Source of the DNA: Tubulanus polymorphus
Taxonomy: Eukaryota; Animalia; Nemertea
Length of the DNA: 64,000 nt
NCBI RefSeq assembly: GCF_964204645.1
Contig: NC_134032.1
Location: 2,814,175-2,878,174, forward strand
Reading direction: 5' to 3'
The notes beneath the pieces were generated by a model. The model saw only the letters and a program-made list of their open reading frames with translations. It was not told the DNA's origin and searched no databases. The translations under genes and the position numbers were made by a program. Below, one piece after another: positions 1-64,000 of the stretch; position 1 is the first letter of the stretch; each line of letters starts with the position of its first letter.

Positions 1-1371
1 AGAGTAACAGATACAATTGTTAACGAATTATTACCAATAGTTGTATTACATGAAATTGATACAGAAGATGTTGTAGAACAAATTTTTAAAGATGACCCAT
101 ATTTCACAGATAATTTAGAATTTAAAAATGATTCATGGTATTATAATGTTAATTTAAATAACAAAATTGTATCAATTCAATTATCTAGAAAGGATCAAGA
201 AAATATTTATGAACCTGAAATGCTAGCAAGATCTACAATTGAACGTTCAAAAGGTGGCGCAGAATTTCTAAGAATTATATGGAATGCACTCGATAGAATA
301 AATGAAGAAGAACCAATTCCTAAAATTGATATAAACAAATATTCACCATTTAAAAATCCATTTAAAAATCCAAATCCTACTGATTTTAATCCAGAAATGG
401 AAGAGAATAGAAATCGATTAGATAGATTAATATCTTCAACACCCGAAACATCGAGAAGAGACACTCAACCAATTGATAATTATTCAAGTCAATTACAATT
501 AGAAAAACAAATTGATAGATTAAGAGATTCAGAAGAACTGATGAATAGTGCTGGAATAAATCGACTGCAATATTTACTAGAAAAAGGATTTCTTAATTTA
601 ACTGATGAAGAATTAGAAGCATTTCCTGAACAAATACGTAGAGAAATTAAAGGTATACAAGTATCAGCTGATGAAATTGCTAATATTAAGATGAGATTTT
701 CTAAAATAACCATGTTAGAAAAAGAATTAACTAATGCAGATGAAGAATTAAAACAATTAGAATTAAATAGAGATCATCAAGTAGTTTATGAAGCTGATTA
801 TGAAAGCAGAAAGTTAGCTTTTGTAAAAGAAATAGATGATTTAGAATATAACATAAAATTACAAAAAGAAGAAAGAGATATATTATTAAAATCATATGAT
901 CTTAATCATATTAAAAAATTAAAAGTTATTTTTAAAGATTTGTTGATAAAACCAAATTCTGAAATATAATTAAAAGACAGAATAAAGTTATTATTTAAAT
1001 TAGAAGGAATAACAGTTCTTTCAATTCTAACAGCTGTAACTATGGTATTTACAACAATTGGTTTAGCAATATCAAATGCTTTGAAATCTACTCCTACTCC
1101 CACTCCCAATAAACCAGATAAACCTCCAGGTAATAATTCTATACATGATAAAGTTAAGGATGGTTTAAAGAAATTAGCAAAATATTTATGGGAACTATCA
1201 AAGAAATCTGCTGCAGCTTTACCAGGAATTATTGCTTCAATTGTTGGTTTTATATTGAAATCTGCAGGAAACATTATTAACTTTGCTGCTGAACATATTA
1301 TTTTATTTTTAATTACAGTTGTAAGTGCTATTATTTTTGGGTTAGTAAACATGATATCAAAAAATAAATAA
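1..1371 (+). pseudogene. Coiled-coil protein with C-terminal amphipathic/TM helices (copy A, 5' part outside the window)
   Basis: Frame 1 is open from base 1 (RVTDTIVNELL). ORFs 220-969 and 1042-1371 are in frame, split by TAA at 967-969 where copy B has TCA. Hydrophobic C-terminus (ITVLSILTAVTMVFTTIGLAI; LPGIIASIVGFIL). Confidence 0.75.
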
Positions 1372-1394
1372 TTAATTTTTTTGTTAAATAAATG
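1372..1394 (+). promoter_or_regulatory. Representative AATTTTTTT-N2-4-TAWATAAATG gene-start motif (poxvirus late-promoter-like TAAATG)
   Basis: TAAATG contains the ATG at 1392, 2670, 3798, 4691, 5229, 6932(-), 7384, 8138, 8480, 8726, 9169, 9620, 10961, 12712, 13991 and 15819(-). An upstream T-tract is present at many of these. Confidence 0.7.
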
Positions 1395-2639
1395 AGTGGG
1401 AGTTATATAAGTCCTTCTAAGAATCATAGAATATCTAATGCTATTAAAGCAGAAAGATCACATCATATAATTACTCATAACCCTTCAAATATTAATCCCG
1501 ATGAAACTTTATATGTTAGAATCCCTCGATTAACACAAAATACTTTTTATGTTCCAAATAGTATTTATTTATCGGCTGATATAAAAGTAATCGGTAATAA
1601 TAATAATTATGTCGTTGATAATGTTGGAAGATATTTGATTAAAAAATTAACAATAAAGATTGGTCCAGAAACAGTTTCCTCATTAGATGATTATAATTTA
1701 TTTATGCATTATAAAGTTGTATGGTTAACTAAAGAAAATAGAAATAATATGATATTTCAAGGAATCCAATCAGAAAACCAAAATAAATTAAGATCAGATG
1801 CTAATAGCGCAATATTAACTAATGATGTAGATAAATTGATAAAAAGTATATATGGAAGCAAATATAAAATTCCATTAGATTTTGAATTGATAAATAATAA
1901 TGCACCTTTATATAAATACGCAATTCAAGAAGATGTTATATTCGAAATAACATTTGCTCCTGTAAATGAAATTGTATTATCTAGCGTTAATAAAGATATG
2001 AGTTATAAATTATCGAATATATGTTTAGAATATGATACAGTAACTGATGAAAATATTTCAAGTATAATTCAAACTCAATACAATCAAGGATTTTCATTAT
2101 TATATGATTATATTGATAAATTTAAAACTGTAACTATTAATGCAAATGATGAAATAATTAATGAGAATATTAACTTTCCTAGAAGATCTATTAAAGGTAT
2201 ATTAATATTTTTTACCATTGGAACGTATACTAATGGCGCAATAAATGTTGACAATTATTATAATCCTGAAATAACAAAAGTAGAAATAACTATTGAAGGT
2301 ATAGCGAATAAAATATTCTGTCAAGGAATGAGAATGATAGATCAATGGGTAGAAATTAAAAAACATTTTATGAATGAAAAAGTGAAATCATCTGAAAATT
2401 GTAACATTAATCAAATTGATTATTATACCGGTAATAAATATGCATTATGGTTAGATTTTAGAACAACTGAAGATAACTTATTACATGGTTCTGGGAAAAA
2501 ACTACAAAATACAAAAGATGGAATACAATTATTCATAACAAAGAATAAAGGAATCAAAAATTTTAAAATGCATATTTATATTATATCTGACGCGCAATTA
2601 AATATTGTAAATTCACAATTAGATAGTATTCAATATTAG
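1392..2639 (+). CDS. Major capsid protein (double jelly-roll, Polinton-like), intact copy
   Basis: 415 aa, beta-rich (NPSNINPDETLYVRIP, LIKKLTIKIG, ICLEYDTV, RSIKGILIFF, YALWLDFRT, HIYIISDAQL). Adjacent to integrase and packaging ATPase. Confidence 0.75.
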   Translation: MSGSYISPSKNHRISNAIKAERSHHIITHNPSNINPDETLYVRIPRLTQNTFYVPNSIYLSADIKVIGNNNNYVVDNVGRYLIKKLTIKIGPETVSSLDDYNLFMHYKVVWLTKENRNNMIFQGIQSENQNKLRSDANSAILTNDVDKLIKSIYGSKYKIPLDFELINNNAPLYKYAIQEDVIFEITFAPVNEIVLSSVNKDMSYKLSNICLEYDTVTDENISSIIQTQYNQGFSLLYDYIDKFKTVTINANDEIINENINFPRRSIKGILIFFTIGTYTNGAINVDNYYNPEITKVEITIEGIANKIFCQGMRMIDQWVEIKKHFMNEKVKSSENCNINQIDYYTGNKYALWLDFRTTEDNLLHGSGKKLQNTKDGIQLFITKNKGIKNFKMHIYIISDAQLNIVNSQLDSIQY

Positions 2640-2669
2640 AAATATAAAGTTAAAATTAAGGATATATAA

Positions 2670-3797
2670 ATGGGTGGTAAAAAAACTCCTAATACTAAAG
2701 AACAATATTTAAGAAATTTATATTACAACCCTGAGAGTTCGGTTGCTTATTCTTCTACTAAAAATATATGGCGTAAAGTAAAACAAGATAAATTAGATAA
2801 GATAATCCCACAAAATTTAGTTAAATATAAAGATATAAATGAATTTATGTTAGAACAACCAACATATACAACACATAAAAAAATTGTTAGAAAATATAAA
2901 ACTCGTAAAACTATGGTAAGTTATGTAGATCAACAGTGGCAAGGAGATTTAATTGATATGAAAAATGTTAAGAAAGATAATGATGATTATTGGTGGTTAT
3001 TGAATATAATTGATATTTTTAGTCGTTATGTATGGAGCTTCCCACTTTATAGAAAAGATGCTGTACAAACATCAAATGTTTTAAGAAAATTTCTTTCGGA
3101 TGATAAACTAAAACCAGAAAAAATACAATTTGATGATGGAAAAGAGTTTGATAATTCACTTGTTCATGAACTCTTAGATAATCATAATATTAAATATTTT
3201 TCAACAAAATCAGATAAAAAAGCAGCAGTTGTTGAACGATTTAATAGAACATTAAGAACAAGAATGTGGAAATATTTTACAGCAAATAATACTTTTAAAT
3301 GGATTGATGTTTTACCAAAATTGATAGAAGGATATAATAATTCTTATCATTCTTCTATTGGAATGAAACCTATTGATGCTAGAAAACCTGAAAATGCTGA
3401 AATTGTTTGGAATAATTTATATGGAGCATTTCTTGTAGATGATTTTGGTGAACCTAAATTTAAAGTTGGTCAAAATGTTAGAATTTCTAAGTATAAAAAG
3501 ATATTTGATAAAGGATACGATCGAAATTTTACTAGAGAAATATATTAAATAAAAAAGGTAATAACAACAAAACCATATGTCTATAAATTAGAAGATTTAG
3601 ATGGTGAAGTAGTTGATGGCTACTTTTACGAAGAAGAATTAAGTTTAACTACTGAAAATCTAGAACAAGAATATAAAATTGAAAAAGTATTAAAAACAAA
3701 AACTATTAAAAGAAAAAAATATTCTTTGGTAAAATGGGTTGGATGGCCAGATAAATTCAATGGATGGATATTATCAAGTAAAATTAAAAATATATAA
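2670..3797 (+). pseudogene. Retroviral-type (RVE) integrase with C-terminal chromodomain
   Basis: WQGDLIDM, IDIFSRYVW, QFDDGKEF, VERFNRTLR (DDE). After an in-frame TAA at 3546-3548 the frame continues to YKIEKVLK...VKWVGWPDKFNGWI and stops at 3795-3797. Confidence 0.92.
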
Positions 3798-4406
3798 ATG
3801 AATAAGGAATTATTCATATTTGAGCCTCATAATATGTTAATTTCTGGTGTAACAAATTGTGGAAAAACTTATTTTATATTAAATTTATTAGAAACTGTTT
3901 ATGAAAACTATTTTGATAATATAGTATTATTTTGCCCAACATATGAATTTAATCAAACTTATGATAGAAATATTACTAGGAATAATAAATTTATTATATT
4001 AGATCCTAAAACAGTAAACGAAAATTTAGATAATTGTATTAAAATAGCAATTGATATTTATAAAGGATCAAATACATTATTTATTATAGATGATTGTGCT
4101 AATTTACATGATTCAAAAGTTAGAGAAAGTGAGTTATGCTATTTAGCTTTCTCTGGGAGACATTTTGGGATAACAACTTGGGTTTTAAATCAAAAATATA
4201 ATTCAATTGTTAAAGACTTTAGAGAAAACATAAGATTTCTAGTTTTATTCTACAATAAAGATAGAAAATCGATGAAAAATGCACTTGAGGAAAATGATAT
4301 TATTCCACATGATTTACATAATGAATATATGGATAAGTTGAAAAATATTAAAAGATCAAAATTACTATTTAGATTACAACACCCATTTAAATATGAATTT
4401 ATTTAA
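3798..4406 (+). CDS. A32/FtsK-family DNA packaging ATPase
   Basis: Walker A GVTNCGKT, Walker B LFIIDD, SGRHFGIT motif, NQKY...FREN. Confidence 0.9.
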   Translation: MNKELFIFEPHNMLISGVTNCGKTYFILNLLETVYENYFDNIVLFCPTYEFNQTYDRNITRNNKFIILDPKTVNENLDNCIKIAIDIYKGSNTLFIIDDCANLHDSKVRESELCYLAFSGRHFGITTWVLNQKYNSIVKDFRENIRFLVLFYNKDRKSMKNALEENDIIPHDLHNEYMDKLKNIKRSKLLFRLQHPFKYEFI

Positions 4407-4410
4407 ATTC

Positions 4411-4658
4411 AATTAGTTTGTTAATCTAGTTGAATTCTAGTTATTGGTAGTTGTAACAAAAATCAAATAGATTTAACAATATTTTAACTAGCTTGTTAAT
4501 CTATTTTAATTCTAGTTACATTCTAGTTGAATTCTAGTTGTTAGTAGTTGAAACAAAAATCAACTAGATTTAACAAGAAATAAACAAACACAACAATATT
4601 TCAACTAGCTTGTTAATCTAGTTGAATTCTAGTTACATTCTAGTTAAATTCTAGTTGC
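4411..4658. repeat. Iteron-like array of 11-bp TCTAGTTRMAT units with inverted copies (CAACTAGA)
   Basis: For example 4617-4657 tctagttgaat-tctagttacat-tctagttaaat-tctagttg. A ~100-bp block is repeated about 2.5 times. Confidence 0.85.
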
Positions 4659-4690
4659 AACATCACACAATTAATTTTTTTGTTATATAA

Positions 4691-5152
4691 ATGGTAGGTG
4701 AAAAGAAAATAAAATCTAAAAATGGTGATGTTCCAATTGAAAAAACTTTAGATGATTTAGGAATAACAGAAACAAAATTAATTCCAGATGATGGTGCTTT
4801 AAATAATGTTACAACAAATAATGATTATGAATATTATCTTTATTGTAAACATCAATTAGAAATATTAATAGCATCTGGAAAATGTAAAAATTTTGTTGAT
4901 AAAAATTTAACTTATAATGAATTAGATACAATGAAATCAGTTGAAATTATTAGATTATTTAAGATTCATGAAGCCGCGAGAACAGCTAAAATTAATGACG
5001 CGATATCAGAAAATGTAGTAAAAGGTTATAGTAAATTATGTAATTATATACTACCAATTGAAAATGAAAATAGATTATATTCCGATTTAAAAAATGACTA
5101 TTTAGTTATGACTGAATTAAATAAATGGATTGGATATTTATCATTTCAATAA
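4691..5152 (+). CDS. Hypothetical viral protein, probably truncated by a nonsense mutation
   Basis: 153 aa with TAAATG start. The frame continues after the TAA with hydrophobic VGFMTLLSTGVITF. Confidence 0.6.
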   Translation: MVGEKKIKSKNGDVPIEKTLDDLGITETKLIPDDGALNNVTTNNDYEYYLYCKHQLEILIASGKCKNFVDKNLTYNELDTMKSVEIIRLFKIHEAARTAKINDAISENVVKGYSKLCNYILPIENENRLYSDLKNDYLVMTELNKWIGYLSFQ

Positions 5153-5228
5153 GTTGGATTTATGACATTATTATCAACTGGGGTTATAACATTTTCAAAT
5201 ATTGAAAGTAAAAATATTTCTATAATAA

Positions 5229-5609
5229 ATGAGCGAGGTGAAAGAAGTGAAGGAATTAACTGTGAAGAAAAAACCGAGAACTCAGAAACAAATTGAATGG
5301 TCTCGGCAATTAGGAATTAAATCACAAGAATATAAAAAAGCTGTAAAAGAAAAAATAAGTAATAAAAATGTTAATAAAAATGGTGAAAATATTGTTATTT
5401 CTACTCCTTCTGATAGTAGAATATTTGATAAATATTTATATTTTACAGTTGGATTTGTAATTGTATTCATTTTGATTGGGTGTAATTGGTATAAGAAATC
5501 AAATAAAATTCATGATATTATTAATAATTCTGAACCAACTGCTATCAAAAATGAAAGTACTTCTGAAATTCCAAAATTGATAATAAAAAAAAATGGATTA
5601 ATATTTTAG
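5229..5609 (+). CDS. Small basic protein with one TM helix
   Basis: KKKPRTQKQIEWSRQLG N-terminus, TM YLYFTVGFVIVFILIGCNW, TAAATG start. Confidence 0.65.
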   Translation: MSEVKEVKELTVKKKPRTQKQIEWSRQLGIKSQEYKKAVKEKISNKNVNKNGENIVISTPSDSRIFDKYLYFTVGFVIVFILIGCNWYKKSNKIHDIINNSEPTAIKNESTSEIPKLIIKKNGLIF

Positions 5610-5682
5610 AAAAAAAGCAAAAAAAATAATTGAATATCTCACTACTTTTGTCTATCTATGCGGAGCAATTAAATTGTCCAGA

Positions 5683-5720
5683 TAAGTCATTTCGGATTCT
5701 AGATATTCATTATTTTTATT
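5683..5720 (+). repeat. ~38-bp direct repeat, copy 1 (copy 2 at 6561-6599)
   Basis: taagtcatttcggattctagatattcattatttttatt vs taaggtcattttggattctagatattcattatttttatt. Confidence 0.9.
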
Positions 5721-5933
5721 AATTTATTTTGTTTTTATTTGAATATTTGAATTTGAATTTGTTAATCAATTAACATAGTAATTGATTACTAATTTGATTA
5801 AAAATTATATCATAATTAAGTTAAAAATCCATAATTCATTTATCAGTTTTCATTCTTATATTCTTTTCATTCGGAATAATTTATAATTTCAAATTTCACA
5901 TATTTTTTTAGCACCAGCAACATTTACTTAGGT

Positions 5934-6273
5934 GTTTTAGCTAAGTATATAAGGCAATTCATTCAACCACTGGAGTGCCGCCGGGCTTGGCTTGCAGGGG
6001 CATTTCGAAAATGCACCTTTGTCCACCCTCCGTGGTTCTCCTTCAGTTTCGACTTTCGTTCCTCCTTTCGGGGGTAAGGGGTTGATAGGAAATGCATTAG
6101 GCGCCTTAAATATAATGTGTTTCCTGTCAACCATTGAAGGAGAATTGGTGAGGTGTGGGTCACAGGGGTGTAATTAGAAATGCTTGGGGATAGGTATCTC
6201 GTGGCGCCTCTCAATAACGGGATGCTTATCCCCTAAAAACTCTGTGAGTCAAGTCGGGTGGTTTTGCTAAAAC
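5934..6273 (+). ncRNA. Large structured RNA, core domain with two GGCGCC kissing-loop hairpins (family unknown)
   Basis: Nested helices: 5977-5982/6257-6262, 5984-5999/6240-6255, 6000-6006/6177-6183, 6012-6022/6162-6172, 6023-6030/6150-6158, 6034-6047/6133-6146, 6080-6099/6113-6132, 6186-6202/6217-6233; possible closing helix 5934-5941/6266-6273. About 19 G-U pairs, all compatible with the + strand. Confidence 0.75.
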
Positions 6274-6315
6274 TTACTGTAAAAACATTGAAATATTCCT
6301 TTTAATCACGAGAGA

Positions 6316-6562
6316 ATGATGACTATCCTCCTGTCGTCACGGCTGAGCTAATTTAAATAAACCTCGCTTTCAGCAACTAATGAAAACGCGGTAGTTCAAT
6401 ACCGGCTAACTGGCTTGTGTGTGTTGTATGTACTGCGTGTTTATTATATAACAACAACAATGTGCAACACCTGTTTGGTTGATCAATATTCAAATGAAGC
6501 ACTCTCTTATAATAACATGTAACAGATGTACTGTATGATTGTAGTTGTTTATAAAACGACTA
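6316..6562 (+). ncRNA. Possible 3' extension of the structured RNA or a second small RNA
   Basis: Hairpins 6317-6323/6333-6339, 6342-6347/6369-6374, 6389-6393/6400-6404, 6421-6431/6460-6470 and 6542-6550/6554-6562; four of the five contain G-U pairs. Confidence 0.45.
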
Positions 6563-6599
6563 AGGTCATTTTGGATTCTAGATATTCATTATTTTTATT
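6561..6599 (+). repeat. ~38-bp direct repeat, copy 2
   Basis: Near-identical to 5683-5720. Confidence 0.9.
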
Positions 6600-6605
6600 T
6601 TTTAT

Positions 6606-6932
6606 TCAATCAACAATTTCTAAATCATGATGACCGTCTTCATTTTTCCCATGATATATTATTTTAAATCCTACTAAATCTTTCAATTCCTCCGTACTCA
6701 ATGAAACCCATTTATCGGGTAAAAACACTTTAAATTCTCGCGATGTACTAACATTACAGTAGCTTAAATTAGCTGATACTTTCTCTCCATATTTAGTTTT
6801 TATCTTTTCTAATTTCAATATTTTATGTTCAATTTCTTTTGTAACATCAACTAACTTTTTTATTTCAAATTGTTTTTTTGCTGGTTTTATTCTGTTATTT
6901 ATTGTTGCTAAGAATGCTTTTCTATCTCCCAT
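6606..6932 (-). CDS. Small OB-fold-like (putative ssDNA-binding) protein
   Basis: KKLVDV...KTKYGEKV...FKVFLPDKW...IIYHGK pattern resembling small Polinton OB-fold proteins; TAAATG start. Confidence 0.55.
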   Translation of the reverse strand: MGDRKAFLATINNRIKPAKKQFEIKKLVDVTKEIEHKILKLEKIKTKYGEKVSANLSYCNVSTSREFKVFLPDKWVSLSTEELKDLVGFKIIYHGKNEDGHHDLEIVD

Positions 6933-6960
6933 TTATTAGGAAAAAAAATTACTTGTGGTG

Positions 6961-7366
6961 ATGAGTGGTGTCTCGCCCTCTCGCCCTCTGATCTGAAAGC
7001 CTACTTTCCCAATTACTGAGTTAACAAACACACAGTGAGAACAACAAATTATTTCTAGATAGAATTAAAGATATAACAAATGTAAAATCTGTAGATTATA
7101 AATTCAAAAAGTTAACAGAATTAACAATCCATAAGAAATATCTAATTACAAATATTGATACAGTTACTAATAACTATGGAGATAAATTAGTTATACACTT
7201 AGAATATAAAGGATTAAAAGGAAATACATATAAATTCAGAACATATTTACCGGATAGAATTCATAGATTATCAAGTGAAGATCTAGAAGAATTATGTTCT
7301 GGTGATTTCTATTTCGTATACAAAGGTAAGAATGAAAAAGGGCACAATGATATAGATTTCGAATGA
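6961..7366 (+). pseudogene. Paralog of the 6606-6932 protein, missing from the ORF track; start separated by a small insertion
   Basis: Frame 7025-7366 is open without an ATG: LFLDRIK...FKKLTEL...NNYGDKL...FRTYLPDR...LSSEDLEEL...YKGKNEKGHNDIDFE. Removing 6968-7037 gives MSENNKLFLDR. Confidence 0.75.
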
Positions 7367-7383
7367 GAAAATATGTAAAATAA

Positions 7384-8120
7384 ATGGTAGAATTAAAAGA
7401 ATACAGAATATTTGTTGATTCTAGAAAACTTACAGATTATAAATCACATAATTTACTAGTACAATTAGATAGAGAATTTAAGAATTGTGTAGATTTAAAA
7501 TTAGTTAATATAAGTTTATGTAATTCTTTTTATAATATAACGGATAAAACTATTGATCATCAATTGTTTATAGTTCAGGAAAAAATAAAAGGTATCATTT
7601 ATATCTAAAACCATGGTTATATAATTTAGATACATTGTCACAAAAAATTAATAGAAAAGCCTGGCACAAAATAGGTAGTAATTCCGGGTTTAGTATTAGA
7701 TTTTTAAAAAGTGATAGTTCTGATAAAATAAGGATTAGGTTAACTCGTAGTGAAAAATATCAATTTTTAGTTAAAAAACCTATAGCTAAACTGTTAGGAA
7801 TTACGCCAGAAAAACTTTATTCAAATGTTGATGCTACACCAAACTTAATACCTTACACACATTTTTATATTTATTGCAATTTAATCGATCCTACAAAAAC
7901 ATTCGAAGCAACTAAAGATATAACTTGTAATTCTGGTTTACTAAACATTTTACCATTGAAGAATGTTAAAGAATTTGGAACGCAAATAAATTATAATTTA
8001 ACAGAATGTGATTTCAAACCATGCATTCCTCGTTTTAATAATTTTAGATTAGAAATTAGAAATCACAATGGATATTTAATTGATTTGAATAACTTTCCTG
8101 TAATAAGATGTAGAGAGTAA
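7384..8120 (+). pseudogene. Minor capsid protein (penton-like single jelly-roll), frameshifted near 7605
   Basis: IFVDSR, ISLCNSFYNI, YIYCNLID, LLNILP...FGTQINY, LEIRNHNGYLIDLN. Two consecutive ORFs. Confidence 0.7.
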
Positions 8121-8137
8121 TTTATTTCACTATATAA

Positions 8138-8479
8138 ATGAATATAACTGTTGGACCGAGTATATGTTTTGGGTTTGATTTTAAATATGGTAAAGAAATG
8201 AGAATTAAACTAAATGATGTAATCACTGATATAAAAAGTAAATCATTTAACAATGCATCAATGATTAATAAAGAAAATTATAATATAGAAAAAGTAATTT
8301 ATTTAATTAAATCACCTTTAGAATATTATGAATTAAATGAAGTTGGAATTATTGATGATATTAAAAACATATTAACCAAAATATATGATAATCATAAAAC
8401 TAGTAATGAAATAAATGTTGAATTAATCATCACTAAGATAACTAAATATTTTGATGATAGTAATTTTTTTGATAAATAA
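8138..8479 (+). CDS. Hypothetical viral protein
   Basis: 113-aa ORF with TAAATG start in the gene-dense block. Confidence 0.55.
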   Translation: MNITVGPSICFGFDFKYGKEMRIKLNDVITDIKSKSFNNASMINKENYNIEKVIYLIKSPLEYYELNEVGIIDDIKNILTKIYDNHKTSNEINVELIITKITKYFDDSNFFDK

Positions 8480-8701
8480 ATGAGTGATAATAAGTGGATA
8501 ATAACTGGATTATATAATGGCGCATTACTATCAGTTGGAACTGTTGGTTATTCAATGGTATTAAAAAAAGTATTTAAAATGGGAAGTGATAATGTTGATA
8601 GATTTGATATAAATGATATTTAAAAATTAACGTTAGCAGTTACTTTATCTAATTTAACTATTGATTATTTGGAAAAACAAAAATATATTCCTCCCATATA
8701 A
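8480..8701 (+). pseudogene. Small two-helix membrane protein with internal stop (not in ORF track)
   Basis: MSDNKWIITGLYNGALLSVGTVGYSMVLKKVFK...DINDI*KLTLAVTLSNLTIDYLEKQKYIPPI. TAA at 8621-8623; TAAATG start. Confidence 0.65.
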
Positions 8702-8725
8702 ATGCGTAATTATTTTGCTAAATAA

Positions 8726-9151
8726 ATGGCTTCTGCAATTATAACTATTATAGGATCGGCAATTGTTAACGCTTTAACATTTACTGGTGGTGGTTATTTA
8801 TTTAAACATATTGATAAAAATGGTTCATTAACAGAACAAAAAAGACATAACTTAGCATTAGAGAAATATAATAAAGCAGCAGAAAAATATAGAGAAAAGA
8901 GGCAAAACTATATGGATTATATTAACAAGGAATTATATGATCAGAAGATTTCACATAGAGATTTTCAATCAGTTGATGATGCAATGAGTTTATATAACGC
9001 GGTAACCAATAAAGAAAAATTACATCTATACAAACCTAAATCATCAGATTATTATACCCCGAGTAAAGAACAACAGAAATATGAAATAATCTGGATTTTA
9101 GGCGGAACAGTTATTGTTATATTTGTAGCGTATAAGTTTACTAATTATTAA
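8726..9151 (+). CDS. Membrane protein with hydrophobic N-terminus, coiled coil and C-terminal TM
   Basis: MASAIITIIGSAIVNALTFTGGGYLF...EQKRHNLALEK...IIWILGGTVIVIFVAY. Confidence 0.7.
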   Translation: MASAIITIIGSAIVNALTFTGGGYLFKHIDKNGSLTEQKRHNLALEKYNKAAEKYREKRQNYMDYINKELYDQKISHRDFQSVDDAMSLYNAVTNKEKLHLYKPKSSDYYTPSKEQQKYEIIWILGGTVIVIFVAYKFTNY

Positions 9152-9168
9152 TTTTTTTGGCTAAATAA

Positions 9169-9603
9169 ATGGATGATAAAGTTGATAATATTGATAGTAT
9201 TCCTCATGATATAAATAAAACTAAATTAAAAATATATTTAGAAAAACAAATATTAGAATTTGAAAGTGACTTAAAGATAAAAAAGAAAAAATATTTAAAA
9301 AGTAAAATTATATATTATTTGATTATAAGTGGTTCGGTTACAATTAGTTCTGTAATAACATTTCTAGCAATATTCAGTCCATTAACACCTTTAGCTATAT
9401 CAATTGGTGTATTAGGATTAAGTTCAAGTGTTTTAACCGGTATAAGTTCAAAATTAAATATAAAAAGTAATAAAGAAAAAATTAAAACTAATATAAAAGA
9501 AATTAATAAATTAAAGAATACACTAGATTATATAATAAGTTTAAATGGTCATATAACAGTTGAAGAACATGATAAATTATTGAAAGAATTAATAAATTAT
9601 TAA
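9169..9603 (+). CDS. Two-TM membrane protein
   Basis: IIYYLIISGSVTISSVITFLAIF / LAISIGVLGLSSSVLTGI flanked by basic helical segments. Confidence 0.7.
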   Translation: MDDKVDNIDSIPHDINKTKLKIYLEKQILEFESDLKIKKKKYLKSKIIYYLIISGSVTISSVITFLAIFSPLTPLAISIGVLGLSSSVLTGISSKLNIKSNKEKIKTNIKEINKLKNTLDYIISLNGHITVEEHDKLLKELINY

Positions 9604-9619
9604 TTTTTTTATTATATAA

Positions 9620-11004
9620 ATGGTAGATAGTTTTCCAAAAGCTTTCCAATAAAATAAATCAATTAAATATAATATTCCAGCAATAGATTTTAATAAAGAT
9701 ATTACATATAGAAATGAAGTTTTAGATTCATTAATTGATTTATATATTTATGTTACTGAAAGTAATAATTTTCATGTAAAGATGGAAAATATATTTCATG
9801 TGTATACAATTAATTTCAAAAATTTAAATGAGGCAAAACAATGGTTATTAAAATCTAATATGAAGTATTGGCAGAACCAATTAAATTTTGCTGTTTATTG
9901 TGCAACAACAGGATGTGGAATTAGTTGGAATGATCATTTAAACAAACCAAGTTTACCATTGATGTTATCACTTTTTAGATTTCATACATATTTTCAAATA
10001 AAATTAATATTAGATGAATTAGAATGTCCTTTACCGGGTTCAAAATATTTTAAAGAATTGAATAATAATATTAATTTTTCTAAGTTTTATAAAATATGTA
10101 ATGAATTTAATATTAATTCAAATAAAGAGTTTAGAGCAAAAATTGGAACAATGGGTGGATTAGGAATATTATTTACTAAAGAATTTGGAAAAATAATGAC
10201 AAATTCAGATATAAGAACACTAAATTGGAATGAATTACCAAAATATTATAATAATATACAACAACAAAACAATAATGGTTGGGTTAATTTCTTTTTAGAA
10301 AATAGTGAAGGTTTTACTAAAGCTGGAATACTAAGAATAAATCAATCTATTAGAACTTATTTGATATGTATTCTAGGTGCACAAGTTGAAACAAGATCCC
10401 CAATAATTGGAAATGATAACACTTCATTCGATGCACAGAAACAATTTAAAGTATTATTTGAAGATTCCATTCATAATGATAAAAATAGATCGATTCCAGA
10501 AAACATTGATAACAAAGATATCAAAATTATTTAGATAAATCACATATTAGATTTAATTATTGTATAGGACCTAATCTATTAATTATTTCTAATGATTTAG
10601 TACTAAAGATGGGAAATATAATTGGTTATATTAATCTAATTAAAACTGCAACAATAAATAATTCATTTGGATTAAATGATATAAATAAAAAGATAATTAC
10701 TGCTCCAAAATTAATGGAAGGTGAAAAAAATAAAAAACACATTCAATCAACAGAAACTAAAACTAATAATATTAAATTAAATAATGATTCTGAAATGAAA
10801 TATTACAATACATCAGAAGATATTAAAACTGATATTATTCAACATGATATAATTAAACTAAATGATGATAATAAATCCCATGAAAATACTAAATTAGCTT
10901 TAACTTGTATAGGAATCGTAATCGGAGGAATATTATATTTTAAATTTTTTTATTATGTAAATGGCAGAAGGTGGAGAAGATATTGGAATGGATCCTTTAG
11001 ATGA
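9620..11004 (+). pseudogene. Viral protein with C-terminal TM anchor; nonsense and frameshift damaged
   Basis: TAAATG at 9620 is in frame with ORF 9782 (TAA at 9650-9652). WQNQLNFAVYCATTGCG, FRFHTYFQ; continues into 10609-11004 (LALTCIGIVIGGILYF). Confidence 0.65.
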
Positions 11005-12672
11005 ACCCGGTATAAGTGATGAACAACAACCTGATTTTGATGAAACAAGTTTCAGTAATGATAATAAAACGGCATATAATACTAATTTAGGTGAAGATGA
11101 TGATTATGATGGAATTAATTCCGAATTACGTGAAAAATTAATTAAATATTTACAAGCTCCTGAAAGTGGTAGAATTTCAACTAGAACAGAAAGAAAAGAA
11201 TTTATGGAACTATTAGTAGAACAACAAGAAAAATATCCTGATAAACATATGGAATTATATAAAATGAAATCTAGAGTAACATATACAATTGTTAACGAAT
11301 TATTACCAAAAGTTGTAATAGATGAAATTGATACTGAAGATGTTGTAAAACAAATTTTTAAAGATGACCCATATTTCACGAATAATTTGGAATTTAAAAA
11401 TGATTCCTGGTATTATAATGTTAATTTAAATAACAAAATTGTATCAATTCAATTATCTAGAATGGGTCAAGAAAATATTTTTGAACCTGGAATGCGAGCA
11501 TTATCTACAATTGAAGGTTCAAAAGGTGGTAGAGAATTTCTCAGAATTATATGGAATGCACTCGATAGAATAAATAAAGAAGAACCAATTCCTAATATTG
11601 ATATTAACAAATATTCACCATTTAAAAATCCAAATCCAAATCCTAATGATGTTGATCCAGAAATGGAAGAGTATGGGAATCGATTAGATAAATTAAGATC
11701 TTCAACACCAGAAACATCGAGAAGAGATATTCAACAAATTGATAATGATTCAAATCAATTACAATTAACATTAGAAAAACAATTTGATAGATTAAGAGAT
11801 TCAGATTAAGAACAGATGAATTGTATATCAGATACATCTGGTCCTGAAACTGGAATAAATCGAATACTATCTTTACTAGAAAAAGGATTACTTGATTTAA
11901 ATGAAGAACAATTGAACATATTTCCTGAAAAAGCACGTGGAGAAATTAAAGGTGTACAAATATCAGCTGGTGAAATTGCTAATATTAAGATGAGATTTTC
12001 TAAAATAACCATGTTAGATAAAGAATTAGCTAATGCAAATGAAGAATTAAAACAATTAGAATTAAATAAAAATCTTCAAGTAATAGAGGAAGCTGATTAT
12101 GAAAGCAGAAAGTTAGCTGTAGAAAAAGAAATAGATGATTTAGAATATAACACAGAATTACAAAAAGAAGAAAGAGATACATTATTAAAATCATATGATC
12201 TTAATCATATTAAAAAATCAAAAGTTATTTCTAAAGATTTGTTGATAAAACCAAATTCTAAAATATCATTAAAAGATAGAATAGCATTATTATTTAAACT
12301 AGAAGGTATAACAATTCTTTCAATTCTAACAGCTGTAACTATGGTATTTACAACAATAGGTTTAGCAATATCAAATGCTTTAAAATCTACTCCTACTCCT
12401 ACTCCCAATAAACCGGATAAACCCCCAGATAATAATTCTATACAAGATAAAGTTAAAGATGGTTTAAAGAAATTAGCAAAATATTTATGGGAACTATCTA
12501 AAAAATCTGCTGCAGCATTACCAGGAATTATTGCATCAATTGTTGGTTTTATATTGAATCTGCAGGGAATATTATTAATTTTGCTGCTGAACATATTATT
12601 TTATTTTCAATTACAGTTGTAAGTGCTATTATTTTTGGGTTAGTAAATATGATATCAAAAAATATCAATTAA
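10961..12672 (+). pseudogene. Coiled-coil/membrane protein, copy B (full length, damaged)
   Basis: ORFs 10961-11809 and 11816-12622 are in frame; frameshift near 12557. From 11273 onward it is homologous to base 1 onward. Confidence 0.8.
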
Positions 12673-12711
12673 ACATGATAAAAATAAATAATTAATTCTT
12701 TTGTTAAATAA

Positions 12712-13958
12712 ATGAGTGGGAGTTATATCAATCCTTCTAAGAATCATAGAATATCTAATGCTATTAAAGCAGAAAGATCACATCATATAATTACTCATAA
12801 CCCTTCAAATATTAATCCCGATGAAACTTTATACGTTAGAATTCCGAGATAAACACAAAATACTTTTTATGTTCCAAATAGTATTTATTCATCAGCCGAT
12901 ATAAAAGTAATCGATAATAATAATAATTATGTTGTTGATAATGTTGGAAGATATTTGATTAAAAAATTAACAATAAACATTGGTCCAGAAACAGTTTTCT
13001 CATTAGATGATTATAATTTATTTATGCATAATAAAGATTTATGGTTAACTAAAGAAAATAGAAATAACATGATATTTCAAGGCATTCAATCAGAAAACCA
13101 AAATAAATTAAGATCAAGAGCTAATGACGCAATAGTAACTCGTACCGCAGATAAATTGATAAAAAGTATATATGGAAGCAAATATAAAATTCCATTAGAC
13201 TTTGAATTGATAAATAACAATGCACCTTTATATAAATACGCAATTCAAGAAGACGTTATATTCGAAATAACATTTGCTCCTGTTAATGAATTTGTAATAT
13301 CTAGCGTTAATAAAGATATGAGTTATAAATTATCGAATATATGTTTAGAATATGATACAGTAACTGATGAAAATATTGCAAGTATAATTCAAACTCAATA
13401 CAATCAAGGATTTTCATTATTATATGATTATATTGATAAATTTAAAACTGTAACTATTAATGCAAATGATGAAATTATTAATGAGAATATTAACTTCCCA
13501 AGAAGATCTATTAAAGGTATATTAATATTTTTACCATTGCAACATATATTAATGGCGCAATAAATGTTGATAATTATTATAATCCTGAAATAACAAAAGT
13601 AGAAATAACTATCGAAGGAATAGCAAATAAAGTATTTTGTCAAGGAATGAGAATGATTGATCAATGGCCAGAAATTAGAAAACATTTTATGAATGAAAAA
13701 GTAAAATCATCTGAAAATTGTAATATTAATCAAATTGATTATTATACCGGCAATAAATATGCATTATGGTTAGATTTTAGAACAACAGAGGATAATTCAT
13801 TACATGGTTCTGGAAAAAAATTACAAAACACTAAAGATGGAATACAATTATTCATGACAAAGAATAAAGGAATCAAAAATTTTAAAATGCACATTTATAT
13901 TATATCTGACGCGCAATTAAATATTGTAAATTCTCAATTAAATAGTGTTATGTATTAG
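12712..13958 (+). pseudogene. Major capsid protein copy B, pseudogenised
   Basis: Highly similar to 1392-2639; TAA near 12850 (TTA in copy A) and frameshift near 13530. Confidence 0.85.
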
Positions 13959-13990
13959 AATTTTAACTTTAATAAAAATATATATAATAA

Positions 13991-14578
13991 ATGGAAGGAG
14001 GTAAAGTATATAAACATATTCCATACATCGATACACATGAAAATAATGATGGTTTATATTATGTAATACCTTGTAATATAGCTTTGATATTTGATCCTAT
14101 TTTCAAAATTTATAAAACTAAACTAATAGAAATAGATAATAATAAAAGTGGTGTTGTTGATAATTTAAGTAATGTAATTGATAATAATGTAATACCTTCT
14201 ACATCTAATAATGTAATACCTACTACATCTAATAATGTAATACCTACTATATATAATAATGTAATACCTACTACATCTAATAATGTAATAACTTCTACAT
14301 CTAATAATGTAATACCTTCTACATCTAATAATGCAATAATATTAAATGTTAGTGAAAATAGAAATTATTGTGATTATTGTAAAGGCGAATTTTCAAACGC
14401 TCCATCAAATTGGAATAAACATATGAATACAAATTCACATATTACTAATGTTATAGAACGTGTTGGTAAAAAAGAATTTATAGAACACCCATTTAGATAT
14501 GTTACAAAGTTTGTTTCAAATCAAAAAGTAAATGGTAAAGAATTATATGAAGATTTATTATTAGCAACACCTAATTAG
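13991..14578 (+). CDS. Protein with 8-aa tandem repeats (NNVIPTTS x~6) and a C2H2-type zinc finger; probably frameshifted at the 3' end
   Basis: 24-bp repeat at ~14183-14335; CDYC-x12-HMNTNSH; TAAATG start. Confidence 0.6.
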   Translation: MEGGKVYKHIPYIDTHENNDGLYYVIPCNIALIFDPIFKIYKTKLIEIDNNKSGVVDNLSNVIDNNVIPSTSNNVIPTTSNNVIPTIYNNVIPTTSNNVITSTSNNVIPSTSNNAIILNVSENRNYCDYCKGEFSNAPSNWNKHMNTNSHITNVIERVGKKEFIEHPFRYVTKFVSNQKVNGKELYEDLLLATPN

Positions 14579-14854
14579 ATTCAACCGATGCTATTAAATT
14601 AGAATCAAACATTGTAAATGAAATATTAGGAGCAAACACTAATAAAGATAATAATGAAAATACAGGAAAGCGCATTGATAATAAAGATTCTATCAAACTT
14701 AAATCAGAAAATAGAGATATAGTTGAGATGACTAATAAGTATATCAATAAACCAATTATTTATGAAGATACGGTAGAGCATTAGAATAAATTGTTAGGGT
14801 CTGATAGTGAAAGTGATTCAGAAATTGATTATCTAACACTCAAAAAGTAATAAA

Positions 14855-15200
14855 GGTTGAAAATTGTAAAAAATAATAGTAAATAAAAAAGGGGGTTTTA
14901 AGTATTAAGGTATTTAATACATATCTAATACGTATCTAATACGTATCTAATACGTATCTAATTCGTATCTAATACGTATTATTTGAAAATACCTTAAATT
15001 ATATTTCTTTTTTAAATTTATATTGAAACCTCAGTAATAATAAATAACCTTTATTATTTTCAAACTTATTCATATATTAGTTGAAAAAAATAAAAATAAA
15101 TTGGTTGAAAATTGTATGAATAATATTTATTTTAAAAAAGGGGGTTTTAAGTATTAATGTATTTAATACGTATTTAATACGTATTTAATACGTATTAGAT
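14855..15200. repeat. Two arrays of 11-bp TAATACGTATY units within a ~245-bp tandem duplication
   Basis: ~14915-14980 (x6) and ~15165-15196 (x3), each preceded by AAAAAAGGGGGTTTTAAGTATTAA. Confidence 0.9.
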
Positions 15201-15819
15201 AGATATATAATTAATTATTTTATACATTTATATTCATATGGAAATTGTAAACTCAGTAATAATTTTGAACCTTTATTATTCTTTAATTTATTCATCATGT
15301 AATTCAGTAGGTATAATTTGATTTTCTTCCAATGATTGTTGCGTAGATTTTTTATCTTTGTTATAAAATAAAACTAGAAATCTTATATTCTCCCTAAAGT
15401 CTTTAACAATTGAATTATATTTTTGATTTAAAACCCATGTTGTTATCCCAAATGTCTCCCAGAGAAAGCTAGATAACATAACTCACTTTCTCTCACTTTT
15501 GAATCATTTGTAAATTTGCACAATCATCTATAATGAATAATGTATTTGATCCTTTATAAGTATCAATTGCGATTTTAATACAATTATCTAAATTTTCTTT
15601 TACTGTTTTAGGATCTAATATAATAAACTTTTTCATCTTAACTATATTTCTATTATATGTTTTATGCATTTCATAAGTAGGGCAGAATAATATTATGTTA
15701 TCAAAATGATTCTTATAAATAGTTTCTAACAAATCTAATATGAAATGTGTTTTACCACAATTGGTTACTCCAGTAACTAACATATTATGCGGTTCAAATA
15801 TAAATAAATCTTTATTCAT
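15200..15819 (-). pseudogene. Second A32/FtsK packaging ATPase, frameshifted
   Basis: GVTNCGKT, LFIIDDCANL, FGITTWVLNQKYNSIVKDFREN; paralog of 3798-4406. The 3' end is approximate. Confidence 0.88.
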
Positions 15820-16936
15820 TTATTCTTTTAATTTTACTAGATAAAATCCATTCATTAAATTTATCATCATATCCTTTATATTTCACCAAAGAATACTTTT
15901 TTCCTTTAAGAGTTTTTGTTTTCAATACTTTTTCTATTTTGTATTCTATTTCATCTGGATTTGGTACAAGTGATAATTCTTGTTCATAGAAATAACCTAA
16001 TATTTCTTCATCTTTTAGATCTTCTAGTTTATAAACAAAAGGTTTAGTTAATATTATCTTTTTAATCTTGAATATTTCTTCAGTAAAATTAGGGGTATAA
16101 CCTTTATAAAAGGTTTTTCTATATTTAGATATTCTAACGCGTTGTCCAATTTTAAATTTAGGTTCGCCGAAATCATGTGTAACAAACGCGCCATATAAAT
16201 TATTCCAAACTATTTCTGAATTATCTTCTTTTCTAGCTTGTATAGGTTTCATATTTATAGAACTATGTTTAGAATTATTATAACCTTTCACTAAATCATC
16301 TAACACATTGATATATTTATATGTTTCATTAGCAGTAAAATATTTCCACATTCTAGTTTTCAATGTTTTATTAAATCTTTCTATAATAGATGCTTTTTTA
16401 TCTGAATGTGTTGAAAAATAATCTACATCGTTATCAGATAATAGTTTTTTGAAATGTTTGTTCTAAAATTCCTTACCTTCATCAAATTGTATCTTATCTG
16501 GAAAAGCTTCTTTAAATATATTCTTAAAAGCATTTGTTACTATTCCAGTTTTATTTTTGATTGGAATTGACCATGCGTATCTACTGAATATATCTATAAC
16601 ATTCAGTATCCAAAAATATCCTTTGTTGTATTCCTCTAAGTTCTTCATGTCAATTAAATCAGCTTGCCATTGTTGATCGATATATGAAACCATAACTTTT
16701 CTTGTTAAATAAGTTTTATCCATTTTCTTGTGGATTTGATATGTTAGTTGATTTTGTAACCATAATCTTAGTTCACTATATTTTAAATCACCGTGTGGGT
16801 GCCGTACGGCACCATTTTCATTATCAGATTTAATTTTATTCCATAATTCTGAAACGTTAGAATATGATACTTCACTTTCTGGGTTATAATATAAATCTCT
16901 TAAATATTGTTCTTTTTTCATCTTATTTTAATCCAT
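15812..16936 (-). pseudogene. Second, divergent RVE integrase-chromodomain
   Basis: WQADLIDM, IDIFSRYAW, QFDEGKEF*, YKIEKVLK...VKYKGYDDKFNEWI. In-frame stop at 16463-16465. Confidence 0.9.
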
Positions 16937-16963
16937 TAATAATAATCTTGGTTTATTTTCAAT

Positions 16964-17070
16964 GACGGAACGTTCTTAGTTTTGCCGCGCCTAAACGGAC
17001 TTTTTAAGAAAGATTCGGCGTTTTCTTTTGTTTTAGCGAGCATTCTGGTGTCCCCATATGCATAGCAGGT
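16964..17070 (-). repeat. Diverged copy of the 42.2-42.9 kb satellite/MITE family abutting the viral region
   Basis: Reverse complement cctgctatgcatatggggacaccagaatg...aaagtccgtttaggcgcggcaaactaagaacgttccgt aligns by eye with ~42181-42290. Confidence 0.7.
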
Positions 17071-17317
17071 ATTGTGGAATTGTACACGATTGTCCTGATC
17101 AGCCACACCGTACAAACCACTAGTTCACTGAACCGCATTTATAACATCTCAAACCGATGCGCGGTATATGTTCTTATTTCAGCTGATGCGAAGTCGTGCG
17201 ACCAAATCTGCGCAAACTTTGTTATTTCTTCGATTTTGAGAAAGTTGATACCGAACGTGGAATCGTGTACGGAGAGGGAGCCAATATGACGGCGTATGAT
17301 CATGAAAAGGGTACAAC

Positions 17318-17767
17318 GTGAAACTCACACTGGTCGAAGGTGCTAATAACAGCCAAGCTGTAAACTCGACGATTAAGTATCTGAAATTGTATTTTGGAGA
17401 CAGAAAGAAACCTATAAAGATAAAGAGCTACTCGATTTCTCTATTAGTCGGTGGATTTGGTGCCGGATCGGTTTACATGAAGAAACACTTGCTGTTGTAT
17501 CACGGTGGACGTAAAGTTGAGTGTGGGAAATATCCGGAGAAAAAGATACTAGAGTATCGAATCGATGGTAATTTATTCAGCAAGGGGAATTGGGTTTCAT
17601 TGAGATGCACAAACGGCGATTTGTACGTTAATCATGCGCGCATGTCAATCCATCAAATTGTTAAGGCGCCGATGTACCAAAAGAAGGTTGGTTATCCAAT
17701 TTTCCGCCATTTGTCACATACCAATTATGGCACTGTGGATAACCTTACATTAAATGTTTGGTATTAA
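17318..17767 (+). CDS. Hypothetical protein (149 aa), unassigned
   Basis: Long ORF with protein-like composition; no motif recognised. Confidence 0.3.
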   Translation: MKLTLVEGANNSQAVNSTIKYLKLYFGDRKKPIKIKSYSISLLVGGFGAGSVYMKKHLLLYHGGRKVECGKYPEKKILEYRIDGNLFSKGNWVSLRCTNGDLYVNHARMSIHQIVKAPMYQKKVGYPIFRHLSHTNYGTVDNLTLNVWY

Positions 17768-17814
17768 CGAACTCGAAGTAAATAAAGATCATCAAAGCAC
17801 TACAGTACTTATAT

Positions 17815-18010
17815 TTTATTATAATTATAATTATAATTATAATCATTGTTATAATTATGATAATTATTATAATAAGTATAGTATAATTATTATAATAAGT
17901 ATAATTATTATAATTATTATTAATATTATTAATAATCATTAATTGTCACTAATTATTATTTATGCTATTATTATTATTTTTATTACCATTTTCATTACCG
18001 TTGCATGTAT
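17815..18010. repeat. (AAT/ATT)n low-complexity microsatellite
   Basis: Direct reading. Confidence 0.9.
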
Positions 18011-18394
18011 TATCATTGATATTGATTTAACTTTGTAAGCGATAGTGTAGTTGGCATTGATCGAATTGTGTGAAATGCGCAGTACGTTTTCCGTGTGAGC
18101 ATTTGTTTCGTTGGATCTCGGCCTAACAAAAAGAGAGATATAAAAATAAAAATTGGAGCATAGTTTTTATCATATCATATAATATGAAAAGAGAACGAAA
18201 ATTGTCCTTCAATATTTGAAACGACTACTAATTGTGTGTTTAATGTTTAGAATTTGCGGATGACGGGTTTCGATTATTAAATCTGTTCCTTGAGAAGAAT
18301 AACGTTCACCTTTTCTAAATGTTAAAATGTAAGAATAATTTTCTAAACAAATAGGTTGTTATTTACGCTGGTTTCAGAAGAAATATGATGGACC

Positions 18395-18525
18395 AACTGC
18401 TGCCAACAGCTGCAGCAGTAGCACCAGTAGCAGCATCAGCTGTAGAAGCAGCGGTAGCAGCAGCAGCATCAGCAGCTATATCAGCAGGAGCAGCAATAAC
18501 AGCATTAGTAGCACCAGCAGCAGCT
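18395..18525. repeat. Degenerate (GCA)n microsatellite
   Basis: Direct reading. Confidence 0.85.
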
Positions 18526-19298
18526 ATAGATTATTGAATAAAAATCAGAAGACTCAAATGGCAACTAACATTCCGCCAAAACAACATGGGGAGGAAACGC
18601 ATGCATCTAATCATTCGTCATACCGGCTACATTTATAACACCATCTAAAATACGACAATATATTTGTTTTTTTTTTCGTCAACTTCAGCGAATTCACAGT
18701 AATTTACCATTTACTGCAACCATCGCAACTATCACTTTCAACTGTAGCTACATCAACTGCAGCGAAAAGCAAAGATACGATTCTACTCCTCTCTACATGA
18801 ATTCAGGTTTTGTTATTCAGATTGTATGAGCTTGAAGACAAACTTCAGCTTCAAACACTGGAATCCTCTTAACGGCATCAAGGGCCATTTGTATTCAGTA
18901 CTGTAATTCCCATTGTGTTCATTTCAGTAATTTTGTGGCTGTAGGGTCCGAATGAAGGATCCAGAAATCTTTCTTTACAGAAAAACACCCCTGGTGAGAT
19001 CAACACTTTTCGAACCTAAAGGCCTACATTCTAATTCCTGACAGTTTCTAGATTCTAAACGATTTAGTTTTTTTTGCTTTTGGCGATAAATTCAGGCAAT
19101 CGTTTTTCAGAAATTTGGACAATGCGAGCTGTGAAGATGTGTTGGACCAATCAGACTCAAACATCTTGCACCTTTCCACTGCAAAATCGTTTTAAATGCA
19201 AAATGGGAGTGATAAATTTTATTATTCATATATAACATAATCATAATCATAGAGGTGTCATTCAACACATTCAACTGAGAATTTCATCAGATGAGATC

Positions 19299-19583
19299 AT
19301 GAACGCAATCAACATTCTAGTGGTCGGTGTTTTCTGTCTCGTCGTCGCCGATGAGGTTTTCACCGAGTTCCGCATTCAACAATATACTCGACTGCCAGAA
19401 TGTTTGATAGGCGACAAACACAGCGAGAAAAACTCACAAAATTGGGCGAAAACAAACCACGTGATCGCAAACAGAAATGTACGTAGCGTCGTCGAGTGCG
19501 GAGCTAATTGTATTGAAACTGCTTTTTGCATTTTTGAGGCAAATGGTAAAGCTCTACTGGAAAATCAATTGGCTGGATTTTAG
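19299..19583 (+). CDS. Possible first exon of a secreted PAN/apple-like protein
   Basis: Signal-peptide-like MNAINILVVGVFCLVVA; VRSVVECGANCIETAFC. Splice partners not resolved. Confidence 0.35.
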   Translation: MNAINILVVGVFCLVVADEVFTEFRIQQYTRLPECLIGDKHSEKNSQNWAKTNHVIANRNVRSVVECGANCIETAFCIFEANGKALLENQLAGF

Positions 19584-20264
19584 CTTTTGTCTCCGTTACT
19601 TTAAACAAGGGGCCAGCTACAAACTGCGCAAGTAAAAATAAAGTTAAATAAGAGACTGAAAATTATTTTACAAATAAAACAATTTTAGAAACATTAATGT
19701 TCTTTAGAACGACGGTCCCTCAACCCTCGTTATAATTCCACTTTATTATACGGTTTATTGTTCAGTGTATTCTGTTTCAGCGAAACCTTTGTTGAAGTGG
19801 CCCGTAACCTTTTAACTGAGAAAATGAAAGTTTCTCTCGCTGCAGAAAGCAGTAAAGCTGTTTTAGACATAGCACATCGTATCGGATCGGGAAGTAAGTG
19901 CCCAAATAGTTATCCGCCTCGCAGCGGGCAAATTGAAGCTATGACGTATAGCAAAAACCTAAAAGGTTCGAATTACTGCGAACGAGACCAACTACCCCTA
20001 AAAATGAATGATAGAGCAGCCGCCCAAATCAACGACTTCAAAGCGCTAAAAGACAATGAACAAAACCGTGTGAGAATGGTTCGAGATATGCTCATGCTGA
20101 ATGGTGAAATCAAGTGACCGGAGTTTCTCGCAACCCACTAACGCCCGACATAGTGGATTTAGTTGAAATTCACGAAACATTAATTCAATCAAAAATAAAA
20201 TCGATCGAAAATTGTGAGATTCGCGCTTGTACTATTCGTACTGAAAAGGTTCACGAAATCATTC

Positions 20265-20530
20265 ATTCTAAAAGCTCAGGTTTTTAGCGTTTAGTGGTTT
20301 GGAAGCAAATTCATCCCGATGTCGATATTTCGAATATCAGACCAGGTCCATTTTAGACAAAAACCCACAATAAAGAGAAAAACTATCTGGTAGCCACTTG
20401 TCTATGGAAACCAACAGGTCCATTTTCCTTCGTTTGACATTCCGAGGAATATTCCTCCCGAAGTCGATATGAATATCAGACCTGAAGGTCAAATTCTCTT
20501 CGTTTGACCTTGGAAGGAATATTCACAATC
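20265..20530 (+). repeat. Interspersed repeat with ~65-bp subunits and palindromic GGAGGAATATTCCTCC core (copy 1)
   Basis: Starts ttctaaaagctcagg; related copies at 40480-40748 (-) and 44036-44245 (+). Confidence 0.8.
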
Positions 20531-23049
20531 AATTTTTGTTGTTGATTAGAAAAAAATGTGGTGAACAATACGATTCGTTAGAAATCAGCGTTAGTAATTC
20601 GGTGGGAGATCTTGCATGTGTGACCCCCAGGTATACGTATATCGGCAACCTCTTAGAGGGTATCAGGATCCCATCATCCCGCGCCGACATAATAGGGGCA
20701 TCATTCCGCGGATTTCTCCAAAAATTCATCATACGTTCGAATTAACAGAACGTGTTATTAAGGATAATGAAACGGAATGAGAGAAGTAAAGAAAACATAT
20801 GGTTGTGTTTGGTATTTTTTAACATTATCAGATGAGATAGTTTTGCTCTATCCATGATCTAACGAGCTCGTTTCTAAAACTAAACAGTCTATTGGTGGTG
20901 CAGTAATTGAATGTATATATCGCAAACCGTTCTAAGATTTTTCGGATTAAAGTTGCTTTATAAACGTATCATTTTAGTGAGGACCGGTAGAATATCTTAC
21001 TTCAAAAATGTTAGAATATTGCTTGAAGTTAGAATATATACAGGGTCAGTACAGCGGTGCTGGCAGTGCATTTTACGGTGTCCGTTGAACCGCATTATGA
21101 CAATATCTGTTTACATTGTGTCCTGTTATTGGGTTCGGTCTTTGAAATCATGTAATATTGTATTGTCAACCTGTTCTGAGGATTCATTCTTAACGCACGT
21201 TAAATTTACTATACACGCGCATTACGACCGGTCCTCAGGCGAGGTAAGGTGAGTTGAATCTTAAACGGGATTTCTTTAAAAATCTGAACCTTTTTTCGAA
21301 TACGAATGACTAATCGGCAGTTCACATTTCGGGGATAAAGACACCCTGTCCCGGGGGGGGGGTGGTCTCACTAGACTAGAGCATCAAACCTTTACGTACT
21401 TCTTACGCCTAATAGTTTGTGGGTCCATCTATATGGAAAATGTCTATACTGCTGTTGTTGCTGAAAATACCCACGGAAATTATGCCCTGGGTAAAAGTTA
21501 CCAGTCCTTAAAACTTTCAACAGATTTTAAATGGGTATAGTGTTCACAATAATCAGAATAGTTTAATGATTGTATCTACATGTACACTGTTAAATGCACA
21601 CGTATTTACGGTTTAGTGAAATGTAGAATATCGCTTTTGGGACGCGGTCCTATGTTTCACTGTGCCATTGTGTGTATTCGATGTCATATTTGATTTCCAT
21701 GGTTTACACTGTTCATATTGCAGTGACATATTGATATTGTTGCTTGAATAAATCTGTAAGCATTTGTAACATCAAATTGTAGGAATCAATTCTGTTTCTG
21801 GTCTCTCTAGTCAAACACCACGATCCTATATACGTTTTATATATTTTAGAGGCATTTGCGTTTTGGAATTTTAAGAGTAAGCTGGTTGTTGCTATGTTTA
21901 GCCGAGGCTCGGTGAGCAACTACTCTTTAAGCCTATTCAGGGAAGTTAGTCGACTTGCACTCTTAACAATGCCATTTTTAATTACAGTGTGTCACCTGTG
22001 ATGTGTCATCTTGCCTATAGCTGAACTCAGTAATTAGTAACCAATGGTACAGACATTTTTGAGTAATGGTTAGTGTGTTTGTGAAGGAGCCTCATTGCAG
22101 TTTTATACATTTCTTTCTCTTCAAGAACATCAAGAAGAACGACGTAAATCATAACATCATAGATATTATGATTTTTTCTTTAACTGAAAGGTGAGTCTAT
22201 TACTTAAGTATTTTGTTTCTATTTGACAAGGTCTATGTTTGGAAATAGGCCCAAAGTTTGTTCGTGTCAATCTTTCTATAAATACTATAATTAGGATGCC
22301 TTCTTATTAAAATATCTAAACGAAGAAAGTTCCTTCTCAAGGCCCTCGAACCATAGTTACCAGAAAATTAATCATCTCTGTATGATATTTAACCTATAAC
22401 ATAACCTTTTGTCATACTCTTATTCCGCAGTCGTCAGTAGAATGCTTTCTGTAAAACTATTGTAAAACTATTTTTTCCCATCAAACCAGTTTGTACAACT
22501 GTGATGAGGAATAAATATATACTATACTATACTAGTATAAATACTGTTGAATGCTGTAATATCGCATGATATACCCGATGAAACAACTAAACAATAGTCA
22601 GAGCTCGTCCTTTGAATTTGGATACTAGATTACGGCATATCTAAAAACCACCTCAGTAGGCCTAATTTGTAATATTATACGGCATTGTATAATATAGGGA
22701 AATAGCTAATCTTTTTTTTTTCTTTTAATAACTAATATTCAATCATTGGATTCAAGTATACATAATATACAGGCGCTATATGTTTTTTTGGTCGATAAAA
22801 AGAATTCTTTTTAGAAATATTCTTCGGTAGAGTGTTGAGATTTTTTTCTATGACCACAATTAACGATCAATCACATTTTTTTCAAATAATTATTAAGCAC
22901 TGTTTTCAGAAACAAATATTTTACCCGGTGAAATTTACCATACATTTCATCAGTAAATACATTAAGAGCAGTAATGTTATGAAATGAACATGAAAAATTG
23001 CTCTTTTATGACGAAATGTAATCCTTTAATTTGTGTAGGTCCGAAAAGT

Positions 23050-26000
23050 GACTTATATCCTGGTCACGGCACCATGTGGGATTTCTGGTGGCAACAATAG
23101 ATTATCCACTGGTACCCTCGGCTCTCTTCCATATAGAAGAGAGAGAAAGACGATAACTTTGTCGCTTCGCTTGGTGCAACTCGATAAGCAAACAAGGCCG
23201 CTGGAATATAGACATCCCAATCATTTTGCCTTACATTAGCAGTGAGACGCGTTGCAAGGGTGGAATTGAATTTTTCCACTAGGCCATCGCATTGCGGTCT
23301 GTAACTGCTGATATGTGTCTGAGATTTTTTCAAATTCTCACAGAGCACTTCCACGATTTCTGTCAGAAAATTGGCACCTCTGTCTGAATGCAGTACGCGA
23401 GGGCAACCATGGCGGCATACTATGTGGTCGAATAGTAAATCAGCCGTGGTTTCTGCGGTTATATTTGGTACGGCGAAAGCTTCGGGCCAACGAGTCGGTA
23501 TCTGCTAATATCCTGACATTAGATCGCAACACGTAAAGTATTGTGCCGATGCCTCCCCTAGTGTATCGAGGGTGTCATCTATCCTAGGTAAGGGATACGA
23601 GTCTTTAATTGTCGCTTCATTTAATTTGCTATAATCAACACAGAATCTATACGAGCCATCGGACTTTGGTACTAATACTGTATGTGAGGCCCTTGCGCTA
23701 GAACTAGGGCGGATGATTTTTGAATTTAGCATGTCCGTTACAAGTTTGCATTCTATTTTCCTCATAGGAGGTGCCCTACGGTATGGTTGTTGTTTTATTG
23801 GCTTTTGGGTTCCTACGTCGATTTTATGTTCCTCTTTAAAAGTTCAGCCTAATTCGTCGTTAGTTTTTGCAAATGTGTCCGAAAATTAATCGATGAGTGT
23901 TTTGAGTTTTTCCTTTTGAGAATGATTTAGATCGGTTTCGTCTAATTAAATATGATTAGATTGTTTGAACTCCCCAGCTGCTTGTTCGGTAGCGGCATCT
24001 GTCTTGTCAAACGAGGAAGATACTTCGGGGGTAATCGGTATCAGATGAGCTAGGGTTAAATATTTCGGCAACGTTTGGGGTTCCTTATTCATGTTCTTTA
24101 TTGGTACAGGGACTTTCCCCTGTTCTAGGGTGACTAAAGCCCGTCCAGGTAGAAGACCGATGACCTGAGAAGGAAATGCCTTGTTGGGTTCAGCGAGGAC
24201 CGTGGTACCGTTCTTTACCATTCACGTGTGCATAATCTTCTGTGATAATGCGGGTAAACTTATGTTGTTGATGTTATGTACTGATTTTGCCCCATTGATA
24301 GCTATATTTTTCTGAAGCTTGATTGGCTTGCTACCATTTAGACATAGGGTTTCCTCATTGTAATTTACGATAGCACCATTAGTGTTAAAAAAATCGAGAC
24401 CCAATATGAGTCGATATTCTTGTGGTCGTGCCACATAGACCGGTTGTATTATGTCAACTTCGCCAAGACTAATGGGTACCTGGGCTAAGCCAAGTATTTC
24501 TATTTTACTACAATTAGCTCTGTTAGCGTGATTGTATTTGCAGGGTTGTAATTCAATAGCTCGTATTTCCGATATCTGATTAAATAATTCCTTGCTCATC
24601 ACAGAAATGGCGGCACCACTATCGATCAATGTAGTGACGGGTGTGAGTCCATCAACTTTGGAATTGACCAGGTTGCCAATTGATGACAATATAATTAATC
24701 GGATTTGGTGTTTCGTCACGATTTTTTGTTATTTACCCTAGTGTATCTACTAGACTTTTTATCTGGTCGTTATAGAACTTCTTTTTATTTTCAATCAATT
24801 GTTTTGGTTGGTTTCAGCGACCGACTATATTTTTGTTACTGTGGGATCGGTTTCTGCACGATGTGGGATCTATTCTATATTTTCTACTACTTCGTTTGGA
24901 ACCGTTTGGCCCTATAGGATGGGTTTCTGCTCCAGTAGTTTTGATTATACTGGATCCGCCTAAACCATCGACTTGGTCCAAACTTTTCGAAGCTTTGGTA
25001 GCCTCAATGGAATGATTTTCTATAATCTCGCCAAAAGTTCCAAAAGGGATAGTTTTGATTATATCACCGTTGTTTGGAGAACTTGGAGAGTTTGTTGTGG
25101 ATATAATTTTGTAGCTGGCGTGAGATTCAGGTCCTTTTGAAATTGCTGAGTTGTTGATGATTTGTTTTAGCTCAGAGTGGGACCTGTCAGCCTGAGCTAT
25201 CGGCCGTTTCCCGAATTTGTGCTTTGGTTTCTTGGTGTACGTTTGAGGTGCTGCTGCTTTAGTGGAGGTGTCTGTTCGATAGCCAATTTCACGACATTTA
25301 CTACAATACGGTTTCGCGAGACATTCGTTTTCATAATGTCCCATTCGACGGCAGTTTTGGCAATGGGTCGACTTTTTCTGCGTGAATGTATTTAAGTTAG
25401 TAGCAGCATCGCACATAATTGGTGTCATTTGATTTAGCTTTTCTAGCATAGGTTCTAAACGTGTGAGGTGTCTTTGAGGGATGCTATTGATATGGGAGTC
25501 GAAGTGATATGTGTGTCTACGGTGTTCACGATTTGTCTGACATTCCTTGTTTCGAGCCATTGCGAGAGTCTGTTCAAAGTTAAGTGGATTATGCGGCATT
25601 AAAAACTCCTTTAGGATAGCCTAAAGCCCACTGACGAATACGCTTAGTTTTACTTCTTCCGGTACATTGCAACGCCTGGCCTCTTTGTTTATGGTTTTGA
25701 TGAATGTTTCGAGTGACTCTCCGGGCTGTTGTTTAATGTCAATGAATTCGGTGAGGCCGAAATTTGCATTTTGTTGGGTAAAAGATTGTGTGAGATGTCC
25801 TAATAGCCTCATACGTCGGTAGAGCTGTACGGTCAGTTTTCTTTTTGTGTATGTAAACTGATCTGGCTTTGCCAGTCAAATTCGTTGTCAGAAATTTCTT
25901 TTTATAGAAGCAGGCACCTCGAAGGTTTCAATGACCTCTTCGAAATGATCAAAAAATTCTTCAACTGAGATCTCGTCCTCCCCGTTAAATTTCGGCAGTT

Positions 26001-26240
26001 GTGTCAAGATCGTTCGAACTTGGGTTTCGTGTAGAATATCTGGTTTCAATAGTGATGTGTTCATTTGTTGATGAAATGGTTGTAATAACCGTGGCGGTTG
26101 TATTACTATTTATACTTGTATTAATATTTATAACGCGCAAAATATACCCGGAAATAAAACCGATGGAATTGAACCGATCCAACTCGGACCACCGTTCAGT
26201 CATGAGACCAGGTGATTGCGAGCTTCACGGATCTAGACAT
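23050..26240 (-). mobile_element. Decayed Ty3/Gypsy LTR retrotransposon (gag, protease, partial RT, integrase core)
   Basis: Gag LPKFNGED and zinc knuckle CQNCRRMGHYENEC; protease LIDSGA; RT YRFCVDYSKLN...YPLPRIDD...DLMSGY; integrase HSDRG...YRPQCDGLVEKFN. LTRs not identified. Confidence 0.9.
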
Positions 26241-26242
26241 AC

Positions 26243-26983
26243 TTACTTAACTTTCTGCATCATCTTGTCAATGGTGTGCCTCAGGTCACGTTCCGGTAAT
26301 TTATTCCGCACCGCTTTCTTCTTATCAACACGTGACTTCTTGGGCTGCTTACCCAAGGGTACTGGCACGGGCTTATGTGAGGGAATCGACACGGGCATAA
26401 TTCGTTCCATAGCTGGAACCATCGAAGCGATTCGTGTGAATGAAAAGCGAATCGCTAAGTTGGTCCTTAGCTCTCTCCGAAAATATGCCCGTGCATATTT
26501 GGCAAATCCTTAAACACCCTGACGATTCAGGTGCAATCTATCTTTCGCAAACAGTTCGGGTTTTACGTTCGATTTGGCTAGGAAGAATCGATACCCTCGC
26601 ATGAATCGTATCTCGGCTCCGTGCGATTTCACCTTCTTCGCGACGTGTTGATTGACACTGACGATTTTGTCACCGGTTTTCTTTTCGTCGATTGGTCTGG
26701 GTAGAATTGCAGATATCAAAACGCAGCGGCAACCTTTTCCCGAAAACCTTGTGGCAATAGCCATGATATTGTTTGCTTTGTCTAAAGCCGCAAGATTGCC
26801 GTTTATATCGTTGGTCCCAACATTTAGAACAATGTAATCATACTGGCAACATAATCCAAGCTGGTCAAAGTTATTTTACATTTTCTCGTAAGTAATACCC
26901 CGGTGTGCTTGGACATCGACGTCCAAGCAGCTGCCGAGAAATTTCAACATCGAGTCACACCCAATACTACACGAAGCAGACAT
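26243..26983 (-). pseudogene. SGNH/GDSL hydrolase-like ORF immediately upstream of Gypsy gag (copy 1)
   Basis: One frame with two internal stops (26876, 26510): IGCDSM, HRGIT, VLNVGTND, ISAILPRP, KDRLHLN = SGNH blocks I, II, III and V. Confidence 0.8.
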
Positions 26984-29358
26984 GTTTATGAAGTTTGGCC
27001 TGGTGGTAGCTTGTCGAGGTCTATATACACCCGAAACGCGGATAAGTAATGTATGCGTACAATCTGTGCATTGTTCTCAAGTAGTCATCTACTCGAGGCT
27101 GATTATGCTAATTAACAATATCATTGACTGGTGACGCGCAGATGTCACTAATGCTAGTGGCGCCATGGGACTAGTAATTGTACTATTTCAAAAATTATCC
27201 AATGCAATCCAAACGGCCCTTTAACTACAACACCTTCATTGTTTAATATTAGTTCCATTTTGTTTTCACTAACAAAACGCCTTTTCTTGTTTGTGATTCT
27301 ATTCTGCAATCGCTTATTGAACACCTTTCAAGAATGATGAATTCGATGATTTAAATTTTGAATTTTAATATTTTTGAAATTGTAATTGTAATTTTTATTT
27401 TATCACTGTGTCCCGATTGAAAATGATTTTAAATCTGGAGCCCAACCGGGAACCTGGGGCCAGCTTCATGGGGGTGGATCGGGTACCAATTTGTTTCAAA
27501 ATCAGCATATGACGTATACTATTGCACCTTAAAGGGTGTGAGGTAAGCACACCAATTGATCTTTACAATTTTCCTCTCAATGTGGCCCGCACACGAGAGT
27601 CATCGTACGGTCTTCTCGTATTTCATTTTAACCGGATTTGGATATTTTTTTTTCTACGTCTGTTATGAGTTCAGCTTTGCATTTGTGAACAGTAAATTGC
27701 ATCCACATTTCCATTTTATTGCATGTATATTTTCTCCAGATATTTCTACTTGGTGATTATTGATAACTATATTTCCTACTGTATGGTCGAATTCTTTAGT
27801 TTATCAGCGTGTAAATTATATTACCGCATCGAAACTTTCATCCCTGACTATCCCTTAAGAAAGTAGACCATTACAGAACGTGTGTCGAGTTGATAAAGTT
27901 GACATTAGAAATAGATTCATTGTTTGTGACGATTTCATAATGTGGATGTAGTCGCATGTTTCAGATGCAGTTTTTCGATGTCCAAATATTTCAAAGTCGC
28001 AATCATTTGGGAGAAAATAGAGTCCCATCTTGAGGAACAAATTATCTATTCATCTGAACTTTTCTATCGGACGCAACCGCATATAGTATCTTATTCTGCC
28101 TGTCAAATCTGTCCTAAAATAGGATAAGATAATTTTTAAGAGGATGGATCCTCAGATAATGGTCTTATGCTGTTAATACTAGGCCCAAGTTCTAACTCCT
28201 CACTTTCTTAGAATTCCTTGACGTAACGTTCCTTCTCTCATCGATCATTTGAAATGAGGCCATCCACTAAATTCAGTTTTGACCTATTGGCGTTTTTGAG
28301 ACGTGGAAATGCATTTCGTTAATAATCCCATTTCTAAGTTAGGCCAGTGCCAGATTTCATGCTTTCGGATTTTGTACCCCACTTTAACAGCATTTTTAAT
28401 TGTAATCAACACCCTCGCCCTACGGTTGTCTCTCCGTATCGCTGTGTTTGCAGTGTTACTTTTGGTCTCTGACAAATTTCGAGCAATAGAAAATGAAACA
28501 ATTCTTCCCCAGTCCATCGTTCGGCTTTCTATGGTGGCATTTCGCAAACTGAAAAGAACTGGCCTCTTTTTATCGTACGCGCTGGTAAATTATTTACTAT
28601 TGAATCGAACGAATCTCTATTTCCGTCGCGTATTCCTCTCACAGCTCCGGATAAGGTCTCGTATTATGTGATTCTCCTTACGTTATCGTTACGTCGATAG
28701 TTAACCCAAATGAATATATCACTTCACAAGCCAATGCGGATGATATGCTTTTTAACTCGCAACTCGATCCGATGTCGCATCCAATTAATTCCAACATTTT
28801 TAGTGTAGGCACGAAATTCGTGGACGCCTGCAAGAAAGAATGTATTTACGAAGTACGTGTCGTCTTTAGAACTCGTGGTTGTTAGCTGATTCGAAGCGAA
28901 GTGACTATAACCGCCAGACGAGTATCGATATGTTTAAATAAGTTACAAGTTACAAGTTTGCTTATTCATCACAATCGAGTGACATGATTGTCAATGAACA
29001 ACGAACCAGTAGAAAATTTATAGAAGCAGGCACCTCGAAGGTTTCAATGACCTCTTCGAAATGATCAAAAAATTCTTCAACTGAGATCTCGTCCTCCCCG
29101 TTAAATTTCGGCAGTTGTGTCAAGATCGTTCGAACTTGGGTTTCGTGTAGAATATCTGGTTTCAATAGTGATGTGTTCATTTGTTGATGAAATGGTTGTA
29201 ATAACCGTGGCGGTTGTATTACTATTTATACTTGTATTAATATTTATAACGCGCAAAATATACCCGGAAATAAAACCGATGGAATTGAACCGATCCAACT
29301 CGGACCACCGTTCAGTCATGAGACCAGGTGATTGCGAGCTTCACGGATCTAGACATAC

Positions 29359-30099
29359 TTACTTAACTTTCTGCATCATCTTGTCAATGGTGTGCCTCAG
29401 GTCACGTTCCGGTAATTTATTCCGCACCGCTTTCTTCTTATCAACACGTGACTTCTTGGGCTGCTTACCCAAGGGTACTGGCACGGGCTTATGTGAGGGA
29501 ATCGACACGGGCATAATTCGTTCCATAGCTGGAACCATCGAAGCGATTCGTGTGAATGAAAAGCGAATCGCTAAGTTGGTCCTTAGCTCTCTCCGAAAAT
29601 ATGCCCGTGTATATTTGGCAAATCCTTAAACACCCTGACGATTCAGGTGCAATCTATCTTTCGCAAACAGTTCGGGTTTTACGTTCGATTTGGCTAGGAA
29701 GAATCGATACCCTCGCATGAATCGTATCTCGGCTCCGTGCGATTTCACCTTCTTCGCGACGTGTTGATTGACACTGACGATTTTGTCACCGGTTTTCTTT
29801 TCGTCGATTGGTCTGGGTAGAATTGCAGATATCAAAACGCAGCGGCAACCTTTTCCCGAAAACCTTGTGGCAATAGCCATGATATTGTTTGCTTTGTCTA
29901 AAGCCGCAAGATTGCCGTTTATATCGTTGGTCCCAAAATTTAGAACAATGTAATCATACTGGCAACATAATCCAAGCTGGTCAAAGTTATTTTACATTTT
30001 CTCGTAAGTAATACCCCGGTGTGCTTGGACATCGACGTCCAAGCAGCTGCCGAGAAATTTCAACATCGAGTCACACCCAATACTACACGAAGCAGACAT
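29359..30099 (-). pseudogene. SGNH hydrolase-like ORF (duplicated copy 2)
   Basis: Copy of 26243-26983 inside the 3116-bp duplication. Confidence 0.8.
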
Positions 30100-33000
30100 G
30101 TTTATGAAGTTTGGCCTGGTGGTAGCTTGTCGAGGTCTATATACACCCGAAACGCGGATAAGTAATGTATGCGTACAATCTGTGCATTGTTCTCAAGTAG
30201 TCATCTACTCGAGGCTGATTATGCTAATTAACAATATCATTGACTGGTGACGCGCAGATGTCACTAATGCTAGTGGCGCCATGGGACTAGTAATTGTACT
30301 ATTTCAAAAATTATCCAATGCAATCCAAACGGCCCTTTAACTACAACACCTTCATTGTTTAATATTAGTTCCATTTTGTTTTCACTAACAAAACGCCTTT
30401 TCTTGTTTGTGATTCTATTCTGCAATCGCTTATTGAACACCTTTCAAGAATGATGAATTCGATGATTTAAATTTTGAATTTTAATATTTTTGAAATTGTA
30501 ATTGTAATTTTTATTTTATCACTGTGTCCCGATTGAAAATGATTTTAAATCTGGAGCCCAACCGGGAACCTGGGGCCAGCTTCATGGGGGTGGATCGGGT
30601 ACCAATTTGTTTCAAAATCAGCATATGACGTATACTATTGCACCTTAAAGGGTGTGAGGTAAGCACACCAATTGATCTTTACAATTTTCCTCTCAATGTG
30701 GCCCGCACACGGGAGTCATCGTACGGTCTTCTCGTATTTCATTTTAACCGGATTTGAATATTTTTTTTTCTACGTCTGTTATGAGTTCAGCTTTGCATTT
30801 GTGAACAGTAAATTGCATCCACATTTCCATTTTATTGCATGTATATTTTCTCCAGATATTTCTACTTGGTGATTATTGATAACTATATTTCCTACTGTAT
30901 GGTCGAATTCTTTAGTTTATCAGCGTGTAAATTATATGACCGCATCGAAACTTTCATCCCTGACTATCCCTTAAGAAAGTAGACCATTACAGAACGTGTG
31001 TCGAGTTGATAAAGTTGACATTAGAAATAGATTCATTGTTTGTGACGATTTCATAATGTGGATGTAGTCGCATGTTTCAGATGCAGTTTTTCGATGTCCA
31101 AATATTTCAAAGTCGCAATCATTTGGGAGAAAATAGAGTCCCATCTTGAGGAACAAATTATCTATTCATCTGAACTTTTCTATCGGACGCAACCGCATAT
31201 AGTATCTTATTCTGCCTGTCAAATCTGTCCTAAAATAGGATAAGATAATTTTTAAGAGGATGGATCCTCAGATAATGGTCTTATGCTGTTAATACTAGGC
31301 CCAAGTTCTAACTCCTCACTTTCTTAGAATTCCTTGACGTAACGTTCCTTCTCTCATCGATCATTTGAAATGAGGCCATCCACTAAATTCAGTTTTGACC
31401 TATTGGCGTTTTTGAGACGTGGAAATGCATTTCGTTAATAATCCCATTTCTAAGTTAGGCCAGTGCCAGATTTCATGCTTTCGGATTTTGTACCCCACTT
31501 TAACAGCATTTTTAATTGTAATCAACACCCTCGCCCTACGGTTGTCTCTCCGTATCGCTGTGTTTGCAGTGTTACTTTTGGTCTCTGACAAATTTCGAGA
31601 AATAGAAAATGAAACAATTCTTCCCCAGTCCATCGTTCGGCTTTCTATGGTGGCATTTCGCAAACTGAAAAGAACTGGCCTCTTTTTATCGTACGCGCTG
31701 GTAAATTATTTACTATCGAATCGAACGAATCTCTATTTCCGTCGCGTATTCCTCTCACAGCTCCGGATAAGGTCTCGTATTATGTGATTCTCCTTACGTT
31801 ATCGTTACGTCGATAGTTAACCCAAATGAATATATCACTTCACAAGCCAATGCGGATGATATGCTTTTTAACTCGCGACTCGATCCGATGTCGCATCCAA
31901 TTAATTCCAACATTTTTAGTGTAGGCACGAAATTCGTGGACGCCTGCAAGAAAGAATGTATTTACGAAGTACGTGTCGTCTTTAGAACTCGTGGTTGTTA
32001 GCTGATTCGAAGCGAAGTGACTATAACCGCCAGACGAGTATCGATATGTTTAAATAAGTTACACGTTACAAGTTTGCTTATTCATCACAATCGAGTGACA
32101 TGATTGTCAATGAACAACGAACCAGTAGAAAAAGAAAACAATATATACATATATACAATACCAGAATTACTAAAATATTTACCAAGAAAAAGTCAATGAG
32201 ACAAGTACCATACTGTACAAATGTAACTTCAGGCATGTTGGCTTTCTTTCTAATGTGCGAGTGTTGCAACATTTCTGCAGTTTTAGAAGGTATCCATTTT
32301 TTTGCTTCATTAAGAGCCAATATCACAAAGTTAGAACAATCTATCAAGTAGTCTTTGACGGTGCTTGCTTTGTTTTTCCCCAACATCGTGTGTAAACATT
32401 TTACGTCCACGTTTCTCATTTTCGCTGGCGAGTTAACTGTCAAGATTTTTACATAAGCACGCATCACCATTTCAATGTCCCTTGCCCTTTTATCTGCAAA
32501 TGATCCTTCTTGGTCCCGCCTCCAAATGATAGGACCAATTCCTATATAGCTCAACTTCTCTCTCGTTGAGATGTATAAAACTGTTTTCAATCCATCTATG
32601 GTTCAAATTCCTTTTCCAAGAAAGAGGAATGCTAACAAATGCCGGCTATACATTTTTTAATTCAATTTATTTCATATCCGTACATAATATGGACTTTTCA
32701 TATTTGCTTAAATAAAAATCGATCCTCCAGATTTTTGTGAAAAAAATCAACATTTTGCTTCTTGTTCTGGGCTCCATTCTCAGAAATGGTTGCCTTCAAC
32801 ACCACTGTGCGAGAGATATCGGTAATACTGGTCGGAAAACGGATACGGTACTGGTGGCTTTTGTTTCACTCGATGTCCCAAGTATATATTCTAATGATCT
32901 GTATGGGTAGAACGGTATATTTTCAAAAAGTTATTTCGACCTAGGCTGAAGGCGCATTTGTATAAATAATTTTCTTTAACGATTTCGATATCCTCTTCGA

Positions 33001-36000
33001 TGCCTGATTTTCGAAGTTTAAATTTACCCACTCCTCCATATACAGCGAAATTATACATGGGCATTAACGATCATCCCGATGTAGTGAAGATCCTCATTAC
33101 GCTCATCCTTGAGTTAAACGTTTGACTCCCCTTACGAAAATATTACTCGTGAAATTTTTTTTACATGTGTGATAATTCATTTCTCATGATGTGAAATGGG
33201 CAGTAATGGGAAGTAATGGGCGTAAATGTGACAATTCACATGTGAAAAATATAGAAAATTACACGTGTAAATTTAATAATCCAAAATATTTCATTATACA
33301 ATCACGAAATCTCCGAATACCATCGATCGAATATCACAATCCTAAACTCCTTTGCCACATCTTGTCGAAATCCTGCAATACTATTTTTGCACAATAGAAA
33401 TACCCTAGTATTTTGTTTTAGTTTCTTAAATGATTTCCTCTGGTTAGAGATCCGTTAGTAGGAATAGAACACCATAAATAACTGCGTTTGCATCAAATTC
33501 ATTCTAAATAAGGTTATATTCATTCGTAAAAATTGTAACAAAAGACAAGTACAAAGTATGACAAGAATATATGAGATAATTTGATAATTTTTTTCCAAAT
33601 TTTTCAGACCGGTCATACTTGATTTTCTGCGCCATTTTTGCTGGGATTTCGGCAGGTGTTATATCTGGAAATATTTCCATCACATGGCCTGGGAGGAAAA
33701 AGTTAATAAAAGAAATAAATCCATGGGAGCTCATTATTTCATGAAAACTGACAATTTCTCAGACTGTAATGAAACTTACGAATAATGAGATTCACCCGCA
33801 CTTGATGAAGCGCTTTTGCTTCATCCCACAGCCTGTTACTGTTTTCATCGCCATCTCCTCAGAAGTAGTTAGAGCTGACATCAACGAAGACGTCAGTTTT
33901 CCGAAGGTTTTTGATGCCATCTATTTAGTATAGGATGACGTAGTTGGATCTAGCAGTGGATATGCTACCTGAAAGAGATTTGCATCAGTCATCAATCTAC
34001 TGTGTTGGAGACCTGCCGTATAATGACTGCGGTACTAGAACATTGTCCATAGAACATTAATCGTGAAAACCTGAAAAAATGAAGCCAAAAATTGAAGTAA
34101 CGACAAAGTAAAAAAGTACTTCCTACATCGAAAAATATTTGCGGTTGCGCCGGACCGGGCACGTTTTTTATGGCTGGCAGTAAATATTCTACAATATGGC
34201 TATCAGTGAATATCGAGAAGGAGTATGATGTCACTTTTGACTGCGTTTATTATTCTACAATGCACGCAAAAAGCCATATCTCTATCGTATTGTTTTGTCG
34301 TTAAAAGAACAATTGCTATGTTGTCCCTGTCCCATAAATTATGTGATTATTCAATGGTTTCTTGCAATTTAGAGAATTAACTAAGTAAATATTTACAGCT
34401 ATACGTGGTTGGGAGTCGCTGTCTTGGCAACTTGTGGATGTCGAACGAGAAGTCAGTCTCTGAGGGAGTCACAATATTGTGTCGTATTTTTACAGAAATA
34501 TAAAATAATACACAGGGATATAAAAATCACATATATCTACGCAGCTATTCGCCGTTAATGTCATTACTTCCTACAGACGCTTTTAATCGATCGTACATGT
34601 CCGAAATTTCTAGTGCCCTCTGAAATAGTCGATTGAGAGTATACAGAACTATCTGCATACTCGGCATCGTCGACGCGTTGTCGACGACAAATAGTTGCTA
34701 TTAAATCGTTTTTGAAAAGCCATGTATATTTCTTAGTAAACCTAATCCGTATTTTACGTTTTTTAACAAGATATTACTATCGCACCCATGGTCGACATTT
34801 GAAACCGACCACGAGGTCGTTGGCGGCGCAAAGTTCTGTATTGTGTCATCAAACACCTACCCACATGCGAACAAGTTGATGAAGTATGTATTAACCTCGA
34901 CTAGAACGTCGCACGCGAACGCTTAACATTTCGAGATGATTTATGCGGTGCTCAATACCTCGCAAGCAACAGCATCGGCGGCAGAAATTGATTTGTGTAA
35001 GTCGTTAGCTATAGCGGTTTTGACGCGGTCGTCGCAGTATATGTTCCCGTAGGCGAACAAGTAGATTATTACGTTGACCTGACACATATTCGTTTTACTA
35101 TTCATTTATCTTGAATAAATTTGCAGATTTTTATTCGGCGCCCGAATAACGAGATCTTCGCTCAGTTTTTTTTTTGTAAACGACTCACGTAATCTTATTG
35201 CATACTTGGCAACTAGTACTTTATCACCAGCGCGGTAGCGGAAAAATGCGTCGACCTTCTCTTTTCGACCACTGAAATCTTTTTCAGTAGCCAAGATTTT
35301 ATTTCTCCCGCTATATTGTACATCGGTATTGTTTCGCTTCAGGCAAAAATCTCGGCATCGAAAGGACACTTGCGCGTACTTTCAGGTGCCAGTTCCTTCC
35401 TCACACGGATTCGTCATCGTCATCGTCCTCGTCACTGCTCGCAGTGATTAATATCCAAACCGCTACCGAAAAATCGTTGTCATTTTCGGTGAGTAGTGTC
35501 CGGGCGGATCACGCAAGTAGTCGTTTTCGGTACGCTGATTCATCAAGTTTTTCGTATATGGAGGCGATGCCCCATGAATGCATTTCAATTGAATTCATGA
35601 CTTCGTCGAATTTTGATTCCATAGAATTTTGCAGATAATTGATTGCCTCAACCAGCTGTTGATTTATTTAACCGTTTATGGAGGGAAGGTCCCGAATATC
35701 GTTTTCTAAAGCCAAATAATCACCCTCTGGAATTTCATGCACATTTAAAGTACCTCCGTCCATTGAAGGAACGGTCGGTATCACTAGCTGTCTGCAATTG
35801 GACTTTGTTGCTGATGTGCGGTGGGCGTTTGAAAAGTGATATCGTTCCCTTAAGGCCGCACTGGCGTTTGGTTTGCCTGCAAAGGATCAACTTCTTTGGC
35901 TGAACGAGACACAACTTTACGAGATGGCATTTGAAATTCCGATCTCGTTTTAGGGATTGCGCCGGCAGTTTTTTTGTGACACTGATACATTGTAGGTTTT

Positions 36001-36355
36001 GCATCCATAGTAAAGAGTAGTGAACGGTGTGAAAGAAAGATCGAAGAAGCTTGAATAGCACCAAAAATTGATAAAACAACGTTTAACAGCACAGGGCTGA
36101 GTCAACTAAAAAAAACCCATGAATAGAAAAAGATAATTATACCAGAAAACTGTTGAATCTCGCGGCAGGGTTCTCCACCATTATAAGACTTTGATACATA
36201 CGAATATGTAACTATAATCCAATATTATCCAGCGAGAGACAGCGATCGGTATAAATATATACAAGTTTATTCTACGAGTGTTGGTTAGTAAATTGACAAA
36301 GTTGTAAAGAATGTTAGTATCTTATACATAACTGTTACTATTTACAATAACTACT

Positions 36356-36800
36356 CTAACGACGTATAAAATTATATTCAGTAGACTGCCTATAATGACG
36401 CTGAATCTTCTCAGCCATTGTACGCAACATATTTCTGATTTCGTGGCCTCGTTCTTGAGTTTGGTTCGGATTGGAATGATACGTGTGAAACATCGTGTGA
36501 TACAAGAGCATGAACCGATTCGCAGCATAACGTCCCGAAAAAAAACGAACAGAGTTAGTCTACTAAGGACTCCAGTACATTTGTACCGTGGGCAGATGCA
36601 CGACACCCATCTGTAATAATAATCCGAGGAATGTCCGGAATTCCGTTGCATCGATATCGCGCCACTGACGGATACGTGAATTCGACTTCAAGTTTCCTGC
36701 GGCGATCTTTTCGCTCGCGTATCGATTTATCTCCGTCACGATATTTTCTACGACTTCATTGGTAAGAAATAAGCTAAAATATGCTATTGGATTGCCGAAG
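36356..36800 (-). pseudogene. piggyBac transposase N-terminal fragment (not in ORF track)
   Basis: PIAYFSLFLTNEVVENIVTEINRYA...SRIRQWRDIDATEFRTFLGLLLQMGVVHLPTVQMYWS...NRFMLL; ends before the catalytic DDD. Confidence 0.75.
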
Positions 36801-36888
36801 TGAAAAAAACGTCAAATATATAAAATAATAATAAACGCGTATATAGATATTCTTGCATTTATTCGGGCGGTAATATTGAAATACGTGG

Positions 36889-39610
36889 TTAATACCTGTA
36901 CGGTATAGTTCTATGTTTGTCGAAGAACGCTCTTTTAGGGTAAACGATTCGATACCGTTTCTTTTCTACAGCCGACTTAAGTACATTTCTTTACATACAG
37001 TTTCTAGTATCTCGTTGGATAGCCGAAGGGTTGATCACGGTTATAGGATCGTCATCGTTGTTTCTTCCGGACACGACGATGTCGCGCATAGATTCGAAAT
37101 TCACCAATTGCGAATTCCTGAAGTTTAAACATATACCTTTAACTTTACAAACGGTCTTCTCTGAGTTGTATTTGGTCGAATTTACTTTATACGCGTAATT
37201 CTTCGCTCCTCGCGACACGAATTCCGTGATGTAAGATCCTACACCGTAATCGCCCTCTAATTCGTCGGTCATGTCGCCTAGAAAAATACCGGTCGGCGGG
37301 TCGTACATACCCGGTTTGGCGATATAGATAACCGAGTCGGTGTCCATGTAAAGAACGCGACTATCCAACGGTTCGATGTAAGAATACAGCTTCAGGCGAG
37401 CGTGAGCGGTAGTGAATGCGGCCAACACTACGTTCGATTTAGAGTCTGGGGTTACGATTCGTTCGTGTTTTTGAACTGCAACTTCTTCAACAGTTCTTCA
37501 TTAAGGATAATAACATCGGATACTTCGACGTCGTCCGATAAAAGCATGTCGTTGAGTTCGAACGGTTCCGACACGAACCTCGCTTGGGTCTTAGTAGGTT
37601 TGATACCCAACCGACCCCACATCGAGTTCAAACATAACTTACTGACGGCTCGCAGTCCTTGGTTGAATCGGACTTTTTCCGGATCAATTTCGACGCCCTC
37701 CCGATCTCTGTAAGCCCGCACGAATCGCTGTTTCTCGGTATCGGTTCTAACATTTTCCGGCCAGCCGCTCGCCTCGACTTTAATTTTTAAAAATCTATCG
37801 ATGTATTGGGCAAACAGACCGGTCTCTTTCTCTTCCCAATGCCACATTTAGTTGACTCGGACGATTCGATAACCCCGTCTAATCGCCGCCATCAATTCGA
37901 CGGTTACCCAAGTACCGGTGATACACCGTTCTTCGCCCGGGTGCCGACATCGTTCGTGCTGCTGCATCGTTCGACACAACGGGAACGTCAGCTTAGAATC
38001 CGGTGAACGATACGGCAACACCGGCAAAATCAATTCTCTTGGCGGAAGAACGATGCATTTAACGATACCGTAATGTTCGGATATGGGTATAAAGTTCTCC
38101 GTTACGATGATCGGATGCCCGATAGGATAGCTACAATGTTTATTTACGAACGGGTACAGAGAACAAATGTCTATATATTTAATACGACAACGTGATGAAG
38201 CTTAATAGCGTTGGTACAACCCCCGAAAAATGCATCTCCAGGGTCGATACCGTCTACGATGTCGGTATTACCGACGACAAACTCTCTTAACCCGACGTCG
38301 TTGACCAGCATTTCGTTGTACGCGAGCTCCCATAACGTAACGACCGTGTACCCTCGCGATCGGAGATTTTTGTTTCGCGGGTTGATAAAGGTCTTCTATG
38401 GTTCGACCGCAAACCGGGTTAACGGTTCCACGGTTATAACAACGAACGCATCCGTGGTAGAAACAGCCGTTGAATTCGTAGACCGTCGCATCGGTACGGC
38501 CCTATGCGTACCTCGCCGCCGTTCAAGGCGTGGTCTAATCGAACGTTCTCCGTTTCGGCGACGAATTTCAACCAACGGGCGGCCATCCACGTGTTATCCC
38601 CGCACCGGTATCCGCCGATGGGGATCAGACCTATTTTATTCGGTTGCAGGAATGATCGCCGTAATGCCTTGGTGCACGTGGATGCGATCGTCGCGTAGTT
38701 TTCGTAGGGCTCGACGTTGGTAATCGAAAAAAACAGTTCTTGAAATTCGAAGACCGACCTATGCAGAATATCGACGTCTGATCGACAGTACTCGTCGAGT
38801 TCCGTCGCCATGTGGAAACGTTTCCCCGCATTTTCTATATACCAGGCCGTAAAGTTCTGTCTTTCTTTTACGTCCATACCGTCCGGGTTATAAAACCACG
38901 CGTCCCGTAACGGTCCGTCGTAGTTCATGTTTTCGGGTCTACAAAAAAACGTAAGGGAAGTTGCCTTTTTTTCAATTCGTCGAAGCCGAGCGTCTTCGGT
39001 AATTAAGACAATTTCATCGGTAAGAAACTGATTGAGTCCAAAAATGTCATTTCGAGATGTTCGACTCTGATCGAAAGAATCTTACCACCGACCGGTATAA
39101 TCAACAGGATTATTCCGTTCTTGATCAGGTATGTGAATACAAAAATACCATCGAACGCCTTGAAGTTTTGGGCGAATACGGTCGCCCCGCGATGAGTGTC
39201 AGTAAAAACCCATCGGCAAAACTCGTCCAGCGTTTTGCATCTGAACATATTTCGCCCACCGCATTCGATAAAATATCGGTGATACGATCGTGTTTGCATT
39301 TGTAGCAAAAACGATACGCCACGCAGTCTGCTACGGTGTGTATACGGACGACGAGAAGTCCGTCTCAAAATCGAAAACTATCGTTTTCTTGGTAACGTCG
39401 AATTGTTCTTTTTCGATTTAAAATGGGTTGCGAGACCCGCCGATTTATTATCATTCGTCGCCGTGCGATCAACGGAGCCTGTCTTGATATAACATTCGTG
39501 GTTGATCGGTTTATAATCTTTACACGGTTTACAATATCTTTCACCGCAGTGATGAGCGTTTATTTTCTTTCGATCGGCGATCTTCGAACACGAGTTAACC
39601 GTTGTTTGGC
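36889..39610 (-). pseudogene. Protein-primed family B DNA polymerase of a Maverick/Polinton, frameshifted
   Basis: HCGERYCKPC...HECY, FDFET (ExoI), QNFKAFDG, FLDSISFLPMKLS, YCRSDVDIL (ExoIII), DICSLYP, KLCLNSMWG, YMDTDS, GAKNYAY, KVKGI. Confidence 0.93.
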
Positions 39611-39639
39611 TCTAATCAATGCTTAAATAGTCACTACTT

Positions 39640-40210
39640 ACATAATGTTTATTTATTTCGTCAAAACGTTTACACTTGTATAACAATGATAATAAACTGA
39701 ACAAAATTACAAATACAGATGGGGTTACGTTTTCACCATACAATATCTTAATTGATATAGATAAGTAATTAGTGTCACTTAGGAAAGATCTTCTGTGTCT
39801 GAACATCCCTTACAAATATTTTCCAATATTAGTTAATCTGCCGATTGACTGCGAGCACAGAAGCTCTACAATTTTGAAGATATTTGGATTACGAGTATAG
39901 TATCTTGGTAAAAAGTTTCTTCTAAGTGAAATATACGCCTGGCAGGAATGGTGAACATGAAACTCGTCTTCTACAGCACTACGACATAATGCACAGATAC
40001 GGTTTTCTCTAGAAGTTACCAGTCTGGTCCATCTGCCGCTTTCATTTGCCAAATTATGGCGACTACATCGAAATTTTGAAATAATATGTACAATATTTGT
40101 ATCGTTAGTATCAAGATATTGTTCGTACTCAAAGTTGTTTTTGAATTCTCTGTACAATGAACATTTTTGGCTATTGTTAAGCGCCTCAGACCACGAGTGA
40201 ATATAAACGC
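39640..40210 (-). mobile_element. 3' fragment of a non-LTR retrotransposon (LINE ORF2 C-terminus)
   Basis: ISKFRCSRHNLANESGRW...RICALCRSAVEDEFH...C zinc motif; AATAAA near the 3' end; truncates the pPolB 5' region. Confidence 0.8.
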
Positions 40211-40479
40211 AGTCTCAAATGTTTTGTGACTTTCTCAAAATGTATCAAAAATTTAAGTAATTTTAAGTTCATTAGTCTTCAAATATTCATAAATGAACAG
40301 TTAAAAATTGTTGAAACATGTCGACTCAGCCGTAAAATCAACCCATTCACAGTCCCGAATGTGGGATAATGTCGGGCTTTAGAGAACATAATGCCCCCGA
40401 GGTCTTCACATTTACAGATAAGATTATGTAAGCGTGTCGCGCGTTACACCGGATAGGCACACAATAGAAATATGAGCCG

Positions 40480-40748
40480 CGGGAGGAATATTCCTCCCAA
40501 AGTCAATCGATGGAAACTTGACCAAGGGGTCTGATATTCAAACAATTGACTTTGGGAGGAATATTCCTCCCAAGGTCAAACTAAGAGAATTTGACCTTCA
40601 GTTCTGATATTCAAAGTATCGACTTCGGGAGGAATATTCCTCCGACTGTCAAACGAAGGAAAATGGACCTAGGTCTGATATTCGAAATATTGACTTTGGG
40701 ATGAATATTCGTTCAAACCTCTAACGCTAAAAACCTGAGCTTTTAGAA
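40480..40748 (-). repeat. Palindromic-core interspersed repeat, copy 2
   Basis: Three GGGAGGAATATTCCTCC palindromes; reverse complement of 20265-20530. Confidence 0.8.
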
Positions 40749-42149
40749 TGATAGGTCTACATAAATGATATTGATGTAATTGTTTTTAATAAATAGTATA
40801 CTATAGCGACGAAACCAGACATATTTAGGCAATTTGATTGTTAATATACACTGTATTTGAGGGTCTGCGACAAATAATTTTAGAAAGTTAAATAGCTGTA
40901 GTACAGGTTCTAATAATGAGCCTAATATAGTCTTCACATCGCAATCAGTTATTAGAATGCATCTTCCTTTTTCTTGTTTTGATCTGAGACGACTAGTTAA
41001 ATTTTTTTCTTGATTGATTCACGCTGGGAGGTCTACATCAAATTATATTGTTGATCAAATCAATTATGTTTCAACTGCGAATTCACATTTGATATTGATA
41101 TTAATAATCAATATTACTCATCATTATATAGCGCACTGCTGCAAATTGTAACCAGTGTGCTTTTCATGGGTATAAAATTAACACAAGTTGAAGAAATCGA
41201 ATTTGAAATACGTGGATAATAAAAAATAAGTTGAAGGTAGGGTGGAGAAATCTGACGAAAAGAAACAACAAGCGCCAAATTGACCCATGCCTAATTGCCC
41301 GACCAAAAAGTCTGACCAGATCTGAGTCAAATTAAGCCGAGTCAAATTAGAGCGTGTTAATTTAAACTGGTTCTGGAAGTCAGTCACTTCGCTTTGCTTA
41401 AGTATGGACTCGTTTTAGTGTATCTTCAAGCATTGTTTAGTATCGAATGAATGGGTTTGCATTTGAATGTGAAATAAATTTGAACATGAAAATCAGCGCG
41501 CTCTTTGGTAAGCCATGAAAACAATTAAAGTCGGACCCTGATTCGAGCCAATTTGTTTGCAAATTAGCCATTGTCCTAGTTTTAACTTCTGATTTGTACC
41601 CTGTATAGGCCGGTTTATATTTCTGTTTGTACTCTTTCATAGAAATTCGACAGATATCAAATGGCATCTTTGATTACAGACACTGTTGACCGGTACACAC
41701 CAATATGTCCATCCATCCGACATACGAGCAATTATCTCATTAATGAGATAATTGCTCGTAGATCCGACAGCTACGTTTTACAACTAGAAGTGCATAAAAT
41801 CAGATTCCTAATGATATTACATGTATTACTATTAAGAATAAGCTATTAATTATGAAAAAATTCAAAAAGAATTGAGAAAATATCTTGCTTTGAATGGCTT
41901 TTAATTAATTATTGGAAAGAGCGATTTTGAAGGGGGAATTTTATCTGCGGTGTCACTGCTAATCGAGTAATCAAGAAGCACAAACCCCCTAAGGTGATAA
42001 AGTGTTTTAAGCAGATCTTTTCCGATTGTGATCCCAATATATGAATTGCACATGGAACTATTATGTATAAACACCTCTCACAATTTACGTAATGACTGAG
42101 TGGCGTCCTGTTGCACAAGCTATATTACACCATGAAAAGCCTTTTATTA

Positions 42150-42935
42150 TGGTGGCTGATAAGGGCCATAGCGTAAAATTCCTGGTATGTAAATGAGGGC
42201 GCCAGAACGCCAGAACGCCAAAACGAAAAAAAACGTCCAATTTTCTCTTAAAGTTCGTTTTGGCGCGCCAAAACAAAGAAAATTCCGTTTTGGCGCCCCC
42301 GCCAAAACGAACTTTCATTTTGGCGCCCCCGCCAAAACAACGAAAAACGTCGAAATTTCTCTAAAAGTTCGTTTTGGCGCGCCAAGACGGAGAATATTCC
42401 GTTTTGGCGCCCCCGCCAAAACGAACTTTCATTTTGGCGCCCCCGCCAAAACGAACTTTCGTTTTGGCGCCCCCGCCAAAACAACGAAAAACGTCGAAAT
42501 TTCTCTAAAAGTTCGTTTTGGCGCGCCAAAACAAAGAAAATTCCGTTTTGGCGCCCCCGCCAAAACGAACTTTCATTTTGGCGCCCCGCCAAAACAACGA
42601 AAAACGTCGAAATTTCTCTAAAAGTTCGTTTCGGCGCGCCAAAACAAAGAAAATTCCGTTTTGGCGCCCCCGCCAAAACGAACTTTCATTTTGGCGCCCC
42701 CGCCAAAACGAACTTTCGTTTTGGCGCCCCCGCCAAACAGCGAAAAACGTCGAACTTTCTTTGAAAATCCGATTCGTCTCCCTTCGATTTTGTTAGGAGT
42801 CGGATCTATATGGTGACTGATAAGGGCCATAGCGTAAAATTCCTGGTATGTAAATGAGGGCGCCAGAACGCCAGAACGCCAAAACAACGAAAAACGTCCA
42901 ATTTTCTCTGAAAGTTCGTTTTGGCGCCCCCTGGC
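42150..42935. repeat. Satellite/MITE-like array of ~30-bp TTTTGGCGCCCCCGCCAAAAC units with a duplicated head
   Basis: Head ggtgrctgataagggccatagcgtaaaattcctgg at ~42151 and ~42812. Confidence 0.92.
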
Positions 42936-44035
42936 GTTATATATATATATACCGCAGGTCACTTAATCTTAAGCTTGATTGTGAGAGTTGTTTAAACATA
43001 ATGGTCACATGAGTAATTATTGGTTGTGCGACAATGGGAGAAATCTGCCTTAGACATCTCATCCCGATATCCAGAGTGCTGGGCTTAGTAACTTATGTTT
43101 AGAATAAATTTTATCCGATATTTTTATAACAATGTTTTTCTCTCTCTCTCTCTCTCTCCGTAAATTCCGGACGTTTTCTGGGTACTAACGTTCAGTGGCC
43201 AGTAGGCTGGATTGTATTTTCTCTTATTTTATAAATCACAATGCATATAAACTAAAACTGAACTGAATTGAAACTGAGTTCGGTTAGCAGTATAAACCTC
43301 CTAATTAACTTTCGGAATTATATATAAACGAGTGAAGAGTGAAACATCAACCCTTATACCGAATACACTTGTATAAATGAGAAAATGCACACTGGGACAA
43401 TGGCTAATTTGCGACCTTAAAATGAAAGAAAGACTCGAATTTCTTTTATCACACGCGACACGCGAATCTCCTAATTACTCTAATAATGAGCGAAAACTTC
43501 AGACGAATTAAATGTATCAGCTTTATAATTGAATGATGATTATGTACGCGTAACTTCAATGATTTGTATCGATCGGTAAATGAAATTTCCATTTAAAGAA
43601 TGCATTAATCAAATTACGTCCATTGAAAATGAAATTAGCTAAACTCGAGCCATATTACTATTTAGATTTATCGCAGTTGTCTTGTGAAAATTCATAACCA
43701 ATCTTTATATAGTCCCCTGTAAAATCTAAACTCAATTTCTATATTATACACGTGATTTAATAACGATTTCTCAACTTCGTGTTTATTCTATAATGAGAAG
43801 CGCACTGATAAAATCTGATTTCAACAGATTGTCGAAAAAGTTACAGCAATTTACTGTTAGAGAAAGAAAATACTAAATCTATTAAGTTTTCTAAAATTAT
43901 ATGTAAGCGTCATACCATCTCATGCTCTAGGATATTGTGTATCGTAACATTTGAAATTCCTAAATCTACCTGGCTTCATTGGGTACTGTTTTTTAAAAAG
44001 AAAAACAAATAACACCCAACGCATCAATACCTATA

Positions 44036-44245
44036 ATTCTAAAAGTTCAGGTTATAACGTTTAGAATATTCCTCCCTAAGTCAATACTTTGAATATAAGA
44101 CCAGAAGGTAAAATTCTCTTCGTTGGACTTTTGGAGGAATCGTTTGAATATCGGACCCCGAGTTTCGAATATGGTCGAGTTTCGATCGATTGACATTGGG
44201 AGGAATGTTCCTTCCGAAGACGATACTTTGAATATCAGAACTAAC
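44036..44245 (+). repeat. Palindromic-core interspersed repeat, copy 3 (diverged)
   Basis: ttctaaaagttcagg start; gaatattcctccc and tttgaatatcaga subunits. Confidence 0.65.
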
Positions 44246-44334
44246 CTCGTCCGAAAAAATAATGTAAAATCCGAAAAGATACATTTTTTGATTCTGTTTT
44301 GATGATTTTTTTTCGTGAAAAATCATCTTCTTTG

Positions 44335-45280
44335 AGGCTGTTTTGAAGCGAAGGCGTCCCTCAAAAAGGTGTAAAATCAAATTTTTTGGCACTTAAACAG
44401 GGGCGTCTCTAAAAAAAGTGTAAGCTGTTTTGGCACTTAAACGAGGGGCGTCCCTCAAAAAAGTGTGAAATCTCTGTTTTGGCACTAAAACGAGGGGCGT
44501 CCCTCAAAAAAGTGGGAAATCACGGTTTTGGCACTAAAACGAGGACCGTCCCTCAAAAAGTGGGAAATTACGGCTTTGGCACTAAAACGAGGGGCGTCCC
44601 TCAAAAAAGTGGGAAATCGCGGTTTTAACACTAAAACGAGGAGCGTCCCTCAAAAAGTGGGAAATTACGGCTTTGGCACTAAAACGAGGATCGTCCCTAA
44701 AAAAAGTGGGAAATCACGGTTTTGGCACTAAAACGAGGGGCGTCCCTCAAAAAAGTGGGAAATCACGGTTTTAACACTAAAACGAGGAGCGTCCCTCAAA
44801 AAGTGGGAAATTACGGCTTTGGCACTAAAACGAGGATCGTCCCTAAAAAAAGTGGGAAATCACGGTTTTGGCACTAAAACGAGGGGCGTCCCTCAAAAAA
44901 GTGGAAAATCACGGTTTTAACACTAAAACGAGGACCGTCCCTCAAAAAGTGGGAAATTACGGCTTTGGCACTAAAACGAGGAGCGTCCCTCAAAAAGTGG
45001 AAAACTACAGCTTTGGCACTAAAACGAGGGGCGTCCCTCAAAAAAGTGCGAAATCACGGTTTTGGCACTAAAACGAGGAACGTCCCTCAAAAAGTGGGAA
45101 ATCACGGTTTTGGCACTAAAACGAGGAGCGTCCCTCAAAAAAGTGTGAAATGACTGTTATTGCACTAAAACAAGGGGCGTCCCTCCAAAAAGTGGGAAAT
45201 CACTGTTATTGCACTAAAACGAGGGCCGTCCCTCAAAAAAGTGTGAAATCGTTGTTTTGGCACTAAAACTAGGGGCACCC
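44335..45280. repeat. 48-49-bp minisatellite, ~19 copies
   Basis: ggcactaaaacgaggggcgtccctcaaaaaagtgggaaatcacggtttt repeated head to tail. Confidence 0.95.
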
Positions 45281-46349
45281 AAGCGTGAAATCGCAATTTT
45301 GGCGGTGAATCGATAAGCTCCTTGAATAAGCGTTAATCCCAATCTTGATGGTGAAAAGAGAGTGCCTCTTGAAGAAATCCGTTTTGACGATAAGATGAGG
45401 AATGTCACTGCAATATGTGCGAAATCGCATATGTTCAAATATCAATGATAATTTGAGAGTATTCAACGTGTATCAAAAATGTATTTATTGACCATTAGAA
45501 ATTTCTATCAATTTAATAAGCACAAATGATTGATTAATTTTACATAATTCTTGATATTCATAATATTTATTGATGAACACATGACTTTTAAACACGCGTT
45601 GTATCTAACAACGCTGAATATTTCCAACGAAAGTGGTTATCGTAATAAGTCTTTATTTCATAAAATATGTACACACCAGGTGTAAAAAGATCATACAAAA
45701 TTAACAACAAGTTCATATACATGGAAAAGTGTCACCGTATATATAATCTGAATGCATTATGATTATGGCATAGATTAGAAAAATACTCTCACTCTCATTG
45801 GCTTTATTAACAGATACAATAGTATATAACAACTGCATAATGCTGGACAGAATAAAAGACATGTACATACGGGATCAAATTAACGTGTACAAAATATAGA
45901 AATTGACTCAACTATACATAAAACATTGCAACTGTGCAATTTATCGTGGTTACAAAATATGTTTTCAGTTTCCTATACACGGAATTATTGAAATGTTGTG
46001 TTAATTTGATTTACTCATCCAAGTTATACAAACGGGTCTCACATTATTCAACAAAATAATTATAAGAAGGCCGTCTACTAATGACGGCGGAATGAGAGAA
46101 ATGATAAATGTTATAAAACATGATGCAGGCATTAAACATGATGATTTTTTGCGGATGATTATGGTTCGATAGAAAATAGCGGATTCACCGTGTATCCATC
46201 AAATTCGAACGCAGCTTATTAAGGGGAGAATTAAGTACGTAACTAAAATCTAGCAAGTTTCTACTTATTTTACTTGAATGGAGGTAAAACTGGTAGTTCT
46301 CTGAAGATTTACTTTATTTAGATGAAGCTTCCACCAATATCATTTTTTT

Positions 46350-47930
46350 CTAACAACCACGGCATTAATTTATTGAAATTGCCGCAAAGTCAATTCTATT
46401 TATAGTATATTTTCAGGAATTCTATGAAATTTCAAATCATCCCATGTCGGAATATGATAACAAATGACTTGAGTTACAATGTACTAGTAAGAAAAATTCA
46501 AATTAAGAATTTAAAATACACAAATAACTGTTCATCTGAAAAAATCTAAGACAAGATTATCAGTACACCTAATGTAAGATCTTTGGACGGTATCGCGAGA
46601 TAAGTCCTCTTAAAGTCACTTTAAGACGCAACGGTTATTGTCGAAATTCGATATTCTGCAAATCGAACTTAGTACAAAGTGGAAAACATTTTTTCACTCA
46701 AATTTCTCTGTCAAATTCGAGACAAGCAAATTCATTTGTTTTTCTATAGAAATCGCTTAAACATATTTCAAAGTTAAGTCTTCACTCAATATCTATTGAA
46801 TCGACATGAAACAGGCAGCACTCTGAGGGGTTTTCTTTATCTATTTGGCAAGTAAGAGTTTTTTTCTGCTAGTCTAAAGAAGCGACCCGATGAAGCTTCT
46901 ATAAACTAGTAGCGATAGATCGTATATATCAAATAAATGTAGACAACCTACAGAGTACTACCTGTTTAACGTCAATTCTTTTGGTTAATGAATTTCGGTC
47001 AATTTATTCTGGTTAAAACGGCTTGCTTCTTCTTAATTTTTTTCCCTATAAATATATGTAGACTTTATATCATTCTAATCATTTCAAAATATCGTATAGC
47101 ACTTAATTGAACGAATAATGTTTATTATTAAGCGCTAAGTAAACTAAACCCATTTTCCTGGCAATCACGGAACTTATTTGTTGAAATTTTCGCACAGACA
47201 ATTCTAATTATAGTATGTTTTCAGTGATTCTATGAAATGTCAAATCAGCCCCATTGTCGGAATATGATAACGAATGACTGAGTTACAATGTACTAGTAAG
47301 AAATATTCAGATTAGGAATTAAATACAAAAATAACTGTTCATCTGAAAAATCAAAGACAAGATTATCAGTACACCTAATGTAAGACTCTGGCGCCCAATA
47401 AACTTCCTATCAGCGAAACAGAAACCTGAATGTCACTGTGGACCAGAATTTCTTATCTCACCAGTTAGAATACTAGACTATGAAACTTACACCGGCCGAG
47501 GCAAGGATTTAATCCCAGGACCCCGGAGACGTCAAATCTTTGGACAATATCGCGAGATAGGTCCTCTTAAAGTCGGATATTAAGATGCAACAGTTAATGT
47601 CGAAATTCGATAATCTGCAAATCGAACTTAGTACAAAGTGGAAAACATTTTTTCACTCAAATTTATCTGTCAAATTCGAGACAAGCAAATTGATTTGTTT
47701 TTCTATAGAAATCGCTTAAACATATTTCAAAATTAAGTCTTAACTCAATATCTATTGAATTGACAGGCAGCACTTTGAGGGTTTTCTTTATCTATTTGGC
47801 AAGTACGAGTTTTTTCTGCTAGTCTAAAGAAGCGACCCGATGAAGCTTCTATAAACTAGTAGCGATAGATCGTATATATCAAATAATAGAACGAATAAAT
47901 GATTATCATTAAGCGCTAAGTAATCTAAAC
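46350..47930. repeat. Diverged ~800-bp tandem duplication with indels; possibly a decayed Penelope-like 3' end
   Basis: 46350-47150 aligns with 47155-47930; ~150 bp extra at ~47388-47535. Degenerate hammerhead-like ccgatgaagct...agcgata in both copies (Penelope call is weak). Confidence 0.7.
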
Positions 47931-49205
47931 AGAAAAATAATTATTAAGAATGTTGGGAGGTGTATTTTTTAACCATGGCGTGTACCCAAATGTAATCTAC
48001 ACCAACTATTGCGTCGTCCTCTCGCCTGGCATTCGGCACCTTGCAAATGACCATCTTCAGGTCGACCGACTTCATACTTTGCACGTCCTCTTTGTTGAGG
48101 ACTCTTGTTTCTAAGGCGTCACTGAAGTTATGCGACGGTCTTTTGCATATATGCTTTTGGCAGGAATTGAGATTTTTTGTGGAATCAACTGCTGCCAAAT
48201 AGATTCCAAATCTTGTCCAGTCGACAAGGAGGACGTCGCCTTCATCGAACTAAAAGAGAATAATAAATCTAATAAATAATCCAATAAATCTAAATCTTAA
48301 TGATATATACATAGCTAATTCCCATAAACCCTTCAAAACCCAGAGTGCAGTAGCAGCATATTTTTATATGTGCATGTCGAACGCATGCGTATTGCAGCTA
48401 TTTATAGTTTCCGAGAACTAGCAAGTTATTATGTTATTCAGTATTTCAATTAAGATGCGTGAATTTCATAAATGAAGACTAAGTCCCTGATGGTGGGAAC
48501 ATTCTATTTAGTGATGGAAAAATGTAGTCCAAAAATATTCTTTAACACAAAATAACAGAACTTGGGATTTTTCCGGGGCTGTATTATAAAACCTACCGTT
48601 TGCTTCGTCTGCATGGGAATGTCAACTAATGGCAGTTCATCACTAAAATTTGGGGAAATCAGCGATATGTCTGCCGTTTTCGCTGGAAAATATCAATTTC
48701 AAACCATATGCATTTTAATGTTAGCCCCATAGTTTTTCGGTAAATTGTGTAAATTATAAAGGATCATTTCATTTTTACCAATAAGAGCTATGCTGGGGTA
48801 TGTTTAATCTTTCACGAAAAATTTATATTTCACATGAATTTGAGCTTGAACACGTAAAATGGAGTCACAACTAATTTTTTTAGATAGATCATCATGATGA
48901 TCGTCTGTCTATTGTTTGTGTTAGTAACTTGGGCTGAGGAGCAGTATAACAGGCATATTATCTGTCAAATACTGCAGTATATATCTATGAACTTATAATA
49001 ATGATAATAGTAATAATAATAACAATAATTATAATGTCATTTATAAAGCGCAGGTATCCTAAACAGAATCTAGATCAAATTCGCCCCAAATTGGTATTGT
49101 TACCCCCAGCCCCTCTATTCCATGTATCAGTAGTAATCAACTTAGTAATGCATCATCAAATTATGTTACGAAATTATATCATAATATATCCAAACTGCAC
49201 AATAA

Positions 49206-49213
<8 letters not shown>

Positions 49214-49275
<62 letters not shown>
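49214..49275. repeat. (TA)n microsatellite
   Basis: Direct reading. Confidence 0.98.
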
Positions 49276-49278
<3 letters not shown>

Positions 49279-51650
49279 TAACGCATTTCTACAGCCACAT
49301 ATGCCACTTAGGCCTTCCCTCTAGCTACTGTTAGCCTATTTATAATATTCACAGCGATAATGGTTGGCGATCACAACAGTACTGTAGGCCCAACACGGTT
49401 AAACCTGACACACGTTGAAAACTCATAATACTCTTAAGATCCACCTATTTTCAAGGGCAGCTGCTCAATAATATTTTACCCCACTAGCCATGTGTCAAGT
49501 GATCACTTAATTGCAGTGGATACTGGCACTTGACCAAGACCGCTCAAAGTGACTTCAGCACTTGAAATGAGTAACAGTAACAATAATGATGATAATTACG
49601 GGTATTTAAGTTGTCAATATTTGTACTTTGAATTAGCCTACATTTTGTTTATGTGTAATCTGAATCTGAATTTGAACTAAGCTAGTTCCCCCTTTATGTT
49701 ATGCAGGGATTTTATAGATTTTGAAGAGATAAATTCTAAAGCTATATTTCTCAAAAGAGGATGATCTAAACACATTTTGATTACAGAAATGAATATAACA
49801 CAGTAATACATGTATGTTTGACGAAAAGAAGGATCCAAATCGGTTAAGTGACAGTTTAGTGGGCCTTCAATAAAGTAAAATGATCTACCTTTACAATTTA
49901 CATCTTGTGGATTTTGATGCCGAATCCTTTTCAATTCCTAGAAATACATGTAAGCACACTGTATGAATATTAGAACATTAAATACAGAAAGCCATCACGG
50001 TAAATTATTTTCCACTGCATTTTCAAATTCAATACATAAAATCTGGGGCTGGTTCATCTGAGTTTAACTTACTAAGCGTACTTTGGATAAGATAATTACT
50101 ACAGGGATAACTTTGGGTAGATGAAATGAATATCAGTGTGTAGCTAGGAGTTCACACTGACGTGAATTTAGCATATCGCCCCTATCGTGTCTTCATCAGC
50201 ACCGTTTTTAACTAAGCGTACTTTTGATTAGATAAACCTTGAAGTAATAAGATTTAAAAATCCTTCAAATTTACACTTTTGAATCATAAATATTTCTGTA
50301 ATCCATCACACTCATTACAGCTACTTGATGTTTAGAGTGTAGGTGCGGGTGACAATGATGAACTGCAGTCATTAATAGATTACGGGGGCCAGTGGTCTGT
50401 AGTCAATTCACTATCACGTGTGTGAACGTACTCTCTGATTTCACCAGTCTGATTACTCCAAGGTCCCAGGAACCATAGAAGTGTAACTGAAGGGCACAGC
50501 TGTTATAATTATCGCTTTTTACCGTTGAAGCATCCCATGTTAGAGCATACTAAATACTTTTTTCCAAGACAAAAAAAAAATCGAATTGGCATACCTGTTC
50601 ATAGAGATGAATCTTTTCGTTTTTTTCCTTATTAGACTTCTATAAATAAAAAAAAAAAACAATGAAGCCGTTAGTTAGGCCTATGTCGACGTTAGTCCAC
50701 GAACCACTGCTGATTACTGCGGCGCACAGCCGCGCGATGTTTAAGATATCGTACAAAAAAGTCGTCGGCCAATATTGAAAGCGCACACTTTGGTGATGAG
50801 CCGACAAAACCATGAAGATATGATTTTCAGAAAAAGGAGTGCGGTAGTCCTTACAGTTCTATCAAAAATATACATAGATTCCAGATCAGGACATGGTTAG
50901 TACAGGACCATGAAATGGGATACTTTTTGTACCCGGTAGTTTGGCAAATTTGTAGTAAGATTTGGTGACACTGACCTTTACTTCCAACAATTCTTCTTCT
51001 AAGCCTTGTATCATGTTAGTGGAGAACTGTTTTTCAATCTTAAAACAAAATTTAAAAAAAAGTTATATTAAGTACAATTATATCACACGGGTGCCAAATT
51101 AGGCCTACAATTACCGTTCGCAGGGGTGACAAATAGGCGCGCGCTAGTTAGACCCGGGACAAATTTAACCCGACCAAAAACGTCGGAGCAGGCCCGAGTC
51201 AAATTTTAGCACGGCCAAATCGTCTCCGTATGATCGCAGGTTTTACTGTATATACATGTTTTAGATGATTTTCATTGTTATCAAGTACGCAAACCTTACC
51301 TCAATATCTTTAAGCCTTCTCTCAGTGGTGGCAAGCTTTTCCCTCAGCTCTGTAACGAGCTGTTGTGTAACAACCTGTAAAATTCGATGCAAGTTGCCAT
51401 TAGTATAAATTTCGACTTGACGTTTGAAAGGAAGCCGGGGTGCCATAACTCGATTAGTTCACCTGATAAAGGTGTTAAAATGACCAGCACAGATGCGCAG
51501 TTCCAATTTTGTTAAATGAAGAAAAACCTAATTGTTTTCTTATGTTTAACAATGTCCCTATAGGTATATATGGGTTAAACTTGATTTACGGCTGGAGTGA
51601 CTTTTTCTCTGATTCACCTTGTGAAAAGAATTTTATGCAATTCTTCAACT

Positions 51651-51764
51651 CCTGGGGCCAGTTTCATAGACAGGTATTAACTTTCACTCGGGGGCTAACT
51701 CAATTCAATTTCAATTGAGTTAACCCCCGGGTTAAAGTTAATACCAGTCTATAAAATCGGGCCA
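51651..51764. mobile_element. Short palindromic MITE with GGGCC termini (second copy at 52389-52506)
   Basis: Fold-back around aactcaatt...aattgagtt; two related copies. Confidence 0.7.
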
Positions 51765-54706
51765 TGCAGTACAGGATGGATTGAGAATCGATATTTTATT
51801 TCTCTGGTTTAGCATGCTGATCATTTTGACACATGTCAAGTACATACTACCAAAACTGACTGTTGTTGTGGCACCCGATGTCCTTTGAAACAACTTGAGG
51901 ATTACATTATCGATATATACCTCATTACTAGGTTCGGTCTGGCTTGTCGCATTGATTTGATTCACCTATAAAATACACAGCAGTTACCATTGAACGTAGA
52001 AAGCGAGACATAGCTGAAACCGATTTCGTTCTCAAGTAGTGGTAGGGTCGTTATGAACTGTATAATTCACTGAGAGGGAAAGCGACGGCAAATACAGTTT
52101 TTTCTTTTATAAACAAAAATACTAAGATTTACTTGCCTGTAAGCGTAAACTCTTCGTAGGTAGAACATGGGATATCTAAAGAAATATGCACTTGAGTTAC
52201 ATATAACATGACTAATGGTTGATTGGATATATAAAAAGAACTGTTCTAACACGTATCCGTGTAATCATTGGTTTATCAACATTAATGAGTTACAAGTGCA
52301 AAAAACACAAGTGATTATACAATATAATGTAAATACGTTTAACCCTTACGGAAGCGTCCTGGAAAATATCATTGTTTGATTAAAAAATCCTGGGGCCGGC
52401 TTTATAGAATTGTATTTATCTTTTACCCAGAGCTAACTCAATTCATTTTCAATTGAGTTAACCTCTCGGTTAAAAGTTAATACCAGTCTATAACACCAGG
52501 CCCTGGGTATTTTATTCAAAAATTCTATTTTTGTTTAATTCAGACGTTGGATATTTTTCGAAAATAGGATTTTTTAAAAAATGTTTTCAATGTTCCTAGG
52601 ACGCTTCCCATTTTAAACTTTTTTGAATGATAACTAACCTCTAAATCGTGGCGCGGACGTCTTCGTTTATTGCCATCAATAAAGGTACTCTGAAGCTAGT
52701 AGAAGTAGATAACATATAGAGGTCAACAATTCATTGACCTACAATATCAGTAATTGTAACAATCGATGTTGATTTTGAAAAAAAACTTAGTTGGTCGCAT
52801 AGAATGGGTGTAAGCTTTTAGACAAGCAATGAAAAATTGTAACAACAATATCTACGTAAATGACATATTCCATACCTCTTGGCTGATTGATGCGTGTTCT
52901 TTTTCCTGAAAAGAAAAAAGTATATTAATGAATTCTGATTTTACTCTTATAAATTAAGTTTTTATCACCCACGCAACCAGAGCAAAAAGGCATCTCAATA
53001 CATAGAGGACGCGTGTGCCTTGATTCACCAGCCAGCCAGCCCATCTTATACGTGCTGAGAAATAATGCACTAAATTTTTTCTCAGAAAATCTTAATGAAA
53101 ATGCGCCTAGGCAGCCGATGACTGACAAAGAAATAAACCTAAAAAATGCTCAACGTGCCCGTGCAATAGTCATATACTTACTATGAAGACACTAGGGTCG
53201 TCTTCCATATCCATATCTTCTGCAAATGATGACTGGTCAACTTCCAACTGAAACCGAATAGAAATGAGAAAATTCCTTTGATCATGACTTCCAATAAAAG
53301 AATGTTGATTGAACACTGATGACTATCAATCAAAATGAGTTAACTGAGAGATTACGTACTGTTCACAGTCAAAGGTTTATCATCCTCAAACATAACTTAA
53401 GTTAAGTGGGCCTCAGATAAACCTAAGGCCCTAAGACAAACCACTAATATACAATAATCTTCTTTTGGGCAAAAATCGGGGAGGGGGAGGGCTCCTAGAA
53501 CCCAACTGAATCCACTCCTTCTGTACTAATCGTCCATGCTTTAAGTTCTTATGAAGTGATAATATTTTTACAATCATAAATTACCTCTCCGGTGACTCGT
53601 CGATCTAAATTTGCTCTGTTTTGCTGAAACAAAATCTCCCTCTTGATAATAACTCATGAAACATATTCATCATTTGTAAGAAATGTGACATATACGAAAA
53701 AAGAGCTATATGAGCTGTAAGTGTCTGTACCTCATTTTCAGCTTGTTCATTCTTCTCTCGTTCTACGGCAGGCTGTAAACAAATGAAATATATCAGTATG
53801 AGAATCCATATCAGACATGTTTGGTTAATTTTTAAATGAGAAGCTACTAAATTGTTATACTTACTTCCCTAGTCTTAGCAGCTGTAGTCTTAGTAACCCT
53901 GTAAATGGAATGAATAAATAAATTAAAATATGATTTATAGACATTATATATATAACAGATAAATAGCAAACTAACCTGGCTCTACTACTGCATAATGGAA
54001 TAATGTCTTTTTGGTCGATTTTTCCGTTGGTAATATCCTTCATGATAGCCATCATATCCGGTACAGGTAATGATACCAAAGATTTGACCTTCCTTGACCC
54101 AAAAGGTACCAATGTTTTCCTTTTTTCGCCATTCCTGTCGATTGTTTCATATTTTTGGCCTTTGATATGCCCCTTCGACCATCCTTCGATCATTTTTTCC
54201 CATAGCAGCCATGCACACGTGGGCATTTGTGCTGCTTTAATGACGATACGGTACCGATCGTTGAGTTGCTTGCGCTAAAAGAAAATATTGGTTTGAGTGT
54301 GATACCAGTTTATGGCCGCGATCACACGAGCATTTTTGGCATTTTTACACCGGCCAAATTGGCCCGGGAAAACTGTTTAGACGGGTACCCTTTTTGGCGT
54401 GTGTCTGCTTGAGGGTCAAACTTGGCCCGACCAAAAACATCGGACTTGGGCGGACCAAATTTGTGTCCAGGACAAATGAGTGCGTCTGAATCAAAAATGT
54501 CTAAAACTGAGAGAGAATCGAATTCGTCAAATGAAGAATGTCTTGCTCTACTTGGAATCTGGAAGTAAGACTTCATCCAGGCCCAGTTAATTATCTAGCA
54601 GATGGCAACATCTTGTGGGCCCAGAGACAAGCGATTTTATCAACGCGTGTCAAAACGCCGTGTGAACGCTAACCAAAATTTGGTCCGGTCTAAATTTGGA
54701 CCGGAC

Positions 54707-54851
54707 CAGGGCCCAGTTGCACAGTCGTGACTTAAGTCTAAAAGTGGTCTTAAATCTTAAGACTGATCTTAATTTGTTAGATTGGCTATAGAACTAAGTT
54801 GGTCTTAGACTGGTCTTAAGTCTAAGCCACGACTATGCAACTGGCCCCAGG
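54707..54851. mobile_element. Palindromic MITE nested in a larger GGACCGG-rich repeat (~54315-55070)
   Basis: TIRs gggcccagttgcacagtcgtgactta / taagccacgactatgcaactggcccc. Confidence 0.75.
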
Positions 54852-55290
54852 TACTGACTCATTTAGACCGGTCTAACTAGTTGTCGTGTGAACGCGGCTA
54901 GAGATTTAATCCGTACCAAAATTTGGACCGGACCTGGTTCACTCTTTGTGGTCAAAATTAGATCGGTCTAAAATGGACCGGGCCAATTTGGAACGGAATT
55001 TTTGCCGGTGTGAACGCTTGGTCGGGTCTAAATTGGACCGGATCAAATTTAGACCGGTCTAAATAACGTTGTGCAAAAACTCTGTAGTGTTTCGTTTCAT
55101 TCCAAAAAATACAGTTCCATTAGCGGGAAACGATCTGCCAAAAGCAACACTGCCGAGTGCTATATCGACGGTTCAAACCACAAATCACAACGACTTGACT
55201 CTTTTAGTTTCACTTACGTACCATTATTCTCAAGTATTTGAAATAATCAAAGAAGTCACACATAATAGAATTCTAGATTCACGATGGCAA

Positions 55291-55416
55291 TTATTACAAC
55301 GAGATCACACCGTTTCGGCTTTTGACTAACAGCCATAGTCAGGTGGATGATAATCTCATTCCATCTGATTATGGCTGTTAGTCAAAAGCCGAAACGTTGT
55401 GGATTCGTTGTAATAA
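55291..55416. repeat. Inverted pair of Penelope-type minimal hammerhead motifs (core mutated)
   Basis: Arms 55291-55347 / 55360-55416. + copy: ccat-CTGATTA-tggct...agcc-GAAACGTT-gtgg; G8 is replaced by U in both copies. Confidence 0.7.
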
Positions 55417-55717
55417 GACCCCCTTACTCTTAGGTGTTGGGTTTAGGGGTTCTTAGGTTTAGTGACACCTATATATACTTTACTAAACTTAAGACCCCAC
55501 ATTTCTCGGCTCTGATAGATAAAGCAAATTTAGATTGGAAGGATCATTTTAACTGATACCTGTTTATAAGAACCATTTTAAATCGTCCAAACTATACAAG
55601 TCACATTAATGCAATATACTAAACCTATCATACTACTCTATTGGGGAACTTCTCCACTTATCTCTATAGTTTAGACGGATTAGAGTGTTTTATTCTAATA
55701 CAAGTATTTGAAAACTT

Positions 55718-56284
55718 ACATTGAGACCAAACATAACTTCTAGAGAAGCTTTCCATCTCTGAATTATCTCTTTTCGAGCCGCGATTTCTTCCCCGAAGTC
55801 AGATTTTCCTTCGAGTTGAAGGAGAACGATTCTGGCTGACCGAACCAAGTCGGTATACTTAGTGTCAAGTATCCGGGAGTGTGCCAGATTATGGTCGGCA
55901 GCCAGAAATCTCGCTAAATCATCCGGCATCTGGGCGGAGTATACGCTGCATATCGGCGTCTCATAAACCTTTCGTTTATCTCCTAGATCTGAAAAGAATA
56001 AATGGGACTTGGTTGCAATAATTCAATTTTTACGTCATCACGACAGGGATCAGAAATCATCTTACCTTCTTTTAATAGAACTCTGTTTAGCGCCGCCAGA
56101 GTGTGATTTCCTCCGATAACCTCGAATTCTCCCGCTCCATCCTGCCGCACCAACATTATTGTATAGAATGCGGGATTCTCGAGAAACTGTTTTTCGAGAT
56201 AAGAAACATGATCGCCGTTCAATTCCCGCACTGAACGGCACCATTCTGTCTGTCGAATTTTTGACGCAGGTACTGGCTGAGTTC
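55718..56284 (-). CDS. Two exons of a spliced ParB/Sulfiredoxin-like domain gene (probably part of a multi-exon gene spanning ~47940-58350)
   Basis: VRELNGDHVSYLEKQF...FEVIGGNHTLAAL; GTAAG donor at ~56065 and acceptor at ~55985-55990; next exon VYSAQMPDDLARFLAADHN. Confidence 0.55.
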
Positions 56285-59200
56285 CTACAGTTGGTCAGAT
56301 AAAATTTCTTAATGAGGTTTATCGGCGCGAGTAATTCGTCTTTCGAAATATCACAAGATGTTATTTTTCGTAAATGATCATTAAAATTAGCTCGAATTAA
56401 GACACATAGAAATTGACGTTATTGTCTCAAGAGCAGTTTGCACAACCGGGAGGGATTTCAATTACCCAACCATCGTACAAAGGGGAATCTAGAGATCTCG
56501 TTTTTCAGGATAACTTTTAAGCTCACCTATGAAGAATTTCATAGTATCATCTTTCAGCAAACGCGTTCCTACAATGTTTCAGGTGATATTAGATAAATCA
56601 TGCTCATTTGATATTCCTACATATACTATCTATTTATTTTGAAGGTGGTTTCAGGTAATCTTTTAGATGGCATATGGATTGTTTTTCAATTCAAAAATAA
56701 TTTTAAATATAACGTACTTGCTAGTAACTCACGCGATGTCTGAGGTTCGATTTCTTGACCTGTGGGCAGGAAACATGTTATTCATATGATAATTCAAGTA
56801 ACTTGATAAACCCATTACATATAAAACATATTAGGCGTCATTATTCTGCTTTCATTTTACAATTACCGGTACTCACTTTCACTCGTTTCATTCGCTGATT
56901 CAACTGATTGACCTATAACGGAAATTAAAAATTGAGGAATTATAAAGGAAATATTTTAAAATTTAATCGTTATGGATTGATTAATCTTAATTGTTGAATA
57001 TGGTATGTTTGAATGCTAAAGGGATTGCATTAATGAAGCTTCTAAAGCATCCATCATACTCTACTTACTTGTAAAATGTTCTGGAATATCGTGTCCAAAA
57101 TCTAAAACATTAAGACATTTTCGTGTTAAGTGCAGATAAAACTGTGCTTCTGCTTGGGTCGATATTAATGGAATATAATTTACCATAAACAGATGACTCG
57201 GGCTGTTCTTCAGTTAGTGAGGGAGCGATGCCTAGAAAAAGGAATTCTGCGTATTCATACAACGAAGCATAAGCGTCAAAAATATTCAGTTTATATTTGA
57301 CATCCACACTAATTATTTATAAGCGATTTTGATATTGAAAATTTATTGTTTCAAGCATTGAAACGCTTGTTGCAATGTTGCATTTAAACCTATTCTATTT
57401 AGAGGTCATATAGGTCATATACCCGGGGTAGGTCAGCCTTGGAGCGATCGCGACGCAGAAGCGCTCGGTCAAAAACCCCGTGCATTCAGCAACGAGTGAT
57501 GTCGTTCAGACGCCATGCTCATTAGTGCGCAACTCGCCACTGGTATTTTTCGTCGCTGACATTAGGCGCGATCACACGGAGACGATTTGGCCCGTGCCTA
57601 ATTAGAGAGTGCATTCACACGCAAACCATTCAATCGATACTAAAACAATGCTCGAACAAAGCGAAGTGGGGTTTTTTCCGGTACCAGTTGCAATTCAAAC
57701 GCAATCATTTGTCTCGTGCTAGAATTTGGCTCGGGTGGCCCGGGCCAAAAACACTTGTGTGATCGCGGCTAGTGTTGTAAACATGCTCGGGCCAATGCAA
57801 CCTTGGAGTAATTCAGTCTGATTACCCATAGATGCAACTGACAACATATCGGGGTCTCGCTGACGGTCGCTGCTAATAGTAGTTTAGTAGCTCAAATGAG
57901 TCGCGCATTCGCCAATGATGACTAAGGGCGACCTAAACGACCCACCTATCATAAAAACCTATAACCAGCTTAAAATATCCGATGGCTCCGATGGTACCAT
58001 ATCATCTTATGTTTGGCCAAACAATATGCCGAATAGGCCCCTATGATTAGAGATTTTAGTCGGCAGTTTAACATTAACATTTTTCCCCTCCTGGGAAAAA
58101 TCCTGGATCTGCGCCTGCTTAGTGGATAGAAAGAAATGAAAACAAATTTAGATTTAAGACGCTATACTTACCATTATCCGTCTCATCAACAACATATCTT
58201 GATTGGACCGAGAAGTTTTGTTTAAATTCTCGACTGAAGATCGTCCGCGACTCCGATGCTTGTGGCGTGAAAGTACCACTAGAAGTTCGGAACCTGAAGT
58301 CTTTCAGCGCTAAACATTTGACTTCATTCGATCTTAGAATGATCTACAAGGAAAAGAACTAGACGATAAGAGGTGACATTACCATTAGTAAAAGTTTTTA
58401 TCGTGAAATGAGATGTTTTATCTAGTCCCGTGAGCTGTTTGTTTACGAGTTTTGATTTATAGAGGTTTTATTTTGGTTTGTAGAGGAGTAGCCTATTACA
58501 GATATTCTAAACAAGAAAATTAGTTCCAAGAAGCTGTATGACACCCATGAAAAAAAACCAGGCGACAAGCGAATGCGCCGAGATCCTATATTGTTTCTTG
58601 ATTGGGCATTTCATGACATTCTGTAAATCTATCCAGATTTCTTGTTAGTTGTTTCACAGAAAAATATTATGCCATTATGCATCAGTTACTTGGTGTTCTA
58701 GTTTTAATCGAAATCCCCGAAATTGATATTCGATCATATATATTTTACACCACCTCTCGGTTCAAACTAGCGAACTATGTACATTTTAACCTAACTGAAT
58801 AACAAAGAAAAGAACCAATGCTTGATCCCTTCTTTTTTCACAGTCCAGTAGAAAAGATATTTTAAAAATGTATCAAATATAGGCCTATGGCCGGTGTGGA
58901 CTTTCGTCATAGATCAATGTCGTGTGGAATTATCCACATGTGATTTTCGAAAGGGCACTTGGTCTAAAGTTCGGATCCGCGAACCCCCTCTGGATCCACC
59001 CCTGCGTCTTAATCAGTACCGACATATAGTATATATTTTTGTGTGGATCGTGCTTATCAAAACGGTAACAGGTCAACCCCCCCCCCCCCGATAAATAACC
59101 CCCGGTAAAAATCCCCTAATAATTGGATTTCACAGCAAAATACAATAAGATACTTCGATATTCTTATGTTGAAAAACTTAGATAGTTTGATAAAAAAATT

Positions 59201-59917
59201 TAAATTTGCCGTGGTGTTTTTCACAATATTCACCTTGGATAATCTGTGACTTTTACTAAGCTACGTATGTGCATAAAAATCACATTATCAAAATTTATTA
59301 TTGTTTAGCGCTAAATCTCATAATGTCTCAGAGCGCTTCACGAAAAAATGTTCAACATAACAGTTTGAAATACAATATTCCCTTTAGCTAAATCATTTCC
59401 AGTTTTAAATTTCATCAAAAATATGTTTTAAGTCTTCCTTTTTTTATTTTTTCTTATTTGAATCGACTCGCTCACCCGAATATATATTGGTAAGATTATA
59501 GTGTTGGTGAGATAAAGCTAAAAGATTGGCTACCGATATTCCTCTTTGGGATAGGCGGTTTACATATATATTCCTGAATATTATTGTTAAAAAGTATAAT
59601 CTATTTTCATTTAGGACTTATACTTAAATATGATAGAAAACTGAAATGGGTTTTTACCCGTTGAGAGGGATTTTTACCGGGGGGGGGGGGGGGATATTTA
59701 CCAGGGGATTATTACTATATATACATACATTCTATCAAAAGTATTTGCGCAATCAATGTGAATCAACGTGTACGCTTGAATTGGACAAATCATTCCAATG
59801 TGTACGCATCAATCAACCCCGTCGAATAGTGTACCGCACTAGCTATTATACACACAAAACACGCCCACGCGCAGACAGGTTACCGTACGTCATTGTCGGC
59901 ATTTTAGTGAGGAGAAA

Positions 59918-60787
59918 ATGCCACGAGCAAGACATCACCACGGAGGCTCAACTTTTCCGAACGACGTTAAAGCAAGTATTCCCTTCTTGAAGGAATTTTG
60001 TGATGAACAAATAAAAAGCGATGAAAATATCACGAGTACTCGTGAACTTCATATGGAGTTCGTAGCATGGCTTAAGATCAAAACATGTTAACCAAAGTTG
60101 ATTGATATCGGGAAAGGATTTCAAAGATTCAGTAGGGTATGTTATAATTGAATCGAAGTTATCAAAATCATTATCTAGATTATAATTTTTCATAGATTAT
60201 AAAATAGCTATCACTTTCATCTTTTACTTCAGCAATTGTCAACTGAGGCAGGTATCCGTGGCTGGAAATATTGTTCGCACAAACAACGCGGTTATATGGT
60301 TCAAACTACGAAGGTGACAAGACATAGGTCCGCAGATATAAAAAATGACGACGTTGGTGAAAAAAGACAGGATGTTAAGTTGGAATACAAATTTATATGC
60401 AAGGAAAAGGGGCACGGGGCGATTTCTTCGCGATTTATCAAAGCCGGTGAATTCATTTGCGAATACAAGGGAATGATAATAAGTAAAAAAGAGGGAATAG
60501 AACGCGAAAAAGTCTACCAACGTAACGGAGAGATCGTAACAATGTATGATATGGGCAATAATCTCTGGCTCGATGGTAGTCGAGATAAAAATGGAACACT
60601 TTTGGCCATAGAGGATAATCCAGGTGCATATTTGAACCATTCTAAGTTAAACGCTAACTGTATTATAAAAAACGATGGCAATAACACATTGGAAGTTTAC
60701 GCGAAATATGACATTCCACCGAATCATGAGTTGTTACATAATTACGGAGATCGACGCCGGAATCTTCCACAATGGATCTACAAATAA
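59918..60787 (+). pseudogene. Two-exon gene: winged-helix-like N-terminus fused to a SET-domain lysine methyltransferase (KMT5A/PR-Set7-like)
   Basis: Exon 59918-60136, phase-0 GT-AG intron 60137-60232, exon 60233-60787. KGHG, GEFICEYKG, YLNHS, ELLHNYG. In-frame TAA at 60089-60091. Confidence 0.75.
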
Positions 60788-63028
60788 TGTTCTCCTTGCA
60801 CTCGCTAGTCCCTGATTGGAGTAAAAGCTATCAAATGAGATAAACTTGTTATCATATTGCGATGTAATTAAAGATCTAGATTTCAAAAGGTCAATTTAGT
60901 TGCGTATACAGGATGCCACCCACGCCCCGCAACACAGTGATCAAGATAACTGCTTATTTTCTCCATGATATACAACAATCTTTGTTATAAATGAATAAAA
61001 TCGTTTGTAAATTATCAAATTTATGGGAGAAATCTCTAAGATTTGAAATAAATTCGAGTATATACATTATATCAATATATGATTTAAATTTTTTTCACGA
61101 GGAAAAAACGTTTTTTCGGTGCCGTGTGCGGCGGGCTGTACGCACAAAATTTCAATTTATGAATCGTCAGAATGCATGGTGACCATTTCTATTTTCATTC
61201 AGCCAACGACACAAAACTACCAATTTTTTTAGGTGCCTCCCTAAAAGTGACATATCTTAACTGTAACTGTGTTCGATTGTTGCAGCCGAGAAAAATTAAA
61301 TAAACACCATCAGGAAATAGAAATTGTCACCTTTCTAACGATTCATGAGTTTAAATTTTGTGTCAAAAGAGGGATGGACGACAATTAATCGCGCTAAAGG
61401 TTTTACTTTAGAAAATGTTAAAGGGTAACTGACACTTTTTTTTATTTCAAAATATGATGTATTCTATTGATCTATACACTCATCTTCAACCGTTCTGTTC
61501 CAAAATGTTTAGTTTACGCGCAATTTGTGATTTTGTAACAAGATTTTTGAGCTCATTTCGTTGTTTACGTTGCTAACTGTTCAGCGTCGGCTAAATCAGC
61601 AGGGGCGCGCTGCAACGTCATTAACCGGACAGCTGAGAAATAGCGTCTATAGAAATGCGTTGAATTTTGAGGAAACTGCGTGTATTTGCGTGTTATATCT
61701 CAATGCCAGATTGTTTTACAGCTTTGAAACTGGCCAGGGAGGCAAAAGGATCTATTGTCTATTGGATAAACCTATTTCAAAGAATCAATGAGTAATTTGA
61801 ATAGGCTAAATCGATCAAATTGAAGATGCAGATTTCAATCCGCAGCTATGAAGCTAATACACTATGCTAAGCTCTCAGCACTGTTACTGCTGCTCCATAG
61901 TTCACCTATAGTTTAGCACCACAAGCATACTATACTAAGTGTCTTATAAGCGATCACAGATTTCGATCTCGCTAAAGAATAAATTCATATTCGTTTACTA
62001 TTTACTATTTTTCATAGTCATTTAAGACTAAGTAGTTTTAAAACTAACACTACAAAAAATTTTAATAAATTTCTACAGCCTTTACAACAAATATTCAAAG
62101 GAATAATGTTTTTCGATTAAAGTTTCACGCTGCAGAAGAGTTTTGATAGATACATCACAAATCTTTCACAAACATTATTTCTAAGTTTTAAAATAGGATG
62201 GATGAGGAAATATTCTAATTTTGTGACCAAAGCCGCTACCAATACGAGGTATATTTCAAGAAAGGAATTGAAATTGTTCTTGCGGCTAATTCTGTCTAAG
62301 TTTCATCAGTTCATAAGTGAAAATATTCTTAGATCTAACCATGATCATACTTACTATCACTAAATGATAATACAAAACGATGATTTAAACATCCATGTTC
62401 CTTGCTGTCTACTAGAAAATGCCATGGATTGCTATTCAAATCCTATTTTTGCGCTTAGTTTGAACGGATATGGTCCGTTCAACAGCTAATTATAATCATT
62501 AATATGTAGACTTTCAAAATCAAGAGGCATTTTGGCTCAATTCGAATGCCAAATAGGTATAAAATTAAGTTGAATTGCTTTTTTTTGTTGAATTGCTTGC
62601 TTTTATAGCTTATTTCCTATTCATTTCTATAGACATCATTTCCGAGCCGTCACTTTAGTGACGTAGTTCTATTAATAGACACAGTACCACGCGTTTAGCA
62701 GAAGCAATGTATACACTGAACAGGTGCGCGAACATCAAAATCATCAATTCTGACTAGATTGAAAAGATTTTTCCAATTATGAAATCACCTAGCCTTATTG
62801 TATAGTAGAAAAGTATTGAATAGTAGAAAATCTTTAAAAAAGTTGTCACCCTGTAAAATATGTGCAATAATGCGGGACCTGTGGGATCGCCTCAAAATGG
62901 CAAGGCGCCTGGTAACTGAAAACTTTCCTATACAGCAGTGACTCACTATATATTACGTTACGTATAAAAAATGAAGAAATCCCACACTTCGCATTTAAAA
63001 TTATACGATTCAATTTATTATTATGAAA

Positions 63029-63070
63029 CCACAACGTTTCGGCTGTTGATTAACAGCCATCATCAGATGG
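63029..63070 (-). ncRNA. Penelope-type minimal type I hammerhead ribozyme
   Basis: Minus strand: ccat-CUGAUGA-u-ggcuguu-aauc-aacagcc-GAAACGUU-gugg. Intact core, 7-bp stem II, palindromic stem III. Confidence 0.8.
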
Positions 63071-64000
63071 AATGACCAGAAAAACAAGTAACAAAGCATA
63101 TTAACTCACAGGATCTAAAATAGAAGCAGTGTGTCAAAACTATAAAGATAAACAGACCAAGCAATAAAACACCAAGGGGTACCGTGGAAACCACAGCAAT
63201 TCTAAACAGTTCAGAGTAAAAACAAATTATGTAACTAAGTGAAGTGGACTGAAGAGGGTGGCGATAACAGAGTGACACATAGTGACATTTACCAAAATCA
63301 AGTAGAGTTGATACGTCTGGATAATAATTGATTATGTGGAGAAAAACCAGTATTTAAATTAGTAGATAAATTGGATTTCGAAATTTATGATTTCAATAAG
63401 CAGGACCAATTTTCAAGATGAGAAAATAATCAACTCAAACTCAATCATGATAAAATCCGTGTCCAGGACGGGTTCTATCCTAGTATTTATAGATTTGACC
63501 TCGAATATTTTTGAACTGTGAAATCCTTTTGACTTGTTGTATATTTTACTTTGAATTCTTCGATGAATTACTAATTTGAACTATTTTTATTTCACCCTAG
63601 CGTAATGTAAAGTCCGATGAACACTTTTTTAATTTGCGATATATTTGAGCTGTGCGATAACTTTTAGTATTAATTTAGTATTGATAAACTGTTAATTTGT
63701 AGTATTTTCTAATTTCAATTGCACGATAATTAGAATGCTCATGATATTCATGTTATACCGTACAGTAAATGTGAATATGAATTAAATTGTATCAATAATT
63801 TGACTACATTGACCTTAAGATTGTATCTACTAACACTCTAAGTCAAAAAATGGGAATTTTTACCTATTTGAAGAATTTGGAATTTTTACCGCTAACCGAA
63901 TTTTTCATATTCATTTACATGGTGAATTTCTTAAGACAATGAATCTAAAGTCACTTACCGATATGAATCCGTCATTCGTGGTCTTATCACAACGCAACTT

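Follow-up and report, generated by a model that had tools for sequence, protein, structure and literature searches.

Within a 64,000-nucleotide stretch of Tubulanus polymorphus DNA (hereafter referred to as the window), we identified a multi-copy sequence whose + strand adopts a selected fold matching no Rfam family. We read it as a probable viral structured RNA of Pol III type, the unusual feature of which is its twin palindromic loops. The explanation that we favour, tentatively and at somewhat less than an even chance as a whole, is that the fold is that of an RNA, likely of 289 nt, which host RNA polymerase III would read from an upstream promoter. The RNA gene would be optional cargo in a variable slot of a Polinton-like element encoding an integrase, a capsid and an ATPase; its wobble-rich product would mimic dsRNA and, in the manner of adenovirus VA RNA, occupy sensors or Dicer-type enzymes of the host; and dimers or chains would arise when copies of it are linked through the two GGCGCC loops.

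A branched fold of the + strand

The RNA locus and its predicted signals comprise the following features.

5911..5929, + strand: candidate proximal sequence element, −66 to −48, placed by position; within the upstream block common to divergent copies, where read depth peaks
5946..5952, + strand: TATATAA, −31 to −25 from the predicted start; the sole TATAWAW in 5730–5976 (chance in a 6-nt slot about 0.02)
5977..6265, + strand: predicted RNA gene of 289 nt with a terminal stem, two three-way junctions and two long hairpin arms (fold, multi-copy variants)
5977..5999, + strand: 5′ arm of the terminal stem, pairing with 6240–6262 in 6 + 16 bp (fold)
5984–5999/6240–6255: helix of 16 bp
6000–6006/6177–6183: helix of 7 bp
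6012–6022/6162–6172: helix of 11 bp
6034–6047/6133–6146: helix of 14 bp
6080–6099/6113–6132: helix of 20 bp
6186–6202/6217–6233: helix of 17 bp
6061..6074, + strand: small hairpin at the inner junction, capped by a UUCG tetraloop; weakly supported and missing from the DNA centroid
6080..6132, + strand: hairpin 1, 20 bp, loop GGCGCCUUAAAUA at 6100–6112, adjoining a helix of 14–15 bp (6033–6047/6133–6147); z −6.0
6186..6233, + strand: hairpin 2, 17 bp, loop GGCGCCUCUCAAUA at 6203–6216; z −6.2; on one phased contig, all five differences in the stem are compatible with pairing
6262..6265, + strand: TTTT, the sole T4 from 5977 to 6300, located where the outer stem ends; a predicted terminator for Pol III
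6333..6415, + strand: downstream segment with a B-box-like nonamer (6394–6402), variable among copies and without significant folding

All six helices that the initial annotation had proposed, of 16, 7, 11, 14, 20 and 17 bp, were found where it had placed them, each of them free of mismatches, and its description of a GC-rich island in AT-rich DNA was borne out by a GC content of 50% in 5977–6267 as compared with 25% across positions 1–17000. The + strand of 5930–6280 had a folding energy of −162.9 kcal/mol (z −10.1), with none of 100 shuffled sequences being as good, whereas the − strand had −101.6 kcal/mol (z −4.3). When 5977–6267 was folded by itself, the z scores were −14.4 for the + strand and −5.6 for the − strand (30 shuffles). 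The range suggested earlier for such a comparison, 5930–6570, is strongly folded up to 6280, but 6268–6570 is weak (z −3.4 as a whole, −1.1 and +1.5 in parts). Likewise, the limits first drawn, 5934..6273, do enclose the fold, but their outermost 8-bp helix (5934–5941/6266–6273) falls beyond the likely transcript and is simply an inverted repeat.

The six named helices contain 17 G-U pairs, and 19 of the 99 pairs predicted with a probability above 0.9 are G-U, in agreement with the figure of about 19 given before. The 1x1 mismatches in the fold are two G.G, with no A.C. A DNA inverted repeat in decay is expected to show G-U and A-C equally on one strand; the observed asymmetry has a p of about 1e-5 (8e-6 for 18:0, and about twice that for 17:0). 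Thus, 17–19 G-U against no A-C argue for a selected one-strand fold unless mutation is strand-biased, and strand-biased deamination could be an alternative source of the G-U excess. These results, together with the z scores of −10 to −14 on the + strand versus −4 to −6 on the − strand, support the earlier proposal that a single-stranded fold of the + strand is under selection.

The functional molecule is very probably RNA rather than DNA. A fold acting in cis, either as ssDNA while the element replicates, is packaged or recombines, or as a signal for processing or stability when the upstream genes are transcribed past their end, with the loops serving as protein-binding or pairing sites, seems improbable to us. 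It would agree with the strong folding of the same strand as DNA (z −9.0), with a conserved non-coding motif that adjoins the structure, with the lack of a polymerase gene among the scanned ORFs of the element and with the common orientation of the upstream genes. However, an essential signal should occur in sibling elements, which instead have iterons and AT-rich palindromes in common at other places; the structure lies between TATA and T4, its G-U pairs and UUCG are of RNA type, and it begins 370 nt past the upstream stop codon.

The predicted RNA did not match a catalogued family. Rfam returned no real match, either for the region at E 10 or for the whole window at gathering thresholds, as the initial annotation had proposed to check, and the hammerhead and HDV ribozymes, SRP RNA, RNase P RNA and MRP RNA were rejected on this basis. 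ARAGORN found no tRNA, and an 83-aa ORF on the − strand (5963–6214) had no family match. Telomerase RNA was rejected as a candidate because the match is of 6 nt (one unit of the telomere-repeat complement) and paired, and a tRNA primer-binding site because UGGCGCC occurs in loop 2 only, with its U paired.

The predicted transcription unit

The start at 5977 was deduced from the end of the stem. With TATATAA upstream and T4 at the stem end, the likely unit is 5977–6265, narrower than first given, and it is probably a Pol III unit. Passages of PMC9841428 describe type 3 promoters as having a TATA about 30 nt upstream and a T-run terminator, and PMC7589676, in the part that concerns termination, states that T4 terminates Pol III transcription. 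Ahead of the T4 at 6262–6265, the body of the predicted gene contains six runs of T3 but none of T4, an absence with a chance of 0.14. In a divergent subfamily of copies there seems, judging from the reads, to be a T4 near the 5′ end, which counts against a Pol III gene.

Internal promoter elements were not found: 5977–6265 contains no B box (GWTCRANNC) and no good A box by eye. Nonamers of the GWTCRANNC type number 22 in the window against 28.7 expected, and the downstream one at 6394–6402 was dismissed as a promoter since the motif occurs at chance frequency. This nonamer lies within a short palindrome (6389–6404), and in one contig a similar motif seems to stand in inverted orientation immediately before the promoter block. 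A Helitron 3′ end at 6389–6413 was rejected because the wrong base follows.

The type 3 Pol III RNAs (U6, 7SK, RNase P, MRP and insect telomerase RNA), as far as PMC9841428 covers them, resemble the locus in the TATA about 30 nt upstream, the T-run and the 270–340 nt class. Unlike them, the locus has no Rfam match to any of these RNAs and exists in many copies inside a virus-like element. The two hairpin stems share GATAGG in their 5′ arms, so the earlier statement that they differ holds for the arms as a whole, the similarity of which is not significant (p 0.16), but not for this hexamer. The proximal sequence element of type 3 genes is taxon-specific, and the Rfam scan of the window revealed no snRNA gene for comparison.

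Copies, carrier element and siblings

Four sequencing runs, from one study and with no RNA run among them, are listed with the stretch. From 12% of one DNA run, 2371 reads fell on 5905–6400 at a depth of 460–810, which corresponds to 70–840 copies for assumed genome sizes of 0.3–2 Gb. The reads represent at least two subfamilies. Those of the divergent one (about 170–220 reads) match the sequence before 5977 and again beyond about 6155 but nothing in between, and the upstream block kept in these copies suggests spread at the DNA level. While 109 reads extend upstream of 5912 into an AT-rich flank resembling that of the window, some contigs have different upstream or downstream flanks, and some copies skip 6278–6415.

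We scored the 40 listed differences out of 89, of which 26 lie within 5977–6267: 7 at unpaired sites, 13 that keep pairing and 6 that break it. Pairing was therefore kept at 13 of the 19 listed paired-site differences, which is not above the 60% base rate for random transitions (p 0.30). Inside helices it was kept in 13 of 14 (p 0.008) after post hoc removal of five breaks at helix ends or in a weak pair; at the sole inner break in this set, the partner base also varies, unphased. In the informative T>C / G>A class, whose members can preserve a pair only at G-U sites, pairing was kept in 6 of 9 cases as compared with 32% expected (p 0.04). One contig (6165–6313), for which all 21 differences were listed, had 5 of 5 hairpin-2 stem changes compatible with pairing (p 0.07 alone) and one loop change, outside GGCGCC. 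All scored changes were one-sided, and no two-sided phased compensation occurred among those listed.

The overall p of 0.30 would suit a neutral, decayed foldback DNA. We consider this origin scarcely credible in view of the nested, branched design, the 19:0 ratio of G-U to A-C and the presence of the same loop hexamer on different stems, where an identical 7-mer has a chance of 7e-5.

The first 17 kb of the window (25% GC) contain two related elements about 11.3 kb apart. The features around the RNA locus are as follows.

1392..2639, + strand: double-jelly-roll-type major capsid protein; model pLDDT 82.6, Foldseek matches to NCLDV and virophage capsids at E 4e-19, and the atlas
2670..3548, + strand: retroviral-type (rve) integrase, PF00665 at E 1.5e-10
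3798..4406, + strand: A32-type packaging ATPase, PF04665 at E 8e-13
5229..5609, + strand: uncharacterised gene at the left side of the variable slot, with homologues in four sibling loci (L001, L003, L005 and L020)
5618..5717, − strand: non-coding motif of 100 bp, 82% identical to 2433–2532 of sibling L003, where it lies elsewhere and inverted; overlaps the left 43-bp repeat
5686..5728, no strand: left copy of a 43-bp direct repeat, 93% identical to 6565–6606 (E 3e-11)
6565..6606, no strand: right-hand counterpart of this 43-bp repeat, adjacent to the stop codon of the 6606–6932 gene (repeat comparison)
6606..6932, − strand: small gene with a candidate single-stranded-DNA-binding fold (an atlas lead, phi29 SSB cluster at 0.88), inverted relative to L003

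The carrier is Polinton-like by its jelly-roll capsid, A32 ATPase and integrase, and the capsid-encoding Polinton-like context claimed for the locus is thus confirmed by the capsid model, its Foldseek matches and the two profiles. The capsid has 767 relatives, with no solved one found by sequence, and the protein of 5229..5609 had no homologue beyond the sibling loci. A Maverick-Polinton proper was rejected as the carrier, since the 17 ORFs scanned in the element include neither a protein-primed polymerase B nor a protease. Animal Polinton-like viruses outside the Maverick groups were already known, according to sections of 10.64898/2026.06.19.733378, 10.1101/2023.10.16.562556 and PMC11296320.

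At the start of 12 of 15 viral ORFs (1392–13991), TAAATG follows an AT-rich run. We take this to be a motif like that of poxvirus late promoters; such starts may mean that a helper virus, rather than the nuclear polymerases of the host, expresses the element, and they count against our explanation. The second element (10961–16921) is frameshifted and has its ATPase and integrase inverted, as in L001 and L005. It also has AT-rich 11-bp iterons and inverted repeats between a zinc-finger gene and the ATPase (14873–15212), and L005 has a perfect 30-bp palindrome at the equivalent place (3183–3255); this site is a candidate origin. Tandem CTAGTT-type repeats follow the ATPase or the next gene in two distant elements (4386–4660, and 3800–3980 of L022). 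On the + strand, 7025–7363 is a second, diverged version of the 6606 gene; the two stand back to back, and this one lacks a start codon and lies behind a GC-richer piece of 70 bp. The flank contains a retrotransposon protease, a SET-domain ORF and a separate polymerase B fragment at 38.4–39.1 kb.

We collected siblings from the capsid alignment, amounting to 44 metagenome and 2 genome loci, of which four (L001, L003, L005 and L020) visibly cover the slot. Close siblings have capsids that are 69–76% and ATPases that are 74–81% identical; L003 is near-complete (capsid 74%, ATPase 81%), and L001 and L005 are partial. The search for the RNA in sibling elements, which the initial annotation had recommended, turned out negative: blastn, nhmmer (5900–6600), a stem search and a covariance model found it in none of the 46 loci. 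The covariance model, of low sensitivity as it was built from the single window copy, retrieved only itself from the window and the 46 loci. The second element in the window lacks the RNA, and the 47 kb of flanking host DNA have no second copy. In syntenic regions of the siblings, the best 200-nt windows scored −34 to −68 versus −88 here.

After the homologue of the 5229 gene, L003 has a deoxynucleoside kinase gene (10370–10981, − strand; E 1e-31), L001 has an HNH-like gene (5577–6053; E 0.006) and L005 runs into the integrase; the region of the window is locally rearranged relative to L003. The kinase and the HNH-like gene at this position suggest a cargo slot.

The searches gave no homologue outside this species, in either the 46 related loci or the viral contigs. 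In the viral contigs, exact DNA patterns had no match, a loose twin-loop pattern matched at 33 loci, where stems never exceeded 5 bp, and capsid and ATPase scans found no relatives. The phage collection gave a 48-nt chance match at E 1, and two contaminated bacterial genomes gave chance 20-mers only. A low-energy region of L022 was discarded as a homologue because it is a tandem repeat. L044 has a tRNA-like head beside a capsid fragment (1613–1671, − strand), probably a host SINE or tRNA.

The 43-bp direct repeat encloses an 880-bp cassette, and the main rival to our explanation takes this cassette, RNA gene included, for a multi-copy element in its own right, either mobile or of the host, inserted here with a 43-bp duplication; the RNA would then serve that element or the host, and the viral setting would be incidental. 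We regard this as unlikely, while giving it real weight: besides the repeat on both sides, the sequence is missing from all siblings and from the second element in the window, has a GC content of 50% within a 25% element, recurs in contigs with other flanks and in copies skipping 6278–6415, and sits in a region rearranged against L003. On the other hand, its upstream TATA block is kept, unlike in a retroposed SINE, the RNA has no internal B box, the 109 reads past 5912 run into AT-rich, window-like flank, a long terminal inverted repeat is lacking, and the 47 kb host flank holds no further copy. Two specific forms of mobile element were rejected: a MITE based on the 8-bp outer inverted repeat, for want of a target duplication, and a tRNA-derived SINE, given that there are no internal A/B boxes at the 5′ end, that the upstream promoter is kept and that the flanking repeat is 43 bp long and 250–300 nt away.

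Polinton-like viruses have so far been described by their proteins. No structured RNA gene was found for them in the mostly open-access literature, judged from listings and term look-ups (including PMC11296320 and 10.64898/2026.06.19.733378 in the parts so covered); an earlier description of the sequence as a repeat may exist.

Twin GGCGCC loops and possible roles

As the initial annotation had noticed, loop 1, GGCGCCUUAAAUA (6100–6112), and loop 2, GGCGCCUCUCAAUA (6203–6216), both open with the self-complementary GGCGCC, and the hexamers have predicted unpaired probabilities of 0.91–1.0. Each loop is built of GGCGCC at the 5′ edge and then a 7–8 nt linker ending in A. An identical 7-mer in loops on different stems has a chance of 7e-5, and the loop pattern, which we picked after the loops had been seen, occurs twice in the window versus 0.06 expected. 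The GGCGCC duplex has an energy of −11.7 kcal/mol. As to loop conservation, no listed variant changes either GGCGCC, but this invariance is weak, having a chance of 0.33 for 12 nt; a common loop-1 variant, at 6108, is outside the hexamer.

Whether the loops pair between molecules is nearly an even question, on which we lean slightly to the negative. By pseudoknot geometry, loops of this design would allow the loop helix to stack on its stem while the A-ending linker crosses the minor groove, and paired loops would yield dimers, chains or rings of RNA copies. Since loop 1 is about 60 bp and loop 2 is 17 bp from their common junction, pairing between molecules should, on geometric grounds, be likelier than pairing within one.

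Palindromic loops have precedents. The dimer initiation site of HIV-1, SL1, is a GC-rich 6-nt palindrome in one 9-nt hairpin loop of the genome RNA. The locus likewise exposes a GC-rich 6-nt palindrome in a hairpin loop but has two loops of 13–14 nt, with the hexamer at the 5′ edge, in a DNA virus genome. In OLE, ROOL and GOLLD (PMC12286853) and the manA cage (10.64898/2026.07.01.735769), as these sources state in part, symmetric kissing via palindromic loops joins copies, as is predicted here. Those RNAs are bacterial or from phages, with proven assemblies and palindrome-to-palindrome covariation, whereas the present locus is in a eukaryotic element and no palindrome switch occurs among the listed variants. 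A stronger version strikes us as unlikely. In it, the two-armed RNA would use the twin GGCGCC loops to self-assemble in animal cells, with no protein involved, into rings, chains or condensates; these would act as a multivalent dsRNA decoy and be the eukaryotic equivalent of the RNA cages of bacteria and phages. With the same palindrome in both loops of a single 289-nt RNA, RNA-only assembly beyond bacteria could be tested cheaply and sharply.

The phi29 pRNA is essential, family-wide and endowed with two different, mutually complementary loops. A packaging-motor or capsid-scaffold RNA, forming a ring on the ATPase like pRNA, had been put forward for the locus, which shares with pRNA two loops per RNA, able to pair intermolecularly, and a packaging ATPase gene nearby (1.6 kb away). 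We rejected this role and consider it very improbable: the RNA is absent from siblings with 74–81% identical ATPases (0 of 46 loci, four of them visibly covering the slot, which in siblings holds a kinase, an HNH-like gene or nothing), and no essential component of the motor could be lacking in close relatives. Moreover, the ATPase is A32-type, and the same palindrome occupies both loops, unlike the complementary, non-palindromic loops of pRNA.

The hairpins, of 53 and 48 nt with stems of 20 and 17 bp, might instead be Drosha or Dicer substrates, the loops binding a processing factor, in a small silencing RNA precursor. Viral Pol III miRNA clusters exist, as in bovine leukaemia virus (PMC12498455, in the part concerned), and provide a precedent. 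Nevertheless, we hold such a precursor to be quite improbable, because the stems vary among copies and the loop hexamer, among the listed variants, does not, which is the opposite of what a miRNA would show; moreover, hairpin 2 offers little length for a 22-nt duplex, and no miRNA family matches.

Our preferred reading of the RNA as a decoy is possible but doubtful. Helices of 16–20 bp, with hairpin 1 adjoining a 15-bp helix, are interrupted by wobbles; VA RNA stems are wobble-enriched and wobbles lower sensor activation, according to passages of PMC6599070. Among the roles named earlier, the VA-RNA-like decoy fits best (wobble-rich stems, paired ends, TATA/T4 layout), but the RNA did not test as a member of the VA family. 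Adenovirus VA RNA I/II (RF00102), as far as it is described in the relevant parts of PMC6599070 and PMC7589676, is likewise small, heavily paired and wobble-rich, with paired ends and a T4 end (expression here being predicted); it comes from a related class of dsDNA virus and is dispensable or variable among types. In contrast, VA RNA is about 160 nt as compared with 289 nt, has internal A/B boxes where the locus has an upstream TATA layout and none internal, and has a tetrastem of GGGU then ACCC with a pseudoknot, where ACCC (6025) here precedes GGGU (6157). The VA Rfam model is not matched, and two long arms with identical palindromic loops belong to the locus only. Judged from its sequence, the locus would thus work like VA RNA yet stand outside the VA family by size, boxes, tetrastem order and Rfam model. 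If true, a VA-like RNA with an upstream promoter would mean that elements trade RNA genes in the slot where siblings hold a kinase or nuclease, and it would bear on the origin of adenovirus VA RNAs.

GGCGCC also occurs apart from the hairpins. In the host DNA, a tandem repeat at 42198–42923 includes eleven GGCGCC sites, and blast showed no relation between it and the hairpins; the viral contigs L049 and L071 have a stemless 36-nt tandem repeat with GGCGCCTTTAAT.
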